A stretch of 48,344 bases of DNA from Reclinomonas americana ATCC 50394 (lineage: Eukaryota): assembly GCA_048213135.1 (NCBI GenBank), contig PS015096.1, positions 82,678 to 131,021 on the forward strand. Reading direction: 5' to 3'. This document shows positions 1 through 48,344 of the stretch, piece after piece. Under the pieces are notes generated by a model. That model had not been told where the DNA came from and did not search any database. It saw only the letters and a list, made by a program, of their open reading frames with translations. The first letter of the stretch is position 1; each line of letters opens with the position of its first letter. The translations under genes were made by a program, and so were the position numbers.

Positions 1-3000
1 TTTGCGGACTGCTGCCTGGCGTGGCACCGCTGGAGGAGGCAGCTGAAGGCGCCGCGGCAGTGGGCGACGCGGGCGACACGGCCATGGCTGGTGGTCGTGG
101 GGGCGGTGGGCGTGCTGGGGGTGGTGGGATCGATGGCCGAGCAATGCCACTGGCCATGGCCACGGCAGCGGCGGCTGCACTGGCGGCCTNNNNNNNNNNN
201 NNNNNNNNNNNNNNNNNNNNNNNNNNNNNNNNNNNNNNNNNNNNNNNNNNNNNNNNNNNNNNNNNNNNNNNNNNNNNNNNNNNNNNNNNNNNNNNNNNNN
301 NNNNNNNNNNNNNNNNNNNNNNNNNNNNNNNNNNNNNNNNNNNNNNNNNNNNNNNNNNNNNNNNNNNNNNNNNNNNNNNNNNNNNNNNNNNNNNNNNNNN
401 NNNNNNNNNNNNNNNNNNNNNNNNNNNNNNNNNNNNNNNNNNNNNNNNNNNNNNNNNNNNNNNNNNNNNNNNNNNNNNNNNNNNNNNNNNNNNNNNNNNN
501 NNNNNNNNNNNNNNNNNNNNNNNNNNNNNNNNNNNNNNNNNNNNNNNNNNNNNNNNNNNNNNNNNNNNNNNNNNNNNNNNNNNNNNNNNNNNNNNNNNNN
601 NNNNNNNNNNNNNNNNNNNNNNNNNNNNNNNNNNNNNNNNNNNNNNNNNNNNNNNNNNNNNNNNNNNNNNNNNNNNNNNNNNNNNNNNNNNNNNNNNNNN
701 NNNNNNNNNNNNNNNNNNNNNNNNNNNNNNNNNNGACGCGCCTCCATCTCTTCGCGGGCGGTGTTGTCGCTGGGAGACACCACGGGGGGCGACGGCGAGT
801 CTGGCCCTCCACTTCCACCGGTCATACCCGGTGACAAGTGCAGCTGGCGCTCACGAGGTGGCGGTGGCGGGGGTGGAGGTGGGCGGCGCGGTCCGCCGGC
901 TACCGGCACCTCTGTGTGACGCACACGACAAAGCATAAATGGATGAACGTAACAATAAACAACAGCTACAACAACAGACCGCCGCCTCCTGCTGCCATTT
1001 GTAGCTGTTGAATGCGAGCGGCAATGCCAGAACCAGCCACTGGTGCCACAGGCGACACGGCTTCGGGAGTGCGGGCCTCGAGTGGCGACTTGGAGCGCGG
1101 AGGTGGAAGTGGCGGTGCGGCTGGTGCAGGAGTGCTGCCACCAAGTTCCGCGGGCGGTGCCGGGGTGCTGTGCTCGACTGCCACCTGTGGTACACTGAGG
1201 ACCGGTGGTGCCGCAGGCTCCACAACACGCTGCGCGGGCGGAGGTGGCGGCAGCGGCTGCCGTGGCTGCTGTGAATGCTGCTGCATCTCCGGTGGCGGCT
1301 CAGGGGTGTGCGGCGCCAGCTCCGGCACTGACGGCGACCCAGCATCCTCTTCCTCTGTAGATCGTCGCACAGCAGCAGGGCGGCCGGGCGCCGCTTGGTG
1401 ACTCTCGACACGCTGCGGTTTCGACGCCAGCAATGCTGCCGCGGCGGCAGCAATGCTGGACGGAGTGCTCTTGTTGCCGGCTGCTTGGTCGTCGCTGGCA
1501 CCGGCATCGGCAGCAGAGGATTGTGCTGCGGTGTCGATCGTGGGAGGCGCTCGGCGTGGAACATTGGTGTCCGACGACGGCACAATGGTGCGCGGTGGTG
1601 GGAGCGGCGATTGCGGCTGCGGCGCTTTTGGTTCTGGCGACGGCGGCGCTGGCGTGGCAGCAGGGGCGTTGAAACGAGGCGGAGAGGCGGGTGGTGCCGG
1701 TCGAATGACTCGAGATCGCGAGTCCGCTGTGCGCGCGATGTTCAGTGGCTGCGAGAAAAACTCTGCGCCCGACGCCGCCCATTCTTTTTACCTGCAGCAG
1801 CAGCCGATAGACTCGGACTCGCAGGAGCGGTGGCCACTGCCGCCACAGTCGTGGGCGTCGGCGGCTTTCCACTTGGTGTCTGTGCGTCGCAGATAAGTCA
1901 GTCAGGCATAGCGCTGGGCAGGATCTACAGCTGTGCAAGTGCGGTGCGCACCACGAGCGCCCGTGGCTCATCACCCGCCGGTTCGCAGAACAGTTTCAAC
2001 CACAGCGAGCGGATGCAGATGCGCTTGCAGTCCTCCGAGCGAGCAACAGTCATGCCTGCGAAGCGCGTACGCCACACATCATGTGAGGCACTCATCTTGA
2101 GAACAAGCGTGCGCGCACGCTCACCCACACGGACGTACCCATAAAGGAAGTGAACGAGAGGGTGCCGGTGCAGCCCTTCGGGTATGTGACTGTGCGAGCG
2201 CCGTCGCGGTCACCCCGCGACACAGCGTTGTCGAACATACTGCGGAACACCTGCAGCAGTACGTCGATGAGCACACACAACCCAACATCGCCCAACCGTC
2301 CATCAAACACGCAACGTCGCATTTCGGCTCCGAGTCGGCAAACTTCATCAGCGTACCGAGACACGCCATCGCAGCCTGCAGTGTGGCGTGTGAGAAGGAG
2401 CATACAAGCTCATTGGTGATTGCGACGCAACATCGTAGATGCCAGAGATGGGCGACAGGAGACGCTCGTGAACGACCAGTGACAGCTCGACGTACTGGTT
2501 GTCGTAGCAAGCGGTGCACAGGTGCCTGCACGCACACATACACAGTTTTAGCGCTTGCCGGAAAATGCATGAAGCAGGTCAGCGAGCGAGAACACAACGG
2601 CAAGAGAACGGCGGTCAACGTCAGCGCCGCCAGTTCGAGCTCGCGAGGCGTGTCGGAGATCAGTCCAGTCAGTGACCACAGATACTGCGAGTAGCAACCG
2701 GCTTCGTTGCCGCGGCCGAGGACTGCCTCGCCGCAGTACGAGCGCACAAACACCGCCACGAATTCGTCAATGAATTCACGCGTCTGTGCAGGCGTGCAGT
2801 GATCCTGTGGTGGAAGCAGCGGTGAGTCGATGAGAATGTATTTCGGAAGTGATCTTTCGTGTCGTACCTTGGAGGACTGCAGCACTCGAAGACGTCGGTT
2901 GAATGGGTCGCGGAACTCGCTGACATCGTGCTCTACGCACGTATACAGACATACGCACACGTGAGTGCACAAGAATGTGTGCGTGTCAGCTACTCTGGAC

Positions 3001-6000
3001 TGGCACGCAACCGCATGTGGTGATAAAGGCCAATGCGTCGGTGGCCACCGACGACTCTGCCAGCTTGCTGGCCGACGCACACTGAATAACATGCAAGAAG
3101 AGCGTGCACACGACAAGCATGTTGACACGACCGAGCCTGTCGCACACACAAAGTGAGCTGCATGAACGAACCAGTAACACAGCAAGATCACACACCTGGT
3201 TCCGTACAGAGTCAGTGTCTTTTGTGTCACTCGCAGCGTGGCTTCATGCGTGACACTGTTCGTGAGACCCTTGAATAGGCTGTACATGACGTACTCGTCC
3301 TCGGACATTTCCAACACGGGTTCCCACGCACTACGCAATGCGTATAGCAACTGCATTTGCCGTCGTGAGAATGCGAACACATACACACACAGGCATTGTC
3401 CATGGCACACGGGCGCAACTCGATCACGATGTTCACCACGCGGCATCAGTGCAATGTTGTCGATTAGCAACTCGAAGATGGACAGCGCCGACAGGAAATG
3501 CTCGGCCGTGTTGATGTGCAGCAGCGAGAGGGCGGCCACAGCAATCTTGCCGACAGCCCACTCTTCACTCACCAACTGCATGACAACACGCACGTGTGAG
3601 CTGCACGACAGCTGCGCCAGTGAGATACGTACACATCGACAAGGAGTCCAACCTGCTCGGCGGCCACTTTCAGAACATCCAATAGCACGGCGATTTTGTC
3701 GAGGTCGTCTTCGCGCACGGCGATGAACAGCAGACGGAGCACGCTCTCGAGTCGGTCTGCCGTGTACTGAACATCCAGACCCGAGAAGACAGCCATGGCG
3801 TAGAAGCACCGCACGCGATCGTGACAGAAGTGCGCCCACGACAGCAGCTCGTGTGCCACATAGTCGCGCAGCGAACCACTGTAATCAATATATTGTCAGC
3901 ACTACGAAAAACAACCACAGGCAATGGCAGGCGACTTGACGAACCAAGCAGGCGACTCGTGCAGTATGTTGACAAAATCAGCAAAGGCCTTGATGTACGC
4001 GTCACGGTCGGTGAGTGCGCGGTCGAGAGCCGAACACAATGGCGAGATGAACTGATCGCTGCCGGGATTCCTGTGTCACAACGCAGACAAATGTGAACAT
4101 CACGCATCCACTTTCAAGGCACACTCGACACACAACGCAACCACAATCGCGGACAATGCATACGCGAGAACAAAACCGACTGTTCACGCAGCGCCTTGTC
4201 GCCACACGAATTGTACGAGAAACGAAGCAGCAGACTGCATTGCAGGTGCCGAGCGAGGTCCAACTGTGCACAGCAAGCAATGAGAATGACGCGCAGGCTT
4301 ATCATGCACACAGAGGGGGGACGCACGTGAATCTCGGGAGTGGACGAGTGATCCCACGCCACAGCAGACATGGCAATCACGCGGGCCAACCGAATGCTGG
4401 CCTCGGCGCTGTCGGCCTGCACCGGCCACTCGGACGAGATGGCCACCAGCAACACGTGCGCACTCTCCTCCTCCGCCGTCATCTGGTCGTCAGTCGCAGC
4501 TATTCACCCATCCCCGAGTTAGTAGTGCGTTGCAGAGGGAGGGGGACAAAGAAAGGGAGCCAACGAAACGGCGTTCAAGGTGCCACACCAGGTAGTCGCC
4601 GGAGGCATCGGGCGCCGACGACTCCTCGTACGAGCGCACTTTGGAGAGCAGATACGAGAAGATGACTTCAGCGTTGGAAGCATTGCGGCTAATGTCTGCA
4701 AGAGTCAAATGGAGAGCAAGAGTGAGCAGCAAGGCAGGAGTGGAAGAATGCACGTCCGACGCAACAGCACACTGCGTCGGCGGCCGCCCAGACACCGCGA
4801 GCAGTGCGTTGCTGTGCTACCGAACTGAATGACCGAGTGCGCGAGCCAGCTGCACAACCACGTAACACAAGCGAAAGAATTGGGCGACTGTCATCACCAC
4901 GTGCGCGTGCGAAAAGTACGAACATGATGCGGTGGACATGGAGCCCCGTTGTGACATCCGCGCATCGTCGTCGTCAAAGTCGTCGACCAACGACAACGAG
5001 ACTTTGCTCGTGCTGTTGGTCTTGCTCGCCGGCGCTCCCGACGAAGAGGCACCGCCGCCCATAATGGACGACGGAACGGACGCAGAGCCGGCAGCAGCAG
5101 TTGCTGCAATAGCCGCCGCGCTGCCAGCCGTCGGCAGGTGTGACATTGACGACGAGGCACCCACGGTGCCGGCGGTCGGTGACGAGGCCGCGTGCGACGG
5201 CGACATGGTGTTTGACGGGGTGAGATGTGCCGCCGCACCAGTGCCGCCAAAGCGGAGCGACCAACTGCTGGAGGAGCGGTCGGCGGAGAATACTTGCGCG
5301 CACCGCTCGTGCAGTCGAACGACCAGATCCTGAGCAACTGCGCGAAGAAACAGAAAGAGAAGCTTGTCATGCTTTCATAGATTACGAGAAGAGGTCAGTG
5401 AAGAGTGGCGACAAATCGAACCGCGTTGCTCGGTTCCGGCCACGGCTCGCCAGACACGCTCCACCAACTAAGAAGGGAGTGCGTGAGAATGCACGATGCG
5501 GAATGAATGATACTTGGCAAGTGCACGCACTTTGTGAACGTTGAGTGAAGACCGCTTTTGCAGCACGTCTGTGATCTGGAACAAGGAGTCGAAAACGTTG
5601 CTGCACGCCATCTCGCTCTCTTGCGTGTTGTTGTCCAGGAAGGTGGAGAAATTGGCGCCCCAGGGGATCAGAAGCTGCACATCGGAGTCGACTAATGAGT
5701 ACAAAAGGAGAGAAGATGGGAAGAAGAAGATGCGTGACACTCACTCGTAGCATGCGGTCGACATTGTCCACTGAGATGTTGGCAATGCCGAGCAGTGCCA
5801 GGACCGTGGCAAACACGTCCACAGTGCACGATGGATCCGAGCGCGTGCGCTTGGCCACAGTCTCGCTGACACTGTGATGATCAATGGTGGCGGCGGGTCA
5901 GAAGAGAGCACAACACATTCAACAAATGTACTCGAGACACACCGAATGGCATTCTCCACGTTGATGGCCAGTGCCGGATCGGAAACTAATGCCAACTGAT

Positions 6001-9000
6001 CGTGATACGACTGACGGGAACAAGAAGACGAATCAGCCGGGAACCGCACACAAGAGACCACGCATCAACACTGCGCACCAGTCCAAAACTGCCGCACTCA
6101 GTGGCCTCACGAAGACCCTCCAGTGCGATTTGCCGGTGCTGGGGATCGGCCGAGGTCGACTGCAGCAGCAGGTAGAACATACTGCGAGTAGCAGCACATG
6201 CACAACTGAGGGAACGAACCAAACAAACACTCAACAGCCGCGGCGACGCAACATCTTGCCGCGTCGGAACTCGAACTTCTCCACGGCCCACGAAGTGTGA
6301 TGGTGTGTGGCGTTGAAGGCAATGGCGTGCAAATACAAGGAGGACAGCATCTGCTGCGGTGGTGCGAGACCAGTCAAGGAGAAGCCGGGTTTCTCTGTCG
6401 ATGCAGCACATTGAGTCAGAGAGAAGAGAAAAAAGGAAACAAAGAGGCAAGCAAAAAACGCACCGCGCCACGTCTCCGGGAACGAGTTGACGACAAACTC
6501 CCACAAGGCGTGCGGGTGCAAGTTCAAGTACGACGACATCATGATGAGCGCGTGTTGATATGTCTCGTGACTCGGACTCAACGCCACCATGCGTTCCGCA
6601 AGAGCGACATACTGCGACACAGTCAGCGACTGAGCAACACTACCTCTCGAGGCACAGACGCAACGCTCTGCTCCAGATTCTTGTATCGCAGCGGCTTTGA
6701 GGCTTCACCACACAGAGAAGCGAGCAGATCCAGGCAGCCGTGCACGTTGCGCTCCGTGGTCAGCATTGGTGCCAGTTCTGCGCACAGAAAGGTCAGTGCA
6801 TGCTCACACATGCACATTGCTTGCTGCGTCCCGCACCTTTCAGCAACTCAATGACCTTGCCCGACTCCACATCGTCGTCAATGGTCTCTGCACACAGATA
6901 CAATTCCGTGTGAGCACGTGCGTCAAATGCAGGCGGCAGCAGCAGCAGCAGCGGCGTCGCGCAACTNNNNNNNNNNNNNNNNNNNNNNNNNNNNNNNNNN
7001 NNNNNNNNNNNNNNNNNNNNNNNNNNNNNNNNNNNNNNNNNNNNNNNNNNNNNNNNNNNNNNNNNNNNNNNNNNNNNNNNNNNNNNNNNNNNNNNNNNNN
7101 NNNNNNNNNNNNNNNNNNNNNNNNNNNNNNNNNNNNNNNNNNNNNNNNNNNNNNNNNNNNNNNNNNNNNNNNNNNNNNNNNNNNNNNNNNNNNNNNNNNN
7201 NNNNNNNNNNNNNNNNNNNNNNNNNNNNNNNNNNNNNNNNNNNNNNNNNNNNNNNNNNNNNNNNNNNNNNNNNNNNNNNNNNNNNNNNNNNNNNNNNNNN
7301 NNNNNNNNNNNNNNNNNNNNNNNNNNNNNNNNNNNNNNNNNNNNNNNNNNNNNNNNNNNNNNNNNNNNNNNNNNNCTTCTGAATCTCCACCAGCTGCATG
7401 ATGGCGAAAGCGATACCCGGCGACGTCTCGTCCTCCAAGAGTGCTTGCAGCGGGTCGCGCTTCGGTGCCGGCGTGGCCGACCGCGACTGCCCGCAAATAA
7501 AGATAAGAACCAACTCTCGGGAGTCGCAGAGATAAAAAGGAGAGGTGCCACACGCCTCACCTTCTTCGACGCATCGAGCGCCTGCTGGTAACGCTGCATG
7601 GTTTGAGCAAACTCCATCTGCGACTGCTTGCGCCGCAACCAAACGCCGACAAAAGTCTTCACACACTCCACGAGCAGCGATGCAGAACCGTCACTGGAGG
7701 CCACCAGGCCCTCAAAGGGTCGCGGTTGTGCAGAGCTCACACGCATGTGACGAAGGAGTGAGCGCGAGCGGTGTCTGCTCAGCTTGGGCGAGATCTGACG
7801 CGATGGAGTGGACTCGAGCATGATCTCGGTCAGATAGGCGCTCTGGTACGTCTGCGACATGGTCACCGACGACGACAAAGCAGCTGCGCTGGAGCGTCCT
7901 TGGCTCGGCNNNNNNNNNNNNNNNNNNNNNNNNNNNNNNNNNNNNNNNNNNNNNNNNNNNNNNNNNNNNNNNNNNNNNNNNNNNNNNNNNNNNNNNNNNN
8001 NNNNNNNNNNNNNNNNNNNNNNNNNNNNNNNNNNNNNNNNNNNNNNNNNNNNNNNNNNNNNNNNNNNNNNNNNNNNNNNNNNNNNNNNNNNNNNNNNNNN
8101 NNNNNNNNNNNNNNNNNNNNNNNNNNNNNNNNNNNNNNNNNNNNNNNNNNNNNNNNNNNNNNNNNNNNNNNNNNGATGACAGTCGGCTGTCAGACGCAGG
8201 AGGGACGATTAGTGCGCGCCTGTGTAAGAGACACGTGCGTTTGCAGGGAGATACCTGCTCGACTTGCTGCGCCGATGTGAAGGGGAGAGCTCGGCCGGCA
8301 GGTCCACTGGCGCACCGGACTGGAACGCACGTCGTGACAACAAGTTGAATCGCGATGACGCCATGCTGGCCAGCGCGGTCACAAAGCGTTCCGTGGCCGT
8401 CGTCGGATCGAGGCGCGCCGACTCGGAGGCCTTTCGTGCCTTCTTTGATTGGGGGTCAGCTGCGACAGTGGAGTAGGGTGAGATAAGAGGTGCAAAAGAG
8501 TTATGAAGGACAGCGCGCACCGGCCACGTCCGCAAAGATGCCAGCCAGATTGGCAAATGCATCACGCAGCGCGTGCACAAACGGGTTCACGCACGACTCG
8601 TGCAGATACCGCACGCATTGCACGAGATATTTGGAGAAGTTTTCGTCCTACCAACAGCAGTGAGCAACAGCAAACCAGCGACGGATATGGCGCAAATATA
8701 AGCAGAGACCTCGGTCTGAAAGACAAAGTTGGCGAGGTGCGTCAGGAAGGTCTGCACAGGTTGAGCAATGGGAGCTGTGGGAGGGAGGAAGAGAGGGAGT
8801 AAGGCGTAGTCGACAATGAGCGAGCAGGGGAGGTTCGCTCACCAGCGACAGCGCCCGACCGAGTACTCAGTCGACAGGTCATGCACGCAAACATGGTGTA
8901 GTTGCTCAGCAGGCCGTAGCTGGCGGTCAACTCGTCCAGGCGAGCACGTGTGCCAATGTTGGAGCCCGGCGCCACTGGTGTCGGCAGCGCAACTTGACCG

Positions 9001-12000
9001 TTCACCATTGCAGAGAATGCATTGATAACCGTGCGAATCACAATCTGACAGGCGATCACAACAGCACCCTCGAAAAGCTGCCAAACGCTCCTGTAAACAC
9101 CCGCATCCGTTGCTCCCAATCAAACAGAGCGAGTGAACCAACCTCGGGCCGACTGTGCAGCAGCTTGCGCAGCGGGCGGTAGAAGTTCTTCTCCGATTCG
9201 ATGTCTGACTCGACACTCGAACGCGTTTCGGGGGCTGTCACAAGACAAACACACCGATAAGAAAATGACTGCGGCGTGCACAGAATGCCGAAGTCTCGCG
9301 ACGCAACTTGCTTTGTCGAGCATCAGCTGCTTCTCTTCCGCAATGGCCTCCGCCAGGAAGAGCATGGTGTGAGTGTCCAGGCCGCGCGACGTCCACACTT
9401 GCTCATACAGAAGCCTGGGTAGTGTTAGTGCCAAGAGAGATACCAAAGACATTTCACCGCCGCATCACACTCACTTTATCGGCGGCGAAGCAAACATGTT
9501 GAGAGCATTGAGGGCAGACTGGCGAATGTGCGCCTCGGTGTGCACCAGCCACACCATGCACATGCCCTCCAACTGGTTGCGTGCACTCTCCAACAACAGC
9601 GGCTCAAATCCTGCACACTGCATGTCAGTGACCTTGTTTGGTGGCGATGGATCCTGGCTGCACACGGGACGCAACCGCCAATCGGCATCTCCGTGACCGT
9701 GAGAATCTGGCAGAATGAGGAGATGAGGATGCCGAGGTCGACAAACAACTGAATGACCGTGTCCTCGTCAATGAGAGCCGAGGAGAGCACCTCCACCTGC
9801 GTGGCGTTGTTGAGGGGCGTGCGCGCGAGACAGTCTGTGTGCATGTGTGTTTCTGCGTACCACCATCGACATCACGGGGAAGAAGTGCTCCGTCGGCGCC
9901 AGTGCAACGTACTCTTGCACGGCGATTCGCGCATCGTGCGATACGTTCTGATCGGGGGAGCAGATCAAGCGACACACTTGGCTCCGCAGCTGCGCGACAA
10001 CACATTTGTAAGGTGTCGGTGAAACCACCATCACCACCACCCCCTCTCGTCGTGATACAGACCTCGTCACCGGTGCGGCGGTCGTTGGGCACCACCGACG
10101 GAACGCAGCGAACGGCAGCCGGTAGAATGCGCGGATCATTCGGTTGCATCACCACACTGGCCACCAAGTCGCCAACACTCGTGCCGGCGAACTGCATTCA
10201 AAGTGTAAGCAGCCCGGCATAGAAAAAGTAAGAAACTGCACGTGCGCAACTTTGGAGGGTGTCCGTCTGACCACCACGGCCAGTGCACTCATGGCCACCA
10301 CTTTGTGGTCTGCGTGCGTCTTGGAGTCCGTGCTGGTAATGATATTGGTCAACAGCGCAACTCCCTCTGCGGGCGGCAACAGCGGCACCGGCGACTGATC
10401 GAGGACGCAGGCCGGCGGGCAGTAGGTGGCAGCGCACTATAGGATATACAGCCGGTAAGCAGCAGCACGCAAAGGATTTCGTGCGGCAAGGAGACGAGGA
10501 GCGCACCAGGTTGGAGAGAATGTCGCGATAAATGTCAGCCTCCGCCGGCGCAATCGGTGTCTTCTTCGACAACAGCATCTTCATGAGAGCGTGCACGCTC
10601 GCCGCCGGCGTCGTGGGCGGCAGTCGTGTGACGAGAAACATGACAGCGTCGAGTCCAACCTCACGGAGCACCTTGTCCTGATCACCACAACAAATCAAAC
10701 ATGTGACAAGAGAGCTGCATCGTCACTGGGAAGCATGCGAAAGTATACCTTCAGGGCCTCCTTCAGCGTCTTGACAAAGTCGGGTATCCATGCCACGTAG
10801 AACTCGTCCGGCGCCAGCGCAATCATGCGCACAAGCAACGGCAGAACACAGTAGCGGTGCTTGTTCTTCTTGTACCACTTGTTGAAGCCCTTCCACAAGT
10901 CTGCGTGTCCAGCAGTGTGAGCGACAGAAAAAACGAGAAAGGTGCTCCACGAAAACAAGCATGCGTACCCTGGTAGAGTCCGCGGAAGCGCGTGCCCTCC
11001 CTCTCAAGGAACAAGCGCCACGTCATGAAGCGGCGAGTCATCTTGTCGAAGCGCGCGGGTGCGTCTGGATTCACCAGCAGCTCGGCGCTGGGAGTCGAAG
11101 GTTTGCCCTTGAACGGAGAACTGGTGACACCAAAGCTGCCAGCTGTGGGTGGAGAATAAAAAGGATGAGAGACGCTCCACAGACGACTGGCATCATCATC
11201 ATCGTTGTTGAGGAAAGGACATACCTTCCTCCGCTNNNNNNNNNNNNNNNNNNNNNNNNNNNNNNNNNNNNNNNNNNNNNNNNNNNNNNNNNNNNNNNNN
11301 NNNNNNNNNNNNNNNNNNNNNNNNNNNNNNNNNNNNNNNNNNNNNNNNNNNNNNNNNNNNNNNNNNNNNNNNNNNNNNNNNNNNNNNNNNNNNNNNNNNN
11401 NNNNNNNNNNNNNNNNNNNNNNNNNNNNNNNNNNNNNNNNNNNNNNNNNNNNNNNNNNNNNNNNNNNNNNNNNNNNNNNNNNNNNNNNNNNNNNNNNNNN
11501 NNNNNNNNNNNNNNNNNNNNNNNNNNNNNNNNNNNNNNNNNNNNNNNNNNNNNNNNNNNNNNNNNNNNNNNNNNNNNNNNNNNNNNNNNNNNNNNNNNNN
11601 NNNNNNNNNNNNNNNNNNNNNNNNNNNNNNNNNNNNNNNNNNNNNNNNNNNNNNNNNNNNNNNNNNNNNNNNNNNNNNNNNNNNNNNNNNNNNNNNNNNN
11701 NNNNNNNNNNNNNNNNNAGCGACCGCTCGTGTGCCGGAACAATGTTCTCCCACAGCACGCTGAGTGAGCGACAAACCTCCTGGCGAAGAACTCGTCGCTC
11801 AATTCGCGACAGCTGAGCCGACAGCTGAAGCAGGTACTCCATGAAAGAAGAGGCGCCGCCGGGCGTATCCACACGGAACATGAGACGACCCTGTGTGCAC
11901 AGGGTGAGTGTTCGGCTGCCCGGGTGGAGCGATGCAACTTGGCACGAACCACCAGTCGCTGGGTGAACTTGTACTCGCGCATGTCGGCCTCCTTCTTGAT

Positions 12001-13780
12001 CGATTGCAGCGAACGGAGCACCGAGGCTGCACGGATCGTGAGTCAAGGAAGGGCGAGACAGAAGAAGGGACGGAAAACGCAACAGAGCATCATGCCAAGC
12101 GCACTCGGCATGTTGCTCAGGAAGCTCAGGTAGCGCAGGGCCAGCTCACGCACATCTGCACACGGGCATGTGTGAAACAAACAAACAAACGANNNNNNNN
12201 NNNNNNNNNNNNNNNNNNNNNNNNNNNNNNNNNNNNNNNNNNNNNNNNNNNNNNNNNNNNNNNNNNNNNNNNNNNNNNNNNNNNNNNNNNNNNNNNNNNN
12301 NNNNNNNNNNNNNNNNNNNNNNNNNNNNNNNNNNNNNNNNNNNNNNNNNNNNNNNNNNNNNNNNNNNNNNNNNNNNNNNNNNNNNNNNNNNNNNNNNNNN
12401 NNNNNNNNNNNNNNNNNNNNNNNNNNNNNNNNNNNNNNNNNNNNNNNNNNNNNNNNNNNNNNNNNNNNNNNNNNNNNNNNNNNNNNNNNNNNNNNNNNNN
12501 NNNNNNNNNNNNNNNNNNNNNNNNNNNNNNNNNNNNNNNNNNNNNNNNNNNNNNNNNNNNNNNNNNNNNNNNNNNNNNNNNNNNNNNNNNNNNNNNNNNN
12601 NNNNNNNNNNNNNNNNNNNNNNNNNNNNNNNNNNNNNNNNNNNNNNNNNNNNNNNNNNNNNNNNNNNNNNNNNNNNNNNNNNNNNNNNNNNNNNNNNNNN
12701 NNNNNNNNNNNNNNNNNNNNNNNNNNNNNNNNNNNNNNNNNNNNNNNNNNNNNNNNNNNNNNNNNNNNNNNNNNNNNNNNNNNNNNNNNNNNNNNNNNNN
12801 NNNNNNNNNNNNNNNNNNNNNNNNNNNNNNNNNNNNNNNNNNNNNNNNNNNNNNNNNNNNNNNNNNNNNNNNNNNNNNNNNNNNNNNNNNNNNNNNNNNN
12901 NNNNNNNNNNNNNNNNNNNNNNNNNNNNNNNNNNNCGATGAAGGTGAGGTCGCACCCCACGACGCAACGACTGGGATAGCGCGGCGTGATGCGCTCCAAG
13001 CCCAACATGGTCCACGCCTCCGGCACCATCAAACTCTCCAGCTCCGCCGGTCTGCGCGCCACCACCATCAGCGCCTCAAGCGGCAAACACGCATAAACAA
13101 GGGAAACACAACTGCGCCAACTCCACGGCCGACTCGAGACACGCCACGAGCACATCCAGCAGAATCGAGTCCGCGCTCGGCTGCTCCCGATGCGTGGCCG
13201 CCAGCACACTGGAGCCGCCCACGTCCTCATCATCGGGGTGGATTTCATCACCCGGCGGCAAACACAGTTGCTCTGATAGAACAGATCGCCAAATGACAGT
13301 GTGATGATTTGCTGATAAGATGATGATGATGATGATGGAATGCACTCACCCTTGAAGTCCACAATGCGCCCGATAATCTCACTTGCCACACTCATGCTGC
13401 GACAGAGAGAGGAGAGGGCGCTGCGCACAGCAGAGATGGCCTTGCCGAGTTGTTGCGGAGGCAAGCGGTTGGCCTGAGAGAAAGAGAGCGCGGGAGAAAT
13501 GATATGTGAGTGTTTGCATGCTCTTTCTCTCCCTCTCTCTCAGTGAGAGTACCTTGTCATAGGCAGGCGAGTTGCGCACTGATTGTGTGAGGCCAGTGTC
13601 GCGCACAGGCGCCGAGCACACAATGAGTGCCGACAGTTGTCTCAACAGTGACCTGTGTGTGTGAGTGAGATGAATTATCCCGATGTTGCGTTTGCATGTG
13701 TGCGTGTATGCGAGATAGAGGGTGAGAGAGACAAGGGAGAGAGTGTGTGCGTGTGAGACGTACCCTGAGAGGTCACTCAT
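1..13780 (-). CDS. Furry/Mor2/Tao3 (MOR2-PAG1) family HEAT/ARM scaffold protein, multi-exon, interrupted by gaps, 3' end beyond window
   Basis: Spliced minus-strand exons run from ATG 13780 (MSDLSG|SLLRQLSAL...). Several segments resemble Furry blocks: GRLMFRVDTPGGASSFMEYLLQLSAQLSRIERRVLRQEV, DLWKGFNKWYKKNKHRYCVLPLLVRMIALAPDEFYVAWIPDFVKTLKEALK (cf. Furry RKKHSLALYPLVTCLL), HELLSWAHFCHDRVRCFYAMAVFSGL and IAVAALSLLHINTAEHFLSALSIFELL. A Pro/Ala-rich tail continues through 1-189. Confidence 0.75.
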
Positions 13781-14506
13781 GGCGGGCGAGCTCAGGCGAT
13801 GATGTGGAGACTCGGAGGCGGACACAAGTGTGGGACTTATTATATCGAACACACACACCGAAACAAGCAGGTTCCTGGCCTTAAGCTTGTTGTGTGATCG
13901 CTGCAGACGTAGTTCGGTTGATGCTGTGCGCGAGGATCGTCTGCGTTTCGTTTTCTGGCTGCAAGTCGAGATTTCACAAGTTGTCGACGTTGTTTGTCAC
14001 TCTCGAGCTCGCGGAATGGCCGCTGCATGCCACCCCTGTCTGCCCCATAAGTATTCAAGTGACAGGTAGTTCGTGCATGTTGTATGTTGGGAGAAAGCGA
14101 CAGAGCTCATCAACCGCAAGTGCGACTTCGCGACGTCGCGATCTACTGATCATGATATTCTGACCGCCCACGACGCAGGGTTGGTCGGCCTTCCCCGCGG
14201 AAGTGGTCACCTTGTAGGCCATCAATCCGCCAACATAACGGAACGACTGCCGCACCGCCAAAGTCACTGAGAAAAGAGAGAGACAACACACGCCAAAAAC
14301 TCCGTTCCGAATACCGGACCGATCGCGACGTCGACACTGCCAGCCTCCAGAGCACGCGTTTCGCCTCCATCCAAAGAGTGTGCGCAGTAATATATACTCC
14401 CAACAGCAATGCACACCTGTGTGCACTTGCAACCAACACACCAGGGACAAGAAACGACAACGTCGCTGTCCGCTGTACATCAATCACCACATACGACCTT
14501 GCAAGA

Positions 14507-16058
14507 ATGGGCAAACGCGCGCTGCTTGTCATCGATGTGCAGTACGACTTTTGCGAAGGCGGCAGTCTGGTAAACACACACACGCGGAAACACACCACCA
14601 ACACAAACTCTCTGGTCAGACTCACACACACACACTCTCTCTTTCTGTCTCTCACGCAGGCAGTGCCTCACGCCAGCGACATTATCCCTCTGATCAACGG
14701 CCTCCAACCACTCTTTGAGGTCGTGATCTGGTCACAAGACTTCCACCCGGCCGAACACATGTCATTTGCCACTGTGCAACAGCGCCCTGCGTTCTCGGTG
14801 ATGGAGCTGGAGGGCGGTCACACGCAAGTCATGTGGCCCGTGCACTGTGTGCAGGGAACGCGAGGGGCGGAGTTTCATGAGGAGCTGCAGGGGAGGGAGA
14901 GGTGAGGGGGAAGGGCAAGGGAGGGAGAAGGGGGAAGGGGGAGAGAAGGGGGAAGATAGAGACAAGTGAGAGAAGCAACGAGGACTCGGAGTTTTTTGGG
15001 CTTCTGAATGAGTGGCAGGGAGGGGGTGGAGGATAGGAGAACAGAGGAGTGAGGAAAACAGCATGTGCGAGCTTCTGAGGAAAGGACGAAGGAGACAAGA
15101 GATGGGGACAAGTGAGAGAAGCAAGACGGACTCAGGGCTTCTGAATGAGTGGCAGAGAGGGCGTAGGAGACAAGAGATGATAGGAGCGAGGAAGGGAACA
15201 TGTGCGACCTCCTGAGGAAAGGATGGAGGAGACAAGAGATGAGGACAAGTGAGAGAACGAGGACTCGGGAGTTTTTTGGCTTCTGTGTGAGTGCGGGAGA
15301 CAAGGGATGGAAAGAAGAAAGCAATAGAATGCTGAGCGACGCAGAAGTGAGGAAGTGGATGGAAGGGCATAATGAGCAGCAGTGGGTTGACGAAGGAACT
15401 CCTCTTCCACCTCTGCCTTCTTCTTCTTCCTCTTGTTTTCTTCCTCTTCTTCTTCTTCTTCTTTTGTTCTTCTTCTTCTTCGATCATTCTTCCTCTTCTT
15501 CTTGGCTCTTCTTCTCTCTTTTTCGCCTCCTCCTCCTCCTCCTCCTCCTTCTTCCTCCTCCTTTCTTCTCTCTTCGATTGCGAGTTGTCTCATGCTGTTG
15601 TTGATTTCCACACCAGGGCCATTGTCGTGCAAAAGGGCACCGATCCGCGCATCGATTCGTACTCGGCCTTGTTGCGTGGATTCCCTTTTCTCGTCTCTTG
15701 CCTGCTGCTCACTCCCGCCTCATGGCCGCAGTTTCGACAATCTCCGACTCAACCAGACGCAACTGGATCACTTGCTGAAGGAGCACGGCGTTGACACTGT
15801 GTACGTGTGCGGCCTCGCCACCGACTACTGCGTCAGCTTTACGGCTGCCGATGCGGTGGATCTCGGCTACAAGACGTATCTCATTGAGGTGCGCGTCTGT
15901 GTTTGTGTGTCTGGTGACATCAAGTTTCATTCCACCGACGCTCTCTGTGTGTGTGCCAGGATGCATCGCGTGGCATTGACGAAAAGGGCATCGCGAGTGC
16001 GTTGGAGCGGCTGCGTGGTCTCGGTGTTGAAGTGCTACAATCGAGCGAGGTCAAGTGA
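14507..16058 (+). CDS. PNC1: Nicotinamidase/pyrazinamidase (isochorismatase family)
   Basis: Exons 14507-14569, 14660-14901, 15617-15670, 15732-15888 and 15960-16058 splice in frame. Motifs: ALLVIDVQYDFCEGGSL, QDFHP, WPVHCVQGTRGAEFH, QKGTDPRIDSYSAFFDN, GLATDYCV. Asp-Lys-Cys triad present. Confidence 0.95.
14955..15310 (+). repeat. Purine-rich ~140-bp degenerate tandem repeat (~2.5 copies) in PNC1 intron 2
   Basis: GACAAGTGAGAGAA recurs at ~14961, ~15106 and ~15244. GGCTTCTGAATGAGTGGCAG and CTGAGGAAAGGA also recur. Confidence 0.8.
15400..15575 (+). repeat. (CTT)n/(CCT)n polypyrimidine tract in PNC1 intron 2
   Basis: Visible runs of cttcttctt and cctcctcct. Confidence 0.85.
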
Positions 16059-16182
16059 AGCAAACACATCCCCAACAAACATGATCTTCTCCCAACTCCC
16101 AAGCCATCTTTCCTTTTCCGAAAACATACAATCTCCACAGTTCATTTTATGCGCAAAACACACCTTGGCCGGCACCTGGCTG

Positions 16183-19100
16183 TCACCACTTGGCACCCCA
16201 CAACTCCTGGTCCTCCTCCGCCGTATCCGATCGCAGCGACGTCAGCACCTGGCGGTAGCGCTGCTGCGTGGCCGAGTTGGCGCCACTCGATGCGGCCGGA
16301 CGCGGTGGATCGTTGGCCGAGAGAGAGGGACCCGGCGACAGCTCGTCATTGTTCGACAGCGTGCTGTCCTGTCGACGCGACGCTCCGCCGCCGCCGCCAC
16401 CCAGCAAATCCTTGGCCGTCAGACCAATCGATGGTCTCTTGCCGGCCAGCGCCGCGGCCGAAGGTGCCGCAGCCGACGATGGGCCCATGACGGCGTCGAG
16501 GTCGGGCAACTCCGACGCCGACTGGATCGACGACGCATCGGTCATGTCTTCGTCGCCGCCAATCATGTCCAAGTCGTCCGTGTTGAAGGCCACCGATGAG
16601 CCTTCGTCGGCCGACGTGTCGCCACCATGCGAGGCAGACGGCGATCGGTGGCGGTGCTGCTGCTGTTGCTGTGCACGCAACAACGGCGATGAGGCAGCGG
16701 GCGGCGAGGGAGCTTGGCGGCCGTCGTTCTCCGACGGACTCGGCTTGTCCTGCTCGACCGCCGCGTGCGGCGGCAAGAGTGCGGGCGGTGCGATCTCGGT
16801 CGCCGACGGGGCGACAATGTGCGGCCGTCCAGCTGCCGCTGCTGCTGCCGATGCGGGTGTCGGTACCGTGAATGTGACATGCGGAGGTGAGTGCGCGAGA
16901 CGAGCGCCTCGCGGACTGCCCGTTGGCGAGCCGGTCGACAGCGGGGCCGGCGCGGTGACGCGTGGACGTCCGCCCGACGACGGTGGCGATTGTGACGATG
17001 GATGCGGCGGCGACGAGTGAGCCACCGACACGTCCAGTACAGGCACAGCGGCGGGTCTCGGGGATGCACCAACAGCATCGGTGGCGGCCGTCGAAGCCGC
17101 GCTGGCGATTGTGGCGCTCTTGTCAAGCGCATGACTGTAGTACGGTGGGAAAAACTGGTGAGATGCAGCACGCACAGTAAGAAAGGGAAACAGAGGCACG
17201 CAACGACACGTCAAAGTCACTAAAGTTTCCGACGTCGTCTTCCTCCTCTCCATCACCGTCACCGTCAAACTCGTCGTCGTAAAAGTCATCCTCAGCATCC
17301 CCATCGTCATCGTCCACGGAATGATCATGCTGCTGCTGCTGCTGCTGCTTCGGTGGTGACGGATGCGAGTGCAGCGGGGCGAGCTCGGGCGACGCGTCCG
17401 CTGGCTTGCCGGGCGTGCTCTGGGTCTCGTGATGATAGTGGTGGTGATGCGCTTGGGGAGGTGATCGCGGCGATGCCGTTGGTGAATCGTCAGGGACACC
17501 CGCGTCGACCGGCAAGCGCTCACGCGGCGACTGCTTCGGCGAGTATGCGGCAGCTGCAGTGGTGCTGTTGCGCCCGGAGCGCGGTGTGGTGAGTGGCGAC
17601 GGTGACACAGACGGCGGTCGCGGCGAAACACTGGCGGCCGGCTGACCGGCAGTGGCCACTGGCACAATGTGCAGCGGCTGTGGCGCCGGCTCCGGCAATG
17701 CGACTTCACGCGGCGTCCGCGGTGCGGACACGGTGCGCGAGGCCGCGGGCGACTGCGCCGGCGACGCATGCGCACTGAGCACCTCGCTCAGCGTCGGCAC
17801 CGCCGGCTTGGTGGCCAGCGGCTGCGCGTAGTGCTGCTTGGACACCGACTGTCTCTCCACCGAGGCCGGCGATCCTGCCAGCTCCTTGGCAATCGAAAAC
17901 TGACGCGCGTAGCCACTGGAGGACGCTCGTCGACCCTGTGAGGGAGAGTGAGAAAGGAGAAATCTCCAGGTTGTCACACTGAAAAATGCCACTGGCGCAA
18001 CTGAGCGAGGCTGCGACACTGCACGCCGGGCCATGCCGGTCTCTTCGCGACGTTTCGCCCCAGGAGAGCTGTGCGGAGAAGGAGATAAATGAGTGACGAA
18101 ATTACCCCTGTGAGCAACCAGGCAGCGACGCACTTGGGATCCTCCTTGCGACGATTGATGTTTGGCTGGAAAGTGCACTCGTCGAGTTCCTTGTCCACCG
18201 ACTTTGGTTCGTTGGCGATGTCCTTGCGCAGTGGCGTGGTCAGACGCTTCATGGCGGCCTGTCGTCGAGCGAGAATTAGCGAGAGAGGGAAGAAAAAGAA
18301 ACATCGGGTGAAGAAAGCACCTTGCTGCCGGGCGGCATGGGCTTCTCATTCTTGCGACGGCGAATCTGCGGGGCAAAGGTGCACTCGGCCAGCTTCTTTT
18401 GCTCCTCCAGCGTCTTGAGGAATTCGAGCTTCTCGTACTTGGCCTTGTTCTGCACACGAGTGTGTGAGTCGATTGCAGCGGCACCTCACAATGAACAAAA
18501 CACTGAAAATTCACCTCCAGTGCCAGTCGCTCCAGACGATTGCTGTTACCACTCTGCTCCTCTGCAGCTGCGTGGCGAGTCACGAGATGAGATCACGGCA
18601 GGCTCACGAGTCTTTCGAGTTCCTTGACACATACCGGCAGTGGCAAGCAGCTGGCCAATATTCTCTCGGTTTCGACTGGCCGCGGCAAGTCGCTCCGTCT
18701 GTGGCGAGAGTTTCGGCCGGAAGGTGAGCTCCTTGGAGACGAGATCCTCGACACGCGAGCGTGTGGCCATGGCCGAGGCGGTGGGCGTGCCGAGAACAAG
18801 ACTGGTGTTGGCCGGCAAGTCGGCACCGTATCCGCCCACTGGCGCAAATGACCGAGGAGGTGCCCCTGCCGCCGCCGCCGCCGCAACGACAGCACCATTG
18901 GCGGCAGTCGATGCAGGACTGGGGTTGCTGGCTCCGCTCGACGCACGGCTTCGCTGCTGCTGATGAGGTCTGGGCAGAATAAACCAAGGCGGTGAGCTGA
19001 TGTACTGTCTCTCATGCTTCGGGCGGGCGTACGCAACGGTGAGACGGAAGAGCGCGCACGGGCCGGCGCGACCACCGCCGGTGGCTGCCGTCGGATATCG

Positions 19101-19760
19101 CCCAGTGCCAATGACTGCTGCGCCGAGGGCGACAAGCCATTCGCACCATCGCCGTGGCCGGGACTGAGCGTCTGCGGACTGCGGAAGGCCGACGGCCGCA
19201 GGAACGAGGGATCGGCGGCGGCCGACGCCATGACCAGATCCGTGAGCGAGTGCGCCACATTCGCACTGCCACCAACACCGCCAGCTCCACCAGCCGCCGC
19301 CGCCGCCGCCGCAGTGTCCGCCTGCCGCTGCTGCCGCTGCCGCATAGGCCGCTCCAGGTGATCCATCAGGCGTCGATAGATCTCCTCGGCCGACACCGTG
19401 CCCACAGTGTCGAAACGACCAGAGCGGATCAACTCCTCCTCGTCTTGCTGCAACTCATTGTCGAGCTCCGTCACTGCGCACAGAACGAGTGAGGCCGGGG
19501 CGCATGGGAGCAAAGCAAAAGAGGATGATGCCACGCACCAACATCATCCAACACCGCCTCCACCAGCAGCTTGTCGTGCACATCGGTCCACAGCATGCCC
19601 TCTGCGCGCGCCAGCACCTCCTCGACATCGGCAAATCCGCGCTCGTTGCAGGCAATCCCATGAAAGAGCTCCTCTGCCAACGCACGCGCCTTTTGCTGAC
19701 GCAGTCGCTCGAGGATCTTCTCACTGTTGCGCGAGGTCAGCGGAGCGGTGGTGATGCGAC
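16183..19760 (-). CDS. Hypothetical multi-exon protein with ECTFxP-type repeats and a long Pro/Ser-rich tail; 5' end probably in gap 19823-20180
   Basis: Minus-strand exons contain ELTFRPKLS (~18720), AECTFAPQIR (~18375) and DECTFQPNIN (~18170), preceded by an N-terminal helical segment. The last exon ends EDQELWGAKW* at 16183. Confidence 0.6.
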
Positions 19761-20267
19761 GAGCTGCTCACACACGAGAGAGAGATCAGTGTCACTGTCA
19801 GTGAAAGAGAAAGAGAGAGAGGNNNNNNNNNNNNNNNNNNNNNNNNNNNNNNNNNNNNNNNNNNNNNNNNNNNNNNNNNNNNNNNNNNNNNNNNNNNNNN
19901 NNNNNNNNNNNNNNNNNNNNNNNNNNNNNNNNNNNNNNNNNNNNNNNNNNNNNNNNNNNNNNNNNNNNNNNNNNNNNNNNNNNNNNNNNNNNNNNNNNNN
20001 NNNNNNNNNNNNNNNNNNNNNNNNNNNNNNNNNNNNNNNNNNNNNNNNNNNNNNNNNNNNNNNNNNNNNNNNNNNNNNNNNNNNNNNNNNNNNNNNNNNN
20101 NNNNNNNNNNNNNNNNNNNNNNNNNNNNNNNNNNNNNNNNNNNNNNNNNNNNNNNNNNNNNNNNNNNNNNNNNNNNNNNNTACAACGCGAATCATCACTT
20201 CTACACGACAGTGTGTCGGCTTACGAGGATTTCGATTCGCTTGGCCATTGCGGACAACTCATCATGC

Positions 20268-21937
20268 TCAACCCTGTGTGGTGTGTGCGCGCAAATATCG
20301 TGAGCATATGGAAGTGATTCTCGTTTCTTCCGCGACGGCGCGACGACGCAACGACTGCAATGGCGAGGCCAGTTGAGAGACGGATATGTCGGCGGTACCG
20401 TCTTGACCGCCACTGTACAGGGCCTTTTTCTTGCGCGACCAGTCCACGTCGAGTGAACGGTGGAAAGACTGCACAAAAACACACAGAACATGAGCCACAA
20501 AAGTCACGCGCGCGCTCATCCCTCTCTCCACCACCTGCGACGCAACTTTGGTGCGATTGAACATAAAGATGGCACGGTTGGCTTGCTCGGCAGTAATGTG
20601 CAGCACCGAGGCACCAACCGGCGGCGGTGCGAGCTCCGAACCGTCACCCTCACTTGAAGGCGCAACGGCAATTGCACGATCATCCATTACCGAATTTGTT
20701 GGTTCTGCCTCTGCTGCTGGTGCTGCTGCCGGTGGCGGTGGTGGTGGCGATGACGAAGACGCTGTCACTGTGACTTGCTGGTCACCCATGGCCACATCGG
20801 CAATGGCATTCCCGTGCACCATCACTCGCTTCAGGCGCTGCCGGAAGATCGTCGACAGCGCGCCCGGTGCCGAGTTGGCCGCATGCTGCAGCGGCGGCCG
20901 TCGCGGTGGCCGACTGCCACCGACAAACGGCGGCGAGGCACCCACATGCAACAGCGCCGGTGGTGGCGTTGTCGACGACGCTGGAGGTGTTCGTCGCGCA
21001 TCGCATGGCCGCTTGGCGGCAGGTTCCGGTGTGCCCGCGCCACTGCTCGACATGACCTCGTCGGCGCTCATGTCACTCGACGGTCGCCGCCGAAGCAACC
21101 GTTGCTGCACGGCCTCACCGTTAGCACCAGCGCGAACACACGCCTTGTTTGCAACACACACAACGCAACTGCCACTGCCGCATTGCCGCCTCCATACAAC
21201 AAGCCCGACTGGCGCTTCAAGCTGCCCGTCTCATCAGCTCCATCCGTGGCAAACATCAAGCTACACCACACCGCGCACGCGTGTGAGCAACAACCATTCA
21301 ACCGCCCCGCGAACCGCCCTTCACCTCGCACGCAACAAATCATCGACATCCAAATCCGCCGTGTACCGCGTTCTCCTCTCCGACTGCGCCGCCTCCGACT
21401 CCTCCAGCGGCAACTCCGAGAACGAGAACGTGTCAATCTGCCTCTGCAGCGCCTGCGTCCTCCTACTCAAAAGAGAGTGAGCAAGAGCCGACGGACAACG
21501 ATCAACACCAAACACCAGTGCGCACGCAACAATCGTCGACCACCACTGGCCACCTCCTCGTCATCCTCATCCTCGTCCTCGCCCTCGTCCACAGCATCAC
21601 GCTGCTGCAGCTGGCGACACGCAAAGGCCATGAGCGCCGATTGCCCACACGACTCGGACGCTCTTCTCCGCGACAGCAAGCGCGCTGGTGGTGGAGGCGG
21701 TGAAGAAGGCGACGATGGTGGTGACGTGGTCGGCTCCACCACCGCCACCTCTGCTGCTTCTGCTGCCTGCGCTGCTGCCGCGCATGTGCTCACTCGTCGC
21801 ACGTGTGTCAGCGACGATCCGCGTTTCAACGGCACGAGGTAGCGCGATGCCGCCGCGGCTGGTTGTTGCTGTTGCTGTGTGGCTGCTGGTGGTGGAAGAG
21901 GTGTTGTGGCGAGAGGCCGCGCGCATCCGTTGCCCAT
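20268..21937 (-). CDS. Hypothetical low-complexity multi-exon protein
   Basis: Consecutive minus-strand ORF segments (MGNGCARP..., LLSRRTQALQRQIDTFSF..., AIFMFNRTKVASQVVERG...) are separated by short intron-like stretches. No recognisable domain. Confidence 0.4.
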
Positions 21938-22070
21938 CTTTGATAGACTGTGTGTGTGTGTGTGCACGCGTGCCACAACGCGCCAAAGCTTTTTTGCACT
22001 GAATTTAGATATCGAACATGTCCTTTTTCGATCAAATCATGCCTAGATTTGTCGGGTAGCGCAACTGCAT

Positions 22071-22798
22071 TCAAGTTGCCGCGGATGGCGATGGTGGTTC
22101 CCATTGTGGACTCGCCTGTTCCTCCTCGTCGGCTGCAGCTGCTGGCTGCGACGGTTCCCACCACGGATCGATTTGACTGTGTCCGCTGATGCGCCGCCGG
22201 CTATTCATCATTTGTGTGACCGCCCACTTCCATAGCGGCTTGGCATCGTCGTTGAGTGTGATGGAGAAGGAGGCGGAGCGGAAGAACAAGTCGCCGTCGA
22301 GCACGTTGTCGGCGGACTCGAGAACGCGCATGGACAGGCGGGCGAGAGGACGCGAGAAGAAGGCGGCGAGGGCGTCGAGGTGCGCTTGCATCTCGCCCAC
22401 GCTCGGGTTCAGCGAGGGCGGTGGTGCCAACGAATCCGCGGCAAGGCGCGGGAAGAAGTGCAGGAAGAACATGAACACGTTGCGCATGTTGGCTTGCACC
22501 TCAAAGCGGCCCTCTTCTGGCTCCGGGAAGAGTGGACCGTAGGGAAAGTCGTCGGCCTCGCCACGACGCGGGCGGTTGTAGATGAAGACGGGGGTGCGTT
22601 CGTTGAGGAAGGCGGCCCAGTCGGTGCGCAGTTGCACGCCCTCGGCGCTGCGCCACCACAGACGGGTGCCGATGCGCGAGGGACGCGCGCGAAAGAACTC
22701 GAGCAGCTCAGGCAGTGGCTCCAGGTGCGCCAGGGCCTCCATGTCCACCTCGTAGGGCGTGTGCATGTCGGCGTCTCTCTCCTCATCGTCGTCGGGGG
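22071..22798 (-). CDS. C-terminal part of a hypothetical protein, likely joined to the DCVE-motif segment at 23187-23766
   Basis: Uninterrupted 240-codon globular-looking frame: YEVDMEALAHLEPLPELLEFFRARP...DWAAFLNERTPVFIYNRP...FEVQANMRNVFMFFLHFFP. Its 5' end runs into a gap. Confidence 0.65.
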
Positions 22799-23186
22799 NN
22801 NNNNNNNNNNNNNNNNNNNNNNNNNNNNNNNNNNNNNNNNNNNNNNNNNNNNNNNNNNNNNNNNNNNNNNNNNNNNNNNNNNNNNNNNNNNNNNNNNNNN
22901 NNNNNNNNNNNNNNNNNNNNNNNNNNNNNNNNNNNNNNNNNNNNNNNNNNNNNNNNNNNNNNNNNNNNNNNNNNNNNNNNNNNNNNNNNNNNNNNNNNNN
23001 NNNNNNNNNNNNNNNNNNNNNNNNNNNNNNNNNNNNNNNNNNNNNNNNNNNNNNNNNNNNNNNNNNNNNNNNNNNNNNNNNNNNNNNNNNNNNNNNNNNN
23101 NNNNNNNNNNNNNNNNNNNNNNNNNNNNNNNNNNNNNNNNNNNNNNNNNNGGAGGCCAAGGCACGCAAACTGACGTGCGAGCACAC

Positions 23187-23766
23187 ATGGTGAACGACGG
23201 CGAGGCATACCAACAGCAACCGCAGCCACCACCACCACCAGCAGGCACAGGCAAAGGTGGTGACAAGGACACGGATGAGGGCGACGACGAGAAAGACAAA
23301 CGCACGTGTCTTCGCGCCTGTTGCTCGTGGACTGCCTACATCCTGTGCTGCTGGGTCACCTGCTACTGCTGCTGTGGCAAGTACAATCGCAAAGTCGACG
23401 ATGCAGATCTCCAGGTCATGTTTCCTTGACTAATCTCTCTCCCCCTCCCCTCCTCTCTCTCTCTCTTTGCTAATGACGATAATGAACGAATGCATAATGG
23501 TAAGTACGCCACTGTGTACAGCACAGTCACCGGTGAGGTGTGGACGACACTCGGTGCTCTGTCCGCAACGAACACAGCTGTCCTCTCCATCAGTCACCAC
23601 ACGAGTCGTGAGCGCAGAGCAGGCATGATCGAGCCCATCCTGAACCACCAAGTGGTGATCAGTGTGGACTCACACGGGCAGCCAGTGAGCGAGCAGGATG
23701 GCGTGTACATGGACTGCGTGGAGTCGTGCATCTTCCGCTTCCTGCAGCTTGTTTTGGCCATCCGCA
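23187..23766 (+). CDS. N-terminal part of a hypothetical protein with a Cys-rich hydrophobic segment and a YMDCVES motif (segment probably inverted in the assembly)
   Basis: MVNDGEAYQQQP...CLRACCSWTAYILCCWVTCYCCCGKY...DADLQ, then a probable intron, then ...EPILNHQVVISVDSHGQPVSEQDGVYMDCVESCIFRFLQLVLAIR, open into the gap. Confidence 0.55.
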
Positions 23767-24152
23767 NNNNNNNNNNNNNNNNNNNNGCGTGTGGATGAGG
23801 AGAGTCGTGATATCGAACGTCAGGACAGCAAGAAGAAATGCAACGCAGAACCGCAGCACGTTGCAGCGAGTTGCGAGGGATGTCTATGACGCACCACCAA
23901 AGCATCTGCATCCGCAACAATCACACTCCGGAGATACAGCCAAACGTCGAGTGCCAGATCTAGACACGTGCCCAACTCCTGCAAGCTGCAGCACCAGCAA
24001 GCTCTACAGATTGATTGCACACTTGTGGATCCCGCCACCGTTACCTCGCCGTTGAAACACACGCAGAGTTCGAGGAGGCGAACGACGGGACACAAATCAC
24101 CATCAGTTTTTCGACTCCACACACACGCGCGCTCGTGTCTCAATCGCCGCGA

Positions 24153-27100
24153 ATGGAAGCCACGCGGCTTCCACGCGCACCAGCACCGCGTGCACGATCC
24201 ACCACCACCACAACTGCCACTGCGACCAGCATTCCCACGCCTGTCACCGCCGTGCGAATCACCCCAGTGGCGACTGGTGGGGCGGCCAGCAGTGCGCGAC
24301 GTGCGGCCTCGGCCTCTGCGCAGCAAGTGGCTGCGGCCAGTCGCACACCACCACCACCACCGCAGCCACCACCACCAATACCATCACAACAACAGCCGCC
24401 TCCATCGCAGCAACAGCAACAGCGTGCTGTGCGTCGCAAGTCGTCGTCGTCAGAGAGCACGAGTGCATTCACTGGCAGCAACGGCAAGAGCAGTGGGCCG
24501 AGTGCGAGCAACAGCAGTAGCGGTGCGGTGACCGGCAACGGGCACAGCAGCGGCAGCAAGAAGAAGAAGAAGCAGCGGAAGACTGGCAAGTCGAGTGGTG
24601 CTGCTGATGCGAGTGGACAGGGAGGAGGCGCAGGAACAGCGGCAGCAGCAGCAGCAGCGGCAGCGGGCGCGAGTGCAGCCAATGGCGCGGTGAGTGCATT
24701 GTGAGCTGTAGATGTGTGTGTGTGTGTTCATGCGAGTTGCTGAGCGGGTGGATGGCAGTCGCGATCGAACTCGACGGGTCGCTCGTCGCGTGTGCCGCGG
24801 CGTGTGGCCTCTGAGCCGCAACTGTCGTCGCTGATGGAGGACACGTATGAGGAGTACGTGGAGGAGGATGCTGCGGATCTGGCTGCAATGGCGCCAGTGC
24901 AGGGCGTCGGTGCTGCAGGCAACGACGACGAGGAGGAGGACGAGGAGGAGGTTGATGGGGAGGATGATGGCGACGGGTATTTCACGGTCGATGAGCCGAG
25001 TATGGACATTGGGGATGAGTTTGGGTACGATTACGGTGGGGCCGAGGTGGGCGACGAGGGCTTGCCGTGGGAGCCACCACGGCATCACTACGCTCTTCAT
25101 CACCACCATTACCAGCCGCAGCCGACGCAGTATGTCGTGCACCAGCATCCGCAAGCCATGCGATACGCGCACCAGCAGGATGCACCAATGCCGTTCCCGT
25201 CGTCTCGCTGGCAGCCGGCGCCCCCTCAGCAACAGCAGCAGCAACAACAACAGTATCTGCAACCTCCGCCCCCACCTCCGCCCCCGCCACCACAGCAGCA
25301 ACCGCAGGTCACTCAGTCATCGCTGTTCAGACGGCCGCCAGTGGGTGGTGTGCAGCCGCGCTCAGCGTCGGCGGCCTCTGGTAGCGCTGTCCTGATCACG
25401 GAGGTGCCGTATGCCACCGCCATGTGGGAGCAACAGCAACAGCAGTTGTCAAGTCGTGGAGTTGTGTCACTGCCTGTGTGGTGTTGTAGCTGTGTCACGA
25501 AAAGCAATCTCACGCCTGACTGTTTTTCGTGCACGCAGCGCATACTGTTGCGACCACCGTCGGCAGGCCATCGCTTCCGCACGGATCTGACGGGAGCCGC
25601 CAGCGCGACTACCACCTCGGCAGTGGGATCTGGTGTTGCGCCACGCAGCATTCATCGCTCGCGCTCGGTGCCGCGGTTGAGGAATGATCCGCAGGACGCA
25701 TCCACTCCCACGTCGTCTCTGGTGCTGCCACCGCTGCAGCCACAACAACAACAACAACAACAGCTGTTGCAGCAGCAGCTACCCCCACCCCTGCACTCGT
25801 ACTACAGTGAGCCTCAGTTGTCGGCAGCGGCCGGCGCACCGCACGTCACCATTGTGCATCGCGGCGAGGCTTCTGGCGATGGTTTGTGCGGGAAACTCCA
25901 GCATGTTGCACAGACTGAGCACTGACGCAAGCGTCACAGGTGTCGGTGGCGGCGACGATGATGTGGCGCGGCTGAAGAAGAAGAAGCAGAAAAAGAAGAA
26001 GAAGAAGAAGAAGAAGAACAATGGTCACGCGGCGCTGGCCTCCGTGTTTCCCGTCAACGAAGAGACCGAGCGGCGTCTTTTCTTCCAGGACCCAACCTTT
26101 ACGTACGAGCCGCAGTTCCGTTACTCAGATCCCGATCGGGCGGCCAAGTTGTCGACATCCTACTCGGTGCCCTCTGTCAAGTACTTGGCACAGGCGCGCA
26201 AGATCCTCGACAGCGTCATCCACGCTTACGGGTCGGAGTTGGTGTATTTTGAGGAGAGGTACATACACGAGAGAGAGAGAAAGAGTTGTGCACACGCACA
26301 GCGATAGCTCACTCGTCACATTTGCAGCCACGGAAATCTGCTGACCACGGAGGAGAGCGTGGAGATTTTCAAGCAGTACTTGCGGGAGCAGAACATTGAC
26401 TGCCCGATCAAGTTGGTCCGTGACTCGGCGGCTCCCACCAGTTTCAAGGACGGCTGCCTGGTGATTCGGTGAGTGCCTCGTGCGCCTCACTTCGTACCTT
26501 CCCGTGTGCGAGTCACTCATCACCCGTCAATAGTGTGCCGACCCAGTATCGCGAGATCGGCATTATTTGCACCGCGCACCACGAACTCGGTTCGTGCTGC
26601 TGTCTGCTCTGTTCACGGATCGTGTCAGCTGATGTGCGCGTGCAGGCACACATTTTGTTCGCCGGTTGAACGACGAGAAGCAAGTGTGGCACAAGCGGAG
26701 GAAAACTTTCGGCTTGCGCACGCGCATTTTGGAGACGGAGGAAGGTCTCGCCACGCTGAACACGTACATCCACAGTCGTGGCAAATACCTGTGGAAGCCG
26801 GCGTTGCAGTACTATTCCAGTGTGATGGTACGCAGGATCCCATGTCCCCACTCGTGACGAATGCACTCGGGTCCTCATGACCCTTCGCCCTCGATGTGCA
26901 TGCAGGCCACCACGCTGACGTTCCGGCAGCTCTACAACCACCTAGCCCGTTTCGTGTCCGACCACCGGCGACGCTGGGACGAGTGCTTGCGAGTTAAGCG
27001 CGGCCTCACCGACACGTCGGTGCCCGGCAGCTTCTGCAAGGACCAGGTGTACCTGTGCGGTGCCTTTGAGATTCTTCGGCACCGCTTCTACATTGATTTC

Positions 27101-27494
27101 AACTTGTTGTACTCGGGCAAGGTACGTCGCACCACCCATGTCTCGCTCTCCCACGCAAGGATACTGACTCCGCGCGCCTGCGTAGGTCCACATGCTGGAC
27201 TTGCCGTTGGTTCGCGATCTGGCTCGCATGGACTCGGTCATCATTCCGCACTTCATGTTGAACATGGACGAGTACATGGAGCAGCTCAATATGCTGGCGG
27301 CGGTCAACTTCCTCTCCGAGGTCGGCGATGATCCGCTGGATCCGGTGCTGACCGGCAGGGTGCCGGCCACTCCTATTATCTCCTTGCCGCGAGGGCGCTC
27401 TAGTGGTGACTTGGAGGACGACGAGGATGAGGAGGATGTGGTGGACGATGACGATGAGGAGGAGGAGGAGGAGGAGGAGGAGGGAGAGTGTTAA
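24153..27494 (+). CDS. MATCAP: MATCAP/KIAA0895 (DUF1704) family metallocarboxypeptidase, putative tubulin detyrosinase
   Basis: The spliced catalytic region gives YEPQFRY, AHHEL|GTHFVR (HExxxH), TEEGLATLN, LWKPALQYYS, CLRVKRGLTDTS, FCKDQVYLCG, LLYSGK and IPHFM. Long low-complexity N-terminus; start codon uncertain. Confidence 0.9.
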
Positions 27495-27625
27495 TCATTT
27501 GTGACGCGTGTAATCCTATAATGTGTTTTGAGTGTGTCTGTGCGTGTGTGCGTGCGTAAGCGTCTGTGTATTTCATTAGGAGGCGAAATAGCGTTCAAAC
27601 ATCATAAACCATATTTTTTGTGTCA

Positions 27626-30600
27626 TTACCATGCACGGGAGCCGGCGGCAGAACTGTGCCCCGACGCCGCGGCTGTTGTGGTGGTGGTGGTGGTGGCTGA
27701 TGAACTAGGGCCACCGGCGGCAGCGGCAGTGGCAGCGATGCCAGCCACACTTGCATCGTGATCGCCCGCCGACTGCTCCATGAGCTCCGCCAGCTGCTCA
27801 TCCTCTTGGGCGACGGCCAACAACGACATGAGCTGATCGCGTAGCCGTTGAATCTCGGCCCTCTGCAAGTCGATGATACGATTGTTCTCGTCGACTTGCA
27901 CCATCAGTTCGTGGAAGCGGTCTGGTGACACCATGGGCGTCGGTCTCCGACTGTGAGGGCACGAAAAATACATCAGTCCACACGCTCTTCCTGGTCCCAC
28001 AACAGAGCAGAGCAAAGCAAACCTCGACGCCGCCGAGTGCAATCGCTGCGCAAACTTTGATGTGCCAGCCGTTCGATGGTGCGCCTCTAGAGGCGCTGTG
28101 ATTGGATGGAACTCGTCAGGCCAACGATACAGAAATGCCAGGCAAAGCGACGCAGAAAACGCAACTCGACAAGCGACCCGATTGCGACGCTGTCGGTTCG
28201 ACAGACATGATGTGCGTGACGCGACTGAAGGGCCGCGAAGAAGCAAAGGTAGAGGCATACGAATCCGCACTGCAGCAAGTACAAGTCAGCACCATGAAAG
28301 AGACGTCGTCTCGCTCGTGTGGCGTCCACACCTCATGACTCGTGCTTCTGGCATACGCGGCTCCACGCTGATTGAGAGAGGAGACAGGCATTGAGCGAGA
28401 AGGATATCGGGTAGCGAATCAGACGGGTGAGACGCACCTCTGCGCACGCTGCAGTGCTGGTGTCTCTCCGCGTTCCGACTTGTGAGACGGCGACTGCGAC
28501 ATCGAGACGCTGCCGGAGGCTGCCTGGCCCGAGAGCTCCATGATGCGCGTCTCCAGCTTCTGGATGCGCCCGCGAAGGACGTGATTCTCTCGGCGGAGAC
28601 CATTGAGCTCGCTGCAGCATGTGTTTGTGTGAGAAGACAGCAATGCAGAAGTAGTCGGCATACGCGGCGACGCAACTTCATCGTGTCCTTATTCTCGCTC
28701 AGTTTTCTCCGCTGCTCCAGAATGCCCTTGCGCTCCAACTCTTCCTTGCGCTTGCGCAGGTACTCGTTGTTGCGTTCTAGGTACTCCTTCTGCCGTTGGA
28801 ATTCTGCGGGGAGGAACAAAGTCAGCTTACCCGTACTTTCTATGCCTCTACTTCCGCGCGCGCGCACACCTTGCACTTTCAGGTCGTCATTCGGGCGCTT
28901 GACGTACGACTCCTCGCCGAGGACGTATCGCTTGTACCTACGCAGTGACATCAAAAACAACGCTGTTAGACGCGCATGACCAAGCCGACGGGAAACAACT
29001 GACACAAGCCNNNNNNNNNNNNNNNNNNNNNNNNNNNNNNNNNNNNNNNNNNNNNNNNNNNNNNNNNNNNNNNNNNNNNNNNNNNNNNNNNNNNNNNNNN
29101 NNNNNNNNNNNNNNNNNNNNNNNNNNNNNNNNNNNNNNNNNCACTCATCATCGTCCTTCTTTTGCAGAGCCCAAGGAGATGGAGATTGAGGAGCTCAACA
29201 AGCAAGTCTCCGATCAGGAAGAGCAGCTGAACAAGCACCGCGAGGAGCACTTTGCACTGCAAAAGGCCTTCAAGGAGAAGAAGAGCATCATTGAGTCGCT
29301 CAACAAGCAGATCAAGGAGCAGCAGGCGGGCATGTCGGAGCGCAACAAGTACGTGTCCCAGTTCAAGACCGACCTGGTGCGTCTCATGCAAGAGGTGGAT
29401 GAGGCGTCGTTCAAGGACAATTTCAAAGACATGTTGCGTNNNNNNNNNNNNNNNNNNNNNNNNNNNNNNNNNNNNNNNNNNNNNNNNNNNNNNNNNNNNN
29501 NNNNNNNNNNNNNNNNNNNNNNNNNNNNNNNNNNNNNNNNNNNNNNNNNNNNNNNNNNNNNNNNNNNNNNNNNNNNNNNNNNNNNNNNNNNNNNNNNNNN
29601 NNNNNNNNNNNNNNNNNNNNNNNNNNNNNNNNNNNNNNNNNNNNNNNNNNNNNNNNNNNNNNNNNNNNNNNNNNNNNNNNNNNNNNNNNNNNNNNNNNNN
29701 NNNNNNNNNNNNNNNNNNNNNNNNNNNNNNNNNNNNNNNNNNNNNNNNNNNNNNNNNNNNNNNNNNNNNNNNNNNNNNNNNNNNNNNNNNNNNNNNNNNN
29801 NNNNNNNNNNNNNNNNNNNNNNNNNNNNNNNNNNNNNNNNNNNNNNNNNNNNNNNNNNNNNNNCACACACAGAAGAGGGGCACAGAGAGCGATCTCGGAC
29901 GAGAGTGACGCACCGAGATCTTTCGAGAGTTTCTGCAACTTGAAGCCAAACACCACGCGGAACTTCTCCAGCTCCTGGTTGCGGCGCTTGAGTTGGTTGA
30001 TTTGCGCCTCTTTCGCCACGATGCTGTCGTCCTTTTGCTTCATCTCGCGCGTGATGACACTCTGCACAATTCACAGGGCGTGAGTGAAACCTCCTCACTT
30101 TGCCGAGCAGAGACGACAACAATGGAGGTAAAGACACGTACCATGCGACCCTCGCGTTCGTTCGTCTGGCGCAACAACGCAGCCTTCTCCTCGTCGCGTT
30201 GTGCAATGATCTTCTTGAGGCTGACAATTTCCTGCTTGCACGACGACACCTTGTTGCGCAGGAACACCAGTTCGCCACGCTTCTGCACATCGGCCATCTT
30301 CTGCTTCTCCAATTCCATCTGGTGCTGCATGCGAATGTTCTCCAGCAATTCCCGATGCTCCTCCTCAATCATGGCAATGCTGGCGTCGTAGGTGGCCGTC
30401 TCCGTTTGCAGCTCTTTCCGCAGGTGCTCAATGTTCATGTTGAGTTCCTGTGTGTGTGTGTGACAGCACCGAGTCAGCGACAATGTGGCACAGAATGTAG
30501 AGTGTGTCAACGCACATCCATCTCGTCGAGGTGCGTGTTCTGCACTTGATCAATCTCCTTCTTGTGCAGGCCCTGGATGTCCTCGATGAATGTGTCTTTC

Positions 30601-33600
30601 TCCACCTCCAAAAAGTCCTTTTCTTGCGTCAGCTTCTTCAGATGCAGTTGCTGGATCTGCAGCTTTTGATCGTACAGTCGTTGCAGGTTCTGAAGACGGA
30701 CATGCGATTCAGCAAAGAGGCATAGTGTAGCAGCAACGACAAGAGATGGTGGGATCGCACCTGCGCCGCATCAGTGTGGTCTCTCTTCAGCCGCCGAATG
30801 CGCTCCTCGAGTTTCAGCTGCAACTCCAATTTCTCCTCCTCCAGTTTCTCAATCGTGCGCACGCGAAAGAAAAGGTAAGCAATCACACACGCACACGTGC
30901 TGGCACACGACAAAATGCATATCTTCTCTTGGCTTCCAGCTCGGCCTCTTGTGCGTGGTCCACGCTGTCTTTCGTCTGCTCAGCGAACCGCTTCCGCTCG
31001 ACCGCAATCTCAAAGTCTGTGTTCACCACCGACAACATCAGCGAAATGACAACAACAGTCGCCACCACAGAACACGACGTGCAAGTACCTGACTGAGCGC
31101 GGACTTCGGCGAGCTTGGCCGACAGATCTTCGATAGTGGCCTCGCGCTCCTCCAACTCGGCGCGAGAAATCAGTCCAACTCCCATGATGCGCGACATCTG
31201 CGTGCGGAAAAGGAATGAGTGCACGCCAGAAAATCCACAGGCAACGTGCAGGACGCAAACCTGTGTCGTGTCAGGCAACCTGCGCTCCGAGGCCCACATC
31301 TGCACCATGCCTTCGTCGCCGCCCGAGATGATGAGACCCTCGCTGACCGAAGCCGCCATGCACCGCACCGAGCCTGAACGGGCATGTGTTTAGTGCACTC
31401 AAGAGTGGAGGCGCTGCACATCATCAACAGCACTGACCAACATGGGCCGGCAGGCTGACCAACGGTGTGGTATCCGAGCTGTTCAGGCGGCCGGTGGTGG
31501 CATCTAGTTGGTACGCCATGATGCGACCCGTGTCGGTGCCAACAAAGAGAGTCGTGCGTGATCGCGACAACACGACCTGCAGTGGCGGGCATTGAGGACA
31601 AAGGATAGACAGAGTGTCGACCACACGCAGCAAGTGCACGCACCCGAGTGAACGAGTAGCCGTACACGCTGAGCTCGCTGACGACTTGACCACTGACGAT
31701 TTCGCGCAGCACGCTGCGGCCGCGACTGGAACCACACACGTAAATCTGTCCCCGCATGCCGTACACCGCGCTCGAGTACTGGAAATCCTTGTCGACCGCC
31801 TCGCTGTCGGCCACGCGCGTTCCAGAAATGATTTCCCACTCAAACACTGCGCCGTCGTAGCCACACGAGACAATGCGCAAGTCGTCGGCCGACCACGCCA
31901 CAGAGCGCACAGGTCCGACATGGCCACGGAAGCTCGCCCGTTGCTCCAGTGCGTACGTGTCCACAATGTGAATGGTGCTCCCACTGCACACGGCAAACAA
32001 GTGTCCACCGTTGCTGAAGCGAACCTACACACACGCAGCATCGACAGGTCAGACCCATTCGAGTCTCCTTCACACAGCAGCAAGAGAGGACGGACGCACC
32101 ACGCGGACATTACGCAGGTCCATCGAGCCCACCAGCTGCAGGTCGTTCATCATCACAAAATACATGCCCACAAAGTGATTCGAGCCGAGCACCAAGAACA
32201 ATCCACTAGGATGGAGGGATATGGACAGCGGCTCCTCCGTCATGCGCTTGCTCACTGAGCACTGGCGTTCCGACAGGTCCCACAAGCGAACGCACTCATC
32301 CTGCACGCCACAAACAGAGAAATGCCGTGAGTGCACCACACAGAGTGCCAGAGCACAGCATCGAGCAGCTTCACCTCTGAGCACGTGGCAACCAGTGGCC
32401 TCTGTACACATGTGGCCACGTCGTAGATGCGGGAATTGTGCGACTGCGCCAGCGCCGTGCACGAAATTGGCTCATTGTCTTGCATGATGCTGACATCTGC
32501 GGAGAGAGGGAGGGAGAGAGCACGGGTGCCGTCAGTCCGCACGATGACCTCACAATCCCTTCGCGCAAGTCACGCAACTCGTGAGGGGGAACGAGGCAAT
32601 CGTCTTGTTGGCCAAGAAGAGTGCCAGCGACTCCTCCGAGGGCGACACCGCCATGTCGGTAACCGACTCGCGCTCCATGCAGTACACCGATCTCATGCTA
32701 ATGTACGGACGAGTGCGATCACGGCTCTTTTCAAACACCTGTCCACAAGCAGCACGCACCCATCATCATCCACCGAGTGATACTTCTACAAAGAAAAAAA
32801 TGCACGCGGGCGACGCACCCCCACATAGCCATTCTCGCCACCAGCCAAGAAGCCCTTGGAGTAGAGACACAGCTTGGTGATGGGCGTGGCGTCGGGAAAC
32901 ACGTTCGGGATGAAGCTCACGAGCTGCGAATAGACCAACACGAATGAGTTTCTCTCTGATTCAACGACGACCACACATCCACCACAGACCTTGCCGCCGT
33001 CAAAGATGAACACACTGGCGTCGTTGGTCGACACAAGGAAGCGCTCGGTCGACACCCACGCGTGGTCGGTGATCAACTGCGATGAGTAGCGCTCCCAGTC
33101 GGGTTGGATCGGCTTCAGCACCTTCTCCGTGTACTTCCACAGTCGGAGAGCCTTGGGTCCCGTGGTGACTACTTGATCAAAGGATCGCGGATTCATGGTG
33201 GCCTTGGTGACAAAGCCCTCGCCACCCACTTGTATGCTGCCCTCGACCTGCCACAAATCGTTTAAGTATCCAAGCACGCAGACAGACATAGGCAGAAAAC
33301 AGACCTTGCCCGTCTCCGTGTTGATGTGTGACATGGTCTGCCCGGCGTCCGACCCAATGGTGATGAGATGTCGGTGTGTGCGCGTGCCGAAAGCCACAAA
33401 CTTGGCGTTGCACGTGTCACCGCTGGGAATGGTGCGACGACGGCGCACCGAGGACTTGGTCACACGGAAAATGTAGACCTCGGTGGTTTCGTCGCTGCTG
33501 CTGACGCCACTGGTGCCTCCCGGCGCACTGTGCATCGACATGGCTCCCATATCCGCCGACGCATTCACCCCCGCCGCACTGTTGCCGGCGGCACCGACTC

Positions 33601-34442
33601 CCGAACCCGCCGCTCCCGACATGCGCAGCCGCGAGGCACCGACAGCTCCGCTGCCCGACGCCACCACGGCCGACGAACCGAGTGCTCCTGCCGACTGCGC
33701 CGCTCCACTCTGCCGCACCAGCACGCCGCTGACGGCAATGTATGCGGCGCCTGCCAGCTCCCCAGAGCCCTGCTCTTCCTCATCTATTTGCGACGCACAC
33801 ATCAGTCATCACTGCGACGCTGATCACACGACATGCCACCGACGGCGTACCATCGTCACCCTCATCCAGCGCGCCAGTGTCCTCTCCGCCACCGCCANNN
33901 NNNNNNNNNNNNNNNNNCCGCCACCACCACGGGCGCTCGCTGAGCCACCAGCACCGCCAGCGCCCTTGGCCGCCGCCTGCTTCATGAGGGGCCGACAGAC
34001 CGAGATGGACGCGATGCGCTGCACGTGCTCCGGCAGCGGAATCGTCTCGATGCGTCGGGTATCCACATTGAGCAGACACACTTGCCTGCCGAGGATCATC
34101 AGCGACGCACGATCATCATCACTTGCACTGCAGTTTTCTTTTCTCACCTGCCAACCGAGTACACGATTCGCGTCGAGTCCAGCCACTCGACACATGAGCC
34201 CGTGCCCGTGTCATGCACGCCAAAGATGTGACTGCGACGCACGCACGCACGCACCGCAGTGTGAATGGACACCGCACAAAGCACGCAACGGTTGATCGAC
34301 GCGCGCGAGAGAGAAAACGCAACAAGAGCTCGCACTGCACACCCGACCCAGTGCCACTGCTGGCTGCTGCTGCTGCTGCTGCTGCGGCCGCTGCTGCACC
34401 ACCGCCACCTGTGATGTCGGCTGAGGATGGACGCGAGGCCAT
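27626..34442 (-). CDS. CFAP57: Cilia- and flagella-associated protein 57 (WDR65): WD40 propellers plus coiled coil
   Basis: WD40 exons include SHNSRIYDVATCVQRPLVATCS, ISLHPSGLFLVLG and FRGHVGPVRSVAWSADDLRIVSCGYDGAVFEW. Coiled-coil signatures include KEAQINQLKRRNQELEKFRVVFGFKL, EFQRQKEYLERN and RIIDLQRAEIQRLRDQL. Confidence 0.9.
29168..29432 (+). CDS. CFAP57: CFAP57 internal exon lying on the opposite strand in a gap-flanked segment
   Basis: The exon EPKEMEIEELNKQVSDQEEQL...FKDNFKDM has splice phases that join exactly to the minus-strand exon ending 29914 (G|AG=E) and the one starting 28937 (AT|G=M, then YKRYV). Confidence 0.85.
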
Positions 34443-35059
34443 CTCTCTGTGACTCAAACTGCACAACGGTGGAGGTGACGGGTGTCACATCAGCCCATCA
34501 TCATGGTCACTTCATTTCACGCCTTCTCCGTCCTCGCCACCCAGTGCCGTCAGCCATCGCGGGAGNNNNNNNNNNNNNNNNNNNNNNNNNNNNNNNNNNN
34601 NNNNNNNNNNNNNNNNNNNNNNNNNNNNNNNNNNNNNNNNNNNNNNNNNNNNNNNNNNNNNNNNNNNNNNNNNNNNNNNNNNNNNNNNNNNNNNNNNNNN
34701 NNNNNNNNNNNNNNNNNNNNNNNNNNNNNNNNNNNNNNNNNNNNNNNNNNNNNNNNNNNNNNNNNNNNNNNNNNNNNNNNNNNNNNNNNNNNNNNNNNNN
34801 NNNNNNNNNNNNNNNNNNNNNNNNNNNNNNNNNNNNNNNNNNNNNNNNNNNNNNNNNNNNNNNNNNNNNNNNNNNNNNNNNNNNNNNNNNNNNNNNNNNN
34901 NNNNNNNNNNNNNNNNNNNNNNNNNNNNNNNNNNNNNNNNNNNNNNNNNNNNNNNNNNNNNNNNNNNNNNNNNNNNNNNNNNNNNNNNNNNNNNNNNNNN
35001 NNNNNNNNNNNNNNNNNNNNNNNNNNNNNNNNNNNNNNNNNNNNNNNNNNNNNNNNNNC

Positions 35060-36525
35060 ACAAATCGCGACACGGCCTTGTCGTCTTGCGCGGCGAAGAA
35101 GTAGGTGGTGGGCCGGCGGTGAATGCGACAAGTGCGAGCGATTGTGTCCCACCAAAATTTCTCGTGATTGGCGACGTCGACAAAGGAATACACCGCCGTG
35201 GCTGTGTGCGCTCGTGCAGGTGAGATGCGTGGCATGCGCAGATAGTACTTTCGAAGAGGAAAGGGGCGCAACTGGTGCCATCGGTGCGGCGCGTCTGCTG
35301 GCCCGAGAACGCAAACAGCAAATCCCGATTCCACTCGGCCAGCGAGGGTGCTCCGGCGCCCGCTCGTCGCCGGAGAGCCACAAACAGATTGCTGCGCGTG
35401 TCCTCGTTCTGCAGCGTCAGCAAGTAGGCGCCTGACAGCATGACTACGCCCTCGGGTTCACTCGGCAGCCGCGGTGTCTGCAGGCCGGTGAATTGGCCGC
35501 GCAGCGTAAAGTACTTGTAGCAGTGGTCGTGCTCGTCGGCGATCAGCACCTGTCCCAGTTTCTGGTCGACGAGGATGCTTTCGACCTTTTTCAGCATGCC
35601 CGGATCTGTGTTGTCGCAGCGTGAGCGATGATCGAGAAGGGAAAACAGAAGGTGCGTGACGGTGGTAAGTGACCTTCGTTGGGTCCAAAAGTCTGCACAA
35701 AGACAGGCTCCACGCGCCCACCGCCGTACAGTGGCGCGCGCACCTCGAATACGCACACTCGACGCGCCACGATCAGTTCCTTCGGGTAGCCAGGCGGCAC
35801 GGCCTGATCGGTCACAAACACCCGCGCTCCATAGTACGTGGTCTCCGCCGACAAGCCGTACGGCCGGAGCAGAATGTCTTCCCCAAACACCGCCACGCAC
35901 TCCATGCTCGGCAGTCGGGCAATCTACTCACACCACGTCACAACGGCAGCAAAGAAGCGCGTGTGCGCGCGCGCGGACACGTGTCACTCAAACCTGCACG
36001 CGATGCGCATCCCGCTCGACAACAAGCAGCAGCGGAAGGCCGCCGATCGTCAGCTGCAGAATGCCATTCGGCCGCTTGAACGGCACACACATCCTGCCAC
36101 GCACGTGTAAGTGGGGCGCGCGAGGAGAGGCGATCATGGACAGAGGGACGCAACTGTGCATGCTCGGCCACACGTGCACCGGTCAACGCATCAAAGGCCA
36201 CCACGAGATTGGACGACTTGGCTGTGGCATACACCAGCGGCCGCGAGAAGCTGCCACACACACAATGAGTCCTCTCTCCCACACACAAACGAGAGCAGCG
36301 CACGTGCAGACGCAACATCGACTGCTGCCACGGTGTCAACGAGTCAATGTTGTCGCGCTTGTTGGCGTCGGGCACAAACACTGCGTCCTCGCGCAACGAC
36401 TGAGCGCGATGCAGCCACCACTCACTGTCGTTGTCTTCCTCCTGTGCACTGGCGTGCATGATGGCGATCGTGAGGATCGCGAGGAGGAGGGCGATGATGG
36501 AGACAAGTCGCCTTCTCGACCACAT
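35060..36525 (-). CDS. Secreted beta-propeller phytase-like protein (Xanthomonas PhyA type), multi-exon, 3' end in gap
   Basis: Signal peptide MWSRRRLVSIIALLLAILTIAIMHASA. Motifs occur in PhyA order: DNIDSL, ATAKSSNLVVAFDA, FKRPNGI, VVERDAHRVQV, FGEDILLRPYGL, VFVTD, KVESILVD..VLIADE, EPEGV, FSGQQTRRTDG, FAAQDDKAV. Confidence 0.8.
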
Positions 36526-36592
36526 GTGAAAAAATTTAAAGAGTGATTGAGGAAATTTACACGCAACACACACAGTCGCACACACAGAAGGA

Positions 36593-37866
36593 ATGGCGAG
36601 CAGTGCTGGAGTGGCCAGTGGGTCGGGCAGTGGCGGCGGTGTCACAGCGGAGAATGTCGATGATCAGTTGCTCATTCCGTGCATCAACTTTAGTCTGGTG
36701 CGCAGCAGTGTGTCTGCGCGTGTGTTTGAAATGCAAGGCTGCTCACTGTGTGCTCTTGCTTGGTGTGACATACACGCAGGTGGCACCAGGTGTGTGTGTG
36801 ATCTTCTCTCATCATCATGTGTGCATTGTGATTGACTGTGATTCATCATCGCACAGGTGTTTTCCGGTGTGTTTCATCTGCTGTCTCGTACGCACACTCG
36901 CACACACACACACGCACCTGACACACGCACTCGTCAGCTCTGGGTATCCCAACAAGAAGAACTTTCCGTTCCTGAAGAAACTCGGCGTCCGCACGATTTT
37001 GTTGCGTGACGGCTGTCTGGTTGCTAGCTGCGTTGGTGGTGGTGGTGCTGAGGTCGAGCAGGTATCTGTGTCCTGAGGAGTACGCAGAGGCCAACCGTCG
37101 GTTCTGCGAGGAGAACGGGATTGTTATCAAGCAGCATGGCGTGGAGGGCAACAAGGTGCCGTGCTCGCCACCGCAGTGACTTGGCCTCCTTCTCTCGCCA
37201 CCTGCTGAACGCTCTCTCTGCCATACACAGGAGCCGTTTGTCGACATCCCGGAGGAGGTGATTCGTGAGGCATTAGTGGACTTGCTTGGTACGTGCGTGT
37301 ACGTGCGTGTGAATGATTGGTGCGTCGTGTCGTCTCATGTTTCTCTGGCAGACGTGAGGAACCATCCAGTGCTGATTCATTGGTGAGTGCGAGGGGTGCT
37401 GTCTTCTTCGTTCTTGTCGACACTCACCCATCTCTCGTTGCACAGCAACAAGTGAGTGTCGGACTGAACTGCCCACCTCTGATATTAGTTGCTGACCTTC
37501 CGTCGCTCGCAGGGTTCTTTTCACTCGACCGTTGCCTCTTTTTGTGAACGAGAATACTCACACAGTTTGCTCACTTGCATGTGTGTGTGTCTGCGTGCAG
37601 GGCAAGCACAGAACAGGAGTCGTGGTTGGGTGCATTCGCAAGGTGCAAAAGTGGTCGCTTACTTCAATCTTTGACGAGTACCGGCGATTCGCCGGCACCA
37701 AGGTCCGCATGTTGGATCAGCAGGTGAATCCAGCGACGTTGCTCGTTCATGTTCATGCGCCGTTGACTCACCCATGTGTGGACTGGTTGTGTGTCAGTTT
37801 GTGGAGTTGTTCTCAGTGGAAAAGATCCCCTACGACAGGCAACACAAGCCCAAGTGGTTGTGGTGA
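36593..37866 (+). CDS. SIW14: SIW14/PFA-DSP atypical dual-specificity phosphatase (inositol pyrophosphate phosphatase)
   Basis: Exons 36593-36697, 36780-36789, 36857-36866, 36938-37000, 37062-37155, 37231-37288, 37352-37382, 37446-37451, 37513, 37601-37723 and 37798-37866. Spliced product: LIPCINFSLVAPGVFRSGYP..FLKKLG..YLCPEEY..GNKEPF..NHPVLIHCNKGKHRTG..W..IFDEYRRFAG..DQQFVELF. Confidence 0.93.
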
Positions 37867-38090
37867 GCGAGCGCAGGCACGGGAAAGAAAAACGAGAGTG
37901 CGACCATAACAAATGAAGCAAAAAAGAAGTTCCAACACGCGCGCACACGCACACACACATGCGACTGTATTGTGTATGTGTGGTGCACTACGGGGCCCAG
38001 TCATCGTCCATGGTTGCCTTGGACTTGCGCCGCTTCTGCCATTCGCGTACACACAATGTCAGTTTTCTCTACACGCCGCGAAATAGTAGG

Positions 38091-38587
38091 TCACGAAGAA
38101 CGCACTGCTGGTGGCTCATCCTCGACGAATTCGTCATCACTGAGGTCACCGTCCATCCGATGATCGTCGCCATTGGCCTGACCTGCACCCTCGACCAGAT
38201 CTGTGTCCTGTTCGCGCTGTGCACGCTTCAGTGCCGCCACTGGCGACAACACCGTTCCGTCGGCGAAACGAGTCGGACGAGTTGCCCGTCGTGCGCGACT
38301 GACAGACTCAGATGGCGACGCCGCCGACGCGCCTGGCAAAACACACGGCGCACACAAGTCAGCAGCACGTCTTAGCCCCCGTCCATAATAAACACACGCA
38401 CACACACACACCGGTGACAGGCTCGGGGGATTGCGGCGACATGGGCGCAGAGCCTTGCGTGCCCGGTGTGCTGCAATGGCGCGGTGGATTCCGTCGTGCG
38501 ATAGCGAGTGGGGGAGAGGTTGGCGACGCGGGAGACATTGCACTGGCAGCTGTCGATTCCCGTCGCGCGATCGCGACATCACTCGTC
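38091..38587 (-). CDS. 3' exons of a minus-strand gene, probably the low-complexity C-terminus of VPS72
   Basis: The frame is open from the gap (TSDVAIARRES...SPEPVT|GASAASPSES...DDEFVEDEPPAVRSS*) with one GT-AG intron. Confidence 0.5.
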
Positions 38588-38647
38588 NNNNNNNNNNNNN
38601 NNNNNNNTGGCTGGCCGATTGACTGCTGTGCTCTGTGTGATGTGCAG

Positions 38648-38829
38648 GATGCGAGGCCTGCCAAGCAGCGCATCGTGTACCAGGATCTGACGCAGGAGGA
38701 GAAGCTGGCGGAGGCCGAGATCACTGCCATGTACAATCGAGAGAGCCTCAAGCTGCTGCTTGCCATCGAGGAGGAACGCAAGCGTGTGCAGCCGCTGAAG
38801 AAGTTGAAATATCCTTTCCGGTTGCCTCT

Positions 38830-38864
<35 letters not shown>

Positions 38865-39506
38865 ATTGTTGTTGTTGTTGTTGACGGATCACGCTCCTTG
38901 ACTTTTCGTTTGCTTCTTGTCGAGTACGGTTCGTGGTCCGCGCATCCACTCGGTCTCGTTCACGGAGGTTACACCGAAGGTCGCTGCCGGTGGGGAGGAG
39001 CGCACCGAGCAGACGCACTTGTTTTATCTGGACTGCAAGCCACCACGAGCGCCGCCACGAGCCAGTTGCGTTCCTCACTTGGATCGTGGTGATTGCGCTC
39101 CATTTCTCAACCGCGAACTCGAAAAAAAGTTCCCAAACCGCTCACCTGCGTGGTCACGGGACGGCCAGCCAAGTATCGCGACCCATTGACGCGCTTTCCG
39201 TATTCGGATCTGGAATCGTTCAAGCGCATTCGCGCCGAGTGGGATCGTGCCGGACCTCGCGAAGATGCAAACGAACGCATGCAGCGATTGATGCAAACGT
39301 TTTCCCATCACTTGGTGCAGGCGGATCTGCAGGAGGAGCGCGCTGTGCGTTACTCGTCTCTCTTCGTTCTGCCTGCACCACGACTGTGCGTCTGACTGCA
39401 TTGGAGCGCAGAAGGCGAGTGGAACGTCGACTACGACGACAACAACGACGACAACTGCGTACGCGCGGCGATCGCACTCCAGCGCACCGTTGGCGTCCGC
39501 CTCTGC
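38648..39506 (+). CDS. VPS72: VPS72/YL1/Swc2 central and YL1_C exons (segment probably inverted in the assembly)
   Basis: LTQEEKLAEAEITAMYNRESL, GPRIHSVS and the YL1_C motif CVVTGRPAKYRDPLTRFPYSDLESFKRIR. Confidence 0.88.
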
Positions 39507-40046
39507 NNNNNNNNNNNNNNNNNNNNNNNNNNNNNNNNNNNNNNNNNNNNNNNNNNNNNNNNNNNNNNNNNNNNNNNNNNNNNNNNNNNNNNNNNNNNNN
39601 NNNNNNNNNNNNNNNNNNNNNNNNNNNNNNNNNNNNNNNNNNNNNNNNNNNNNNNNNNNNNNNNNNNNNNNNNNNNNNNNNNNNNNNNNNNNNNNNNNNN
39701 NNNNNNNNNNNNNNNNNNNNNNNNNNNNNNNNNNNNNNNNNNNNNNNNNNNNNNNNNNNNNNNNNNNNNNNNNNNNNNNNNNNNNNNNNNNNNNNNNNNN
39801 NNNNNNNNNNNNNNNNNNNNNNNNNNNNNNNNNNNNNNNNNNNNNNNNNNNNNNNNNNNNNNNNNNNNNNNNNNNNNNNNNNNNNNNNNNNNNNNNNNNN
39901 NNNNNNNNNNNNNNNNNNNNNNNNNNNNNNNNNNNNNNNNNNNNNNNNNNNNNNNNNNNNNNNNNNNNNNNNNNNNNNNNNNNNNNNNNNNNNNNNNNNN
40001 NNNNNNNNNNNNNNNNNNNNNNNNNNNNNNNNNNNNNNNNNNNNNN

Positions 40047-40222
<176 letters not shown>

Positions 40223-40286
40223 GAGGGCGCGAAAAACAGCGTGAGTCGCGTGCACAACTGGCTTCTTTTTCCTGTGCCAGCCGCAC

Positions 40287-40345
40287 CGTTTGCCACGAGA
40301 TTCGCGTTTTGGCAACACGCGACTGGGCGCAACATCCTCGCTCAT
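40287..40345 (-). CDS. VPS72: Probable first exon of VPS72
   Basis: MSEDVAPSRVLPKRESRGKR is followed by a GTGCGG donor. It resembles the YL1 N-terminal R-x-(T/S)-(R/A)-G-(K/N)-R motif. Confidence 0.65.
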
Positions 40346-40464
40346 CTCTTTGATTGGAGAAAGAAGAAAGACTGCAAGCTGTCCTGTAAGTGATCACGAG
40401 GGGGGGATCGAAGTCAGACTGTGCCCAAGCTCTCGAAAGGCCAAGGATGCCGCTGACTCTTTAT

Positions 40465-41784
40465 TCAACTCTCATCCACTTCTTCGTGAAGAAAACGATG
40501 CAGCAACATCGCAGCCTCCTCCACCACAAAACACCGCAGCACAAGGCGCGGCAAGGATTCTGCGTCTTGCAATTCGTCGTCAACGTCGAGTGCCGCCACG
40601 GCCAGGCGCGCCACCTGCAATTCATGCCACATGCCGGCAAAGCACCGCAGATATGCGCCAAAGCTGCCACCGACTGGCGCCAGGTCGGCAGCCGTCTGTC
40701 CGCGCTCATTCACAGCAAACAGGAGATCGGGGTGCGAGTTGGCCAGCAGTCGGGCGATGGCCTCGTGTCCCTCTGATGCGGCGATGTGCAACGCAGTGCT
40801 GCCTTTTAGGAACGTCAAAGTGCTGGTCCGAGTGACGGCAAATACCACCTCTGGAGGGCAACGGCGCGAATCGGCCAGCAGCCACTCCACCACGCGCACA
40901 TGAGCCTCTCCCGCAGCGACCATCAACGGCGTCAAGTCACGCAGCTCTGAACGCTCACCGTACTTTCTCCTTAACGCGTGCTCGGCAATGTACTGACGTC
41001 TCGGGCGCATCAGAAAACTCGGAGGCTGCTGCGCGCTGTGCACACCGAGCTCGTCCACCAGATACTGCAACACATCAAGGCGGCCCTGGCAGGCAGCCAG
41101 ACGCACCAAGTCTTTGTGAGCATCGAGTACTCGCCGAGGTCCCAGACGCGTCACCATTCTGCGCAGCGCCTCCACATCACCGTCGATCGTCATGGTGTAT
41201 GGACACAGATGTTTCGCCAGCAATTCTGCCACTCCCGACATGGAATAGGGGTGATCAGCCACCTCCAGTGGCGTCACGGGTGGCAGTCGGTCTCCACATT
41301 CAGTTACGTACTCCTTGCAAGAAAGCTGATAGAGCAAATCGGGATGCGCGGCAATCAACAACCGTGTCACCTCAACATCCGCACCAATAGCAGCGTGGTG
41401 CAGTGCCGTGAATCCGCGGTGATCCGTTGCTCGCACCATCTCCGCCGAGCATCGTCGCTCGTCGGCCAACAGCCATGCCACGGCCGACGGAGTGCCTCGA
41501 TGCGCAGCCGACATCAGTGCCGTGCGACCTTTCGCATCCCGCCTGGTGGCCAGCTCGGGACCGATTCCACTCTCCTCCCACATGTAGTCAAGCGCACCAA
41601 GACTGCCGTGCTCAGCGGCGTTCTGGAACAGTGTGCATCCAAAGAAAGTGTCCACGTGTCGCAACACGCGTGGGCCACATCGTGCCACCAGTGTGCGCAG
41701 CCCGTCGACATCGTCCAGGGCGACGAGATAGCGAGCCTCCTTAATGCCAGCAGCCACATCAGCGGAGGATGACGTGCAGCCCAT
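40465..41784 (-). CDS. Ankyrin-repeat protein, copy 1, intronless, N-terminal MGCTSSS
   Basis: 439-aa ORF with ankyrin motifs GRTALMSAA, GFTALHHAA, LTPLMVAAGEAH, GSTALHIAASEGH and NERGQTAADLA. Confidence 0.9.
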   Translation of the reverse strand: MGCTSSSADVAAGIKEARYLVALDDVDGLRTLVARCGPRVLRHVDTFFGCTLFQNAAEHGSLGALDYMWEESGIGPELATRRDAKGRTALMSAAHRGTPSAVAWLLADERRCSAEMVRATDHRGFTALHHAAIGADVEVTRLLIAAHPDLLYQLSCKEYVTECGDRLPPVTPLEVADHPYSMSGVAELLAKHLCPYTMTIDGDVEALRRMVTRLGPRRVLDAHKDLVRLAACQGRLDVLQYLVDELGVHSAQQPPSFLMRPRRQYIAEHALRRKYGERSELRDLTPLMVAAGEAHVRVVEWLLADSRRCPPEVVFAVTRTSTLTFLKGSTALHIAASEGHEAIARLLANSHPDLLFAVNERGQTAADLAPVGGSFGAYLRCFAGMWHELQVARLAVAALDVDDELQDAESLPRLVLRCFVVEEAAMLLHRFLHEEVDES

Positions 41785-41892
41785 GGCGTGCCCACAGAGA
41801 GACGAAGTAAATAACTGTGTCGCCCGGACACTCGACGGACGTGAAGTGAGGGCAGGGACAAGACGGCGGAGCAGTAGGTCACCGCTGTTTAT

Positions 41893-43218
41893 TCAACTCT
41901 CATCCACTTCTTCGCGAAGAAAACGATGCAGCAACATCGCAGCCTCCTCCACCACAAAACACCGCAGCACAAGGCGCGGCAGCGACTCTGCGTCTTGCAA
42001 TTCGTCGTCGACGTCGAGTGCCGCCACGACTAGGCGCGCCACCTGTAGTTCATGCCACATGCCGGCAAAGCACTGCAGATATGCGCCAAAGCTGCCACCG
42101 ACTGGCGCCAGGTCGGCAGCCGTCTGTCCGCGCTCATTCACAGCGAACACGAGATCGGGGTGCGAGTTGGCCAGCAGTCGGGCGATGGCCTCGTGTCCCT
42201 CTGATGCGGCGATGTGCAACGCACTGCTGCCTTTCAGAAAGTTTAAAGTGCTGGTCCGCGTGACGGCAAATATCATCTCACGAGGGCATCGGCGCGGATC
42301 GGCCAGCAGCCACTCCACCACGTGCAGATGACCCTCTCCCGCAGCGACCATCAACGGCGTCAAGTCACGCAGCTCTGAACGCTCACCGTACTTTCTCCTA
42401 AACGCATACTCGGCAACGTACTGACGTCTCCAGTACGGTGGGCGCATAAGAAAACTCGCAAGCTGCTGCGCCCTCTGCACACCGAGCTCGTCCAACAGAT
42501 ATTGCAACACATCAAGGCGGCCCTGCCAGGCAGCCAGACGCACCAAGTCTGGGTGGGCGTCGAACACTCGCTCAGGTCCCAGGTGCGTCACCATTCTCCG
42601 CAGCGCCTCCACATCACCGACGGCGGTCATTTCATACGGACAGAGATGTTTTGCCAACAACGCAGGCACAGCAGACACAGAGGACTCGCGCTTAGCCACT
42701 TCCAATGGGGTACGGGGCGGAACTTGTCTTCCATCCGCGGCAGTGAGCTCGGCAGAGAGTGTGTACAGCAGATCGGGGTGTGCGGCCATCAACATCTGCG
42801 TCGCCTCCACATCCGCACCAACGGCAGCGTGATGCAGCGCCGTGAATCCCTTGCAGTCCGTCGCTCGCACCATCTCCGCCGAGCACCGTCGCTCGTCGGC
42901 CAACAGCCATGCCACGGCCGACGGAGTGCCTCGATGCGCAGCCCACATAAGTGCTGTGCGACCTTGCGCATCCCGTGTGGTGGCCAGCTCGGGACCGATT
43001 CCACTCTCTTCCCACATGTAGTCAAGCGCACCAAGACTGCCGTGCTTGGCGGCGTTCTGGAACAGTGTGCATCCAAACACAGTGTCAACGTGTCGCAACA
43101 CGCGCGGGCCACATCGTGCCACCAGTGAGCGTAACCCGCCGACATCGTCCATAGCGACGAGATAGTGAGCCTCCTGACTGCCAGCAGCCGCATCAGTGGA
43201 GGATGACGTGCAGCCCAT
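41893..43218 (-). CDS. Ankyrin-repeat protein, copy 2 (tandem paralogue)
   Basis: 441 aa from MGCTSSS at 43218, collinear with and highly similar to copy 1. Confidence 0.9.
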   Translation of the reverse strand: MGCTSSSTDAAAGSQEAHYLVAMDDVGGLRSLVARCGPRVLRHVDTVFGCTLFQNAAKHGSLGALDYMWEESGIGPELATTRDAQGRTALMWAAHRGTPSAVAWLLADERRCSAEMVRATDCKGFTALHHAAVGADVEATQMLMAAHPDLLYTLSAELTAADGRQVPPRTPLEVAKRESSVSAVPALLAKHLCPYEMTAVGDVEALRRMVTHLGPERVFDAHPDLVRLAAWQGRLDVLQYLLDELGVQRAQQLASFLMRPPYWRRQYVAEYAFRRKYGERSELRDLTPLMVAAGEGHLHVVEWLLADPRRCPREMIFAVTRTSTLNFLKGSSALHIAASEGHEAIARLLANSHPDLVFAVNERGQTAADLAPVGGSFGAYLQCFAGMWHELQVARLVVAALDVDDELQDAESLPRLVLRCFVVEEAAMLLHRFLREEVDES

Positions 43219-43690
43219 GATGTGTGTAACGAAGCGGTGTACATGTGAATACAAAGGACGAGCTCGTCGGACGATGACTTTCGAAGTCTGGCTTCCGGAG
43301 GCCGCCAGGGGATCGCTATGTAAACACCTTCTTACGTGCACGCTCATGCNNNNNNNNNNNNNNNNNNNNNNNNNNNNNNNNNNNNNNNNNNNNNNNNNNN
43401 NNNNNNNNNNNNNNNNNNNNNNNNNNNNNNNNNNNNNNNNNNNNNNNNNNNNNNNNNNNNNNNNNNNNNNNNNNNNNNNNNNNNNNNNNNNNNNNNNNNN
43501 NNNNNNNNNNNNNNNNNNNNNNNNNNNNNNNNNNNNNNNNNNNNNNNNNNNNNNNNNNNNNNNNNNNNAAGCACGCTCATGCGCGCGCGCGTGCCGAGGG
43601 ACAAAACGCGCGTGCCGTCTTCATTTCCACTTGCAACAACTATTTGTTTGTTTCTGCTGCGCGCTGACCACTCTCGTGATCAATACTACT

Positions 43691-45639
43691 ATGAACTTCT
43701 TCCCCTCGCCCACCAAGGAGCTTGGCTCCTCTGCTTTCAGCACCCCACTGAGCATCAGCTCTCTGACCAATGCCTCCGCGCTGCCTCGCTGGCAGCGACG
43801 ACTGATTCACGACCAGTCGGAGGCTGAGTCAACCAGCACCACCACCACCACAATCACCGCCCCTTTCTCGTCTATCACCCCCTCTAGCTGCACAGGTACC
43901 CCCTCGAAGAAGACCGCCACGAAGACGCCGTCAAAGAGCCCAGCGGTGAGTTGCAATTGCATGAAAGGCACGCGTAACGGTCGGGCGCGTGCTCACACCT
44001 TTTCTCTCTCTCTCGCAATCGTGCAGGCCGACCGCTTCATCCCCAACCGCTCTGCGATGGACCTCGACGCGTCGGAGTTCTCACTGGTCTCCAAGGAGAA
44101 CTCGATGCCGACGGATGCCGGCCACGTCGAGTACACCAACTCGCTGGCCTCGTCGCTCTTTGCCGGCCGTGCCGCAGGCGACTCCAAGGTGCTGGCTTCC
44201 GCAGCAAGGCGCCGACGCCGGCTGAGGGCCACGACAACCACAACATGCGCGTGCTGTACACCCAGAACAAGCTGGCCGCCGGCAACGGCAAGGCTTCGCG
44301 CAAGTCGCAGCGCACCATTGCGCAGGCGCCGGAGCGCATCCTCGATGCCCCCGACATGATCGACGACTACTACCTCAACCTACTCGACTGGAACGCGTCC
44401 AACATTATGGCGGTGGCTCTGGGCCCGGCCGTCTACCTGTGGAACGCGGAGACTGGCGCCGCTGAGCGCCTCATGCAGTGCAAGCAGGACGATCATGTGA
44501 CCTCGATTGCCTGGGTGCAGCAGGGCAACACCCTGGCCATTGGCACCAACAACTCGACGGTGCAGCTGTGGGACACGGAGAAGGGCCGCAAGCTGCGCAC
44601 GATGCGCGGCCATGCCTCGCGCGTCGGCGCCCTGGCCTGGAACCAGCACATTCTGTCGTCGGGCTCTCGCGACTCGATGATCTTCCACCACGACGTGCGC
44701 GTCACCCAGCACCANNNNNNNNNNNNNNNNNNNNNNNNNNNNNNNNNNNNNNNNNNNNNNNNNNNNNNNNNNNNNNNNNNNNNNNNNNNNNNNNNNNNNN
44801 NNNNNNNNNNNNNNNNNNNNNNNNNNNNNNNNNNNNNNNNNNNNNNNNNNNNNNNNNNNNNNNNNNNNNNNNNNNNNNNNNNNNNNNNNNNNNNNNCGTG
44901 GCCACCCTCGAGTCTCACACCCAGGAGGTGTGCGGACTCAAGTGGTCGCTGGACGGCCTGCAGTTGGCGTCGGGCGGTGAGTGTGTGGCAGACATACCCT
45001 TCTCAGAAGCTTTTGTGGTGTGGTGTAACTTACAACAATCTTGCATCAATCTACAGGCAACGACAACCTGCTCAACATCTGGGACGCTGGTGCCAGCACC
45101 CCGCGCTTCACCCTCAACCAGCACCAGGCGGCCGTGAAGGCGCTGGCCTGGTGCCCGTGGCAGGCGAACCTGCTGGCGTCGGGCGGCGGCACTGCCGACC
45201 GCACCCTGCGCTTCTGGAACACCCAGACTGGTGCTTGCGTCAACTCGATCGACACCGAGTCGCAGGTGTGCTCGATCCAGTGGAACCCGCACGACAAGGA
45301 GCTGGTGACGAGCCACGGTTTCAGCCAGAACCAGCTGGTCGTGTGGAAGTACCCCACCCTGGTCAAGATGGCGGAGCTCACTGGTGAGTCTTCTTTCTTT
45401 CTTTCTTCTTCTTCTTCTTCTCATTTCGTGTCACTCACCTCGGCGCTCCCGCAGGCCACACCTCCCGTGTGTTGCACATGGCCCTGAGCCCCGATGGCAC
45501 CTCGGTTGTCAGCGCTGCTGGTGACGAGAGCCTCCGCATCTGGCGCCTCTTCGAGGTGCCGACTGCGGCCAAGACTGCGAAGCGAGACGACGGAGCTTCG
45601 CGCTCGGCCATGCTGCGCGGTGTCGGACTGATCCGCTAA
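43691..45639 (+). CDS. CDC20: APC/C co-activator CDC20/fizzy (one apparent frameshift near 44197)
   Basis: C-box DRFIPNRS, a KEN motif, [43 protein letters not shown] and C-terminal IR tail (GLIR*). Introns 43946-44026, 44977-45056 and 45384-45454. Confidence 0.95.
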
Positions 45640-46228
45640 GCGCATCGCAAGGCTCGGGTATCAACGGCAGGAGCTGCGAGGTGTGACCGACTATGGCACG
45701 GGATCCAATCGTCGATCGCCGTTGCCAGTCGAATCACCCCCCGCAGTCACCACCACCACCACCACCCTCCTCGAGTGCGAGGGTTGGCGGCGCACCTTCC
45801 CTCGCCAGGTGCGCCCACAAGTATTGTCACTCAGCAGCAGCAGCAGCAGCAGCAGCAGACAGGCAGGAGAGAACACAGAACGCAGCGGTGGTCAGAGAGG
45901 CACACAGGCAGGCAGTGTTGTTGTTGTTGTTATGTGTGTGCGTGTGCGTGTTTGTATGTCTGTGCGTGTAGAGATGTGTGAGGCTGCGTGTGTGTGTGCG
46001 TGATAATAACCGGTTGACTCGAAAGAGTGCAACGCGGCACGGGTGTGACGGTGCAAATCACCCAGTGTGAGCGGCGGGAGACATCCGTGTCTCCTTCCCC
46101 GCCACACGAAAACCGCTCGACCTCTTTTCATCTCGCCAACAAGAAAAAGAAAACAACATGCATGCATGCATGTGTGGGGGTGATATACTTACGCGCGTGC
46201 GCTCTCTCTAATGATGGGGTGAAGAACA

Positions 46229-46467
46229 TCAAGCCTGCCCGGATCCCGACGCCTCGCTTGCAGAGGATGCAGCCGCCGTGGCCAGTGCCTGGCGACTCTT
46301 GCGAACCACCTCGGTGACGGCAAAGCTCTTGTTCTTGCTAATCGGTCGGCATTGTTGAATGCGCACCACGTCGCCAAGGGCGCACACTCCGTCCTGTTAT
46401 TCAGAGAGAGAGAGAGAGTGGGTCAATCAATCTCACGCATGACTGTTGGTTGCATTGTTCTCTCTCT

Positions 46468-46533
<66 letters not shown>

Positions 46534-46686
46534 CTCTCTCTCTCTCTCTCTACTCACACACTNNNNNNNNNNNNNNNNNNNNTTAGTTTACTTACGTAGA
46601 AGGAAGAAGGAAGGAGAAGTAGGGTTCGGGTAACGTACTAACTAACTCTACCGCCGACTAGTACTACGTTGGTTTGGTTCGTCTGT

Positions 46687-46754
<68 letters not shown>

Positions 46755-46932
46755 ACTTCTCTCTCTCTCTCTCACTCACACACACACACACCTCATCGTG
46801 CGCCATGATTCTCGACTGCTTTCGCACAATCTTGCTGGCATATCGCGGATGCGAGAACGTCCTCTCGATGGCCACCACCACACTTCGCTGCATGCGCGCG
46901 CTCACGATCGTTCCCAGAAAGTTCTGTGGCAT
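46229..46932 (-). CDS. MRPS17: Mitochondrial/bacterial-type ribosomal protein uS17m
   Basis: Exons 46932-46792 and 46393-46229 give MPQNFLGTIVSARMQRSVVVAIERTFSHPRY..IMAHDE|DGVCALGDVVRIQQCRPISKNKSF. Confidence 0.9.
46458..46790. repeat. (CT)n/(CA)n microsatellites in the MRPS17 intron, apparently duplicated across a gap
   Basis: Two CT runs, at ~46458-46555 and ~46686-46775. Confidence 0.9.
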
Positions 46933-47354
46933 TCTTCACACACCCGCACACACACGCACGTACGCAACAACAAAATGCGTGACACATGACATTTTCCAAC
47001 TTGCGACGTCGATGCTCACTCTTCGGTGCCAGCAACTGCGCCAACAAACAGTACAGTGCGATACTCATGAAATGGTGGGGGAAAAAGAAAGAAAGAGGAA
47101 TAGCTGGATCACTCCAATGTCGACATCGACATTGCAATTGACTTCGCGATCGTGCTGCCTGCACATGCTGCTGCTTCTTGCGACTCGGACAGTACAAGCG
47201 CCAGTGCATGCAGGTCCTGCGTGGATAAAAACAGCCACGCGATCACCGGTGCCTTGGCGTGGAACCCGACAATCCGACACCTGACAACAACAACAAATTC
47301 TCATATAATCCGTGCCTCGCCTCTCACGCGAGAGCACACCACCACCACCACAGC

Positions 47355-48344
47355 ATGAGTGGCGAGAAGGAGATGCTATCGCGCCAGAACACCAGCGGCC
47401 ACATTCGTCTGTGTGAGCGCTTCTGGCTGTTCGAGTTGTGCGACAGTCTGCATCGATGGCTCAGCGCTGGCTCTCTCGGCTCCGCCGCCACCACCGCCAG
47501 CAACATGAATCGACCGACGGCACGCGATGTGAAGCGTGTGGCCGAGGGAGGTATGTGTGTGTGTGTGAGAAGAGAGAGAGAGAGTGCGATCGGATGGTCG
47601 TTTGTGTGATTGGCGGACACCGCATAATGATCATCGCCCTCGCAACAGTGAGAAAGTACGTGCGGTCCGATGATAGCGTGCTCAACTCTACTCCCGAGCG
47701 ATGGGACGACGAGCTGTCAACGCTTCGGGCGCTGGACGGCGCGGTGAGACTGGCGTCGGAGTCGAGCGCCACGCTGCCTGACGTGACCGATGTCAATCCA
47801 TTCAGCCAGGAAGCGGCTTTTGTCGACCTCCTCGGGGCCTACAATGAGTTTCTGAGTTGGTGGCAGACGGAGCGATGCACCACGGCCGCACTGAACCTGG
47901 CAGGTGTGCCACACACAAAATCGAACTCTCTCTGTCGTGCTCATCGATATCCTCATCGTTGTTATCATGCAGTTCGACAGCTCCTGAGCGACGGCCTGGA
48001 CATGGCACCCGAGGATCACGACGTGTGTGTGAGACGCTTGCGTCGTCTGGGTGAGGCCGTGTCATCGACGGTGATCATGGAGCTGTTTCCGGAAACAACT
48101 GCAACTACAACAAGAACAGCATCGGCGACTGCAGGTGGCAGCAGCAGTCCCGCCGCTGGAATGCCGTCACCACCACCGATGCCGAGGGCGGCATCGGATC
48201 ACGCCCCATCTCGTCCGCTGCGTCAGTTCGATCTTGCGAGCGGCGGTGAAGCAGCACCGCCGCCAGCACGGCGACCAGATCCTACGACAGCCGGACGAGC
48301 TCCACCACCTCCGTCTGCTGGTGGTGCTAGTCACCCCCGCATGA
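47355..48344 (+). CDS. Hypothetical multi-exon protein, 3' truncated by window
   Basis: MSGEKEMLSRQ..RFWLFELCDSLHRWL..; two short GT-AG introns link open frames that run to the window end. Confidence 0.5.

Follow-up and report, generated by a model that had tools for sequence, protein, structure and literature searches.

A candidate single-nucleotide exon in the catalytic-loop region of a protist SIW14 gene

The SIW14 gene described here raises the question of whether one nucleotide can be an exon, or whether a base is missing from the genome sequence at that point. The window, by which we mean the whole stretch of DNA that was analysed (48,344 bases), is draft eukaryotic scaffold with 5,223 N in 17 N-gaps. 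The gene lies on its forward strand at 36593-37866, from the start codon at 36593 to a stop codon that ends at 37866. A preliminary description of this DNA proposed that the catalytic Cys-X5-Arg loop is spliced as CAT TG|C AAC AA|G|GGC AAG CAC AGA, with the isolated G at position 37513 forming an exon of its own. Joining the segments by coordinate indeed gives ...IHCNKGKHRTG..., and the positions in that description were exact throughout. In our judgement the spliceosome probably does treat G37513 as an exon of one nucleotide, with an ordinary short intron on each side.

A protein search with exon 10 as the query (37601-37726) returned 268 significant matches among 277 candidates. The top match, 100% identical over exon 10, was the 189-residue EukProt protein P0001 (record EC792894.1.p1, 'ORF type:complete'). 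Record names in this style belong to ORFs called from ESTs, the 'EC' prefix presumably being that of GenBank ESTs; P0001 is EST-derived. P0001 reads HCNKGKHRTG at the loop and agrees with the locus at every residue (189 of 189) over 11 exons. Judged by this protein, the transcript keeps its frame with a Lys codon at the junction, and the EST originates from this locus. Two heteroloboseans, Acrasis kona (93%) and Willaertia magna (88%), were among the best named matches of exon 10.

P0001 matched Pfam PF03162 (Y_phosphatase2) with 198.4 bits, the cut-off being 27 (E 7.7e-59), and the match takes in nearly the whole profile, from position 1 to 163 of 165. Among solved structures it matched 7mok, DSP1 of Arabidopsis (E 1.6e-63), 1xri, At1g05000 (E 8e-63), and 6byf, yeast Siw14 (E 2.6e-50), and its Cys-X5-Arg loop aligned with that of 7mok. 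The assignment to the Siw14/PFA-DSP family, with HCxxGKHRTG as the signature, therefore held, and the prediction that the gene product is a PFA-DSP/Siw14-type phosphatase is sound as a reading of the sequence.

The gene is crowded with introns: its 570-nt coding sequence is divided by 10 introns into 11 exons, four of them 10 nt or shorter. The exons measure, in order, 105, 10, 10, 63, 94, 58, 31, 6, 1, 123 and 69 nt, and the introns 82, 67, 71, 61, 75, 63, 63, 61, 87 and 74 nt. The unique GT-AG mapping of P0001 places exon 1, with the start codon, at 36593-36697. It is followed by micro-exons at 36780-36789 (flanking introns of 82 and 67 nt) and 36857-36866 (67 and 71 nt), then by exon 4 at 36938-37000, which ends at the donor ttt|GTTGCG, exon 5 at 37062-37155 and exon 6 at 37231-37288. 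Exon 7 (37352-37382) breaks off two bases into the catalytic Cys codon. The two micro-exons near the start of the gene are 10 nt each; in the CDC20 and ankyrin genes nearby, exons run to hundreds of bases. Introner-like similarity was not found among the SIW14 introns, in which a comparison turned up two short chance repeats only.

Around the catalytic loop the exons become smaller still. Intron 7 (37383-37445, 63 nt, GTGAGT..CAG) carries a branch-like CTCAC motif 19 nt from its 3' end and leads to the 6-nt exon 8, CAACAA (37446-37451). This micro-exon, which had been proposed at the same position, lies on the unique P0001 path, agrees with a separate check of the segment, and codes the last base of Cys, the Asn and the first two bases of Lys. 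Intron 8 (37452-37512, 61 nt) runs from caa|GTGAGT to CGCAG, with a branch-like CTGAC at 37492-37496 whose A stands 17 nt upstream of the acceptor at 37512. Next comes the proposed exon 9, the single G at 37513, with which the Lys codon of HCNKGKHR would be completed. Intron 9 (37514-37600, 87 nt) begins G|GTTCTT, ends TGCAG, has CTCAC motifs 27 and 40 nt from its 3' end, and lies in phase 0 after Lys126. Exon 10 (37601-37723), which opens GGC AAG CAC AGA and codes GKHRTG...LDQQ, and exon 11 (37798-37866, 69 nt with the stop codon) complete the gene, all of these features lying on the forward strand. The canonical split of the 149-nt interval at CGCAG-G-GTTCTT and the branch-like CTGAC before the G are thus both present as first described. 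Omitting 37513 changes the frame, as the preliminary description had said of joining 37451 directly to 37601, and the altered frame meets a stop. The further claim of that description, that skipping the base would switch the enzyme off, follows logically from the frameshift and premature stop as a predicted loss.

How many splicing paths can yield P0001 from this locus? The protein with its stop codon was threaded through 36401-38000, under exact residue identity and with GT-AG introns of 20-400 nt. Exactly one solution was obtained, which uses introns 37452-37512 and 37514-37600, so that the only canonical route through the locus uses G37513 as an exon. At the nucleotide level, the segment 37352-37723 with GT/GC-AG introns of at least 10 nt gave one solution with G and none with A. 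A relaxed threading of the whole gene (GT/GC-AG, introns of 10-1500 nt, start from 35101 on) gave 2,944 solutions. Among those listed, they differed only by shredding into pieces of 1-5 nt upstream of about 36611, and the introns from 36698 on were common to all. Since unconstrained threading yields tiny 'exons' by chance, we relied on the constrained runs and on estimates of chance. The one-base exon as the third base of Lys is, then, supported both by the cDNA-derived protein and by the sole GT/GC-AG threading. The G is flanked by AG and GT (CAG|G|GT at 37510-37515), and at the level of the protein it is a transcript base contiguous with neither neighbouring exon, since P0001 reads Lys-Gly here and direct joining shifts the frame.

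Paths with only two introns between exon 7 and exon 10 do exist at the sequence level; there are six, and each relies on an intron of 148 nt whose ends are TG-AG, GT-CA or AG-GC. The genome could accordingly be correct and a single non-canonical intron be removed in one step, each of the three placements yielding the right mRNA. Against this, all 17 introns mapped in the window are GT..CAG, the length would be atypical, and the presence of an acceptor, a G and a GT inside the interval would be left unexplained. To our knowledge the three end pairs also fall outside the usual minor intron classes, and we regard such an intron as very improbable. Insertional RNA editing, or an EST from a second, uninterrupted copy of which this copy is a pseudogene, has nothing positive in its favour. 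The complete identity of P0001 with the locus over 11 exons and the canonical ends kept in all ten introns speak against both. We know of no insertional editing of nuclear transcripts, and the two possibilities together seem to us barely credible.

A different matter is the genome sequence itself. The P0001 protein fits a real one-nucleotide exon and a missing genomic G alike, the EST being known here as its protein. On the second explanation, the assembly would have lost one G. That base would belong at the donor, where the exon would then end in AAG ahead of GTGAGT, or within the run of Gs at the acceptor. A micro-exon of 6 or 7 nt would then be followed by one GT-AG intron of ~148 nt, and the AG-G-GT in its middle would be coincidental. 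We judge this unlikely, and the evidence on it comes from the lengths and signals of the introns, from related genes and from the quality of the assembly.

For comparison we assembled 15 verified introns: the eight undisputed introns of SIW14, and seven from two other genes of the window, defined via orthologs. The nicotinamidase gene contributed 14570-14659 (90 nt), 14902-15616 (715 nt), 15671-15731 (61 nt) and 15889-15959 (71 nt), and CDC20, on the forward strand, contributed 43946-44026 (81 nt), 44977-45056 (80 nt) and 45384-45454 (71 nt). The 715-nt nicotinamidase intron is packed with purine-rich low-complexity repeats and is the sole verified intron outside the 61-90 nt mode. In SIW14 itself the other eight introns span 61-82 nt with a median of 69, which bears out the earlier remark that the 149-nt interval is about twice the local intron size. 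Because 14 of the 15 verified introns measure 61-90 nt, and none falls between 91 and 700 nt, lengths of 61 and 87 nt fit this set and one of 148-149 nt does not. A missing G would thus require an intron of twice the usual size.

The splice signals were scored with donor and acceptor position weight matrices (PWMs) trained on the 15 verified introns. Every acceptor mapped in the window is CAG (17/17, both disputed introns included). The acceptor at 37512 scored 6.2 bits, inside the verified range, a value equalled or exceeded by one of 57 decoy AGs in the gene; it outscores the other four AGs of the 149-nt interval, the acceptor at 37600 scoring 3.1 bits. If a G were missing and the interval were one intron, this strong internal acceptor would invite mis-splicing. 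Branch-like motifs were found in both intron 8 and intron 9. A crude scan for a strong donor, a branch and YAG was also tried, in which 30 of 124 first-acceptor distances were 60-79 nt; its tail was noise and it was left unused.

The donors are less one-sided. That at 37452 is strong (8.0 bits), and it has A at -1, which none of the 15 other verified donors has (12 of the 15 have G there); an extra G would restore the usual base and so favours an assembly error. The donor at 37514 is weak, which favours the same explanation. It scores 0.4 bits, level with the weakest verified donor (GTTGCG at 37001); 52% of 124 decoy GTs do at least as well, and its T at +5 occurs in none of the 15 verified donors. 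When intron 8 is taken as already removed, the score of this donor rises from 0.4 to 4.3 bits, intron 8 altering only the exonic -2/-3 context. The hexamer GTTGCG, with T at -1, is used as a donor in two unrelated genes, SIW14 intron 4 (37001) and nicotinamidase intron 3 (15671). Its use at both sites indicates that weak donors with T at +3 do occur in the window.

Would a 149-nt intron contain such a pattern by chance? We simulated introns of this length with Markov models trained on the eight introns or on the region itself (40,000 per model). An AG-G-GT with both halves of 55-95 nt arose in 0.76% and 0.53% of them, respectively; with CAG and a branch-like motif in addition, the values fell to 0.17% and 0.07%. 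The 35 AGGGT sites on both strands of the window give an expectation of 1.6% over 39 eligible positions, or 0.54% for CAGGGT, and no AGGGT was found in 14 verified introns (1,654 nt). A missing G therefore also needs a mid-intron CAG-G-GT with its own branch-like motif to have arisen by chance, at 0.07-1.6% on these estimates.

Among 36 related metagenome loci, with a best identity of 69%, the catalytic loop is uninterrupted in 21 and uncovered in seven. Two loci (L017 and L023) split it after Gly-Lys. Five others (L025, L026 and L028-L030) split it after Asn-Lys by a single phase-0 intron, as L024 probably does also. In these five, which are 60-68% identical in the best segment, the exon ends AAG before GT and the acceptor reads CAG|GGC; the intron in L028 is 222 nt long. 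Judged by sequence, the junction in the window looks like this arrangement minus one G, and the occurrence of exactly AAG|GT...CAG|GGC with a single intron in L025-L030 counts in favour of an assembly error. The position of intron 9 is the same as that of the single intron in these loci. No one-nucleotide exon was found in any of the 36 loci, relatives that are too distant (at most 69%) for a test of conservation.

The quality of the draft bears on the missing G from both sides. The scaffold with its 17 N-gaps is a draft, and the one read-derived contig placed on it from three small sequencing runs, which shows no differences from the window, spans 36600-36946 only, with the junction outside that span. 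An apparent error of the very kind in question occurs in CDC20 (43691-45640, forward strand), where a conserved exon carries an apparent 1-nt deletion at 44194-44197 with no room for an intron. The CDC20 orthologs P0123, P0128 and P0136 read in one frame across this site (~44195), and the frameshift is most likely a base dropped in a short run of the draft assembly. It is the one frameshift in ~5.3 kb of coding sequence checked (SIW14, 570 nt; CDC20, ~1,533; nicotinamidase, ~612; two ankyrin paralogs, 1,317 and 1,323). The CDC20 error, however, sits in a fragment of 1.1 kb with an N-gap on each side, whereas SIW14 lies in a 3.5-kb gap-free stretch (35059-38587).

Two further observations concern the neighbourhood. 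The ankyrin-repeat genes are tandem intronless paralogs on the reverse strand (40468-41784 and 41896-43218) with an N-terminal MGC motif, and are 84% identical over 439 residues. At 30000-33800, also on the reverse strand, lies a long multi-exon gene with WD repeats and coiled coils. A word-indexed search with one of its WD-repeat exons (32987-33241, reverse strand, 85 residues) gave no significant match among 54 candidates, and the gene thus supplied no introns for the statistics.

The weight of these points can be put roughly in numbers. A dropped G would be a rare event that must strike about six specific bases, roughly 1 in 1,000 at the observed rate of one error per 5.3 kb. The donor-context and weak-donor arguments perhaps return a factor of ~50 to the missing-G case. 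The likelihood ratio that remains favours two introns by about 100 to 1,000. The prior for a one-nucleotide exon is very low in general and is not so in this gene, because three other exons of 6-10 nt lie on the same path. The 6-nt and the two 10-nt exons of that unique path indicate that very small exons are spliced in SIW14. We infer that the genomic sequence is right at both G-runs of the junction.

If G37513 is an exon, its inclusion can be explained by the properties of the two introns. Under intron definition, each of these short introns would be recognised singly, as a unit in itself. For the donor at 37452, which is strong, the partner would be the nearer and stronger acceptor at 37512, served by its own CTGAC branch, and not that at 37600. 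Because the acceptor at 37512 and the donor at 37514 physically overlap, they would not both be engaged at once, and the two introns are probably removed successively. As to the order, we infer that intron 8 goes first, which would place AAG in front of GTTCTT and so improve the weak donor of intron 9. Joining 37451 directly to 37601 would shift the frame and truncate the enzyme ahead of the catalytic Arg.

Such a process would resemble recursive splicing with one base retained. In recursive splicing, which works through ratchet points or RS-exons, a 3' splice site abuts a 5' splice site; a ratchet point keeps no base and serves very long introns. As at ratchet points, removal of the upstream part at the SIW14 site rebuilds a better 5' splice site (here by the 0.4 to 4.3 bits given above). 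Unlike them, the SIW14 site keeps one coding base, and both introns are tiny. Two related structures were considered and rejected. A recursive splice site in the strict sense, that is a zero-length exon, is ruled out, as G37513 is retained between AG and GT. A stwintron, in which an inner intron breaks up the donor, branch or acceptor element of an outer one, is ruled out too, since a single base separates the end of intron 8 from the GT of intron 9 and no intronic signal is split.

The common position of intron 9 and the single intron of L025-L030, with intron 8 lying one base upstream, points to intron 8 as a lineage-specific gain. Taken together, a tentative reading, which we hold as possible and somewhat doubtful, is that the spliceosome here is in effect without a minimum exon size, and that a lineage-specific intron entered the catalytic-loop codons a single base ahead of a phase-0 intron already there. 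In that reading, the exon would be retained only by splicing of the recursive type in an obligate order, with removal of the upstream intron creating AAG|GT for the weak downstream donor. Competition between 37512 and 37600 would then set the choice of active enzyme or frameshifted transcript, and might act as a switch, at the level of splicing, on inositol-pyrophosphate turnover.

Exons of one base have precedents. Single-nucleotide splicing was proven for APC11 of Arabidopsis thaliana by mutation of a minigene and re-sequencing of the genome, and by the same account one-base exons are possible in Arabidopsis and in rice cells (Guo & Liu 2015, PMC4674806). As that paper describes it, APC11 is like SIW14 in having one base between AG and GT within what appears as 'one intron', essential for the frame and preceded by a branch-like A; there too, the cDNA holds a base that is non-contiguous in the genome (PMC4674806). 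In APC11 the single base, an A, lies 333 nt from the start of a 422-nt interval (PMC4674806), whereas SIW14, a protist gene, has a G with a near-minimal intron on either side (61 and 87 nt) and a 6-nt exon as its neighbour. The APC11 exon was proven by re-sequencing and mutation (PMC4674806); the SIW14 exon rests on the genome sequence and an EST-derived protein.

Closer in form is the one-nucleotide exon reported in CYP621A P450 genes of Fusarium, conserved in 20 orthologs and supported by SRA reads (Nelson & Syed 2026, PMC12940212). As reported, it shares with SIW14 a genome of short introns, an apparent 'intron' more than twice the median, the arrangement CAG|G|GT, and a G that completes a codon in a conserved motif (PMC12940212). 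Its support differs, in that 20 orthologs and SRA reads stand behind CYP621A (PMC12940212), and one genome and an EST-derived protein behind SIW14, with 0/36 loci alike. The Fusarium paper presents its own case as the second one-base exon (PMC12940212), and catalogues of micro-exons have been published for plants. No one-base exon in a protist was found in the literature as judged by titles and the opening parts of abstracts. The SIW14 exon would thus join a known, very rare kind, and the mechanism itself is not new.

One-base exons mark the lower limit of what the spliceosome can keep, and two proven or well-supported nuclear cases have been published. For annotation, a gene caller that joins 37451 to 37601 produces a frameshifted or truncated SIW14. 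Caution is due in the opposite direction as well, for a single base dropped from a draft assembly can mimic the signature of a one-base exon. With its two near-minimal introns and the 6-nt exon beside them, the SIW14 locus would be a natural substrate for studying the order in which physically overlapping splice sites are used. If true, the exon would be a protist case with cDNA support, and the ability to splice a single nucleotide would not be confined to plants and fungi.
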